NCBI GenBank assembly: GCA_002737665.1
Contig: NSIF01000006.1
Coordinates: forward strand, 1 to 47,777
DNA: 47,777 nucleotides
Source of the DNA: Flavobacteriales bacterium
GTDB lineage: Bacteria; Bacteroidota; Bacteroidia; Palsa-965
Direction: 5' to 3'
The notes beneath the pieces are model-generated. The model saw only the letters and a list, made by a program, of their open reading frames with translations, was not told the DNA's origin and did not search any database. Made by a program: the position numbers and the translations under genes. Shown here piece after piece: positions 1 to 47,777 of this stretch (positions are counted from its first letter, which is position 1; each line of letters starts with the position of its first letter).

Positions 1-1599
1 GGAAGTAAAATTGCCCAGTTCAAAGCGCATGGGCTTACGGATGTAGGTAAACCACTTCACCTATTAGTGCTTTCAGTTGATGGTAAGTTTGATCCTGCTA
101 GTAATGTTTCCAAAACGAAAATATTAATCAATAATGGAATTCATCCTGGAGAACCAGATGGCATTGATGCTTGTATTGAATTGACAAGAAAACTATTGGC
201 CAATCCTGAATTGCTTCCGGCTAATGTGGTAATTTGTATCATCCCTGTGTATAATATTGATGGTTGTCTAAACAGAGGAAGTACAAGTCGTGTAAATCAA
301 AACGGTCCAATTGAATATGGCTTTCGTGGAAATGCTAAAAATCTTGATCTTAATAGAGATTTTATTAAGTGCGATGCTAGCAATACAATTTCGTTTGAAA
401 AAATATTTCAGGCTTGGAAGCCAGATGTTTTTATTGATACGCATGTTTCTAATGGCGCCGATTATCAATATGTAATGACTTTAGTTGAGTCGCAACGCAA
501 TAAAATGAATGCTATTGTTTCCGATTTTGTAAGTAAGGAAATGGTTCCTGCGCTATACATGTCGATGAAAGAAAAAAAACTGGAGATGTGTCCTTATGTA
601 GAATTGCTTGGTGAAACTCCAGCTACTGGCATTAAAGGTTTTTTGGAAACACCTCGGTTTTCTACGGGTTATTCATCACTTTTTAATTGCATCAGTTTTA
701 TTACGGAAACACACATGTGGAAAGCTTATAACGATAGAGTTTGGGCCACTTATGAATTTCTTTTTTCGATGATAGCATTTTGTGAAGATAGGGGAGTAGC
801 TATTAAAAAAGTACATAAGGAAGCAGATCAAAGTGTATCCATTCAAAAAGAATTTTCCTTGAATTGGAGCTTAGATACCACAAAATTTGAATGGATTAGT
901 TTTAATGGTTTTGAGGCGAAACATAAATTGTCACTTATATCTGGTAAGTCGAGATTGTATTATGATCGAAATGCTCCTTATGCTCGACCAGTAAAGTTTT
1001 ATAACACTTATTTTTCTACAACTAAGGTAACAGCACCTGCAATTTACATTCTACCACAGGCTTATGTAGCTGTTGTTGAACGTTTGCAATTAAATGGAGT
1101 TATTACTCAACGCTTGAGCAAAGACACGATAATGAATGTGTCGGTATATTATATTGAAGGTCACGAAACATCTAAAAATCCTTATGAAGCGCATTATTTA
1201 CATACAGGAACAAAAGTTCGGTATGATACACAACGCATTCAGTATTTTAAGGGTGATTATGTAATTCGCACTAATCAAATTTCGAATCGATACATTGTTG
1301 AAACTTTAGAGCCGGAAGGTGGTGATAGTTTTTTTGCTTGGAATTTTTTTGATGGAATCCTTCAGCAAAAAGAGTGGTTCAGCGACTATATTTTTGAGGA
1401 TTTGGCGGATAGTATTTTGAAAAGTAATTCCACTTTAAGTTACCAATTTTATACGAAACAAAAAGAAGATACTTTATTCGCGAATGATCATTATGCGCAA
1501 CTAAGTTTTATTTACAATAATTCTTCTTTTATGGAAAAATCTTTTAACCGTTATCCGGTTGCACGATTGAATAAATTCCTTAAACTTCCGATTGAATAA
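1..1599 (+). CDS. M14-family zinc carboxypeptidase-like protein, 5'-truncated by the window edge
   Basis: Frame is open from base 1 (GSKIAQFKAHGLTDVGKPLHLLV...). M14 motifs GIHPGEPDG, NIDG, DLNRDF and FIDTH are present. Confidence 0.85.
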   Translation, partial: GSKIAQFKAHGLTDVGKPLHLLVLSVDGKFDPASNVSKTKILINNGIHPGEPDGIDACIELTRKLLANPELLPANVVICIIPVYNIDGCLNRGSTSRVNQNGPIEYGFRGNAKNLDLNRDFIKCDASNTISFEKIFQAWKPDVFIDTHVSNGADYQYVMTLVESQRNKMNAIVSDFVSKEMVPALYMSMKEKKLEMCPYVELLGETPATGIKGFLETPRFSTGYSSLFNCISFITETHMWKAYNDRVWATYEFLFSMIAFCEDRGVAIKKVHKEADQSVSIQKEFSLNWSLDTTKFEWISFNGFEAKHKLSLISGKSRLYYDRNAPYARPVKFYNTYFSTTKVTAPAIYILPQAYVAVVERLQLNGVITQRLSKDTIMNVSVYYIEGHETSKNPYEAHYLHTGTKVRYDTQRIQYFKGDYVIRTNQISNRYIVETLEPEGGDSFFAWNFFDGILQQKEWFSDYIFEDLADSILKSNSTLSYQFYTKQKEDTLFANDHYAQLSFIYNNSSFMEKSFNRYPVARLNKFLKLPIE

Positions 1600-2033
1600 T
1601 GAAAAAATATAATGTAAGAGTTTACGGTTTAATTATTCTTGATGGTAAAATTCTTATTACCGATGAATTTCGTGGAGGGATGCGCATGACAAAATTTCCT
1701 GGTGGCGGTAATGAGTGGGGGGAAGGTTTATTGGAAACGCTTTACCGTGAGTGCAGAGAAGAACTTTTTCAGGAACCAATTTTTACTGAACATTTCTATA
1801 CATCTGATTTTTTTGTTGCTTCTAATTTTAACACCAACGATCAGCTTATTAGTATATATTATAAAGCGACCATTCCTTTTCCAGAAAAATTAACTACTAC
1901 TGAAATACCTTTTGATTTTCCAGAAGAAAAAGACGGTGCGCAAGTATTTAGGTGGGTTGACTTGAGTCAGATAAATCCCGATCAATTTACATTCCCTATT
2001 GATAAAAAAGTGGTCGAACTATTAGGTAAGTAA
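1599..2033 (+). CDS. NUDIX hydrolase
   Basis: Nudix box FPGGGNEWGEGLLETLYRECREEL. TAATG stop/start overlap with the upstream gene. Confidence 0.9.
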   Translation: MKKYNVRVYGLIILDGKILITDEFRGGMRMTKFPGGGNEWGEGLLETLYRECREELFQEPIFTEHFYTSDFFVASNFNTNDQLISIYYKATIPFPEKLTTTEIPFDFPEEKDGAQVFRWVDLSQINPDQFTFPIDKKVVELLGK

Positions 2034-2044
2034 TTACTATTTTT

Positions 2045-2893
2045 TTATTTAATAATTATTTTTTGTGTACTAAGGGAAGCTCCGTTTTCCAATTGAATTA
2101 AATATACACCACTCGGAATTTCTGGAATTTGAACTTCTATAGTTGGTGTATTGCCAATTGATTGTTGTAGTTGTGTAATTTCAATCATTTGTCCACTCAT
2201 TGAAAATAATTGAACGCTCGCTTTCTCATTCTCAAGTGCAGTATATGTTACCGAGATGTGATCTTGCGCTGGATTTGGGTAAACAGAAAAGCTGATATTA
2301 TTCTGTGTGTTTGATAAGATTCCATTTGTTGCGGGCATTACCAACTGTGATGTGGAGTAAATGTGATCACCAGAGGTTATTAAATTACCATTTGCTGCAT
2401 TTCCAGTTACATAAAATGTAACATCACCTATATTCGTACTTGGTGCAGTCCAATTAAAAGAGAAAGTGTGCGAGTTTGCAGTATTTCCACCATTCAAAGT
2501 ATGCACCATATTTTTCCGAACAACACTTGAAACTGTTGCGTTTAATATTTGAGTTTGAGAGTTAGTTACAATTAGTGTTCCAGCATTTTGGTTTGTACTG
2601 CTTAGGCATTCGCAATCAAATCCGAAAAGAGAATTCCCCGTACGTGAAACATTAACGTCAATTGAATAGGTTTGGCCGGGTGTGTATTGCCAATTGATTA
2701 AATCTGTTGAACTGATTGTTACTAAACCTGTACCATCATTTAATACTGATCCTGTGTGACATCCGGTACAAGTACCTTCTCCTGGAGAACCAGTTTTCCC
2801 AGCTTTACCACTATCACTAAGTAAATCAAATCCTGAATTTATCGAAATAATTGTTATCCCCATTAAAAGAATTATGATTTTTGATTTTCTCAT
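2045..2893 (-). CDS. Secreted Reeler-like (choice-of-anchor V type) protein with a CxxCH heme motif and a T9SS type A sorting domain
   Basis: Signal peptide; GSPGEGTCTGCH; YTPGQTY..., FNWTAP...GDVTFY; C-terminal VYPNPAQD...SGVYLIQ...KIIIK. Confidence 0.8.
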   Translation of the reverse strand: MRKSKIIILLMGITIISINSGFDLLSDSGKAGKTGSPGEGTCTGCHTGSVLNDGTGLVTISSTDLINWQYTPGQTYSIDVNVSRTGNSLFGFDCECLSSTNQNAGTLIVTNSQTQILNATVSSVVRKNMVHTLNGGNTANSHTFSFNWTAPSTNIGDVTFYVTGNAANGNLITSGDHIYSTSQLVMPATNGILSNTQNNISFSVYPNPAQDHISVTYTALENEKASVQLFSMSGQMIEITQLQQSIGNTPTIEVQIPEIPSGVYLIQLENGASLSTQKIIIK

Positions 2894-2902
2894 TTTGATT
2901 TT

Positions 2903-3838
2903 TTAAGTAGTTGATTTATTTTTATGTTTAATTGCAAACACACGTGAAATGTTAAACCCAAGACGGATATTACCTTTTAACCAATCACTTTTGGTGTAAG
3001 GTATGTATTGCACTTCGTTCATTCCAAATTGATTCGTAAAATGGAATTGAAAAACGTGTCCTCCAGTTTCGAGATCAAATCCAATTCCTAAAGGATCATG
3101 AAATGTTTCCTTTTTACTAGTATAATTTCCAATACGATATGCGTATTCAAACGTGACTGCAAAACGTTTTGATATTTTATAGCGACCAGAAATACCTGTC
3201 GCAAAAATATCATTTTTATCGGATGCGAAATCAACTATATTGTAATGAATGTAAAACTCATTTAATTCTAATGTTAATCTTTGATTTATTTTTCTTCCAA
3301 TAATCAAGCAAGTAGCATAAGAAATTCGATTCACTGGATATCTATATTTATCAATTCCGGTGAATGCATTATTAGGATCTTTAAGAAAAGTATAATTCAT
3401 AGCACTTTGTAAGGTTACCGAAATAGGAATATGGTTATCCGTTGTTTGTCTTAGCATTTTTATTTTAAATGACGCATCGGCTAATTTTTCGTCGGACGTT
3501 CTTCCAATACCAACCATCAACCAATCAGTGATTCCATAATCTAATGATAAACGAATGCATGCATCACCATCTAATCCAAATGCATTGTATGCGGGATTTC
3601 CATTTCCATTTGCAAATTCCCCAAATCGATGTGCGATTCTAAAGTCCATGGCATTTTTACCCATTGTTTCCATAGTGGGAAAATTAATTACACGCGTGGC
3701 TTTAAATGATGCGGATGTAAACTCATGTGTTGGTTTGCCCAAATAATCTAGACTATCTGCCATTCTTTGCATTACATCATCTTGAGCTATTGACCGCTGG
3801 CTTACAAGTAATAAAAAAACTAAAAATATTTTTTTCAT
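2903..3838 (-). CDS. Outer-membrane beta-barrel protein, DUF5777-like
   Basis: Signal peptide; FKATRVIN, DFRIAHRFG, FGLD, GFDLETGGHVFQFHFTN and C-terminal GFNISRVF, recalled as typical of this Bacteroidota family. Confidence 0.8.
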   Translation of the reverse strand: MKKIFLVFLLLVSQRSIAQDDVMQRMADSLDYLGKPTHEFTSASFKATRVINFPTMETMGKNAMDFRIAHRFGEFANGNGNPAYNAFGLDGDACIRLSLDYGITDWLMVGIGRTSDEKLADASFKIKMLRQTTDNHIPISVTLQSAMNYTFLKDPNNAFTGIDKYRYPVNRISYATCLIIGRKINQRLTLELNEFYIHYNIVDFASDKNDIFATGISGRYKISKRFAVTFEYAYRIGNYTSKKETFHDPLGIGFDLETGGHVFQFHFTNQFGMNEVQYIPYTKSDWLKGNIRLGFNISRVFAIKHKNKSTT

Positions 3839-3851
3839 TTAAAAGTTCTAA

Positions 3852-4229
3852 TTAATTGTTAAGCGCCCCAGCAGTAATCCATATTTCAAATTGTCGTATT
3901 TGACATTGGTTAAGTTGAAAATTTTGTGGCATTTGGCTCCAACCACCACTTCCTTCCAAATGACCAAGCAATTCATTGTTAGTCAGTGCATATTGTTGTA
4001 AGGAAGCGTGTGTGTCAATGCGGAAACTACTGGAAGGAGCTGTTCCAGAATGACAGGAAAAACAATAGTTTTCCATTAATGGCAAAATATGGTTTGAATA
4101 TGAAATTGTAGATACAGTATCGCATGGGGTAAACAAATCAGCACCTACATAAAGTTCGCTAAGTTTATCTTTATAGCAAGCTGTAAATAGTGTAGAAAAA
4201 AGAAGAAATACTAAAAATATTTTTCTCAT
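3852..4229 (-). CDS. Monoheme cytochrome c lipoprotein
   Basis: Lipobox FTAC; CFSCH heme motif; distal Met in QMPQ; C-terminal WITAGA. Confidence 0.8.
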   Translation of the reverse strand: MRKIFLVFLLFSTLFTACYKDKLSELYVGADLFTPCDTVSTISYSNHILPLMENYCFSCHSGTAPSSSFRIDTHASLQQYALTNNELLGHLEGSGGWSQMPQNFQLNQCQIRQFEIWITAGALNN

Positions 4230-4235
4230 GCTAAC

Positions 4236-4610
4236 CTAATTGTCTTTTGCTCCTTGTGCAATCCAAACATAAATAGAATTAATATTTTTAGTACTCAAAG
4301 TTAGGTATGGATCTTTTGGCATTTTATCTTCTGTTGAAGAACTGATAAGCGTTTTATATAACTTACTGTTTTTCGGATTGCCAGGAATGATATATTCTGG
4401 GTTACTAATTTCATCGTAGGTAATTAATGGGAATGCACTACCATAAGTTAATTGTCCATGACAGCCTGCGTGTTGGCAGCTATTTGTAATGATTGGACGA
4501 ATAACTGTGTCAAAACTTATTTGCTGATTTGGAATTATTGGCTCATGCGTGCAGGAGCTTAAATAGAGAGCAGAAAAAACAAGTAAAATATATATCCTAT
4601 TTTTTAGCAT
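4236..4610 (-). CDS. Cytochrome c-like lipoprotein with an atypical CX4CH motif
   Basis: Lipobox LSSC; CQHAGCH; PGNPKNSKLY; KMPK; WIAQGA, resembling planctomycete-type cytochrome c domains. Confidence 0.75.
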   Translation of the reverse strand: MLKNRIYILLVFSALYLSSCTHEPIIPNQQISFDTVIRPIITNSCQHAGCHGQLTYGSAFPLITYDEISNPEYIIPGNPKNSKLYKTLISSSTEDKMPKDPYLTLSTKNINSIYVWIAQGAKDN

Positions 4611-4624
4611 AAAATTTTATAGAG

Positions 4625-4632
4625 TAAAGGTA
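4625..4632 (-). promoter_or_regulatory. Bacteroidota -7 promoter box variant (TACCTTTA) for the heme-c operon
   Basis: Near match to TAnnTTTG, 14 nt upstream of the 4610 start. Confidence 0.45.
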
Positions 4633-4700
4633 AGTATTATTTTATGTGTATAAATTGATATTTTAGATGCTAAAAAAGACTTTTATGTTAAATTTTGATA

Positions 4701-5405
4701 TCAGTAGGAGCGTATTCTTGTGAATACTGTTGACAATGTTACTTTCAGCATGTAGTAAATTGCAGCTGCTGTATTAATGGAGGAAATTCCGCCCTGCCGT
4801 TCCCGCATTTGTACTTGCACTTCTCCAATTCGAAGTTTATTTTTTGAATACAATACAATTGATTCTGGTTCTGGGTATTCATCTGGATAATAATTATTTA
4901 CTATAGCAATCGCCTTTTTATTTAGCAATCTAAATCCGGAAGTAGTATCGTAAATTTCAAATCCAGTCAATAATTTGTTAAGACGCGAAAAATATTTTAT
5001 TCCGATTCTTCTACTTCTGGTGGATTGGAAACCGTCATTACGGAGGTACCGTGATCCAATTGTTATATCCCAATTATTTTCAGCAGCCCCTGCTATAATT
5101 TTTGAAAGCTCTGAAGCTGGGTGTTGTCCATCACCATCTACTTGAATTGCAAAGTCAAAATTATTTTGAAATGCGAACTTAAAACCTGTTTGCATTGCAC
5201 CGCCAATACCAAGATTGATTGGAAGATGAAGGGCAATGCAAGGGAGTAAATCAATTATATGTGCTGTGTCATCGGTTGAGCAATCATTTACAACAATAAT
5301 AGTGAGTAGCAGTCGTTCTGCTTTTGCAATTGCTATTAATTCCTCCACAACATTTTTTATGTTTTTAGATTCATTGTATGCGGGAACTATAATAGCAATT
5401 TTCAT
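4701..5405 (-). CDS. GT2 glycosyltransferase, DPM1-like
   Basis: IIVPAYNE, VNDCSTD, NLGIGGA, VDGDGQH, IGSR, DTTSGFR. Confidence 0.9.
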   Translation of the reverse strand: MKIAIIVPAYNESKNIKNVVEELIAIAKAERLLLTIIVVNDCSTDDTAHIIDLLPCIALHLPINLGIGGAMQTGFKFAFQNNFDFAIQVDGDGQHPASELSKIIAGAAENNWDITIGSRYLRNDGFQSTRSRRIGIKYFSRLNKLLTGFEIYDTTSGFRLLNKKAIAIVNNYYPDEYPEPESIVLYSKNKLRIGEVQVQMRERQGGISSINTAAAIYYMLKVTLSTVFTRIRSY

Positions 5406-5687
5406 ATTCTTACGCGGTGATATATCTTTTGAAATTTCGGTGTGATCATTATAGAATACATTTTATAGTACTTAAAACTAAATCGAATAAGGGATTTATG
5501 TTAAAATAGTCAAATTTAGTTATATAAATACAATTTTTAACGGCTTATTTTTTAGACTCACCGACGATATATTGGCCTTTAAATTATTTTTTAAATAATG
5601 ATAATATTCTATTGTAAGAACGAAAAATTCCTTATATCTTTACTATACAGACATTAATTAAATTTTTTATACAAGCAGATCGATTGA

Positions 5688-7895
5688 ATGAAAACGATAG
5701 CAAGAGAGTCAATAACATTAACTGACGAGTTACAAAAATATTTTGGGTTTAATAAATTCAAAGGTGAGCAAGAGGCGGTAATCAATAGTGTTCTTGAAAA
5801 GAAAGACACTTTTGTAATTATGCCAACTGGGGGTGGAAAGTCGCTTTGTTACCAATTACCAGCATTGTTAAGCAGTGGTGTAGCAATTATTGTTTCACCT
5901 CTAATTGCATTGATGAAAAATCAGGTGGATGCCATTCGTAACCATGGTTCTGAAGATGGGGTAGCACATTTTTTAAATTCTTCACTCAACAAATCAGAGA
6001 TTATTCAAGTAAAAAAAGATATTAAAGATGGCATAACGAAATTGCTTTATGTTTCACCTGAATCTTTGACAAAAGAGGAAAATATAATATTTTTTAAAGA
6101 AATAAAAATTTCATTTTTTGCTATTGATGAAGCACATTGTATTTCTGAGTGGGGGCATGATTTCCGTCCTGAGTATCGTCGACTGCGTGAAATTATTGAA
6201 GCTATTGGTAGCGTTTCTATCATAGCTTTAACAGCAACTGCTACGCCAAAAGTTCAACAAGATATTATCAAAACCTTAGCGATGACTAAGGCAAATGTTT
6301 TTAAAACATCCTTTAATCGTGCTAATCTTTATTATGAGGTAAGGCCTAAGGTGAATGTAGCGATAGAGATTGTGAAGTTCATTAAAAAAAATATTGGTAA
6401 GTCGGGCATCGTATATTGCTTGAGTCGGAAAAAGGTTGAAGAGATTGCTGAGTTTCTTCAGGTAAATGGCATCAAAGCACTTCCATACCATGCAGGACTT
6501 GATGCACAAACTCGTGTAAAAACACAAGATGATTTTTTGATGGAAGAAATTGATGTGATTGTTGCAACAATTGCATTTGGAATGGGAATTGATAAGCCGG
6601 ATGTTCGATTTGTAATTCACCACGATGTTCCTAAATCATTAGAAGGGTATTACCAGGAAACTGGTCGTGCAGGTCGCGATGGAGGAGAAGGGCAATGTTT
6701 ATCTTTCTATGCATTCGCTGATATTCAAAAGTTAGAAAAGTTTATGAAAGGGAAACCTGTTGCCGAAGTGGAGATAGGTAAACAACTTTTGTTAGAAACT
6801 GTTGCCTTTGCTGAGTCTTCTGCCTGTCGTCGTAAAGTGTTATTAAATTATTTCGGCGAAACATATAGACAGGAAAATTGCGGCAGTTGTGATAATTGCA
6901 AAAACCCTAAAGTTAAAATTGATGCTACCGATGATATTTTAATGGTTGTTGATACAGTCATTGATGTAAAAGAAAAATTTAAATCGAAATATATCATTCA
7001 AGTTTTATTGGGCGATGTTACTCCATTGGTTTCATCTTACAAGCATGATAATTTAGAGGTTTTTGGCAAAGGGGATGTAGAAGGGAAAGACGAGGCACAT
7101 TGGAATTCAGTTATACGAACAGCTTTGTTGGAAGGGTTTTTATCTAAAGACATTGACAATTATGGTTTATTAAAGGTTACTAAAGAAGGTAAATCTTTTC
7201 TTGAAAAGCCGCATCCAGTTTTTGTGACACGTGACCATGATTATACAGGTGCCGAAAGTGATGATGATGATGATGTGGATGGTGGTAAAACTGGTGCAGG
7301 GTCCGACCCTGTGCTCTTTACTTTGTTGAAAGATCTTGTAAAGCAAGTTGCTCGCCAAAAAAATCTTCCTCCATATGTAATTTTTCAAGAAACTTCATTG
7401 GATGAAATGGCAATTCAATATCCAATTAACATGGATGAGATGACCCGCATCTCAGGTGTAGGGCCGGGAAAAGCTGCTAAATTTGGAAAGCAATTCATCG
7501 ACCTTATTGCGAAATATGTGGATGAAAATGAAATAGAACGCCCACAGGATTTAGTGGTCAAGTCTGTTATTAATAAATCAGGTTTGAAAGTTCATATCAT
7601 TCAGAGTATTGATCGTAAATTAGATTTGGAAGATGTTGCTGCCGCAAAACGATTGAAATTGGATGATTTGATTTCTGAAATTGAAACTATCGTACTTTCA
7701 GGAACTAAAATAAATATCAGTTATTATATTGACAGTATGATGGATGCTGATAAACAAGAAGAAATTATAGACTATTTCAAAGAGTCAGAATCTGATTCCC
7801 TTGAAGATGCTATTGATGAATTGGGCGAAGAAGATTTTACGCAAGAGGAAATTCGATTGGTACGCATTAAATTTTTAAGTGAGTTTGGTAATTAG
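5688..7895 (+). CDS. recQ: ATP-dependent DNA helicase RecQ
   Basis: [45 protein letters not shown], Zn-binding CRR...CGSCDNC, RQC and HRDC (LPPYVIF) regions. Confidence 0.97.
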
Positions 7896-7979
7896 TCATT
7901 CCATGCTTCGATACGACTCGTCGGTTTAATTTTATTTTCAAATCATCTTTTTGGACGACGAGTCTACTCAGCATGACAA
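7895..7979. repeat. REP-like structured intergenic element, copy 1: GCTTCGATAC-[stem-loop]-TACTCAGCATGACAA
   Basis: Inner stem GACTCGTCG/CGACGAGTC around a ~32-nt AT-rich loop; outer CATGCT/AGCATG. Flanks are identical to the copy at 43089-43136. Confidence 0.75.
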
Positions 7980-7981
7980 AT

Positions 7982-8893
7982 TTATGATTGAGAAATTTGC
8001 CAAACAATCATCGACTGGTCATCACTTCCTGAAATTAATCCCTGCTCATTCCAAATTAGTCTATTCACTGAATTTTTATGTCCATCCTGCCCGTCTTTTC
8101 CGCAGCGCAGTAGTAAATTGAAATTTTCAGCATCCCAAATTTTCATCGACTTATCACGACTTGCTGTTGCGAATAGTTTTTTATCTGGACTAAATACAAT
8201 GTGATAAATTGCAAAATTGTGTGCAGGGATTTTAACAATGGACTTGAAATTATCTTTTGAATCCCATACATTTAAATGTGCATCACGACCTCCACTCAAT
8301 AAATATATTCCATTTGGATGCCAACAAACGGAATTCGCTGATAATCCATGTGCAACAAATGTTTGCACCTCTTCCATTTTTGGTAATGCATATATTTTTA
8401 TTGCACCATCTCCACATGTAACGGCGAGTAAATCTTCATTCGGATGTAAAGCAAAGCCGCGCACTTTTAAATTGGTGATTTTCTTTTGTTCGTTAATTGA
8501 AATTGTTTCTCCATCAAGAATGGTAAAAGTTCCGTCACCACTTGCTGCAAAAATTAAATTATGTTTTTTCGATATGGCTAAATCAAAAATTTGTCCATTA
8601 TTTAATTGAATTGTTCTTGCAATTATTTTATTTTCAATATCAATTTCATGCAACTTTCCGATGCCGTCACCTGCGAGTAGTATATTGTTTTCAGGTAAGT
8701 ACAAAAGGGAATAGACAGGTGCCGAAAATTCAATCGCAAAGTCTTTTTGTTGACCTGAAATCAAATCCCAGGCGCCAACAAATTTGTCGCTACTACCACT
8801 GTAAATAAGTGAGGTTTCATTTCCTTCACTTAAGCCGTAAACACCTCCTTGGTGGCCTCTGAAAACTATTTTTTGAGTTGCGGTAACGTTCAT
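7982..8893 (-). CDS. WD40-repeat beta-propeller protein
   Basis: Repeats GH...SGSSDKFVGAWD, AH...SGGRDAHLNVWD, AH...TASRDKSMKIWD, GH...SGSDDQSMIVW. Confidence 0.92.
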   Translation of the reverse strand: MNVTATQKIVFRGHQGGVYGLSEGNETSLIYSGSSDKFVGAWDLISGQQKDFAIEFSAPVYSLLYLPENNILLAGDGIGKLHEIDIENKIIARTIQLNNGQIFDLAISKKHNLIFAASGDGTFTILDGETISINEQKKITNLKVRGFALHPNEDLLAVTCGDGAIKIYALPKMEEVQTFVAHGLSANSVCWHPNGIYLLSGGRDAHLNVWDSKDNFKSIVKIPAHNFAIYHIVFSPDKKLFATASRDKSMKIWDAENFNLLLRCGKDGQDGHKNSVNRLIWNEQGLISGSDDQSMIVWQISQS

Positions 8894-8894
8894 T

Positions 8895-9461
8895 TTAACT
8901 AATTCTTTTTCTGATTATGTCTTCTACAACTTTTAGGAAATCTAATGGAGCTAATGTCCTCCATGGCATTTCATCTAATTGTCCGCCCCAATGTAAGTAC
9001 CAATCTATTCTGGCTTTTTTCATTTCAACTAATACATGTGGTTGGAAGTTAATAAGCGCAATCCAACCGTCTTCCACTTCCTCAAACCATTCTTGGTAGT
9101 AGGAATCATCAGAATAGTGAAAATTTAAAACATTTTCGCCAATAATTACAAACTTGTTTATGCCACTCAGTTGTAGTTCTTCAATAATATCACGTTTTAT
9201 GATCATGATATCGTTATTTAAAGTGTCATTCCATTCGCCGAGTAATTCAATAACGCAAAATTTACTTTCGACATCCACAAAAATTATCTTCATGTAGAGT
9301 GTAAGTGAACCAAATTCATCCCATTGGGGATGAATTAAATAATTGTACAATTGATTTGTAAATTCAAATTCACTGTATTCCCTTCCATAAAAGGGTGATT
9401 TTTCATCTTCTGCTGCATTGTACAAATGTCGCCAATTAAAGAATGGTTCTATGGAATGCAT
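8895..9461 (-). CDS. Conserved hypothetical protein
   Basis: 188-aa aromatic- and acidic-rich ORF (MHSIEPFFNWRHLY...IHPQWDEFGS) recalled as conserved in Bacteroidota. 1-bp gap to the WD40 gene. Confidence 0.75.
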   Translation of the reverse strand: MHSIEPFFNWRHLYNAAEDEKSPFYGREYSEFEFTNQLYNYLIHPQWDEFGSLTLYMKIIFVDVESKFCVIELLGEWNDTLNNDIMIIKRDIIEELQLSGINKFVIIGENVLNFHYSDDSYYQEWFEEVEDGWIALINFQPHVLVEMKKARIDWYLHWGGQLDEMPWRTLAPLDFLKVVEDIIRKRIS

Positions 9462-9505
9462 TTCTTAATTAATAATGTGCTGATTCATACTTAATATTTT
9501 TTTTT

Positions 9506-9614
9506 GCGTGAGGGATTGTAGCAGTTACCCCGCAGCTCACAAATTATTAATTTGATAAAAAAAATGCGAGGAGTAAAAGCGGAAAGCCCGATCTGAGGCA
9601 CGAAGGGCACGCCC
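9506..9614 (+). ncRNA. Structured RNA or repeat resembling the Flavo-1 motif
   Basis: GC-rich island GCGTGAGGGATTGTAGC...AGCGGAAAGCCCGA...GGGCACGCCC. Closing stem GCGTG/CACGC, with inner pairings TTAC/GTAA, CGCA/TGCG and CAAATTA/TAATTTG. Family identification is from memory. Confidence 0.55.
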
Positions 9615-9641
9615 GAATGATAATTATTAATTTCCACATTA

Positions 9642-10448
9642 TTAATTATTAATTCCTTCAATTGTTTTTCTCACTGATCCAAATTGTTTCAATAAATCAT
9701 TGGATTTTTCATAGTCATATCCTGTTGCATCCATCACCATTTTCGTTCCACGGTCAATGAGTTTGTTGTTGCTCAATTGCATGTCTACCATTTTATTTCC
9801 TTTTACTCTTCCTAGTTTTATCATTACTGAAGTGGAAATCATATTGAGAATTAGTTTTTGAGCAGTACCGGCTTTTAATCTTGTGCTCCCTGTAATAAAT
9901 TCAGGACCAACAGTTGCAACCATTGGATATTTTGCAATTAAAGTGACTGCCGAGCCAGGATTACATGTAATACACGCTGTGAGAATTTCATTCGCATTGC
10001 ATAAATTTAAAGCACCAACTATGTAAGGTGTGCTACCCGACGCTGTAATGCCTATAACTACATCGTCTTTTCCTATTTCATGCTCTTGTAAATCTTTCCA
10101 TCCTTGTTCAATTTCATCTTCAGAAAATTCAACTGCTTTTCTCATTGCGCCATCTCCACCTGCTATGATGCCAATTACCATACCATGTGGCACTCCAAAC
10201 GTTGGTGGACATTCCGATGCATCAACAATTCCTAATCTTCCGCTTGTTCCAGCTCCTAAATAGAATAATCTTCCACCTTTCTGCATTTTTTCAAAAAGTG
10301 TATTAACAAAGGTTTCAATTTGTGGAATACAGCTTTCAATTGCAGTTGCCACAGTTTTATCTTCTTTGTTAATGTTCTCGAGAATTTCTACAACATTCAT
10401 TTGTTCTAGGTTGTTGTAATTTGATTCCGATTCAGTAATCCTTTCCAT
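9642..10448 (-). CDS. murQ: N-acetylmuramic acid 6-phosphate etherase
   Basis: GAGTSGRLGIVDASECPPTF, ASGSTPY, GPEFITGSTRLKAGTAQK, GNKMVD. Confidence 0.96.
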   Translation of the reverse strand: MERITESESNYNNLEQMNVVEILENINKEDKTVATAIESCIPQIETFVNTLFEKMQKGGRLFYLGAGTSGRLGIVDASECPPTFGVPHGMVIGIIAGGDGAMRKAVEFSEDEIEQGWKDLQEHEIGKDDVVIGITASGSTPYIVGALNLCNANEILTACITCNPGSAVTLIAKYPMVATVGPEFITGSTRLKAGTAQKLILNMISTSVMIKLGRVKGNKMVDMQLSNNKLIDRGTKMVMDATGYDYEKSNDLLKQFGSVRKTIEGINN

Positions 10449-10452
10449 AGGT

Positions 10453-10460
10453 CAAAGGTA
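10453..10460 (-). promoter_or_regulatory. -7 promoter box TACCTTTG of murQ
   Basis: Exact TAnnTTTG match 4 nt upstream of the ATG. Confidence 0.65.
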
Positions 10461-10705
10461 AGCAAGAGCTGATTTGATGCAATCGTTAAAGACAATTATT
10501 ATTTGATTCATTTTTAAATGACTATAAAATAGCCCTTCCAATGAATGCTTAAATACTAGCTTTAATTGAATCAATTTATTATTGAATTTTTGATTTATTA
10601 AAATATAGATTTAAATGCTTGCTTTTAGAATTTGCTAAATACAGAAAATTGCAAATACTTTCAATTTATGGTGAATTGCCTGATATTTTTTGCTTTATTT
10701 ACAAG

Positions 10706-12178
10706 ATGTCTTCTAATAATGTTGAATTAACATCTTCTAAAACACTTCGAAAAGTTATTTTAGCTTCATCAGCTGGAACGCTAATTGAGTGGTATGATTT
10801 TTATATTTTTGGTAGTCTGGCAACGATCATCGCTGAACGTTTTTTCCCTGCTAATAATCCTACAGCTGCTTATCTTTCAACACTTGCAATTTTTGCAACA
10901 GGCTTTATTGTCCGTCCTTTTGGAGCTATTGTTTTTGGCCGAATTGGAGATAAAGTTGGTCGCAAATACACATTTCTGATCACACTTTTGCTGATGGGAC
11001 TTTCCACTTTTGCTATTGGTTTGGTACCTGACTACAAACAAATCGGAATTTTTGCACCTTTACTTGTCTTGTTATTACGTTTGGTACAGGGCTTGGCTCT
11101 GGGTGGAGAATATGGAGGAGCAGCTATTTATGTTGCGGAGCATAGTCCTGAAAACCGTCGTGGATATTTTACAAGTTTCATTCAGACCACAGCTTCCTTC
11201 GGATTATTTATTTCGATTGCGGTTATTTTGACGACTAGGTATTTTCTTACTGCAGAAGAATTTAGTCAATGGGGCTGGCGAATTCCATTTCTACTTTCAA
11301 TTATTTTAGTTCTTGTTTCTTATATCATTCGTCGTAGTTTGCATGAATCGCCGGAATTTGCGGCTTTGAAAAGTAGTGGCAAAATTTCTAAAAATCCGAT
11401 CAAGGAAAGTTTTGGCAATAAAGAAAATTTGAAGTGGGTTTTACTTGCTTTGTTCGGTGCTTGTGCAGGACAAGGTGTGGTATGGTACACTGGACAATTT
11501 TATGCCATGTCATTTTTGCAAAAAATAATGAATATTGAATTTGTGCAGTCAAATGTTATTATTGCAACAGCAGTTTTATTGGCGATTCCTCTTTTTATTT
11601 ATTTTGGTAAACTTTCAGACCAAATTGGCCCTAAGAAAATAATGATGGCAGGTTTGTTATTGGCAGCTCTTTTTTATTATCCAATATATAAATCGATGTA
11701 TTCCATTGGTGATGTAACACTTAAAAAGGAAATTAGTAATCAGGTAGATGGAAAAATACAAGTCAGTCCACTGGCTGATGTAAAAGGAGTCGTTCATACA
11801 TACACAGATGGAAGTGTATTAGTAGAAAGTGTTTCAGGAAAATTGGTAAAAAAAGTATTAACGCTTGCGCCTCGGAGTATTTTATTTTTGATTTTGTTAG
11901 TTTTTATTCAGCTTATTTTTGTAACCATGGTTTACGGACCAATTGCGGCTTTCCTTGTGGATTTATTTCCTGTCAAAATTAGATATACTTCACTTTCTCT
12001 GCCTTATCATATCGGTAATGGAGTATTTGGTGGTTTAACACCTTTTATTGCTACTGCCACTGTTGCAGCAACAGGGAATGTATATTCAGGGTTAATTTAT
12101 CCAATAGCAATTGCGTTGACAACATTTTTTGTCGGAGTTTTTTTTATTAGTAAAAGGAGCGTTATTAATGCTAAGTGA
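10706..12178 (+). CDS. MFS transporter, metabolite:H+ symporter (MHS) family
   Basis: GTLIEWYDF, RPFGAIVFGRIGDKVGRK, RLVQGLALGGEYGG, WGWRIPF. The ATG at 10706 is preferred over the TTG at 10619. Confidence 0.92.
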   Translation: MSSNNVELTSSKTLRKVILASSAGTLIEWYDFYIFGSLATIIAERFFPANNPTAAYLSTLAIFATGFIVRPFGAIVFGRIGDKVGRKYTFLITLLLMGLSTFAIGLVPDYKQIGIFAPLLVLLLRLVQGLALGGEYGGAAIYVAEHSPENRRGYFTSFIQTTASFGLFISIAVILTTRYFLTAEEFSQWGWRIPFLLSIILVLVSYIIRRSLHESPEFAALKSSGKISKNPIKESFGNKENLKWVLLALFGACAGQGVVWYTGQFYAMSFLQKIMNIEFVQSNVIIATAVLLAIPLFIYFGKLSDQIGPKKIMMAGLLLAALFYYPIYKSMYSIGDVTLKKEISNQVDGKIQVSPLADVKGVVHTYTDGSVLVESVSGKLVKKVLTLAPRSILFLILLVFIQLIFVTMVYGPIAAFLVDLFPVKIRYTSLSLPYHIGNGVFGGLTPFIATATVAATGNVYSGLIYPIAIALTTFFVGVFFISKRSVINAK

Positions 12179-12221
12179 ATCTACCTTTTGAATCTCCCTA
12201 ATTGTTTTACGATTTAATAAT

Positions 12222-14642
12222 TTAATAAATCGCTGGCCATTTAATTGGGTCGGCTTCATTCATTAAAGCATAAACAGCATCATATATATCGACAACCGCA
12301 GGTTTACTGAAGAAATCGCCATCTGAACCATATGCAGGGCGATGATCCTTTGCTGTTAATGTTTTTGGTTCGCAATCTAAATATTTATACCCGCCTTGTA
12401 TTTCAATTATATTTTGAAGGATGAATGCTGACGCACCACCAGGTACATCTTCGTCCACTACAAGCAAACGATTTGTTTTTTTAATTGATTCAACGATTGA
12501 TTTGTTTTTGTCAAATGGCAACAATGTTTGCACATCAATTATTTCAACTGAAATTTCTGCTTCTTCTAATTGTTTTGCAGCATCCATACATAATCGAAGT
12601 GTGGCGCCATACGAAACGATAGTAATATGATTTCCTTCGCGTATTATTTCAGGTATTCCTAATTCCACTTTAAATTCTCCCCAATTTTCTGGTACACGTT
12701 CCTTCAGACGATATCCATTTAGTGGTTCAATAACTAAAGCAGGTTCATCAGCAGTAAGTAGTGTGTTGTAAATACCTGCTGCAATGGTCATGTTGCGAGG
12801 AACACAAACGTAAATACCACGCAAAGAATTAATAATCATTCCCATTGGCGAACCAGAATGCCATACTCCTTCTAATCGATGGCCACGAGTACGAATTATT
12901 ACTGGGGCTTTTTGACCACCAACAGTTCTCCATTGTAATGTTGCAAGGTCATCACTTAATATTTGCAATGCATATAACAAATAATCGAGGTATTGAATTT
13001 CAGCAATCGGTCGTAGGCCCCTCATTGCCATTCCAATTGCTTGTCCAACAATTGTTGCTTCACGAATACCAGTATCGAAGACTCTTATTTCGCCATATTT
13101 ATTTTGAAGTCCTTCTAGTCCTTGGTTGACACCTCCTATAAATCCGACATCTTCTCCAAAAATTACTAACTCAGGATAAACCGACAGTAGTTTGTCGAAA
13201 TTATCTCGGAGTATTTCTCTACCATCGTATAATTTCTCTTCTGCTCCATAAACCGGTTTTATTTCTTTTACTTGGAGCGCTGTTTCGCTATGTAAATTTG
13301 CACTGTATCTGTTGAAATTTGCAAGGGTACTATTTTTTAACCACTCTATTAAATTATTTTTTGCAATATTATTTTCATTTTTCGCATGTCGCAATGCTGT
13401 TTTAGCAGCAGTTATCATATCGCGACGAACGGGTTCTGTAGTTGTCGAAAGATCGTTTTTAACTTTAGAAATGTTAGCTTCATTAGAGGATTGTTTCGCT
13501 AACTCATCGATCAAGGGAAGTAAATCGATTAATTCAGCTTTTAATGGCTCACGATAGGCATCCCATGCAGCTCGACGATCATTTTTAATTTTTTCTTTTA
13601 CTTCTTTTTCTAATTGATCTAATTCTGCTTCTGAACTGATTTTTGTAGCAAGAATCCATTCTCTAAATTTTTTAATACAATCGAAATCATTTTCCCACTT
13701 TAATCTTTCCTGTGTTTTGTAACGCTCATGCGATCCAGATGTAGAATGCCCTTGTGGTTGGCTAACTTCTTCTACATGAACCAAAACAGGGACATGCTCA
13801 TCTCTACACACTTTTGATGCTTTTTCGTAAGTTTCTATCAAATGTGGATAATCCCAACCTCGTGTCTTGAAAATCTGAAAACCTGTATGAAATTCAGTTC
13901 TTTGAAATCCAGAAAGAGCTTCTGAAATACTTTCTTTTGTAGTTTGATATTTTTTGGGAACAGAGATGCCGTAACCATCGTCCCAAACAGAAACTAACAT
14001 AGGTATTTGCATCACTGCCGCTGCATTCATTGTTTCCCAAAATAAACCTTCTGATGTAGAAGCGTCACCAATTGTACCAAATGCAATTTCATTTCCTTTA
14101 GTTGAAAATTTAGAAAAATGAAGCGATTGTAAATTAATATTTTGTCTGTAATGTTTTGATGCAAGCGCCAAGCCTAACAGTCGCGGCATTTGTGATCCAG
14201 TTGGTGAAATATCTGATGAAGAGTTTTTAATTTTTGTTAAGTCTTTCCAGGATCCGTCCGAATTCAAACTTCGTGTTGCAAAGTGGCCATTCATTTGGCG
14301 ACCAGCTGAAGAAGGTTCCGCTGTTAAATCAGTATGTGCATATAATTGTGCAAACCATTCTTGTATGGAAAGATTGCCGGTTGCAAACATAAAAGTTTGA
14401 TCGCGGTAATAACCCGAACGAAAGTCTCCTTCACGAAATGATTTCGCCATTGCTACTTGAGCTACTTCTTTGCCATCACCAAATATTCCGAATTTTGCTT
14501 TGCCAGTAAGTACTTCTTTTCTTCCTGTTAAACTGGCTTCTCGGCTTTCATTTGCAATACGATAATCTTCGAGAACAATGTTTTTGAAATCTCTAATTTT
14601 TTCATCCGAAACAGATGTATGTCTCTCCGCTGTTTTATTCAT
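12222..14642 (-). CDS. 2-oxoacid dehydrogenase E1 with fused alpha and beta subunits, probably branched-chain
   Basis: GYYRD, ThDP-binding GDASTSEG, GHSTS, beta-part FGEDVG, DTGIRE, AEIQY. Confidence 0.9.
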   Translation of the reverse strand: MNKTAERHTSVSDEKIRDFKNIVLEDYRIANESREASLTGRKEVLTGKAKFGIFGDGKEVAQVAMAKSFREGDFRSGYYRDQTFMFATGNLSIQEWFAQLYAHTDLTAEPSSAGRQMNGHFATRSLNSDGSWKDLTKIKNSSSDISPTGSQMPRLLGLALASKHYRQNINLQSLHFSKFSTKGNEIAFGTIGDASTSEGLFWETMNAAAVMQIPMLVSVWDDGYGISVPKKYQTTKESISEALSGFQRTEFHTGFQIFKTRGWDYPHLIETYEKASKVCRDEHVPVLVHVEEVSQPQGHSTSGSHERYKTQERLKWENDFDCIKKFREWILATKISSEAELDQLEKEVKEKIKNDRRAAWDAYREPLKAELIDLLPLIDELAKQSSNEANISKVKNDLSTTTEPVRRDMITAAKTALRHAKNENNIAKNNLIEWLKNSTLANFNRYSANLHSETALQVKEIKPVYGAEEKLYDGREILRDNFDKLLSVYPELVIFGEDVGFIGGVNQGLEGLQNKYGEIRVFDTGIREATIVGQAIGMAMRGLRPIAEIQYLDYLLYALQILSDDLATLQWRTVGGQKAPVIIRTRGHRLEGVWHSGSPMGMIINSLRGIYVCVPRNMTIAAGIYNTLLTADEPALVIEPLNGYRLKERVPENWGEFKVELGIPEIIREGNHITIVSYGATLRLCMDAAKQLEEAEISVEIIDVQTLLPFDKNKSIVESIKKTNRLLVVDEDVPGGASAFILQNIIEIQGGYKYLDCEPKTLTAKDHRPAYGSDGDFFSKPAVVDIYDAVYALMNEADPIKWPAIY

Positions 14643-14842
14643 ATTTGCGGTTTTGTTTTAATTGCTTAAATTTTACTTGAAATTGTATTAAAATTACGTA
14701 TCGCTAAGGTAGGACTAAAATTAAGTATTTTAGCTTGTAAATACTTGTTATGTAAGGACAGGTATGTTTTTATTGTAAAAATCAAATCATTTGATTTTAG
14801 TATAAATAACATTTGACATTAGCACTTCTGCTTTACTGTCAT

Positions 14843-14876
14843 AAAAAAAGGGAAACTGACAAGCAGCTTCCCTTTT
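14843..14876 (-). terminator. Rho-independent terminator
   Basis: AAAAGGGAA.CTG-loop-CAG.TTCCCTTTT hairpin with a U-tract on the minus strand, just after the 14896 gene. Confidence 0.75.
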
Positions 14877-14895
14877 AAAAGTTTTCAGATAAAAA

Positions 14896-15192
14896 TTAAT
14901 GCCCTTTTGCGTGTTCTTCTTCAGCTTTTGTAGCTAAAGTATCTTTTACAACTCCACTTTCGTGATTGGTTGCTGCTGGTTCTGTTTGATGACCTTCGTG
15001 CATCATTGTTTCTTTTCCTTCTGATTTTTCATCTGTTATTCCCCATCGTTCTGTTCCTGAATTACTAAACGCAATGCAACCTATTGTTACAAAACCTAAA
15101 GCAATAATTAGAACTCCAATAACTCCAGCCCACCAGCCCTTTGTATAGGTTTGGCCTTTTCCTTCTGCTTTATGTTCATCGTGGTTGCTCAT
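14896..15192 (-). CDS. Small single-TM protein with a His/Glu-rich tail
   Basis: One hydrophobic helix (WWAGVIGVLIIALGFVTIGCIAF). A-rich initiation region; terminator follows. Confidence 0.65.
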   Translation of the reverse strand: MSNHDEHKAEGKGQTYTKGWWAGVIGVLIIALGFVTIGCIAFSNSGTERWGITDEKSEGKETMMHEGHQTEPAATNHESGVVKDTLATKAEEEHAKGH

Positions 15193-15243
15193 AAATTTAT
15201 TTTTTTTATTTTTTAAAATAATATTTTTTAACCTTCAATTATT

Positions 15244-16314
15244 TTATGCATGTGCACCTATTGTTTTGAGGTAGAAAATATGTGATTTCAAAGCTTTGAA
15301 TAAATTAGGATATACAACAATTGGAACTTTGTAACTCTTGCAAAGATCTTGAATGATTTGGTGTAATGCAGGGTAATGAACATGACTAATTTTTGGAAAT
15401 AGATGGTGTTCAAGTTGAAAATTTAATCCCCCTGTAAGCCAAAGCATTGTTTTGCTTTTTGTTGAAAAGTTAGCCGTAGTTGCAAATTGATGCAATATCC
15501 AAGACTCTTCCATTTTATTGGTTTCTTCTGAGGGCATCGGAAAATCAACATTTTCTACAACGTGAGCTAATTGGAAAACGATACTTAAAACAACTCCACA
15601 AACAAGAGCAGTAACAAGGTAGCCTATTAATGCAGGAACAATTCCAACCAAATACATTGGTATTAGCAGGTAAACAAAAACGTACATTATTTTTGTAATC
15701 CAAAATATAATGTGTTCACTTACAGTTAATTTTTTCAATTTGAATCCAGCTATTTTTCCAGTAAAATATTTGGAAAAATCTCGTTGAAAAACCCACCATA
15801 GCCATGTGAGAGAGTAGAGTAGTGGGAAGTAAATATGTTGGTATTTATGAAACCAATACCTTTTTTGATGCTCGTTAGTCCGAATAAATGGTTTGATATC
15901 AATGTCGTCATCCTGGCCTTCAATATTGGTATAGGTATGGTGAATGACATTGTGTTTTATTTTCCACATTGAAGAGCTAGCACCCATCATGTTTGCTGTA
16001 TAGGCCATTATCTCATTCAACCAGTGTTTTTGCGAATAACTTCCATGGGCACCATCATGCATCACATTAAAACCAATAACTGCAATGTTAATTCCAAATA
16101 GTGCACAAAGTATTAGACTTATCCATGCTTCAGGTTGAACAAAAACAAGTATCCAATAGTTAGTAATAGCTGCTGAAATTACAATCGCTGTCTTTATATA
16201 TAGTTTCCAGTTTCCAGTGATTTTAATATTTCGAGTCGAAAAATATTCTTCTACTACCTTTTTTAAAGTTGTAGAAAAATCGGTTTGTTTATTATCAAAA
16301 GAAATTTTTGCCAT
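15244..16314 (-). CDS. Membrane fatty-acid (acyl-CoA/lipid) desaturase
   Basis: Three His boxes HDGAH, HNVIHH and QLEHHLFP, plus TM segments. Confidence 0.92.
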   Translation of the reverse strand: MAKISFDNKQTDFSTTLKKVVEEYFSTRNIKITGNWKLYIKTAIVISAAITNYWILVFVQPEAWISLILCALFGINIAVIGFNVMHDGAHGSYSQKHWLNEIMAYTANMMGASSSMWKIKHNVIHHTYTNIEGQDDDIDIKPFIRTNEHQKRYWFHKYQHIYFPLLYSLTWLWWVFQRDFSKYFTGKIAGFKLKKLTVSEHIIFWITKIMYVFVYLLIPMYLVGIVPALIGYLVTALVCGVVLSIVFQLAHVVENVDFPMPSEETNKMEESWILHQFATTANFSTKSKTMLWLTGGLNFQLEHHLFPKISHVHYPALHQIIQDLCKSYKVPIVVYPNLFKALKSHIFYLKTIGAHA

Positions 16315-16473
16315 TTTTGATTTGTTTTTAATTTATCTTAAAAAGCATGAAACCCTATCTTGTAATTCAATCTATAAAATAAACACAAAGACATGAACTC
16401 GCATTTTATTAAAATGTCAGGTATTTGTTCTTGTGTTAATCTAAATTCTATCTAAATTGATTAAACTAATCGT

Positions 16474-16755
16474 TTAATAGCGGTCTCTTCGATCGTTATC
16501 AGATGGTTTATCAGTTTTAGGTCGGGCTTCATTGACATTGATATTGCGGCCCTTAATGTTAGCGCCATTTAACTCAGCAATTGCCTTGTTAGCGGAATCA
16601 TTGTCTGGCATTTCAGCAAATGCAAAGCCTTTGCTTCTTTGCGTGAACTTGTCAACGATAATTTTTACCGATGTTACTTCTCCGTACTGAGATAGCATAC
16701 CGAGCAAATCTTCTTCTGTTGTTGCCCAGGCGAGGTTGTTGATGAAAAGGTTCAT
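16474..16755 (-). CDS. RRM-domain RNA-binding protein
   Basis: RNP2 LFINNL, RNP1 KGFAFAEM, LNGANIKGRNINVNEARP. Confidence 0.95.
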   Translation of the reverse strand: MNLFINNLAWATTEEDLLGMLSQYGEVTSVKIIVDKFTQRSKGFAFAEMPDNDSANKAIAELNGANIKGRNINVNEARPKTDKPSDNDRRDRY

Positions 16756-16824
16756 TTATTTAGGTCTTTATTTATTATTTATTTATAGCCACTGAATTAG
16801 TTCGGGGGCTTTATTTATTAGGGA

Positions 16825-16832
16825 CAAAGATA
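16825..16832 (-). promoter_or_regulatory. -7 promoter box TATCTTTG of the RRM gene
   Basis: Exact TAnnTTTG match about 70 nt upstream of the ATG. Confidence 0.55.
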
Positions 16833-17269
16833 GGTAGAATTCGCACTATTGCGTTCGGTTGCTATTATTTCATTAACATTCAATTCTTCAAAAATTTAGT
16901 TAAAATTTATAGAACGGCCAAATTTGAAACCAAATAGTACGAAAATACCCTCTGATTTTGAGTAAATTATATCATTTATAGGGTATTAAAATACAGGAAA
17001 CCTCAGTCTGTCTATTTTTATTCTCCTTCCTTTTTTTTGTTAAATTTTTATTGAATCTGCTTGTATTTCAAAATTTAGATTTTTTTTTCATTTTGGTTGA
17101 ATAATATTGGTGCAAATTTATGTGTGTTTTACTTATCCTTTCGGTTTTTGTGTTTATTGAGTTATTCGTTTTTAGCATTTATTGATTAATTACACGCGTT
17201 ATCGGATTTATATATAAGTAGCAAAATCATTCAAAATAGAATTAACTTTGTTGGATATATATATCCTAA

Positions 17270-18016
17270 ATGAATTTACAAGATCAAATAAATACGCTAT
17301 TAACTGTTTCTGGCTTAGTAAGTCTTTTGACATTGACATTACTTGAAATAGTTTTGGGAATCGACAATATTATTTTTATTTCTATTATTGCTGAGAAAGT
17401 TAAAGATCCTGCTCAAAGAAAAAAAGCTCGTGGCTTAGGGTTGTTGCTAGCTCTCTTAATTCGTGTGGCTTTATTGTTTGCAATATCCTGGATTATTAAA
17501 ATGGATAAAGACTTGTTCACTGTTTTTGAACATGGATTCAGTGGTAAAGCGATCATACTTTTAATAGGAGGAGTTTTTTTGTTAGCGAAAACAACTTCTG
17601 AGATTCATGAAAAAATGGAGCAAGCAGATGATAGTGAGAAGGAAAAAAGAATGAGACCAAGTACAACTATCTTATCTGTTATTTTACAAATATGTTTTAT
17701 AGACATTGTTTTTTCCTTCGATTCGATTCTGACAGCAATTGGTATTATTGATGCGCGTCTAATTTTGATTATGATCATTGCTGTCGTTATATCAATGTTT
17801 ATTATGTTTTTGTTTTCCGAAAAAGTCAGCAGTTTTATCGAAAAAAATCCAACTATGAAAATGTTAGCACTGGCGTTTTTATTAATGATTGGATTTTTGT
17901 TAATCTTGGAAGCATTCGATGTACACGTTCCTAAACCCTATGTGTATTCTGCAATGTTCTTTGCATTTACTGTAGAGTTGTTGAATATGCGTTTGCGGAA
18001 AAAAAAACAGATGTAA
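17270..18016 (+). CDS. TerC family membrane protein
   Basis: LEIVLGIDNIIFISI, DIVFSFDSILTAIG, PTMKMLALAFL. Confidence 0.93.
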   Translation: MNLQDQINTLLTVSGLVSLLTLTLLEIVLGIDNIIFISIIAEKVKDPAQRKKARGLGLLLALLIRVALLFAISWIIKMDKDLFTVFEHGFSGKAIILLIGGVFLLAKTTSEIHEKMEQADDSEKEKRMRPSTTILSVILQICFIDIVFSFDSILTAIGIIDARLILIMIIAVVISMFIMFLFSEKVSSFIEKNPTMKMLALAFLLMIGFLLILEAFDVHVPKPYVYSAMFFAFTVELLNMRLRKKKQM

Positions 18017-18017
18017 T

Positions 18018-18893
18018 TTAAGCGAACAGTTCTAATATAACAAACGTTGCAAAAATTACACTTGCAATTCCGTTTGTCGTTCCAAATGCTCTTGTTACTC
18101 TACTCAAATCTGTTGGCTTTACAATGCTATGCTGGTAAACGATTAGCGTAAAGTAAAATCCAAAACCAATCCAATAAAAGAGGCCAAAATGTGCATCCCA
18201 ACCTGCGTAAAAAATAAAAAATAGGGAAATCAAATGAAAAAATTTTGAAACAAGTAAGGCACTTTTAGCTCCTAGTTTTGCGGGAATTGAATGTAGCTTA
18301 TTTTGTTTATCAAAACTTTCATCTTGCAAGGCATAGATCAAATCGAATCCACCCACCCAAAAAATTACTGCAAATGAATAGTAGAGTGGAAGCCAAGCAA
18401 ATTCGCCAGTTACTGCCAACCATGCTCCAATAGGGGCGAGCGAAAGTCCAATGCCTAGAATGAGGTGGCAAAGTGCAGTAAATCTTTTTGTATAGGAATA
18501 TCCCAATACAACAATCAAAGCAAGGGGAGAGAGGTAAAAACAAATTGGATTAATAAATAATGTACTGCCAATAAATAACAACGAGCTCAGAACCACAAAA
18601 AAGATTGCTCTAGAGGGTGAAATTTTACCTGTAGGTATTTCTCGGTCAGCGGTTCTTACATTTTTGGAATCAATATCGCTATCAATGTATCTGTTGAAAG
18701 CCATGGCTGCGCTTCTTGCGAAAACCATGCAAAGTATAACTAATGCGAACTGTTGGATTGAAAAATGTGCATTCTTTGTAAATTTCACCGCAAGAAAATA
18801 GCCAATTATAGCAAATGGCATTGCGAAAATCGTGTGACTAAAAACGATCAATGAAAAATAATCAGAAATTTTTGTTTTTTGAGTCTTGTTCAC
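18018..18893 (-). CDS. ubiA: UbiA-family aromatic polyprenyltransferase, MqnP-like subgroup
   Basis: HTIFAMPFA, ARSAAMAFNRYIDSDID..N.RT..REIP.G, YSYTKRFT, FDLIYALQD..FD. The GTG start overlaps the upstream TGA. Confidence 0.88.
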   Translation of the reverse strand: MNKTQKTKISDYFSLIVFSHTIFAMPFAIIGYFLAVKFTKNAHFSIQQFALVILCMVFARSAAMAFNRYIDSDIDSKNVRTADREIPTGKISPSRAIFFVVLSSLLFIGSTLFINPICFYLSPLALIVVLGYSYTKRFTALCHLILGIGLSLAPIGAWLAVTGEFAWLPLYYSFAVIFWVGGFDLIYALQDESFDKQNKLHSIPAKLGAKSALLVSKFFHLISLFFIFYAGWDAHFGLFYWIGFGFYFTLIVYQHSIVKPTDLSRVTRAFGTTNGIASVIFATFVILELFA

Positions 18894-19147
18894 TTTGTGA
18901 ATTGAAAATATAATAACATAATGATTGGAGTCGAATTCAAAAGAAGACCTACATACCCTAGATTAATCCATTTACTCACAATTTGGTATCGACTGCTGTA
19001 CAAAACATAAATACTAGCACACAAAAACCCTGGTAGCATACACAAAAATGCAATGGGAGTTCCCCAACCTGGTAACTGAGCAGCAATGCAGACAACTAAG
19101 CCAAGAATTAAACCAATCCAACCGAAAACGGGCGTAAGTTTTTGCAT
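18890..19147 (-). CDS. Small membrane protein, about 3 TM helices
   Basis: Hydrophobic ORF coupled to the prenyltransferase by a GTGA overlap. The ATG at 19147 is preferred because the TTG at 19153 is part of a TACCTTTG promoter box. Confidence 0.65.
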   Translation of the reverse strand: MQKLTPVFGWIGLILGLVVCIAAQLPGWGTPIAFLCMLPGFLCASIYVLYSSRYQIVSKWINLGYVGLLLNSTPIIMLLYFQFTK

Positions 19148-19290
19148 AGTCAAAGGTACATTTTGTTAGACTAAGGGTAACTTTTTTTAATAATTTAATT
19201 TGTTCAATTATTGTATTAGATTTAAAACAATTTTATCTTAAAATATATTTTAAATATTACTTTTTTTTAATTGATATTTGCAATTAATTC

Positions 19291-19932
19291 ATGAAATTAA
19301 TTATTCCCTTTCTAGTTTTATTTATTAGCTCCTTTAGCTTTGCACAGAGCGATTCTGTAAGGTATGTGCCTGGGTTCAAGTTTAACGAAGGTATTTATCT
19401 TGATTATAGAAGTTTTAAAGCAAATAAGCCCGTCGCCAAAGCACAAATTATTGCTGATTATTCTAAAGAGGAGTTGGATTTTGTTCGTAAAATCATCGCT
19501 AAACGATTTATTACTTACCTCGATACTTTGGGGAGAATAACAGAGGTAAATGCACAAAGTTTATGGGGCTTTTCAGAAAATAATTCCATTTACATTCGAT
19601 ATAATGGTGATTTTAACAAAATTGTAGTATTGGGTGGTCTTTGCCACTTTACAGCATTATTTACTACCTACTTTTCAAGTAGTCCTACGATGGGTGTAGG
19701 GCAAACTACCGGCACGCCTGTAGAAAGTATTCAACAATATATTTTAGATATACAAACTGGGCAAGTGTTTGATTATGTACTTCCTAATATGGAAGAATTG
19801 CTAAAGCGTGATGCTAATTTATACATAGAATTTATGGCATTTAGCAAGAGAAAGCGTAGGCAAATGATGTTTATATATTTGCGAAAGTACAATGAGCGTC
19901 AGGGTTTGTATTTAGGACTTCCATCAAAGTAA
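19291..19932 (+). CDS. Secreted hypothetical protein
   Basis: Signal peptide ending SFA-Q; 213-aa ORF; family not recognised. Confidence 0.7.
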   Translation: MKLIIPFLVLFISSFSFAQSDSVRYVPGFKFNEGIYLDYRSFKANKPVAKAQIIADYSKEELDFVRKIIAKRFITYLDTLGRITEVNAQSLWGFSENNSIYIRYNGDFNKIVVLGGLCHFTALFTTYFSSSPTMGVGQTTGTPVESIQQYILDIQTGQVFDYVLPNMEELLKRDANLYIEFMAFSKRKRRQMMFIYLRKYNERQGLYLGLPSK

Positions 19933-19995
19933 TATTAGAAATGAAGTGCCGAGTTTTTTTCCGATATTTGTATTCTAAATTTAATCAATATACTG

Positions 19996-21675
19996 ATGTC
20001 AGCTGAAGGAAGACAAATTATTTTTTCAATGGTGAATGTTTCTAAAATTCACCCGCCTCAAAAACAAGTGCTTAAGGATATTTATCTCTCTTTTTATTAT
20101 GGGGCTAAAATTGGTGTAATCGGATTAAACGGTTCTGGTAAATCTTCTTTGCTTCGGATAATTGCTGGCGTAGATAAAGATTACATTGGTGAAGTTCATT
20201 TTTCTCCAGGTTATTCCATTGGGATGCTCGAGCAAGAACCGAAATTGGATGAAACCAAAACGGTAATGGATATTGTGAAGGAAGGTGTGAAAGAAATCAA
20301 TGATACACTACGCGAATACGAAGAAGTAAATAATAAATTTTCGGAGCCCATGACTGACGATGAGATGACAAAACTCATTGATAAGCAGTCACGACTTTCT
20401 GAAAAAATTGAACAACTAGATGCATGGAATATTGAATCCCGTTTAGAGCGTGCGATGGATGCTTTGCAATGTCCTGAGGGAGATACACCTGTGAGTGTGC
20501 TTTCGGGTGGTGAACGTCGTCGTGTTGCGCTTTGTCGTCTTTTATTACAACAACCAGATATTTTATTATTGGATGAACCAACTAACCACTTAGATGCTGA
20601 ATCAGTTTTGTGGTTGGAGAATCATTTGCAATCGTATCCTGGAACAATTATTTCTGTAACACACGATAGGTATTTCCTTGACAATGTTGCAGGATGGATT
20701 TTAGAATTGGATCGTGGAGAAGGAATTCCGTGGAAAGGAAATTATTCGGAATGGCTGGATCAGAAATCTAAAAAATTAGCTTCTGAAGAAAAGACGGAGA
20801 GTAAGCGTCGGAAAAATTTGGAGCGCGAGTTGGAGTGGGTGCGTAAAGGTCCTAAAGGACGGCAATCGAAATCGAAATCGCGTCTTGCGAATTACGAGAA
20901 GATGATGAGTGAAGATATTAAACAGAAAGACGAAACTTTAGAAATGTTTATTCCCAATGGTCCTCGTTTGGGAAATGAGGTGATTGAAGCGGTGAATGTG
21001 AATAAAGCATTTGGTGATAAAGTGTTGTATGAAAATCTAAATTTTAAATTACCACCAGCAGGCATCGTTGGAATCATTGGACCAAACGGAGCAGGTAAAA
21101 CAACTTTATTTCGTTTAATAATGGCTGAAGATAAAGTTGATGGTGGTGAATTTAAAGTGGGACCAACCGTAAAAATCGCTTATGTCGATCAGGCCCATTC
21201 AGATATTAATCCAGAGCACTCCGTATTTGAAGCAATTACTGGAGGAACTGAATATGTTGAGTTATCCGGTGTGAAATTAAATTCACGTGCATACGTTTCT
21301 AAATTCCAATTTGCAGGACAGGATCAGGGTAAAAAGGTAAAGGTGCTGTCTGGCGGTGAACGAAATCGTTTACACTTGGCTTTGACCTTGCGTTCAGGAG
21401 CGAATGTATTATTGCTCGATGAGCCGACCAACGATATTGACGTAAATACAATGCGTGCTTTAGAAGAAGCGTTAGATAATTTTGCTGGATGTGCAGTAAT
21501 TATATCTCACGATCGTTGGTTCTTAGATCGAGTTTGCACGCACATTCTTGCTTTCGAAGGAAATGGTTCTGTTTATTTCTTTGAAGGTTCTTTTTCTGAG
21601 TATGAAGAAAATCGTAAGAAACGTTTGGGTGATTCTGAACCAAAGCGATTCAGATTTAAGAAATTGGTAGTTTAA
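19996..21675 (+). CDS. ettA: Energy-dependent translational throttle protein EttA (ABC-F)
   Basis: Two ABC domains (GLNGSGKS, LSGGERRR, LDEPTNHLD; GPNGAGKT, LSGGERNR) and the ELEWVRKGPKGRQSKSKSR linker. Confidence 0.96.
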   Translation: MSAEGRQIIFSMVNVSKIHPPQKQVLKDIYLSFYYGAKIGVIGLNGSGKSSLLRIIAGVDKDYIGEVHFSPGYSIGMLEQEPKLDETKTVMDIVKEGVKEINDTLREYEEVNNKFSEPMTDDEMTKLIDKQSRLSEKIEQLDAWNIESRLERAMDALQCPEGDTPVSVLSGGERRRVALCRLLLQQPDILLLDEPTNHLDAESVLWLENHLQSYPGTIISVTHDRYFLDNVAGWILELDRGEGIPWKGNYSEWLDQKSKKLASEEKTESKRRKNLERELEWVRKGPKGRQSKSKSRLANYEKMMSEDIKQKDETLEMFIPNGPRLGNEVIEAVNVNKAFGDKVLYENLNFKLPPAGIVGIIGPNGAGKTTLFRLIMAEDKVDGGEFKVGPTVKIAYVDQAHSDINPEHSVFEAITGGTEYVELSGVKLNSRAYVSKFQFAGQDQGKKVKVLSGGERNRLHLALTLRSGANVLLLDEPTNDIDVNTMRALEEALDNFAGCAVIISHDRWFLDRVCTHILAFEGNGSVYFFEGSFSEYEENRKKRLGDSEPKRFRFKKLVV

Positions 21676-21727
21676 ATTGTTGCATCTTAGTACAACGATA
21701 TATTTTTAAATCGGAATAAATTATTAA

Positions 21728-23128
21728 ATGGCCATCAATAAACCATCCATACCAAAAGGCACACGCGATTTTTCTCCAGATGAAATGGTTCGTAGGAATT
21801 ATTTGTTTGATACTATTCGTTCTGTCTTTAAAAAATACGGTTATCAGCCCATTGAAACTCCTGCAATGGAGAATATTGAATCACTTACAGGTAAATATGG
21901 TGACGAAGGTGATCAATTACTTTTTAAAATTTTAAATTCACGTCCTTACGAAGCGAAAGATAGCGACAAACAAAAAATGCGTGATGCTTTTAATCGTTCA
22001 TTGGCTCAGAATACAAATAATCCAGATTTAACCGAACGTGCGTTACGGTATGATCTCACCGTTCCATTCGCCCGTTACGTTGTGCAACACCAAAACGAAA
22101 TTACATTCCCATTCAAGCGTTATCAGATTCAACCGGTTTGGAGAGCTGATCGTCCTCAGAAAGGACGCTACCGTGAGTTTTTTCAGTGTGATGCTGATGT
22201 TATCGGAAGTAATTCATTAAATAATGAAGTGGAAATGGTGCAAATGATTGATGAAGTTTTTACTGCTTTGAAAGTTTCCGTAACAATCAAAATTAACAAT
22301 CGTAAAATATTAGCTGGAATTGCAGAAGTAATAGGTGAGAAAGATAAAATTGTTGACATCACAGTTTCTATTGATAAACTTGATAAAATTGGAGTGGATG
22401 GTGTAAATAAAGAACTTCTTGAGAAACAAATTTCAGAAACTGCAATTGAAAAACTTCAGCCTCTAATTATTTTTAAAGGTAATTACGATGAAAAAATAAA
22501 ATTGCTTTCGGAAATACTTTCAACTTCTGAAATCGGAATGAAAGGTGTTGAAGAAATAAAAACAATCTTCGATACATACAATACTTTAGAAAAAGAATTC
22601 CGAAACCAAAACTCAAGATCAACATTAGAACTTGATATTACATTAGCTCGAGGTTTGAACTATTACACTGGCGCAATCTTCGAGGTCAAAGCAAATGCTG
22701 GCACTTTTACCAGCAGTATCACCGGCGGTGGACGATACGACGATCTCACAGGAGTTTTCGGTTTAGCAAACATGTCTGGCGTAGGAATTTCATTCGGAGC
22801 GGATCGAATTTGCGATGTGATGGATGAATTGAAACTCTATCCTGAATCTGTCACTGCAGGCACACGTTTATTGTTTATTAATAATGGCGGAAAAAGCGAA
22901 GCAAATTCTCTTTTACTTTTAAAACAAGTTCGCGAAAAAAATATCGCAGCAGAAATTTACCCCGACAATGTAAAATGGGAAAAGCAAGCGAAATATATTG
23001 ATGCAAAAAAAATTCTATATACCGCAACAGTTGAAGACGATGGGAAAATCACATTGAAATTTCAAGATCAAGGGAAATGGAATACACTGAATGTTACTTT
23101 TGAAGAGCTAATAAATAAAATAGTTTGA
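21728..23128 (+). CDS. hisS: Histidine--tRNA ligase
   Basis: [52 protein letters not shown]. Confidence 0.97.
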
Positions 23129-23153
23129 ACCGCTCCTTTCCGTCTTTGCGGTT
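23128..23153. other. Short hairpin between hisS and hutH
   Basis: AACCGC...GCGGTT inverted repeat. It lacks a U-tract on the plus strand, so it is not a clear terminator. Confidence 0.35.
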
Positions 23154-23171
23154 AAAAAACGTATTAAGAAA

Positions 23172-24689
23172 ATGCTAGTCCACGAACTCTGTCCTACCAA
23201 GCCTCTCACACTCGAAGTAGTTGGAAAACTACTTAAGGAACTTCCGCATTTAAACTTATCTGCTGAAGCAGTAAGACGTGTCAATAAATCACACGAAGTG
23301 CTCACCAAAATTATTTCTGAATCTAAAAGTCCCATCTATGGAATAAATACGGGATTCGGCGATTTAAAAAATGTACAAATTTCACTTGATGATCTTTCAC
23401 AGCTTCAAACAAATCTTGTCATGTCGCATGCATGTGGAGTTGGAAATAAAATACCTGCTGAGGTGGTACGTTTGATGCTACTATTTAAAATACAAGGACT
23501 TATTCATGGATATTCAGGTGTGCAATTGGCTACGGTTGAATTGTTGATTGCTTTTTGGAATAAAAATATTTTGCCTGTAGTTTATGAACAAGGTTCATTG
23601 GGAGCCTCTGGCGATCTTGCACCACTTGCGCATTTGGCACTTCCTCTTATTGGTAAAGGAGAGGTCAGTTACAATGGTATTATTTGTCAAACGACAGTAG
23701 CGCTTAAAGAATGTGAACTTTCTCCCGTAAAATTAAAAGCGAAAGAAGGTTTAGCAATTTTAAACGGCACGCAATTTATGAGTGCTTGGGGGGTTTTTAA
23801 TTTATTACGTGCAAAGAATATTGTAGTTGCTGCAGATGTTATCGGTGCACTTTCTCTCGATGGATTTGATGGTTTGAAACAACCTTTTGATGCTCGTTTA
23901 CATACAATTCGTCCTCATGAAGGTCAAATAGAATCAGCGGCTCACATTCTTAATTTAATATCAAATAGTCAGATAGCAAATAAACTACCTGAGAAAAAAC
24001 ATGATGTGCAGGATCCCTATTCGTTTCGGTGCATGCCACAAGTTCATGGTGCTTCTCGTGATGCAATTGCCTATGTTGAAAGAGTATTTTTGACAGAAAT
24101 TAATTCAGTAACGGATAACCCAACTTTGTTTCCAAACGATGGGGAAATACTTTCAGGAGGTAATTTTCATGGACAACCACTTGCCCTTGCATTAGATTTT
24201 TTGGCTATTGCATTGTCAGAGATTGCGAGTATTTCTGAACGGAGAATATTTTTATTGATATCAGGAAAGCGAGGATTGCCTTCGATGCTTATTGCTAAAG
24301 CAGGATTAAATTCAGGATTTATGATTCCTCAATACACAGCGGCGTCAATTGTTAGTCAAAATAAGCAATTGTGCACTCCGGCCTCGGTTGATTCAATTGT
24401 TTCTTCAAATGGTCAGGAAGATCATGTAAGTATGGGCGCAAATGCAGCTACAAAATGTGCACACGTTGTTAAAAATGTGGAATGTGTTTTGGGTATTGAA
24501 CTGATGACTGGCGCTCAAGCTTTGGATTTCAGGTTGGAATCTGAAAAACTGGAAACTTCCTCATGTTTAAAAAAGATACATAGTTCATTTCGTGAAGTTG
24601 TTACATTTTTGGAAACTGATCGCGAATTGTATAATGATATTGCCACTTCAGAAAAATTTATTCGTGAATTTGATTTCCATAAGTTATAA
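23172..24689 (+). CDS. hutH: Histidine ammonia-lyase
   Basis: YGINTGFG, His-specific MSHACG, MIO-forming GASGDLAPLAH, QDPYSFRC.PQV.G, GGNFHG, QEDHVSMG. Confidence 0.96.
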   Translation: MLVHELCPTKPLTLEVVGKLLKELPHLNLSAEAVRRVNKSHEVLTKIISESKSPIYGINTGFGDLKNVQISLDDLSQLQTNLVMSHACGVGNKIPAEVVRLMLLFKIQGLIHGYSGVQLATVELLIAFWNKNILPVVYEQGSLGASGDLAPLAHLALPLIGKGEVSYNGIICQTTVALKECELSPVKLKAKEGLAILNGTQFMSAWGVFNLLRAKNIVVAADVIGALSLDGFDGLKQPFDARLHTIRPHEGQIESAAHILNLISNSQIANKLPEKKHDVQDPYSFRCMPQVHGASRDAIAYVERVFLTEINSVTDNPTLFPNDGEILSGGNFHGQPLALALDFLAIALSEIASISERRIFLLISGKRGLPSMLIAKAGLNSGFMIPQYTAASIVSQNKQLCTPASVDSIVSSNGQEDHVSMGANAATKCAHVVKNVECVLGIELMTGAQALDFRLESEKLETSSCLKKIHSSFREVVTFLETDRELYNDIATSEKFIREFDFHKL

Positions 24690-25264
24690 TGCGAAAAGAA
24701 TTTCTTTTACTATTTCTATTTTTTATTTGCGAAACTTCATTGTTGGCATGTGATTGCAAAATAGGGCCAATTAGCGAACTAACTATTGAAAATGAGGAAT
24801 TGATATTTCTTGGAAAAGTTGTAGCAATTTCCGGCTGTGATGTTGTGGCAAAAGTGAATTTTCAAGTTACCGAATTGTATCGTGGAAAATGTTTTGAAGA
24901 GACAGCAGTTGAATTTGATTGTAGTAGCGATTGCTTAATGAGTTTTGTTCCTGGACAAACCTGGTTGATTTTTGCTAATTATAAAAAATATGGCGAACCT
25001 AAAGTGAAGTTTTGTAGTTATTCTCGTCAACAATTTGAGCTTAATCAAGCTGACTATAATAGTGCCGTACATGGAATGGGATTTCAAGAGGAACGAGATT
25101 GGTTAAAAATCAAGTTTGGATTGCAAGCACTAAATATTAATAATAAAGGATTGCAGCAACACCACACGAATATTCGTCCTGCAGGTTTACAATTCCTTTG
25201 GTACATAGGTTTGGGTCTCGTAGTACTGGCAGGACTTTATTTTATAGGAAGGAAATTTTTCTAG
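24689..25264 (+). CDS. Exported TIMP/NTR-like protein with a C-terminal membrane anchor
   Basis: Signal peptide followed by C-D-C; IFLGKV; FQVTELYRG; DC..SFVPGQTWLIFA; FCSYS; C-terminal TM with a basic tip. TAATG overlap with hutH. Confidence 0.65.
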   Translation: MRKEFLLLFLFFICETSLLACDCKIGPISELTIENEELIFLGKVVAISGCDVVAKVNFQVTELYRGKCFEETAVEFDCSSDCLMSFVPGQTWLIFANYKKYGEPKVKFCSYSRQQFELNQADYNSAVHGMGFQEERDWLKIKFGLQALNINNKGLQQHHTNIRPAGLQFLWYIGLGLVVLAGLYFIGRKFF

Positions 25265-25289
25265 TTGTTTAAATATATTATTAAAAATT

Positions 25290-25973
25290 ATGCTTGACGT
25301 TATTTTTGAAGATAATCATTTGATTGCAATAAATAAGAAAGCTTCTGACATTGTTCAGGGGGATAAAACAGGTGATGTTCCATTGAGTGAATATGTGAAA
25401 CGATACCTAAAGGAAAAATACAATAAGCCAGGTGAAGTATATTGTGGTGTTATTCATAGATTAGATCGCCCTGTTAGCGGTGTTGTTTTATTTGCTAAAA
25501 CGGATAAAGCACTTTCGAGAATGAATGAAATGTTTCGTACTCGTGAAATTAAAAAAACATATTGGGCGATTGTAGGTACAAAGCCAGAAAAGGACGCTGG
25601 AATACTGATTCATTATTTAAAGAAAAATGAAAAAACGAATAAATCTCATGCTACACAATTTGAAGTAGCTGGGTCTTCTAAAAGTGAAACTGAATACAAT
25701 CTTATTGCTTCTTCTGATCGTTATTTTCTTCTTGAAGTTTTTCCACATACGGGTCGGCATCATCAAATAAGAGTTCAATTGCGAACGATGGGTTGTATTA
25801 TTAAGGGTGATTTAAAATATGGAGCGCCACGTTCAAATAAAGATGCTTCTATTTGTCTCCACGCACGACAGCTTGAGTTTATTCATCCTATTAAAAAGGA
25901 ACCAATTGTTCTTGTTGCTCCTGTCCCAAAAGATCCTTTATGGACTGCGTTTGAAAGTATGGTAAAAGGATAA
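25290..25973 (+). CDS. RluA-family pseudouridine synthase
   Basis: Catalytic IHRLDRPVSG, KTYWA, TGRHHQIRVQL, GDLKYG, LHA. Confidence 0.94.
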   Translation: MLDVIFEDNHLIAINKKASDIVQGDKTGDVPLSEYVKRYLKEKYNKPGEVYCGVIHRLDRPVSGVVLFAKTDKALSRMNEMFRTREIKKTYWAIVGTKPEKDAGILIHYLKKNEKTNKSHATQFEVAGSSKSETEYNLIASSDRYFLLEVFPHTGRHHQIRVQLRTMGCIIKGDLKYGAPRSNKDASICLHARQLEFIHPIKKEPIVLVAPVPKDPLWTAFESMVKG

Positions 25974-26057
25974 GTTCTTATTTTTTTAAAATTCATTTGA
26001 AAAAGTAAAAATCAATTTTATTGAACCTCTTTCCCTTTGTAGTTAGTAAATAAATTA

Positions 26058-26471
26058 ATGAAAAATATTTTAGTATTGTGTACTGGTAATTCTTGTCGGA
26101 GTCAGATGGCTGAAGGCTACCTTAGGTATTTCTCAGATGGTATGGCAGTTGTTTTTTCCGCAGGTATTGAAACGCATGGTGTAAATCCAAGAGCTATTTC
26201 AGTGATGTTAGCGGATGGTATTGATATTTCTCATCACACATCTAATAATGTGAATGAATACCTTGCTGTAAAATTTGATTTTATTATTACTGTTTGTGAT
26301 CATGCCAATGAAGTTTGCCCCGTATTTCCTTCTTCAGCCAAAAAGTTTCATTTTAATTTCCCTGATCCTGCAAAAGTGACAGGAGTGGAGGAGGAGATCG
26401 TTTTGGAATTTAGGCGTGTGAGAGAATTAATAAAAGTGTATTGTAAAGAATTTGTAACCTTAAATTTTTAA
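26058..26471 (+). CDS. arsC: Thioredoxin-dependent arsenate reductase (LMW-PTP fold)
   Basis: CTGNSCRSQMAEG, TVCD.A.E.CPVFP, FPDP; adjacent to acr3. Confidence 0.92.
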   Translation: MKNILVLCTGNSCRSQMAEGYLRYFSDGMAVVFSAGIETHGVNPRAISVMLADGIDISHHTSNNVNEYLAVKFDFIITVCDHANEVCPVFPSSAKKFHFNFPDPAKVTGVEEEIVLEFRRVRELIKVYCKEFVTLNF

Positions 26472-26479
26472 TATAATTT

Positions 26480-27550
26480 ATGACAGCAACTAATTGTGCT
26501 CCAACTTTAGAAAGAAAAAAACTGAGTTTCCTTGATCGTTATTTGACACTTTGGATTTTTTTAGCAATGGCGATTGGTGTTTCCACAGGATATTTTATTC
26601 CATCATCTGCGTCCTTCATCAATTCCTTTTCAAGTGGAACAACTAATATACCACTTGCTATTGGTTTGATTTTGATGATGTATCCTCCATTGGCTAAAGT
26701 TCGATATGAAAAAATGGGCGAAGTTTTTCGCGACACTAAAATTCTTTCATTATCACTCCTTCTCAATTGGGTTATTGGACCAATTCTAATGTTTGTTTTG
26801 GCAATTATTTTTTTACACGATTATCCTCATTACATGTCGGGACTTATTTTAATAGGACTTGCTCGTTGTATTGCAATGGTAATAGTTTGGAATGAATTGG
26901 CAGAAGGTAATAGAGAATACGCGGCAGGATTGGTTGCACTAAATAGTATTTTCCAGGTTTTATTTTTTAGTGTTTATGCATATGTTTTTATTACTGTCTT
27001 ACCTCCTTTATTTGGTTTCGAAGGCCTGGATGTTAATATAACTATATTACAAATTGCAAAAAGTGTTGCGATTTATTTGGGTATTCCATTTACTGCAGGG
27101 ATTGTCAGCAGATTTTTATTAATAAAATTGAAAGGTGAAGTATGGTTTGAAGAAAAATTTATTCCAAAGATTTCTCCAATAACGTTGATTGCATTACTTT
27201 TTACAATTATTGTTATGTTTAGTTTAAAAGGTCAATTGATTATGCAAATTCCTTTTGATGTGCTTCGTATTGCAATTCCTTTGGTTATTTATTTTGCAAT
27301 CATGTTTTTGGTGAGTTTTTTTATTGGTAAAAAAATGGGAGCTGATTATTCCAAGAATGCTTCAATTGCCTTTACAGCATCTGGCAATAATTTTGAATTG
27401 GCCATCGCAGTTGCTATCGGCGTTTTTGGAATTAACAGTGGCGAGGCATTTGTTGGTGTCATCGGACCTTTAGTAGAAGTTCCCGCTTTAATTGCACTAG
27501 TAAATGTTGCATTTATGCTGCGACGAAAGTATTACGGAAACGGATCTTAA
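26480..27550 (+). CDS. acr3: ACR3-family arsenite efflux transporter
   Basis: [59 protein letters not shown]. Confidence 0.96.
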
Positions 27551-27575
27551 TTTTGCATACTAAAGGTTGAATTTT

Positions 27576-28844
27576 TTAATGATCATTGAGAGGTAATCCT
27601 CTTTTTTCATATTCAATCCAATTTAAATATTCATCTCCTTTTCTTTGTTCTTCCATAGTAATACAGTCATTTACAGGACAAACAATTTTACATAAATTAC
27701 AACCAACGCATTCTTCTTCTTTTATTGTGTAAGTGTTATAGGGATGACCTTGTTTTATAGCTATGGCTTGGTGAGAAGTATCTTCACAAGCGATGTAACA
27801 TAATCCGCAGTTGATGCATTTGGCAGGATCTATTTTTGCTACTATGTGAAAATTTATATCGAGTTCTTCCCATTTGATTATTTTGGGAACCGACAGTCCT
27901 ATGAAATCATTTATATTTTTATATCCTTTATCATCCATCCAATTGTTCAATCCATCGCATAGATCTGTAATAATTTTAAATCCACTAATCATAGCTGCAG
28001 TACACACTTGTACATTACTAGCTCCAAGTAACATAAATTCTGCGGCATCTTTCCATGTTGATATTCCACCAATGCCAGAGATTGGTACGTTGCGAATTTT
28101 TTCATCTTGTGATAATGTGGTCAGCATCTTTAGTGCAATTGGTTTTACTGCTGGTCCACAGTATCCACCAAAAACAGATTTTCCTCCTACATTCGGATTA
28201 GGCACAAGCGTATCTAAATCAATACCTGTTACTGATTGAATTGTATTGATTAGTGAAAGTCCATTTGTTCCGCCTTCAATTGCTGCCAATGCGCCAGGAA
28301 CAGCAGAATGTACATTTGGAGTAAGTTTTGTTATTACAGGAATTGTTGCTACTTCCATTACCCATTCTACAACCATTTTAGCAATTTCAGGATCCTGTCC
28401 AACCGCAGCACCCATTCCTCTTTCCACCATACCATGAGGACAACCGAAATTTAATTCTAATCCATGCGCTCCCGTGTCTTCTGCTTTCTTAACCATTTCA
28501 TGCCAACTTTTTCTATCGTTATCAGCCATTAAAGAAACAATCATGGCACGATCTGGAAATAATCTTAGCACTTCTTTTATTTCTCTCAAATTCAGTTCAA
28601 GTGGTCGATCGGAAATGAGTTCAATATTATTAAATCCTATTGTTTTTGTTCCGTTGTAATTTAATGAAGAATACCTTGAGGAAACATTTTTCACCTGCGT
28701 TCCAAGCGTTTTCCATACAACACCACCCCAGCCGGCTTCATACGCACGAAGTACATTTATTTTTTTATCAGTCGGTGGCGCAGAAGCCAACCAAAAAGGA
28801 TTTGGAGATTTTATTCCAAGAAATACTGATTCTAAATTTGCCAT
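27576..28844 (-). CDS. preA: NAD-dependent dihydropyrimidine dehydrogenase subunit PreA
   Basis: NPFWLASAPPT, NNIELISDR, ELNFGCPHG, KLTPN, LINT, plus two C-terminal 4Fe-4S motifs (CINCGLC, CVGCNLC). Confidence 0.95.
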   Translation of the reverse strand: MANLESVFLGIKSPNPFWLASAPPTDKKINVLRAYEAGWGGVVWKTLGTQVKNVSSRYSSLNYNGTKTIGFNNIELISDRPLELNLREIKEVLRLFPDRAMIVSLMADNDRKSWHEMVKKAEDTGAHGLELNFGCPHGMVERGMGAAVGQDPEIAKMVVEWVMEVATIPVITKLTPNVHSAVPGALAAIEGGTNGLSLINTIQSVTGIDLDTLVPNPNVGGKSVFGGYCGPAVKPIALKMLTTLSQDEKIRNVPISGIGGISTWKDAAEFMLLGASNVQVCTAAMISGFKIITDLCDGLNNWMDDKGYKNINDFIGLSVPKIIKWEELDINFHIVAKIDPAKCINCGLCYIACEDTSHQAIAIKQGHPYNTYTIKEEECVGCNLCKIVCPVNDCITMEEQRKGDEYLNWIEYEKRGLPLNDH

Positions 28845-28882
28845 TTATTTTTATTTTGGAAATTCGATAATTAAATATTGAT

Positions 28883-30223
28883 TTATAATCCAAGGTATTC
28901 TAAAATTCCTTTTGCACCCATTTTTCCTGCTTGTACAGCGTCAACTACTTCCTTGCCACCATTTACTGCATCGCCTCCGGCAAATACACCTTTTAGGTTT
29001 GTTGCATTGTTTTTATCAATCATTATTTTTCCAGCTTTATTTTGAAGAGATGATGTGTTTACTATTTTTTCAAATGGAATTTGGCCCGCGGCTTTTATAA
29101 CCATATCTACGTCAATAGTAAATGTTTCACCTGTATCAACTGGCGCTCTTCTACCTGAGGCATCAGGCTCACCAAGCATTATTTTATTGCAAACAAGTTT
29201 TTTTACTTTACCATTTTCACCAATTATTTCTTTCGGACTTGCGAGCCAGATAAAAGTACATCCATCGAGTTTCGCTAAATCAAGTTCTACTTGAGTACAA
29301 GGTTTTTCGTTTTCTGTTCTACGATAAATCATTGTTACTTCTTTTGCACCTAACCTTTTTGATTGTGTGGCGGCATCAATTGCCGTCATTCCCATACCAA
29401 TTACTGCAACATGATCACCAACTGAAATTTTTGAATAATCATTGGTTCGCAAATCATAGATAAATGAAATTGCATCGATGACACCATCTAATTCCTCTCC
29501 TGGTATATTTAGAGATCGAGCAATTCCAACACCGATTGCTAAAAATACAGCATCATAATTTTTGTCAAGTTCTTCGAGAGAAATATTTTTTCCAAGTTCT
29601 TTTTTATATTGTACATCAATACCTCCAATAGAAAGTATATAATCTACTTCATCTTTACAAAACTCTGGAGTAACCTTGTAAGCAGCAACTCCGTAAGTCA
29701 TTAAACCACCACTTTTTTCTTCTTTTTCAAAAATAGTAACATCAATACCTTCTCTTGATAAAGCATGTGCGCATGACAAGCCAGCAGGTCCAGCGCCAAC
29801 AACAGCCACTTTTTTTCCAGTATTTTTTTTTCGGTCGAATAATTTCCAATTATTTGATATTGCTTTTTCTGTTGAGTAACGTTGTAGTTTTGCAATGTTA
29901 ATGGGCTCTTCCTCCATTAAATTAAAAACGCAAGCACCTTCACAAAGTTTTTCCACAGGACAAACTTTAGAACAACCTGCACCCATAATGTTGGATGTTA
30001 AAATTGTTTTAGCTGATCCTTTAACATTGCCAGTGGTAATTTGTTTGATGAATAGCGGAACATCAATACTAGTAGGACATGATTTTGTGCACGGGGCATC
30101 ATAACAATTAATGCATCGACTTGCTTCAATTAATGCACCTTCATCTTGCTCATAAGGAGGATGGATGTCGGAGAAATTTGCAATAAAATCTTTTTCTGTT
30201 AAACGATTACTTTGTATGGACAT
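28883..30223 (-). CDS. preT: Dihydropyrimidine dehydrogenase subunit PreT (GltD-like)
   Basis: RCINCYDAPCTKSCP, CSKVCP...CEGAC, VGAGPAGL, IGMGMTAID, FAGGD; adjacent to preA. Confidence 0.9.
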   Translation of the reverse strand: MSIQSNRLTEKDFIANFSDIHPPYEQDEGALIEASRCINCYDAPCTKSCPTSIDVPLFIKQITTGNVKGSAKTILTSNIMGAGCSKVCPVEKLCEGACVFNLMEEEPINIAKLQRYSTEKAISNNWKLFDRKKNTGKKVAVVGAGPAGLSCAHALSREGIDVTIFEKEEKSGGLMTYGVAAYKVTPEFCKDEVDYILSIGGIDVQYKKELGKNISLEELDKNYDAVFLAIGVGIARSLNIPGEELDGVIDAISFIYDLRTNDYSKISVGDHVAVIGMGMTAIDAATQSKRLGAKEVTMIYRRTENEKPCTQVELDLAKLDGCTFIWLASPKEIIGENGKVKKLVCNKIMLGEPDASGRRAPVDTGETFTIDVDMVIKAAGQIPFEKIVNTSSLQNKAGKIMIDKNNATNLKGVFAGGDAVNGGKEVVDAVQAGKMGAKGILEYLGL

Positions 30224-30276
30224 AATATTTTAATTAAATTGTATTCAAACGAATTTAATTTTGTTATATACAATAA

Positions 30277-31143
30277 TTATAATTCAGTGAGTCTTCCGTA
30301 TGTTTCTGGTCTTCTATCTCTGAAAAACTGCCAAGTTCCTCTTACTTCTTCAATCATATCCAAATCAAAGTCAGCAACTAATAACTCATCATTGTCTTCT
30401 GATGCACACGCAAATATTTGGCCACGTGGGTTAACGAAATAAGAATTCCCGTAAAATTTTCCAAGGTTCCATGGCTTTTCTACACCTACACGGTTAATGC
30501 AACCCATGAAATAACCATTGGCGACCGCATGGGCAGGTTGTTCTAGTTTCCATAAATATTGTGATAATCCTTGAACTGTAGCAGAAGGATTGTATACTAT
30601 TTCTGCGCCATTTAATCCTAAGCAACGTGCACCATCTGGAAAGTGTCTATCATAGCAGATGTAAACTCCAATTTTTGCATATTTAGTTTGGAAAACTGGA
30701 TATCCAAGGTTACCTGGTTTGAAGAAAAACTTTTCCCAAAAGCCAGATGTTTGTGGAATGTGATTTTTTCGGTATTTACCAAGATATGTACCATCTGCAT
30801 CAATTACAGCTGCTGTATTATACAATACGCCTTCTTGTTCTTTTTCGTAGATTGGAACAATGATAACCATTTGGTATTTTTTTGCATAGGTAGCCAATAA
30901 TTCTGTTGTAGGTCCAGGTACAGCTTCAGCAGAGGCATACCATTTTCTATCTTGTCCAGGACAAAAGTAGGGTGTGTTGAATATTTCCTGCAGACAAAGT
31001 ATTTGAACTCCTTTTTCTCCAGCTTCTATAATGTATGGAATATGTTTTTGCACCATTGCATCACATATTTCTTTAACGGTGCCTTCCCCTTCTGTGAGTG
31101 GAAGACTCATCTGAATTAGTCCTGATTTGATAATTCTTGCCAT
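30277..31143 (-). CDS. Beta-ureidopropionase (nitrilase/carbon-nitrogen hydrolase family)
   Basis: Glu-Lys-Cys triad in CLQE, YRKNHIP and ICYDRHFP; FWEKFFF; FFRDRRPE; pathway context. Confidence 0.88.
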   Translation of the reverse strand: MARIIKSGLIQMSLPLTEGEGTVKEICDAMVQKHIPYIIEAGEKGVQILCLQEIFNTPYFCPGQDRKWYASAEAVPGPTTELLATYAKKYQMVIIVPIYEKEQEGVLYNTAAVIDADGTYLGKYRKNHIPQTSGFWEKFFFKPGNLGYPVFQTKYAKIGVYICYDRHFPDGARCLGLNGAEIVYNPSATVQGLSQYLWKLEQPAHAVANGYFMGCINRVGVEKPWNLGKFYGNSYFVNPRGQIFACASEDNDELLVADFDLDMIEEVRGTWQFFRDRRPETYGRLTEL

Positions 31144-31234
31144 ATTTTTTTTGTTAATTAGTTAATTAAAGTAGAATTTTTCTATAATTTTTATTGTGAA
31201 GTAGCTTCTTAATTAATCTGTTGTTATTTTATAT

Positions 31235-32620
31235 TTAAATGATAGATGAAACTTTATTTCTTTTGATAAATTTTCCGTATCCTTTCTTTGTCATTAATTT
31301 ATTATTGTCAACAACAACCTTTCCTCTTAAAATTATTGTTTTGCACTTTCCTTTTATTTCCCATCCTTCATAACTTGAATAATCGCAATTCATATGATGT
31401 GTGTTTACAGAAATTAGGTGTTTTTCATTGGGATCAAAAATTACAATGTCTGCATCTGAACCAACTGCAATAGTTCCTTTTTGTGGATACATACCGAATA
31501 TTTTAGCCACATTGGTTGAGGTTACTTCGACAAATTTGTTTAAACTTATTTTATTTTTAGTTACTCCTTCTGAAAATAGTAATTCCATTCGATGTTCAAT
31601 GGCTGGATGACCATTTGGGATTTTAGAAAAATCATTCTCGCCCATTTTTTTTTGCTCCCACATAAAGGGGCAATGGTCGGTCGCAACAATTTGTACTAAT
31701 CCTTGGTTGATGCCTGCCCACAAAGTAGCTTGATCTTTTTTCTCGCGCAGAGGAGGGCTCATTACCCATTTGGCAGATTCAAATCCTTTGTCGTACAATG
31801 AAGCATCCAATACTAAATACTGAATACAGGTTTCTACATACACTTTTTGATTTCTCTTTGTAGCATCTCTTATATGATTCAGAGCGCCTTCACAGGTCAT
31901 GTGAACTACATATGCAGGAACGCCAGTGTGTTGTGCCATGTCTGCAAATCTGCTTGTTGCTTCGGCCTCTGTAATTTCTGGTTGAGAAATATAATGATAC
32001 AAAGGTGAAAGTTTTTTTTCTGACTTATGTTTTGCAACAAGGAAGTCAATCATGTCTCCATTGGTTGCATGTGTGGTTACCATCCCACCATGTTTTTTCA
32101 CCTCGTTCATTAATCCTACCATTTGTCGGTCATCAATCATTAATGCACCTTTATAGGCCATAAATGTTTTGAATGAACTGATGCCTTCTTTTTCTATTAT
32201 ATCTTTTATCTCAGCTTTAGTGTCCTCATTGAAATCGGTTACTGCCATGTGAAAAGAATAATCGGAAACAGTATTTCCATCAGAGCGTCCTTTCCATTCT
32301 TTTAATGCAGCATGGAGTGATTTACCTTGTGTTTGCAGAATGAAATCAATAACCATAGTTGTTCCGCCGAAAAGAGCTGCTGTTGTACCTGTTTCATAAT
32401 TATCGCTTGAATAGGTCCCCATAAAAGGCATCTCTAGATGTACGTGAGGGTCAATTCCACCTGGAATCACTAGTTTGTTTGCTGCATCAATTACTTGGTC
32501 GCTTTCTCTTGCAATAAGTGATTGTCCAATTGTAATTATTTTTTCATCTTCAATAAGAATATCTGCAACGTAATCGTCCGTAGCAGTTATTATTCTTCCA
32601 TTTTTTATAAGTAAGGCCAT
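31235..32620 (-). CDS. hydA: Dihydropyrimidinase
   Basis: PGGIDPHVH, SFKTFMAYK, VMSPPLR, ATDHCPF, IPNG, GSDADIVIFDP. Confidence 0.95.
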   Translation of the reverse strand: MALLIKNGRIITATDDYVADILIEDEKIITIGQSLIARESDQVIDAANKLVIPGGIDPHVHLEMPFMGTYSSDNYETGTTAALFGGTTMVIDFILQTQGKSLHAALKEWKGRSDGNTVSDYSFHMAVTDFNEDTKAEIKDIIEKEGISSFKTFMAYKGALMIDDRQMVGLMNEVKKHGGMVTTHATNGDMIDFLVAKHKSEKKLSPLYHYISQPEITEAEATSRFADMAQHTGVPAYVVHMTCEGALNHIRDATKRNQKVYVETCIQYLVLDASLYDKGFESAKWVMSPPLREKKDQATLWAGINQGLVQIVATDHCPFMWEQKKMGENDFSKIPNGHPAIEHRMELLFSEGVTKNKISLNKFVEVTSTNVAKIFGMYPQKGTIAVGSDADIVIFDPNEKHLISVNTHHMNCDYSSYEGWEIKGKCKTIILRGKVVVDNNKLMTKKGYGKFIKRNKVSSII

Positions 32621-32641
32621 ACAATAATTAAATTTAAATAG

Positions 32642-34126
32642 TTAATCCTTGTTATTTGTTTCAAAAGTTTTGGGAAATTTCTTCATCATTATTATGTAAG
32701 TTATTCCAGAAACAAAAAATCCCACAAACCAGGCGTAATTATAAAGTTGCCCAACCCAATTCCAAACAGCTTCTTTTTCAAGTATTTTTATTTGAATTAA
32801 AAAGCCAGGTACATTTGGAAGTATCCCTGCTAATAGGGCAATTAAAGCAAATTTATTAAATCCATTTGTAAAACTATACTCACCTTTAATTTTATACAAC
32901 TCATCTACATTTAAATGTTGCTTTCTAATAAAATAATAATCTGCAATCATGATGCCGCCAATTGGTCCAAGTAAACTTGAATAAGCAATGAGCCAAGTAA
33001 ATATATAGCCAGATGGATCGGCAATAAGTTTCCAAGGAAAAATTAGTAGTCCAATTACTCCTGTGATATAGCCGCCAATTTTAAAGTTAATTTTTGAAGG
33101 AGCTAAATTGGCAAAGTCATTTGCAGGACTTACAATATTAGCAGCAATATTAGTTGCCAAGGTTGATAGTGCAATGGCAAGCATAGCAATAGTGACAAGT
33201 ATTTTATTCTCAAATTTTCCAGCGAGTACAACGGGATCCCATATTGTTTCGCCGTAGATAATTAATGATGCGGAGGTAACAACAACACCAATGAATGCAA
33301 ATAAAGTCATGGAAGCGGGTAGTGCAATTGCTTGCCCCATTACATGAGCTCGTTGGTGTTTTGCGTAGCGTGTAAAGTCTGGAATGTTAAGTGAAAGTGT
33401 TGCCCAAAAGCCAACCATTCCTGTTAACGCAGGAAAAAAATAAGTCCAGAATTCTACGTTTGATTTAAATTTAGACGGGGAGGAAAGAATTGCCCCTAAA
33501 CCATTTCCAGCATTAATGGCCCAGCATAAAAGTGCTAAAGCTGCAATTGGAAGAAAAAATGCTTTAAATACTAATAATTTTTTTATGCTATCTACTCCAA
33601 GGTAAACAACAAACATATTTATTAACCAAAATAAAAAGAATGTAATTGCAGGTCCTGTTTCTAAACTAAAGGAGGTAGGAAAAATTTGTGGAAGTGTTGC
33701 TAATGCAGGAATCCATATTTTTAGCATTAAGAAAATTGCATAACCACCAATCCAAGTTTGAATTCCAAACCAACCACAAGCCACAATGGCTCTTAATAGT
33801 GCTGGAATATTTGCACCGTACACACCAAAACTAGCTCGTGCAAAAACAGGAAATGGAATACCATATTTAGCACCTACTTTTCCATTTAAAAGCATTGGAA
33901 TTAGCACAACTGAATTTCCAATAAAAATAGTTAGTATGGCTTGCCACCAATTCATTCCACCATCAATAAGTGAACTTGCGAGCATGTAGGTAGGAATACA
34001 TAAGCTCATGCTAATCCAAAGTGCCGCATAATTCCAAGTACCCCAAGTTCTGTCGTCCTGTGCTATGGGCGCAAGATCTTCGGAATAAAGTGAATTATTT
34101 TTAATTCGTTCGTTAGAATCGGGCAT
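32642..34126 (-). CDS. NCS1 nucleobase:cation symporter
   Basis: KYGIPFPVFARASFG, GFWATLSLNIPDFTRY, NIAANIVSPANDF; about 12 TM helices. Confidence 0.93.
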   Translation of the reverse strand: MPDSNERIKNNSLYSEDLAPIAQDDRTWGTWNYAALWISMSLCIPTYMLASSLIDGGMNWWQAILTIFIGNSVVLIPMLLNGKVGAKYGIPFPVFARASFGVYGANIPALLRAIVACGWFGIQTWIGGYAIFLMLKIWIPALATLPQIFPTSFSLETGPAITFFLFWLINMFVVYLGVDSIKKLLVFKAFFLPIAALALLCWAINAGNGLGAILSSPSKFKSNVEFWTYFFPALTGMVGFWATLSLNIPDFTRYAKHQRAHVMGQAIALPASMTLFAFIGVVVTSASLIIYGETIWDPVVLAGKFENKILVTIAMLAIALSTLATNIAANIVSPANDFANLAPSKINFKIGGYITGVIGLLIFPWKLIADPSGYIFTWLIAYSSLLGPIGGIMIADYYFIRKQHLNVDELYKIKGEYSFTNGFNKFALIALLAGILPNVPGFLIQIKILEKEAVWNWVGQLYNYAWFVGFFVSGITYIIMMKKFPKTFETNNKD

Positions 34127-34174
34127 TTTATTTGTACTTAAAACTTATTATTAAAATGAGTTTTTAAACAATTA

Positions 34175-35533
34175 CTAATTACAATACTCATCGGCAACGG
34201 CAATTGCTTTTGAAATAATATCCATTCCTTCATCTACTTGATCTTTATTAATGATTAATGGCGGCGCTGTAAAAATCCAATTCCATCGAACAAAAGTGTA
34301 CATGCCTAGTTCATTAAGTTTGGTCATCACTTTATTCATAATTACCATTTCGTTTGGACTAGCATTCCATGGCGCCATTGGTTCTTTTGTTTTTCTATTT
34401 TTTACTAATTCAATGCATCCTAATAATCCTGTATTTCTGAAATCACCAATGCTCGGGTGTTTGTCTTTTAATTTTTCAACTTGGCTATCTAAATATTCGC
34501 CCATTAATTTAGCATTCTCAACTAAATTATCTTTTTCATAAATATCAATAACTGCGTTTGCAGCGGCGCAGGCTACTGCATGTCCCGAGTAGGTTAACCC
34601 AATTGGCAATGGCTTATCCTCAAATGCTTTTACAATTTCTTCTTTTACTATAAATCCACCCAATGGAATATAGCCTGAAGTCATGCCTTTTGCCATACAC
34701 ATAATATCGGGCTCTACATCATGGTGGTTGATGCCAAACCATTTTCCAGTTCGTCCAAACCCACTCATTACCTCATCGCAAATTGTTAGTATGCCGTGCT
34801 TATCAGCAATAGCTTTAACTTTTTTCCAATATCCAATAGGATATTTTATGCAACCCGATGAGCCACTTTCACCTTCCATTAAAATAGCAGCAATAGAATT
34901 AGGTCCTTCATAGTTAACTATTCTCTCTAAATGAGCTGCCGCATTTTCAGCACATTCATTTGGAGTTTTGCTATTCCAAGGACAACGGTAGAAATAGGGG
35001 TTTTCAACATGGATAAAATTCGGCACTCCTTGACTGTCATGTGGTAATCCTCTTGGATCTCCACTTGCAGATAGTGCGCCATAGGTAGCGCCATGGTAAC
35101 TTTGAAAAAGCGTAATGATTTTGTGACGGCCTGTGTAGAGTCGTGCTAATTTTATGGCATGTTCAACAGCTTCTGTTCCTCCGTTTGTAAAAAATGTTCT
35201 ATTTAATGTTCCAGGACTTATTTCGGCTAATTTTTTTCCAAGTAATCCCCTTGCTTCAGTTGCCATTCCTGGATTTACGTAACTTAATTCAGCCATTTGC
35301 TTTACGACAGCTTCCGTAACTCGTGAGTCGCCATGGCCAATGTTTACATTCATTAACTGCGAAGTAAAATCTAAATAACGCTTTCCACTTCGATCGGTTA
35401 AATAAACACCTTTTGCATTTGCAATATTTATAGGATTTAATCCATTTTGTTTGGACCAAGAAAAAATTGTATGCGCTAAATTATTTTGTAAAATTTCTTC
35501 TTTACTAGAAATCGTTTTTGATGAAATACTCAT
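34175..35533 (-). CDS. Class III aminotransferase, probably beta-alanine aminotransferase (PydD-like)
   Basis: YLDFTSQL, SYHGAT, DEVMSGFGRTG, MAKGMTSG, TYSGH. Substrate inferred from context. Confidence 0.85.
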   Translation of the reverse strand: MSISSKTISSKEEILQNNLAHTIFSWSKQNGLNPINIANAKGVYLTDRSGKRYLDFTSQLMNVNIGHGDSRVTEAVVKQMAELSYVNPGMATEARGLLGKKLAEISPGTLNRTFFTNGGTEAVEHAIKLARLYTGRHKIITLFQSYHGATYGALSASGDPRGLPHDSQGVPNFIHVENPYFYRCPWNSKTPNECAENAAAHLERIVNYEGPNSIAAILMEGESGSSGCIKYPIGYWKKVKAIADKHGILTICDEVMSGFGRTGKWFGINHHDVEPDIMCMAKGMTSGYIPLGGFIVKEEIVKAFEDKPLPIGLTYSGHAVACAAANAVIDIYEKDNLVENAKLMGEYLDSQVEKLKDKHPSIGDFRNTGLLGCIELVKNRKTKEPMAPWNASPNEMVIMNKVMTKLNELGMYTFVRWNWIFTAPPLIINKDQVDEGMDIISKAIAVADEYCN

Positions 35534-35584
35534 GTTTGTTACATTAAATAATTAAAAAATATTTTAGATTGAAGCAATAAATTA

Positions 35585-37042
35585 TTAACTCATCCAATTC
35601 GTCTTTGCTTCAGCATTCCATTTGGTCGTCGTCTTTTTGAGTTTTGTCCAAAATGCAATCGAACTTTTCCCTGTTAAATCACCCACTCCAAATTTTGAGT
35701 CATTCCAACCCCCAAATGAAAATGGTTCGCGCGGTACTGGTACGCCAATGTTCACTCCAATCATTCCTGCACTCGCCTTATCTATTACATAACGTGCCAT
35801 TCCTCCATCTTGCGTAAATACGGAAGCAGCATTTCCATATGGATTAGCATTTTCGATTGCTAAAGCTTCGTCTACATCTTTTGCTCTAATAATAGATATT
35901 ACTGGACCAAAAATTTCTTCTCTTGCAACAGACATGTTTGGAGTAACAAAGTCAATTACAGTTGGCCCAACATAAAAGCCACCTTCTTTTCCTTTTACTA
36001 CAAAATTTCTTCCATCAACAAGAATTTTAGCTCCTTGCTTTTCTGCTTCAGTGATATAATTTTCAATGCGTTCTTTTGCGGATTTTGAAATAACGGATCC
36101 TAAATTTTTTCCTGGAATTATTTTTTTTGCTTCGATGCAAATTTGATCGATAATTGCATCTACTGCGCCAACTGCGACCATAGCAGAAGCAGCCATACAG
36201 CGCTGACCGGCACATCCTGACATTGATGCTGTAACATTAGAAGCTGTCATTTTGGGATGTGCGTCGGGTAATACAATTAAATGATTTTTTGCTCCACCCA
36301 ATGCTAAAGCTCTTTTAAAATTAGCCGATGCTCTTGCATAAACTATTTTCGCCACTTTAGTAGATCCTACAAAAGAAACAGCTTCTATATCTGGGTGGTC
36401 GCAAATAGCTTCTACTATTTCACGATCGCCATTTACAATATTTAATACACCATCAGGTAGTCCCGCTTCTTTTAATAATTCAGCAATTCGTAATGAACTT
36501 AGCGGAACAGATTCAGATGGTTTTAAAATCATTGTATTTCCTAGTGCAATTGCGTTAGGAATAGTCCAATTTGGAACCATGCTTGGAAAATTGAATGGCG
36601 CTATGCATGCTACTACGCCAATTGGATAAAAGTCGGTGCGACATTCCACGCCTTTGCTCACTTCTAAAATTTCTCCACCAATTAATTGCGGAAGAGAACA
36701 AGCAAATTCAGTTAACTCAATACTTTTTTCAACTTCTGCTTTTGCTTCTTCAATTGTTTTACCATTTTCTTCATGCACTAATTCGGATAACTCCAACATG
36801 TGTTTTTCTAGCAATGTTTTGTATCTGAAAAAAATCTGGACGCGCTCTTTAATAGGTGTTTTTGACCAAGTTTCAAATGCTTTTTTAGCTGTAACAACAG
36901 CATGATTCAGGTTTTCACTTGTTGAAAGAGGAATTTTTGTTAATAAACTCCCATCTAAGGGTGATATTAAGTCTAGAAACCTATCGGTTGTGTTTGCTAT
37001 CTGAATTCCACCAACATAATTTTTTAGTTCTGGGTACTTCAT
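35585..37042 (-). CDS. mmsA: CoA-acylating (methyl)malonate-semialdehyde dehydrogenase
   Basis: PFNFP, LKPSE, SFVGST, GGAKNH, catalytic GQRCMA, EEIFGPV, GVNIGVPVP, FSFGGW. Confidence 0.92.
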   Translation of the reverse strand: MKYPELKNYVGGIQIANTTDRFLDLISPLDGSLLTKIPLSTSENLNHAVVTAKKAFETWSKTPIKERVQIFFRYKTLLEKHMLELSELVHEENGKTIEEAKAEVEKSIELTEFACSLPQLIGGEILEVSKGVECRTDFYPIGVVACIAPFNFPSMVPNWTIPNAIALGNTMILKPSESVPLSSLRIAELLKEAGLPDGVLNIVNGDREIVEAICDHPDIEAVSFVGSTKVAKIVYARASANFKRALALGGAKNHLIVLPDAHPKMTASNVTASMSGCAGQRCMAASAMVAVGAVDAIIDQICIEAKKIIPGKNLGSVISKSAKERIENYITEAEKQGAKILVDGRNFVVKGKEGGFYVGPTVIDFVTPNMSVAREEIFGPVISIIRAKDVDEALAIENANPYGNAASVFTQDGGMARYVIDKASAGMIGVNIGVPVPREPFSFGGWNDSKFGVGDLTGKSSIAFWTKLKKTTTKWNAEAKTNWMS

Positions 37043-37082
37043 AAGATTATTTTTCTGCTATTAGCTTCATTGATTACCTAAA

Positions 37083-37090
37083 CAAAATTA
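37083..37090 (-). promoter_or_regulatory. -7 promoter box TAATTTTG upstream of the pyrimidine catabolic cluster
   Basis: TAnnTTTG match 40 nt upstream of the mmsA start. Confidence 0.45.
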
Positions 37091-37278
37091 GCATTTTTAA
37101 TGAAATCTCCAAATAGAATTACTATAACTAATAAAGTAAAATACAATGATTTTTGCGCACTTATTTTTAACAAAATAGGTGGCCTTATTTAAATTATTTC
37201 AGAGGGGAGCATTGGCTTATGCAAAGTAGGATACTAAGTAGCCATTTAAGGCACTTGTCAAATTAAATTTCTTTTGAA

Positions 37279-37821
37279 CTAAATTTTTGACAAGGAAGGT
37301 TTCCAAGTTTTAGCAAAATGGAAAGCGCCAAAAAATAGAATTCCGTAAGCAAATTGGCTAATGAGTGTATTGGTGAAGAACGGAATTCCAGCATTCAATG
37401 CTAAGATTAATCCATCTATCGATTTTGGATATCCTATGGGTACTGAAGACCAAAAACCTGCCAACCATACTGCCGAATTGGTGATGACGAAAAATAGTAT
37501 AGATGCCGTAATTGAAGTACCAACAAATCCTAAAATATTTTGTCTATCGCGCATCAACCATCCAATCATTGTAATCAACGAAAAGGATAAGTAAACTGCT
37601 CCTAAAGTATCATGGAACCCAATGACAGCATCTGTGATCAGCATTACAGTTATTGGAAGGAGTAAGCTTAACCATTTGTTAGGGATGCAAGCACCTGCGA
37701 ATAATGCAATTCCTCCAATAGCGGTAAAGTTTGGTGGATGAGGGATAAACCTAGTTAGTGCAGCAATAAATAGCGCTCCTAAAACAAAAAGTAATCGTGG
37801 TGTCAATGAGAAATTTTTCAT
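37279..37821 (-). CDS. DUF6580-like putative transport membrane protein
   Basis: RFIPHPPNFTAIGGIALF, FFVITN..VW, GYPK...G.....AGIPFF.N; about 6 TM helices. Confidence 0.75.
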   Translation of the reverse strand: MKNFSLTPRLLFVLGALFIAALTRFIPHPPNFTAIGGIALFAGACIPNKWLSLLLPITVMLITDAVIGFHDTLGAVYLSFSLITMIGWLMRDRQNILGFVGTSITASILFFVITNSAVWLAGFWSSVPIGYPKSIDGLILALNAGIPFFTNTLISQFAYGILFFGAFHFAKTWKPSLSKI

Positions 37822-37905
37822 AATTTGAAATATATATACAAAATTAACTTTTTTCTTCGATTTTCAGCTAATGAAAAACATGACTTTTGAATATTGATTT
37901 GTGTG

Positions 37906-38148
37906 CTATTTAAAGGTGTATTGATTTTTCTTATTTCCCCACAATCGACGTTTTTTACGAGTGTTTTTCTTATTAATCTTTTGCTGTTTCAAAAAAACTT
38001 TGCGAACTACTTTTTCCGCTTTTTTACCTTCATTTGCTACTTTTTCACTTGGCTGGTGTTTTTCATGCATGTATGAGTTGCCAACTTCGTGGCTCTTACA
38101 CGCTACGAGTATGCTAAAACTTAAAAGGACTACTATTATTTTAAACAT
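37906..38148 (-). CDS. Small basic lipoprotein
   Basis: Lipobox LVAC; Lys/Arg-rich C-terminus; co-oriented with its neighbours. Confidence 0.6.
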   Translation of the reverse strand: MFKIIVVLLSFSILVACKSHEVGNSYMHEKHQPSEKVANEGKKAEKVVRKVFLKQQKINKKNTRKKRRLWGNKKNQYTFK

Positions 38149-38185
38149 ATTTTAGTTAATACAGGTACAAATTTGAGGTATGAAC

Positions 38186-39676
38186 TTAATTCCCCCCGTC
38201 TGCTTTTTTATCTTTTGTAATTTGCCGATTCAAAAATCCTTTCAAACCATCTACATCTAATCGCTTGCCAATTATTTTTTTCTTTTCATCAAGTACATAA
38301 AGTGTAGGTGTACTGTACACATCGTAATAATATTTTGCATTTTGTAATTCTTGTGGGTCTTTCCCCTTCACATTGACCCAATTTAAATTGTTTTCTTTTA
38401 CAAATTTTTTCCAATTAACTGTATCCATATCTGATAGTATAGCATATACTTGAAGAGAAATGCCAGCGCTGCGAAGTGAGTCGTAATAGTTTTTCAAAAT
38501 TGGCATTTCTTTTTTACAATGCGAACAGGTGGGCTCCCAGAAAATAAGTACAGTGTATTTACCTTTCACGGTTTGCAACATCGTTAATTTATTGGAAGTA
38601 TCAGGCAACATAATATTTACGGCTGTCTTACCCATTAATGAATAATCTAGCTGTTTGGCGCGATTAATTATTTTGGTGTTTTGTTCCTCTGTAATCCAGT
38701 TGGCTTGGTTTGTTTCATAATATTTTTTAACTAGATGAACAAATATGGCATCATAACCCATCACTTTAGAAGTTTCATAGGTAACTGTATTGGTAGCTAA
38801 AGTGTATTTAAAAAGATCGTTGGCTGTTTTTGTTTTTTCAAGGAGCCAATCAAGGGATTTTATAATTGAATCGGGATGAGGTGATGTTAGTTTTTCTATA
38901 TAGAATTTCATTTTGTTTGCATATACAGGTGTACGCACAAGTCGTTCATCTGAAAAATTCATTCCGTCCCAATAGTGATTACGGAAATTCCAATAGTTAA
39001 AAGTTGAATCAATTGTTCCATTTGCTTTTTTGGGACATTTATCATATGGAATTTGGTCTGGCTCATCCATAGCTGCTAAAACTTCAGCCATAAAAGTTTT
39101 TGGATGATTCGTTTTGTAGTATGCCCGCTTATAAACTTTAACAGTACTATCTATGCCGGCAGCCTGTTTTTGAAATATTCTAATAGAATCTCTGTTTTTT
39201 ATGCTTTTTAATTTCAATTGAATTGGTTCAAGAAGTTTTTGTTTATCTAAAAGATAATTTAAATATTCATAGAAAAATTTATTTTCATCGCTACCAGAAA
39301 TTTTAGTTTTGCGAATGAAATCAGTTGTATCTGTTTCAAGCGAAAAATTTTGGTCATCAGTAAGAATAATTTCAAAATATTTTTTACTAGGCAACACAAT
39401 AAAATAAATTCCACCTGGAACAGCTTCCTTATTTTTAAATTCCATCCATCCAGAAGTATTGATTTTAGCAGTATCAATAATGGAATTTTTGTCTCCGAAG
39501 TGATGGCCCAATAAACACTGTCCGCCTGTCATTCCTTTAATGTTCACTTTTAGATTGAGTGGTTGGCCTTTTTGCTCGGTTTTTTTTAGCGCTGCACCTT
39601 GTGCAAAACCATTAATTGAAATGACAGCAAGTATAATTGTTTTAGTAAAAAATTTCATTGCATTCATAATTGACAT
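38186..39676 (-). CDS. Exported TlpA/thioredoxin-fold protein (DUF4369/DUF5106-like N-terminus), paralog 2
   Basis: HYWDGMNFSDERLVRTP, FWEPTCSHC (CxxC), YDVYSTPTLYVLD. The start may be at the downstream MKFF. Confidence 0.85.
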   Translation of the reverse strand: MSIMNAMKFFTKTIILAVISINGFAQGAALKKTEQKGQPLNLKVNIKGMTGGQCLLGHHFGDKNSIIDTAKINTSGWMEFKNKEAVPGGIYFIVLPSKKYFEIILTDDQNFSLETDTTDFIRKTKISGSDENKFFYEYLNYLLDKQKLLEPIQLKLKSIKNRDSIRIFQKQAAGIDSTVKVYKRAYYKTNHPKTFMAEVLAAMDEPDQIPYDKCPKKANGTIDSTFNYWNFRNHYWDGMNFSDERLVRTPVYANKMKFYIEKLTSPHPDSIIKSLDWLLEKTKTANDLFKYTLATNTVTYETSKVMGYDAIFVHLVKKYYETNQANWITEEQNTKIINRAKQLDYSLMGKTAVNIMLPDTSNKLTMLQTVKGKYTVLIFWEPTCSHCKKEMPILKNYYDSLRSAGISLQVYAILSDMDTVNWKKFVKENNLNWVNVKGKDPQELQNAKYYYDVYSTPTLYVLDEKKKIIGKRLDVDGLKGFLNRQITKDKKADGGN

Positions 39677-39679
39677 TTT

Positions 39680-41131
39680 TTATTTTTTTGTTAGCGTGTG
39701 ATTCAAAAACCCTATTAGTGCTTTGGTATCTAATCGTTTTCCTATAATTATCTTTTGTTCATCGAGTAAATACATGGTGGGCGTACTGTAAACATCGTAG
39801 TATTTTTTTAAATTGTTCAGCTCTGTTAAATTTAATGAAGCAACATTAACCCATGTCAATTGGTTTTTTTTAATGTACGCTCTCCATGGCGTTAAATCAG
39901 CTTCGGCTATAATAGCATATACTTCCAGCGAAACGTTGGCCTTGCGAAGAGAATCGTAATAGGTTTTCAAAAGAGGTATTTCTACCGTACAATGAGAGCA
40001 AGTTGGGTCCCAAAAAATAACTACTGTGTATTTTGCATTTATTGAGTACAATGGAACTAAACGATTATTTGTATCAGGAAGATTGATATTCGTTGTCTTT
40101 TTACCCAGTAGTGTATTGGAAAGTGTATTTGCCCTTTTGATAATTTTTTCTTGCTGTTCTTGTGAAAGCCAGTAAGTCTGGTTATTTTTATAATAGTTAT
40201 TTACAATGTGTACAAAAATTGCATCGTAGCCCATTATTTTTGAACTTTCATAAGTGTAGGTGCAATAATATACAGTGTATTTAAAAAGTTCTTTGGATGC
40301 CCGTGTTTTTGCAATTAGCCAATCGCAAGCAGTCATGATAGAGTCAGGTTGTTGTGGCGTAAGTTTATCCAAATAAAATTTTAACTTATACGAAAAAACA
40401 GGAGTTCGAATTAATCGATCATCCGTAAAGTCCATTCCATCCCAGTAATGATTTTTGAAATTCCTATAGTTGAAAGTCGAATCAATTGAACCGTCTGTTT
40501 TTTTAGGGAAATCTGAATAAGGAATCTGATCGGGTTCGTCCATAGCGGCTATCACTTTAGCCATGAAGGTAGTTGGATGTTTTGTTTTGTAATATTCACG
40601 TTTGTAATTTTTTACGCTGTTATCTATGGCTAATGTTTTCTTATTTAATTGTTCAATTGAATCTTTACTATTTGTGACATCAATTACCTTTTTTACCAAC
40701 TCCATTTCCTTTTGACGATCGTTCAAAAAATTTAAGTATTCATAGAAATACTGGTTTTCAGTTGAACTTGTGACTTTCATTTTCGTAACAAAATTATCTT
40801 TTTCGGTTTCAATAGTAAATTGTTGATTCTCATCTAAAATAATTTCAAAATAGGTTTTGTCAGGGAGAACAATTAAGTAAATGCCTCCATCTCTTGGTTT
40901 TGTTGACTTAAATTCAAACCAACCGTTGGCATTTACTTTTACGGAGTCTTGTATGTACTGCTGGTTACCAAAGTAATTTGCTAGTAAGCAGGTTCCTGAA
41001 CTAAGTCCTTCAATGTGAATTTTTAAGTGTAAGGGGTAGGATTTTACTGCATTTGGTTTGGCAGTTGTTTGGGCCGTCACCAATATTGAAAAAGCGATGC
41101 CAATCAGTAAATTTATTATCCTATAGTTCAT
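39680..41131 (-). CDS. Exported TlpA/thioredoxin-fold protein, paralog 1
   Basis: Signal peptide; HYWDGMDFTDDRLIRTP, FWDPTCSHC, YDVYSTPTMYLLD. Confidence 0.85.
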   Translation of the reverse strand: MNYRIINLLIGIAFSILVTAQTTAKPNAVKSYPLHLKIHIEGLSSGTCLLANYFGNQQYIQDSVKVNANGWFEFKSTKPRDGGIYLIVLPDKTYFEIILDENQQFTIETEKDNFVTKMKVTSSTENQYFYEYLNFLNDRQKEMELVKKVIDVTNSKDSIEQLNKKTLAIDNSVKNYKREYYKTKHPTTFMAKVIAAMDEPDQIPYSDFPKKTDGSIDSTFNYRNFKNHYWDGMDFTDDRLIRTPVFSYKLKFYLDKLTPQQPDSIMTACDWLIAKTRASKELFKYTVYYCTYTYESSKIMGYDAIFVHIVNNYYKNNQTYWLSQEQQEKIIKRANTLSNTLLGKKTTNINLPDTNNRLVPLYSINAKYTVVIFWDPTCSHCTVEIPLLKTYYDSLRKANVSLEVYAIIAEADLTPWRAYIKKNQLTWVNVASLNLTELNNLKKYYDVYSTPTMYLLDEQKIIIGKRLDTKALIGFLNHTLTKK

Positions 41132-41326
41132 TGCAGTGTAATCCTAATTCAAAAATACAAAAAATCGTTTATTGCCTATATATAATAACAAAAATTAAGC
41201 CATTTTTTTATGGTTAAGTGTTGAATAACAGGTTTAATTATTTGTTTGTAATTCTAATTATAAATTCATTTATGGAAAGGAAGAAATGAATAAAATACGG
41301 TTAACTATTTTGCCAATCGTATTAAT

Positions 41327-42577
41327 TTATCGATGTGGTCTATTGGTTGACCTTGGAGTTCCTTTGAAATTAGGTCTACCACCTTTTTTCCCCCCACTAG
41401 GTTTTCTGCGTTCGGCCTTTGCATTTTTATCATAGATTGGACCATCACCTATAGCTTTAGAAAGCACCCCTTTTTCAACTTCATAGCCAATTAATTGTTC
41501 AATGTCGTTGAACCGTTTCATATCAAGAGTTGTAATAAAGGTTATGGCTTCTCCCTTAGATTCGGCGCGTGCGGTTCTTCCAACTCTGTGTACATAATCT
41601 TCCGCATCACCAGGCACATCATAGTTTATTACTAACGAAATATTTTCAATGTCAATGCCGCGTGAAAGAACGTCTGTAGCAACAAGTATTTTCAATTTTC
41701 TACTTCGGAATTGACGTAAAACTTCTTCCCTGTCTTTTTGCTCAAGGTCAGAATGAATAGCGGCCACAGAAAGTCCTAATCGTTTTAATTCCTTCTCCAT
41801 ATTTTTCACATTCACTTTCGTCGAAGAGAAAACAATAACACTAATAAATTCCTGACTTTTAAAAATTTCCAATAGCAGCGGAATTTTCTGCAAATCGTAA
41901 ACACAATAGGCAAGTTGTTTTATTCCCGCTGCTGGTTTCGACATAGCAATATTAACTGATTCAGGATTTATTAGAATCTGTTGCGCCATGTGACGAATGC
42001 GTTGGGGCATTGTGGCTGAAAACATCAAAGTCTGTCTCTGCTTGGGAAGCATATTCACGATGCGCATGATGTCATCAAAAAAGCCCATGTCCATCATTCT
42101 ATCCGCTTCATCAAGTATTAATGTTTGAAGTTTATCAAATTTCACATATCCTAAGTTCATGTGCGCGAGCAGGCGACCGGGTGTTGCAACAATAATATCG
42201 GTTCCTGTTGAAAGTGCTTTTTTCTCTTTGTCGAAACTTTCTCCTGATCCACCACCATATACAGCAATGTTGCTGATGCCCGTGAAATAGGCGAAACCTG
42301 TTATGGCATTGTCAATTTGAAGGGCTAATTCTCGTGTTGGCGAAATAATTAATGTGCTAATTCCAGCACGATTTTTATTTTGTAAAATTCGATGCATGGT
42401 TGGCAACAAATAAGCAGCTGTTTTGCCCGTTCCCGTTTGTGCACATGCAATTAAATCGCGCCCCGATAGGGAAATAGGGATAGTCATTTCTTGAATTGGG
42501 GTGCTGTTGGTATATCCCATCGCCTCAATTCCATCTAATACTTTATCGTCAAATCCAAATTCGTAAAATGTTGCCAT
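41327..42577 (-). CDS. DEAD-box RNA helicase, RhlE-like
   Basis: Q motif TPIQ, AQTGTGKT, PTRELA, TPGRL, LDEAD, SAT, HRVGRTAR; basic C-terminal tail. Confidence 0.96.
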   Translation of the reverse strand: MATFYEFGFDDKVLDGIEAMGYTNSTPIQEMTIPISLSGRDLIACAQTGTGKTAAYLLPTMHRILQNKNRAGISTLIISPTRELALQIDNAITGFAYFTGISNIAVYGGGSGESFDKEKKALSTGTDIIVATPGRLLAHMNLGYVKFDKLQTLILDEADRMMDMGFFDDIMRIVNMLPKQRQTLMFSATMPQRIRHMAQQILINPESVNIAMSKPAAGIKQLAYCVYDLQKIPLLLEIFKSQEFISVIVFSSTKVNVKNMEKELKRLGLSVAAIHSDLEQKDREEVLRQFRSRKLKILVATDVLSRGIDIENISLVINYDVPGDAEDYVHRVGRTARAESKGEAITFITTLDMKRFNDIEQLIGYEVEKGVLSKAIGDGPIYDKNAKAERRKPSGGKKGGRPNFKGTPRSTNRPHR

Positions 42578-42644
42578 AGGCTATAAAGGTAAGGGGAATT
42601 GGTTAATTAGGGGAAATGAGTATTTAGGGTAGTTTAGGAGAGGA

Positions 42645-43031
42645 GTGATGGCAATATTCAGGAGAAAAAGTCGTTTTCGAGAAGTGAAAACTATTTCATT
42701 GATTCCTTACAGAATTGTATGGTACTTGCAAACGGGCTTTCTCTTTTCATTCTGGATATTTTATTTCCGGGCATGGGCGGAACTTGGTCATCCGCCTGTT
42801 TCAAGTCTTGATGATCCTAAGTATTTAGGACTATTTCTTCACCACGTCCTCACATGGATTTTGATGTTACTTGCATTCTCTTCATTCTGGATTTGTTGTC
42901 TCTGCCTTGTCATTAAAATATTCTTCCGAAAATTTTCATTCTTCAAAATAGATGCAATAATTTTTGGAATAACTGCAATTATAACTTTTCTAACTTTTTG
43001 CAGCTATCAAATGGAATGGTTTATGGATTAA
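42645..43031 (+). CDS. Small membrane protein, about 3 TM helices
   Basis: Hydrophobic ORF with the loop LGHPPVSSLDDPK, followed by a terminator. Start is uncertain. Confidence 0.55.
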   Translation: MMAIFRRKSRFREVKTISLIPYRIVWYLQTGFLFSFWIFYFRAWAELGHPPVSSLDDPKYLGLFLHHVLTWILMLLAFSSFWICCLCLVIKIFFRKFSFFKIDAIIFGITAIITFLTFCSYQMEWFMD

Positions 43032-43032
43032 T

Positions 43033-43065
43033 AAAAAACGGCAACCATTTCTGATCGCCGTTTTT
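43033..43065. terminator. Bidirectional Rho-independent terminator
   Basis: AAAAACGGC...GCCGTTTTT hairpin between convergent genes. Confidence 0.75.
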
Positions 43066-43088
43066 CTAAAATTTCTGAAATAACAAAA

Positions 43089-43136
43089 TTGTCATGCTGA
43101 GTAGTTGCGCGTTTTTCCAGCGCAACGTATCGAAGC
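43089..43136. repeat. REP-like structured intergenic element, copy 2
   Basis: TTGTCATGCTGAGTA-GTTGCGC-loop-GCGCAAC-GTATCGAAGC. Flanks are the reverse complement of copy 1 at 7895-7979. Confidence 0.75.
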
Positions 43137-44381
43137 CTAAAATGCTGCAATTTTTTCGCTCATGTATTTCCCTGTCATTAATTTGTCTTTTATTTTTGAA
43201 AAACAATCAATGGTATAATTCACATCTTCTATTGTGTGAATTGCAGTTGGAATCAATCGTAAAATAATTTGTCCTTTGGGAATTACCGGGTACACAACCA
43301 TGGAGCAGAATAAATCGTAATTTTCGCGCAAATCGAGAATTAAATTTGTTGCCTCAGGAATTGATCCACTCAGATAAACAGGAGTAACAGGCGAAGAGGT
43401 TGTTCCTATGTCGAAACCATTATTCTTCAATCCGTTTTGCAATGCTTTTGTAATTTTCCATAAGTTTTCTCGAAATTCTGGATGTGCACGTATTAATTCC
43501 AATCGTTTAATTGCACCAACTACCAAAGGAAGAGGTAAAGATTTTGCGAAAATCTGTGAGCGCATATTGTAACGCAGGTATTCCACAATATTTTCAGTAG
43601 AAGAAATAAATCCTCCGATCAAGGCAAATGATTTTGCGAATGTTCCGAAGTAAATATCAATTCCATCCTGACATCCTTGCTCTTCACCGGTTCCGCCACC
43701 TGTTGGTCCCATTGTTCCACAGCCGTGTGCATCATCAACAAATAGTCGGAAAGTAAATTTCTTTTTGAGTTCAACAACTTCTTTTAATTTCCCTTGGTTA
43801 CCACTCATTCCAAATACGCCCTCTGTAATGACAAGAATGGCACCACCAGTTTCATTCACCATTTTAGTGGCACGCTCCAGTTGTTTTTCCAAACTTGCCA
43901 TATCGTTGTGAGGATACACAAAGCGTTTGCCCATGTGTAAGCGTACGCCATCTAGGATACAAGCATGCGATTCCGCATCATAAACGATAACATCGTGACG
44001 ATCAACCAAGCAATCGATTGCAGAAACTGTAGCTTGATAGCCGAAATTGCAAAGTATAGTATCTTCTTTTTTAACAAGCTCAGATAGACCTGCTTCCAGT
44101 TGTTCGTGGTAATTAGAATTTCCCGACATCATTCGTGCGCCCATAGGAGCAGCAAAACCGAATTTCTCCGCTGCCTCTGTATCAGCTTTCCTAACCTCTG
44201 GATGATTTGCTAATCCGAGGTAATTATTCAAACTCCAAACTAGTCGTTCCTTTCCTCGAAAAACCATTCTGCTACTTATTTCACCTTCTAATTTTGGGAA
44301 AGTAAAATAACCATGACTTTCTTTAGCATGCATCCCAATCGGACCGCGGTTATCTCGGAGTTTATCGAAAAGATCTTTCAT
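43137..44381 (-). CDS. PLP-dependent alpha-oxoamine synthase, probably cysteate fatty-acyltransferase of sulfonolipid (capnine) synthesis, SulA/CapB-like
   Basis: NYLGLANHP, MGARMMSG, SHACILDG, DDAHG, PLP lysine in GTFAK250S, and SQIFAK280 where SPT/KBL/BioF have a small residue. Confidence 0.8.
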   Translation of the reverse strand: MKDLFDKLRDNRGPIGMHAKESHGYFTFPKLEGEISSRMVFRGKERLVWSLNNYLGLANHPEVRKADTEAAEKFGFAAPMGARMMSGNSNYHEQLEAGLSELVKKEDTILCNFGYQATVSAIDCLVDRHDVIVYDAESHACILDGVRLHMGKRFVYPHNDMASLEKQLERATKMVNETGGAILVITEGVFGMSGNQGKLKEVVELKKKFTFRLFVDDAHGCGTMGPTGGGTGEEQGCQDGIDIYFGTFAKSFALIGGFISSTENIVEYLRYNMRSQIFAKSLPLPLVVGAIKRLELIRAHPEFRENLWKITKALQNGLKNNGFDIGTTSSPVTPVYLSGSIPEATNLILDLRENYDLFCSMVVYPVIPKGQIILRLIPTAIHTIEDVNYTIDCFSKIKDKLMTGKYMSEKIAAF

Positions 44382-44567
44382 ATAAATGGGTTAGTGTTTA
44401 TTATAATACTGCAAAAATAATGGATTCGTTTTGATTGACAAGGAATTTGGAAAGAGTTATCACCGATAAAACTTGATAAATCCTTTTTTGTCTGCTTATA
44501 AGCCTATTAAACCTAATATTATTGTATAAAAATAGCTAGCAAAATTCTTTAATTTCCACTACTAAGC

Positions 44568-44596
44568 AAAAAAAAGCCCCCCAAAATGGGAGGCTT
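44568..44596 (-). terminator. Rho-independent terminator of the ssb pair
   Basis: Minus strand AAGCCTCCCA-loop-TGGGGGGCTT followed by a U-tract. Confidence 0.8.
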
Positions 44597-44624
44597 ATTA
44601 CTAAAAAAACCATGGCAAGATTTT

Positions 44625-44966
44625 TTAGTCTTTTTTTCCACCCATTAGCAGAATGTCGGAAACAAGAATTTCGGTAGCATTGCATGCTTTCCCGTCTTTG
44701 TCGGTCCAGTTTTTATTCACCAGCTTTCCGGAAATAGCAACTTGTTTTCCTTTTACCATGTATTTTTCGGCAATTGTTGCAAGGCCTTCCCAGGCAGTTG
44801 CTCTGAACCATTGTGTGGTTTCAATTTTTTTGCCTTCTGCATCTGTATGTGTTTCATTACAGGCAATGGAGAAGTTGGCAACTTTCTTTCCGCTGTCGAA
44901 GTTTTTGATTTCAGGATTCTGTCCGAGAATCCCTACTAGTTGTACGTTGTTACGAATCATGTTCAT
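44625..44966 (-). CDS. ssb: Short single-stranded DNA-binding protein, OB fold only (copy 1)
   Basis: NNVQLVGILGQNPE, FSIA, TQWF...AW..LA..AEKY..KGKQVAISGKL...WTDKDG, TEI. No acidic tail. Confidence 0.9.
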   Translation of the reverse strand: MNMIRNNVQLVGILGQNPEIKNFDSGKKVANFSIACNETHTDAEGKKIETTQWFRATAWEGLATIAEKYMVKGKQVAISGKLVNKNWTDKDGKACNATEILVSDILLMGGKKD

Positions 44967-45017
44967 AAATATAAAATTAAGGGTTAATAAAAATTTAAAA
45001 GTAAAATAGGTTTTGTT

Positions 45018-45371
45018 TTATGCTGCTAAAGGCAGCGCTGTTTGTTTGTTTTTGTTTAGTAGAATAAAATGTGTTGCCATAATTTCTTTTTTGGTTTGCT
45101 CTACACCGTTTTTGTCGGTCCATGTGTTTGTTATTAAATGACCGTAGATCATTACACGTTTTCCTTTTTCAAGACAACGCTCTGCCATATCAGCAAGGGT
45201 TCCCCAAGAAACGACCGAATACCATTTTATTTTCTTTTTGTTTGTGCCTGCTTCGGCCTCCAGTGCGGCTGCTGAAAAGCGAGCCATTTTTCGTCCACCG
45301 GTTACTGTTTTGATTGTCGGCTTGGTGCCCAAGTTTACGACCATTTTCACGCTGTTGTTTTGCATAATCAT
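45018..45371 (-). CDS. ssb: Divergent short SSB paralog (copy 2)
   Basis: NSV...NLG..P, ARFS, W..VVSWG.LA..AE..LEKGKRV.IYG.L....WTDKNG, EI. Ends in ALPLAA. Confidence 0.8.
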   Translation of the reverse strand: MIMQNNSVKMVVNLGTKPTIKTVTGGRKMARFSAAALEAEAGTNKKKIKWYSVVSWGTLADMAERCLEKGKRVMIYGHLITNTWTDKNGVEQTKKEIMATHFILLNKNKQTALPLAA

Positions 45372-45510
45372 TAATTAAAATTTAGATAAATAAAAGAATT
45401 GTGTTTAAAATTGTAAAGGGATATTTGCTTATTGTTGCCTATTTATATGGTGCTGTATATTCTTTTGTGTGTAGTTGAATTTCGATAGGTGATTTATTGG
45501 TGCTTGAGTT

Positions 45511-45592
45511 TTGACGGTGCAAAGATGTAGGGCGTTTTTTTGTTTATTCGGTTCATAAACATTTATAGTCGATAGTAAATGTTTGTTGTCGG
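45511..45592 (-). promoter_or_regulatory. Conserved ssb promoter/operator, copy 1
   Basis: -7-like CATCTTTG (45520-45527) plus a 30-bp block TTATAGTCGATAGTAAATGTTTGTTGTCGG (45563-45592) identical to 47184-47213 at the same spacing. Confidence 0.75.
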
Positions 45593-45736
45593 TTAAGATA
45601 TTGTTTTTATTGGGTTTTATAGATTTTTTAGAAAAAAATAAATTCGTATAATTTGAGTAATTTCGCATGTATTAGTATTTTTCTTGTTTATTTCAAGACC
45701 TATTCTGATGTTTAGGGAGTAATTTTTTTCAACAGA

Positions 45737-46504
45737 ATGATTTTAACTTTTTTAGGTACGGGTACTTCACAGGGTGTTCCATTAATTGGATGCCAGTGTT
45801 CGGTTTGTAAATCTGATGATGTTCGTGACAAGCGTACGCGTACCTCTGTGCTAATAGAAATAGATGGAAAAACTATTGTTGTGGATGCAGGTCCCGACTT
45901 TAGGCAGCAATTGCTGCGGGAGGATATTTGCAAATTAGATGCGGTATTACTTACGCATGAACACAAGGATCATCTTGCTGGATTAGACGATGTGCGAGCA
46001 TTTAACTTTTTGCAAAAAAAAGCGATGCCTGTGTACGCTAGTACTAGGGTGCAACAAGCAATTCGAAGAGAATTTGCATATATTTTTGATGCTTCTGCAT
46101 ATCCTGGAATTCCTAAAATTGATTTACGCACAATTGATAACACACCTTTTGTTGCCGAAGGGATTGCTGTAATGCCGATTGAAGTGATGCACCACACTTT
46201 ACCTGTTTTAGGATTTAGGTTTAAAAATGTTACATACATCACCGATGCTAATTATATTTCTCCTTTAGAAAAGGAAAAAATTAAAGGGAGCGATGTGCTT
46301 GTTTTAAATGCGTTGCGAAATGAAAAACACATTTCGCATTATACATTAGAGGAGGCCCTGGAACTCATTGAAGAATTAAAACCTCGTCAGGCCTATCTTC
46401 TTCACATTAGTCACCAATTGGGATTACATGCTGAAGTTGAAAAATTATTACCGCCAAATGTTAGACTTGCTTACGATGGCTTGAAACTTCATATTGAAGA
46501 TTAA
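45737..46504 (+). CDS. MBL-fold metallohydrolase, PhnP-like
   Basis: FLGTGTSQGVP..GCQCSVC, DAGPDFRQQ, THEHKDH, YITD, HISH, HISHQ, AYDG. Confidence 0.92.
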   Translation: MILTFLGTGTSQGVPLIGCQCSVCKSDDVRDKRTRTSVLIEIDGKTIVVDAGPDFRQQLLREDICKLDAVLLTHEHKDHLAGLDDVRAFNFLQKKAMPVYASTRVQQAIRREFAYIFDASAYPGIPKIDLRTIDNTPFVAEGIAVMPIEVMHHTLPVLGFRFKNVTYITDANYISPLEKEKIKGSDVLVLNALRNEKHISHYTLEEALELIEELKPRQAYLLHISHQLGLHAEVEKLLPPNVRLAYDGLKLHIED

Positions 46505-46588
46505 GATTAGAAGAGTAGGGGACTTTCACTTATTCAATATTTTAGTAGTTTTTTTCATACTTCGAATCCTTTCAAGTTTCGTTAAATG

Positions 46589-46610
46589 AAAAAAGCCCCA
46601 TCGCTGAGGC
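46589..46610 (-). terminator. Rho-independent terminator of ssb copy 3
   Basis: Minus strand GCCTCA-GCGA-TGGGGC-TTTTTT. Confidence 0.7.
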
Positions 46611-46632
46611 CATTTCAAAAACAATATGCTAT

Positions 46633-46989
46633 TTAAGCAGCTTTAGCTACTGTTGGCTCATCCATCATTACAATATCGTTTACAACAATTTCTGTTAAGC
46701 TGTGTTTCTTACCGTCTTTGTCTTCCCATGTTCTATTCACAAGGCGTCCTGTAATTCCTACTTTTCTTCCTTTAAATAAATATTGTTCTGCAATGTCGGC
46801 TTGCGTTTCCCATGCAACAAGGTTAAACCAATTGACAGCTGATTTTGTTTCACTCCCTTGTGTTTTGTACGATACATTCGCTAATGTGAAGCGGGCCACT
46901 TTTTTTCCTGTTGAGGTTGATTTTACTTCCGGATTCATTCCTAAATTTCCGATCAACTGCACGTTGTTGCGTTTCATTTCCATTTTCAT
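46633..46989 (-). CDS. ssb: Short SSB paralog (copy 3)
   Basis: NNVQLIGNLGMNPE, ARFTLA, WFNLVAW, KGRKVGITGRL..RTWEDKDG, TEIVV. Ends in VAKAA. Confidence 0.9.
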   Translation of the reverse strand: MKMEMKRNNVQLIGNLGMNPEVKSTSTGKKVARFTLANVSYKTQGSETKSAVNWFNLVAWETQADIAEQYLFKGRKVGITGRLVNRTWEDKDGKKHSLTEIVVNDIVMMDEPTVAKAA

Positions 46990-47131
46990 TCTTGTGATTT
47001 GTTTTAAAAATTAATAATTGTTTTATATATACTCAATTAAATAATGTTCTGTTTTTTTTGATTGCGTTCCGTGCTTTGTTTTTGTTTTTTCATCAGGACG
47101 TCAATTCAAATTATTTCAGGACGATATTTTT

Positions 47132-47213
47132 TTGATGCCGCAAAGGTGTGGTGAAGAAATTTCAATACTCGGCTGCTAAGTAATTATAGTCGATAGTAAA
47201 TGTTTGTTGTCGG
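47132..47213 (-). promoter_or_regulatory. Conserved ssb promoter/operator, copy 2
   Basis: -7-like CACCTTTG (47141-47148) plus the identical 30-bp block at 47184-47213. Aligns without gaps to 45511-45592. Confidence 0.75.
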
Positions 47214-47346
47214 ATATATGATTGAAATACAATATATTAAACTAAATTTTTTATTTAGCACAAATTTGAAGTTTGGCATAATTCATCTAATTATATTATC
47301 TTTAATACTGAAAAACTATTTAATATTGTTTCAATTATTTATTAAA

Positions 47347-47766
47347 ATGTACAAATTGAAAAAAATCACAACCTTTTTTTTAATAGTACTTCCTGTATTT
47401 TGGGGTTGTAATAATGATGTTAATGATAGCGTAGTGCCTGCTGATGGAGTTCGTGCAGTTTTGTTCGTGCAGCACCATGGAATTCCCATTCCCAATGCAA
47501 GTGTTTTTTTAAAAATTGGAACTTTAGTTTTTCCGGGAACAGATACAACACTTTATGATTCGCGTTTTGTTACCGACTTTAATGGGCAGTATATCGTCAG
47601 TGGTTTACCAAATGGCCAACAAGCGTATACTTTTTATGCCAAAGGAATTGATCCAGGTTGGGATTCTACAAACACAACTCCAGTATGGGGGTATCAATTT
47701 TTAATGACCGACACAAGAATAGGTGAGGTATTGGATTATGCCGTTTCGATTCCTGTAAGTGAATAA
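47347..47766 (+). CDS. Hypothetical lipoprotein, beta-sandwich-like
   Basis: The ATG at 47347 gives a signal peptide MYKLKK...FWG-C. The ORF-track extension from 47200 lies in regulatory AT-rich DNA. Confidence 0.7.
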   Translation: MYKLKKITTFFLIVLPVFWGCNNDVNDSVVPADGVRAVLFVQHHGIPIPNASVFLKIGTLVFPGTDTTLYDSRFVTDFNGQYIVSGLPNGQQAYTFYAKGIDPGWDSTNTTPVWGYQFLMTDTRIGEVLDYAVSIPVSE

Positions 47767-47777
47767 TATTTATTTTC

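Follow-up and report, generated by a model that had tools for sequence, protein, structure and literature searches.

Helically phased direct repeats upstream of short ssb genes form a putative activator-dependent promoter type in Bacteroidia

Introduction

The window analysed here comprises the 47,777 nucleotides of contig NSIF01000006.1 from a Flavobacteriales bacterium (assembly GCA_002737665.1). Upstream of two ssb units it carries a duplicated non-coding block, which raises the question of what this block does and why its two copies resemble each other more closely than the genes behind them. To our knowledge, gene regulation in Bacteroidota is poorly charted beyond polysaccharide use, and we know of no reason why these bacteria possess extra short single-strand DNA-binding proteins (SSBs) devoid of the protein-recruiting tail. 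A first-pass annotation made from the sequence alone had interpreted the block as a selected, helically phased site for an activator or an alternative sigma factor.

Results

The genes ssb1, ssb2 and ssb3 lie on the minus strand. ssb2 (45018-45371) encodes an SSB of 117 amino acids (Pfam SSB, E 4.2e-19), and ssb1 (44625-44966; 113 amino acids, E 6.2e-27) is located 51 nt downstream of it. The two genes probably share one transcription unit; they are bridged by RNA-library contigs (two records). ssb3 (46633-46989) encodes 118 amino acids (E 5.3e-29). The ssb2 and ssb3 products are without an acidic C-terminal tip. Terminator-like hairpins were detected on the same strand 3' of ssb1 (44574-44596), where RNA-library contigs end at 44560 and 44569, and 3' of ssb3 (46594-46611). 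Three weak, sub-threshold Rfam matches at 44526-44633 overlap with the ssb1 terminator. The housekeeping SSB of the same assembly (contig C51), which ends in a DDLPF tail, has no motif upstream of its gene.

A repeat search of the window revealed a direct repeat of 87 nt (45509-45595 and 47130-47216) with 74% identity. The gapless alignment of 45511-45592 with 47132-47213 given in the first-pass annotation holds, 60 of its 82 positions being identical, and a count by eye reproduced the identities claimed for successive segments (15/20, 3/10 and, after a stretch of 12/22, 30/30). The identical 30-mer (45563-45592 and 47184-47213) gave two matches in the window at up to three mismatches against 0.00 expected (100 shuffles); no further copy was found in the whole 1.65-Mb assembly at up to seven substitutions. 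TCG cores at 45548, 45569 and 45589 in copy 1 and at 47169, 47190 and 47210 in copy 2 are present as described, and so is the dyad of copy 1, formed by AAACATTTA (45557-45565) and TAAATGTTT (45576-45584). It was also correct that the block is conserved better than the paralogous ORFs, since the identity of the repeat exceeds that of the ssb2 and ssb3 coding nucleotides (59% in a global alignment; 35% for the amino acids). The flanks are likewise less alike than the block: in global nucleotide alignments, the poorly conserved predicted leader of ssb2 (45372-45514, approximately 143 nt, minus strand) shares 54% with that of ssb3 (46990-47135, approximately 146 nt, minus strand), and the 100 nt beyond the block share 57%. 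In relatives, the leader length ranges from 56 to 270 nt.

Both copies show the layout of a promoter module on the minus strand. Copy 1 (45511-45595; E 2.5e-22 with profile model R1, E 6.6e-19 with R2) is predicted to drive the ssb2-ssb1 unit, copy 2 (47132-47216; E 1.5e-22 with R1) is predicted to drive ssb3. From the -7 boxes, transcription starts are predicted near 45515 and near 47136. The box of copy 1, CATCTTTG (45520-45527), is the sole nAnnTTTG on the minus strand of its intergenic region; that of copy 2, CACCTTTG (47141-47148), came from the same kind of search. The non-canonical CAnCTTTG noticed earlier is real and conserved as CAyCTTTG, a -7 box of the sigma-A type, and CATCTTTG and CACCTTTG match TAnnTTTG at seven of eight positions. 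The canonical TAnnTTTG is found at other genes that share these upstream units. According to PMC9723704, TAnnTTTG is the Bacteroidota promoter consensus and the -7 box of Flavobacterium psychrophilum spans -12 to -5.

The proximal core of copy 1, CCGAATAA (45544-45551), is situated at about -36 to -29, exactly 20 nt from the TTTG of the -7 box. Copy 2 possesses a degenerate form of it, CCGAGTAT (47165-47172), which is in register in alignment A2. In sigma-A promoters of Bacteroidota, a -33 TTTG is expected, separated from the -7 box by some 19-21 nt. This element is absent in both copies, where CCGAATAA or CCGAGTAT takes its place. The same 20-nt spacing exists in the consensus and in 79 loci matching a fixed-spacing pattern, which specifies nothing but the proximal core and TTTGCAnCGTC, 20 nt apart. 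Because the spacer to TTTG is fixed at 20 nt, the assignment of one core to the -33 position was right.

The middle and distal units adjoin the proximal core at 45552-45595 in copy 1, with CG cores at 45570/71 and 45590/91, and at 47173-47216 in copy 2; they include the 30-mer. Altogether, three direct units of about 20.5 nt (unit consensus CGnttACAAACgtTTAcaan / CGanTAtAAacgnTTAanAaC / CGanTaa) place CG cores near -35, -56 and -76, all on the same side of the helix. With core distances of 21 and 20 nt, direct repeats with a helical period adjoin the -35 region, as in sites of the OmpR/PhoB or LytTR type. The proposed helical phasing is borne out by 22 internal insertions found among 81 aligned sites, 21 of which comprise 10 nt (n=20) or 20 nt (n=1); the remaining one has 3 nt.

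A scan upstream of ssb orthologs, a check already named by the first-pass annotation, demonstrated that the motif is present there. Using the profile models R1 and R2, the layout was detected in 33 of 35 genomes of the host order, with 1-16 sites each, and in 55 of 151 sampled Bacteroidia genomes (42 of 100 genera), almost always 5' of a short ssb. Among ssb loci titled as Bacteroidota, 34 of 42 carry the motif, all 34 in the sense of ssb, while it occurs in none of the 23 loci titled outside this phylum. An SSB is encoded on the side of the -7 box in all 11 same-genus loci, and the opposite neighbour varies (membrane protein in eight, MBL hydrolase in two, lipoprotein-like ORF in one). With ssb constant and the other neighbour variable, the motif evidently tracks ssb. 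Inspection by eye of the 18 best loci from other Bacteroidia families revealed the start of an SSB-like ORF downstream in 17, and the same applies to 76 of the 79 loci with the fixed-spacing pattern. ACAAACG units, which were not part of that search pattern, are present in all 14 of these 79 loci that were inspected. A gene lies downstream in the motif sense at 66 of 78 sites, and co-directional gene pairs comprise 22 with the right direction versus one that is clearly wrong. In Flavobacterium, 31 of 80 ssb loci gave no motif match. In most of the 11 no-match loci inspected, another coding frame ends just upstream, suggestive of a tandem ssb pair.

Since other species, genera and orders likewise carry the block upstream of ssb, the selection postulated for it is borne out. 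Judged by its sequence, it is a predicted control region of short ssb genes, for which a local duplication is too narrow a description. It belongs to a class-wide type of putative ssb promoter that, within the host order, appears to serve a multi-gene regulon, a scope overlooked by the first-pass annotation. In the host order the layout also occurs 5' of recQ, recJ-like, comEC, exonuclease, DUF2851, IS200/RAYT-like and four-helix-bundle genes. Unrelated single-copy genes with the layout comprise recQ (four loci), DUF2851 (three, plus one in another family), PolB-exo (two) and YhcG nuclease (two); single loci with the layout belong to recJ-like, PIF1 helicase, comEC, KilA-N and comM genes. Many of the sites away from ssb lie 5' of IS200/RAYT-like and four-helix-bundle genes that occur in several copies. 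The promoter may have been carried along as these genes multiplied, and such sites are therefore not independent evidence. Outside the host order, most genomes carry only one or two sites, which suggests that the wide regulon may be specific to the host lineage. The source assembly itself holds only the two ssb sites; besides one overlap and one match with E 8.7, none was found at E<=10, and recQ within the window has no motif.

Discussion

With moderate confidence, we take each copy of the block to be the promoter of a short-ssb unit and a member of an activator-dependent regulon of single-strand-DNA genes that is undescribed within the literature searched, most subscription journals lying outside that search. 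A sequence-specific DNA-binding protein, conserved across Bacteroidia, would occupy the phased units side by side, and the molecule bound at the -35 position would recruit RNA polymerase to an otherwise weak promoter. The absence of a -33 TTTG is expected of a promoter that needs help. Upon a presumed inducing signal, this DNA-binding protein would turn on a group of single-strand-DNA genes in which short tail-less SSBs are always members, and which in the host order would additionally include recQ, recJ-like, PolB-type exonuclease, DUF2851, comEC and IS200/RAYT-like genes. According to the supplements to PMC9723704, a 336-nt 'probable SSB' gene of F. psychrophilum is upregulated, with logFC values of 2.61 for stationary phase, 3.41 for water and 1.85 for blood, and the canonical ssb is flat under the same conditions. 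The motif may be linked to this induction in F. psychrophilum, a species outside the 80 Flavobacterium loci examined. A search of the start-site table in these supplements found no entry for the short ssb of this species (THC0290_0087) or for positions 113120-113239.

The units might also be operators of a repressor or dual regulator that coats the DNA from -29 upstream and silences the short ssb and the other members until a signal arrives. The members do resemble genes that are normally low, such as transposase-like genes, comEC and extra SSBs, and exponentially growing F. psychrophilum expresses its short ssb at a low level according to PMC9723704. Moreover, AAACGTTT is palindromic, the arrays of two other lineages show the full symmetry that is common among operators of dimeric repressors, the conserved CCACAyCTTTGCAyCGTC around the start of the ssb promoters could be a second operator, and a repressor polymerising on the units would suit the conservation equally well. 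On the other hand, the core promoter does not reach the best-conserved units (-40 to -80), a repressed promoter needs no weakness and yet the -33 box is missing, and strict phasing to the -7 box together with a fixed orientation toward the gene is typical of activators. We regard silencing by a repressor as unlikely. A dedicated factor might be dispensable altogether if phased AAAC/GTTT tracts bent the DNA and acted as an UP-like element for RNA polymerase. The A/T-tract period of about 10 nt and the insertion quantum of 10 nt would suit intrinsic curvature, but bending does not call for invariant CG dinucleotides and a CCGAnTAA core of 1.7-2.0 bits; besides, the motif is limited to one functional gene set and is missing at the strongly expressed housekeeping ssb, so that bending alone is improbable. 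Very improbable, too, is a promoter of an alternative sigma factor with CCGAnTAA as its -35 element, one of the two options raised initially. It would explain why a conserved word replaces the -33 TTTG at a fixed distance and why the -7 box at ssb has C instead of T as its first base. This option has lost ground, since the -7 box belongs to the sigma-A type, genes with the same units carry TAnnTTTG, and the core word recurs at least twice farther upstream, a repetition that a sigma factor would not need. No -10 elements of the ECF type (CGT type, as given in PMC9723704) were seen.

The identity of the 30-mers could have arisen by gene conversion, or the 30-mer could be a REP/MITE-like mobile repeat tied to RAYT-like genes and without regulatory function. 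RAYT-like and IS200-like genes carry the motif, and core position 3 is A/A or G/G across the copies in the seven genomes read for both, a pattern that conversion would account for. However, the source assembly holds only two copies, the motif always lies 5' of a gene in fixed register with the -7 box, and single-copy repair genes carry it as well. A REP/RAYT system, which requires many flanking palindromic copies, was rejected on account of these two copies and of 16 RAYT/IS200-like loci (about 1.5 kb per locus), at which copies were found on the 5' side only and no second copy on the far side. We consider a non-functional origin the most improbable reading. A transcribed RNA element, i.e. a leader or small RNA on either strand, is hardly more credible. 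Transcription of 44400-47400 was assessed with four metatranscriptome runs available as contigs only, which give neither starts nor strands. Low-depth RNA-library contigs span copy 1 (45438-45697, depth 2.7-9.5), which may reflect transcription through the motif, although DNA carry-over would look alike, and a contig starts at 47190, within copy 2; on the side of ssb3, contigs stop at 47026, 47059, 47084 and 47119, and 47120-47189 is covered by no run. The plus strand of copy 1 can form a 12-bp hairpin, but this is not kept in copy 2, folding z-scores (-1.66, -0.22, -1.09 and +0.30) are not significant, none of the 20 predicted pairs displays a compensatory change, and the block has no Rfam match at E<=1. 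Insertions in quanta of a helical turn also argue against an RNA element.

Returning to the activator, a quite unlikely but concrete proposal is that a class-wide response, comprising tail-less SSBs, comEC, comM, recQ, recJ, exonuclease and DUF2851, has as its master regulator a DNA-binding protein of a new kind, namely a DUF2116-like Zn-ribbon protein of about 120 amino acids. The gene of this protein is divergent from ssb in 23 genomes. By binding to the phased units, this protein would turn on ssb and, from the region common to both genes, repress its own expression. The response might be a competence-like or a starvation/ssDNA-stress programme. In the source assembly, the Zn-ribbon gene follows rpsA on contig C60 and lacks the motif upstream. 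Database searches yielded a sub-threshold DUF2116 match in Pfam (21.4 bits, cut-off 26.8), a sub-threshold YacG match in NCBIfam, and unnamed Bacteroidota clusters in the Atlas. For the AlphaFold model (pLDDT 88.9), Foldseek gave no match at E<=0.001 and VIA-align a best Z of 4.3; residues 45-117 produced many winged-helix rows, all with Z<5, which according to the tool possibly reflect only a common arrangement.

The promoter type marks short ssb genes across Flavobacteriales, Cytophagales, Sphingobacteriales, Chitinophagales and Bacteroidales, and the motif offers a handle to fish out the regulator. It could define the regulon in the cultured Flavobacterium aquatile, F. dankookense, Niastella vici and Polaribacter, and it allows asking whether the response serves DNA uptake, repair or starvation. 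In the host order it connects domesticated-looking IS200/RAYT-like genes and four-helix-bundle genes with the same control and thereby hints at the role of these widespread genes.

How does this arrangement relate to known systems? At ompF, OmpR binds the sites F1-F3, and pho boxes replace the -35 element. The block resembles such OmpR/PhoB sites in its head-to-tail units of about 10/20 bp between approximately -100 and -40 on one helix face, with the proximal unit abutting or replacing the -35 of a weak promoter. It differs from them by the -33/-7 promoter of Bacteroidota, an unrelated unit sequence and a unit number of 2 to about 6 in whole-turn steps. No response regulator gene was seen beside motif sites. 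LytTR-family sites (AgrA, ComE, VirR) consist of 9-bp direct repeats with a 12-bp spacer, and the streptococcal class controls a competence cascade including a second SSB. The 21-bp period of the core word just upstream of -35 is similar; at least three cores and intervening 10-nt sub-repeats are not, and no LytTR gene was found adjoining motif sites. A second SSB is under competence control also in Bacillus (ComK boxes, SsbB) and in Haemophilus, whose CRP-S regulon includes ssb, comM and rec2. An extra short SSB and a dedicated promoter type common to comM and comEC-type genes recall these regulons. By contrast, dprA, comF, pilus genes and recA are not among the sites examined, and competence is hypothetical for these organisms.

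The statement that the block is no GGA-N5-TCC LexA box proved correct: both strands of 45372-45736 and 46990-47346 are free of this palindrome and of CTAA-N5-TTAG. The two palindromes are non-canonical LexA boxes of Bacteroidota described in PMC8565304; according to the same paper, the LexA/SOS network likewise takes in ssb and recQ in some species, and its boxes are short palindromes under a repressor, unlike the phased units here. PMC8565304 was the only paper that a search for a Bacteroidota ssb/recQ direct-repeat regulon yielded. Searches with motif strings and on DUF2851 returned nothing relevant or useful, and a search on competence had nothing on Bacteroidota among the matches listed. 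Plasmid-type iterons, tandem repeats of about 20 bp beside a rep gene and an origin, were rejected, there being no rep gene nearby and a fixed register before the promoters of many different chromosomal genes. Operators of the LacI/CcpA type have the consensus TGWAANCGNTNWCA, a single 14-bp palindrome with a central CG; they were dismissed as TGWAANCGNTNWCA is unmatched in both intergenic regions of the window. In relatives, TGTAAACGTTTACA-like words do occur, but inside 10-nt tandem arrays.

Conservation of the duplicated block

The 1.65-Mb assembly is 67% complete, and its contig C56 (47,777 nt in full) carries three short ssb genes on the minus strand: ssb1 (44625-44966; Pfam SSB, E 6e-27), ssb2 (45018-45371; Pfam SSB, E 4e-19) and ssb3 (46633-46989; Pfam SSB, E 5e-29). 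A repeat search revealed a single pair of long direct repeats in the window, 45509-45595 and 47130-47216 (87 nt, 74%), located upstream of ssb2-ssb1 (copy 1) and of ssb3 (copy 2). The ungapped 82-nt alignment of 45511-45592 with 47132-47213 described in the first-pass annotation was reproduced with 60/82 identical positions, and its partial counts (15/20, 3/10 and 30/30) are right on reading the sequence. The annotation had regarded the block as better conserved than the ORFs and as being under selection. Both statements hold, since identity does not exceed background in the coding regions (59%), in the leaders (54%) or over the 100 nt that adjoin the block on its far side (57%), and the block is kept upstream of short ssb genes across Bacteroidia. 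The identical 30-mer (45563-45592 and 47184-47213) occurs twice in the window vs. 0.00 expected, and allowing as many as 7 substitutions brought up no further copy in the assembly. On the minus strand, the distal CCGACAACAAACATTTAC is followed by TATCGACTATAA..., the proximal CCGAATAA, 20 nt and CTTTG; in copy 2, the proximal core is CCGAGTAT. Relatives possess both ssb3-type and ssb2-type loci; the two copies are thus old paralogues rather than a recent duplication.

At position 3 of the core (45565 / 47186), the ssb2-type and ssb3-type copies share the same A/G state in 7/7 genomes in which both were read (A/A in four, G/G in three); the loci concerned in relatives are L002-L011, L042, L051, L059, L153 and L159. 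Gene conversion could account for this match, as could co-evolution of both copies with a single reader. Within the ssb leaders of several relatives (L003, L006, L012, L014, L042, L051), a short tandem word, CCCGAAAC, forms runs that are absent from the assembly studied here. A contig of the RNA library run X17 (4,304 nt, depth 29.7) begins at 47190 inside the copy 2 core and spans the lipoprotein-like gene, extending some 3.7 kb beyond where C56 ends. Rfam gave three hits below threshold (Yfr10, Phe_leader, rimP), which are stacked at 44526-44633 (-) on the ssb1 terminator hairpin and are most likely chance matches to the hairpin and its T-run.

Architecture of the predicted promoter

The consensus of 121 unique sites reads, in gene sense, ATAncCGnttACAAACgtTTAcaanCGanTAtAAacgnTTAanAaCCGanTaa, about 17 free bases and cAncTTTGCanCgTCgA, with information peaks at three CG dinucleotides, spaced by 20 and 21 nt, and at the intervening AA and TTA words. 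According to PMC9723704, the flavobacterial sigma-A -7 box lies at -12 to -5; with this placement, transcription starts are predicted near 45515 and 47136, and CG cores near -35, -56 and -76. On the ssb3 side, RNA-library contigs stop at 47026-47119, and contigs of low depth cross copy 1, a pattern that speaks neither for nor against these starts. The -33 TTTG is missing and CCGAnTAA stands in its place, as anticipated by the earlier proposal of one core at the -33 position. The proposed helical phasing was borne out as well: among 81 aligned sites, 20 of the 22 internal insertions measure 10 nt, one 20 nt and one 3 nt, internal deletions being of 1-4 nt (12 sequences). Thus, extra units come in whole helical turns and stay in register with the -7 box. 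Short forms possess only two cores (CCGACAACAAACGTTTGnTACCGACTAA) at an unchanged distance to the box. The block is a genuine cis-regulatory module under selection, namely a putative sigma-A type promoter that lacks a -33 box and has helically phased direct units in front of it.

Two other Bacteroidia lineages, G101 (L202-L212) and G150 (L214-L218), contain perfectly symmetric arrays (CCGTTTATAAACGTTTATAAACGTTTATAAACGG; 14-18 per genome) with a -7-like box (TAAATTG / TAAATTTG) on either side, directly followed by a GGGG...CCCC hairpin and sometimes a T-run. They look like bidirectional promoters of very short structured transcripts.

Distribution of the motif

Allowing up to 3 mismatches, the 30-mer was detected in 8 of 24 further genomes in the genus, as against 0/16 outside the family; a control search with the reversed pattern yielded 0 matches. 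The gene on the CTTTG side encoded SSB in 11/11 loci and the opposite neighbour varied; therefore, the element is tied to ssb rather than to the divergent genes. R1, a covariance model for the 90-nt block that uses sequence alone, matched 33/35 genomes of the family (E<=0.01) with 1-15 sites per genome. R2, a broader model from 81 sites, gave the same 33/35; these 35 genomes also make up the order. The unpublished genome G013 is included in the alignments A1 and A2, in R1 and R2, the genus 30-mer tally, both 33/35 scans and the 121-site consensus.

In a class sample of 151 Bacteroidia genomes (>=90% complete; E<=1e-4), 55 genomes, representing 42 of 100 genera, possessed a site. Among the 18 best-scoring loci found in other families, 17 have downstream an ORF whose start, judged by eye, is SSB-like. 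The scan upstream of short-ssb orthologs recommended in the first-pass annotation found the motif present across Bacteroidia loci. For 65 SSB3 homologues from named records, it occurred in 34 of the 42 loci with Bacteroidota titles, always in ssb sense, and in 0/23 titled otherwise. Among the carriers are Niastella vici, Bizionia arctica, Xanthomarina gelatinilytica and Gelidibacter maritimus. A search of the species collection with an exact pattern, confined to AACCGAMTAA, 20 free bases and TTTGCANCGTC, retrieved 79 loci, nearly all from Bacteroidota, with an SSB-like ORF <=300 nt downstream in 76; represented among the 79 are eight named Flavobacterium species, Polaribacter, Mesoflavibacter, Lacihabitans, Arcticibacter and a Spirosomataceae genome. 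Flavobacterium short-ssb loci contained the motif in 49/80 cases, all in sense. In most of the 11 non-matching loci that were read, another coding frame ends immediately upstream, so that the ssb there resembles the second member of a tandem pair such as ssb2-ssb1. The module is common to short ssb genes across Bacteroidia.

Genes downstream of the motif

Of 94 sites fetched from the family, 87 had a sense gene within 450 nt downstream; these genes were clustered and assigned by Pfam and NCBIfam. SSB prevailed (34 loci), followed by IS200-like Y1 transposases and RAYT-like proteins (8 each), four-helix-bundle proteins (23S_rRNA_IVP; 7), RecQ (4), DUF2851 (3), PolB-type 3'-5' exonucleases and YhcG/DUF1016 nucleases (2 each), and RecJ-like DHH, PIF1-like helicase, ComEC, KilA-N, ORF6N and RraB-like (1 each). 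At E<=1e-3, a sense gene followed 66/78 sites; eight apparent exceptions carried an antisense call, and seven of these lie at ssb, the antisense frame having been taken by crude ORF picking. Several motif-bearing genes lack a leader, their ATG standing 4 nt past TTTGC. Units were also seen ahead of comM, DUF2851 and a UvrD-like helicase in two other families. The shared theme of these genes, which would form a regulon in this order, is single-strand-DNA handling. Neither the SOS genes recA and uvrA nor the competence genes dprA, comF and pilins were found among the motif sites examined.

The assembly has no motif sites beyond the two ssb ones. The recQ gene of the window (5688-7892, +) lacks the motif, which is present at recQ of four relatives (L044, L052, L168, L172). 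A fourth, housekeeping SSB (contig C51, ~6380-6868, -) is of the long form with a DDLPF tail and has an ordinary TATCTTTG box, without motif or upstream units. According to the expression tables of PMC9723704, a 336-nt 'probable SSB' gene of F. psychrophilum is low in exponential growth and induced in stationary phase, lake water, agar and blood, the canonical ssb being flat over the same conditions.

Possible modes of regulation

An RNA element was rejected, as the block has no Rfam match, no significant folding and 0/20 compensatory pairs. A REP/RAYT-type repeat or an iteron is at odds with the number of copies, their position and their direction. That the block is not a LexA box, as stated earlier, is correct inasmuch as neither published Bacteroidota LexA motif is present. 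The most economical reading of the module, and a somewhat favoured one, is that its units bind a putative activator; repression through the same units comes second and is rather unlikely. The motif was not found described in the literature searched, which most subscription journals lay outside.

One lead to a reader is an uncharacterised Zn-ribbon protein of about 120 aa (DUF2116-like, N-terminal CxxC...KKFCSDxCR), which is conserved across Bacteroidia and whose gene is divergent from ssb with the motif between them (L184, L186, L188-L193, L195, L213). In the class sample (G122 counted in), 53 genomes had motif and gene, 2 the motif alone, 40 the gene alone and 56 neither, counts that, coming from related genomes, do not amount to a statistical test. 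Comparison of the two tables places the gene <120 nt away from the best site in 23 genomes, divergent from the short ssb. Since in most loci inspected 21-92 nt separate its start codon from the distal unit, its own predicted promoter must overlap the units, as with divergently transcribed autoregulators. An equally plausible role for the protein is that of an SSB partner under the same regulation. Foldseek gave no match to its AlphaFold model (pLDDT 88.9) at E<=0.001, and structural alignment reached a best Z of only 4.3. In the assembly of the window, the gene is located elsewhere (contig C60, 25212-25571, -), behind rpsA and without the motif. In L190 (genome G086), the site lies beside the Zn-ribbon gene, and a 130-aa ORF starting METMLTENQISNKVIGLAIDAH, which we take to be possibly of the GxxExxY type, stands in place of ssb.
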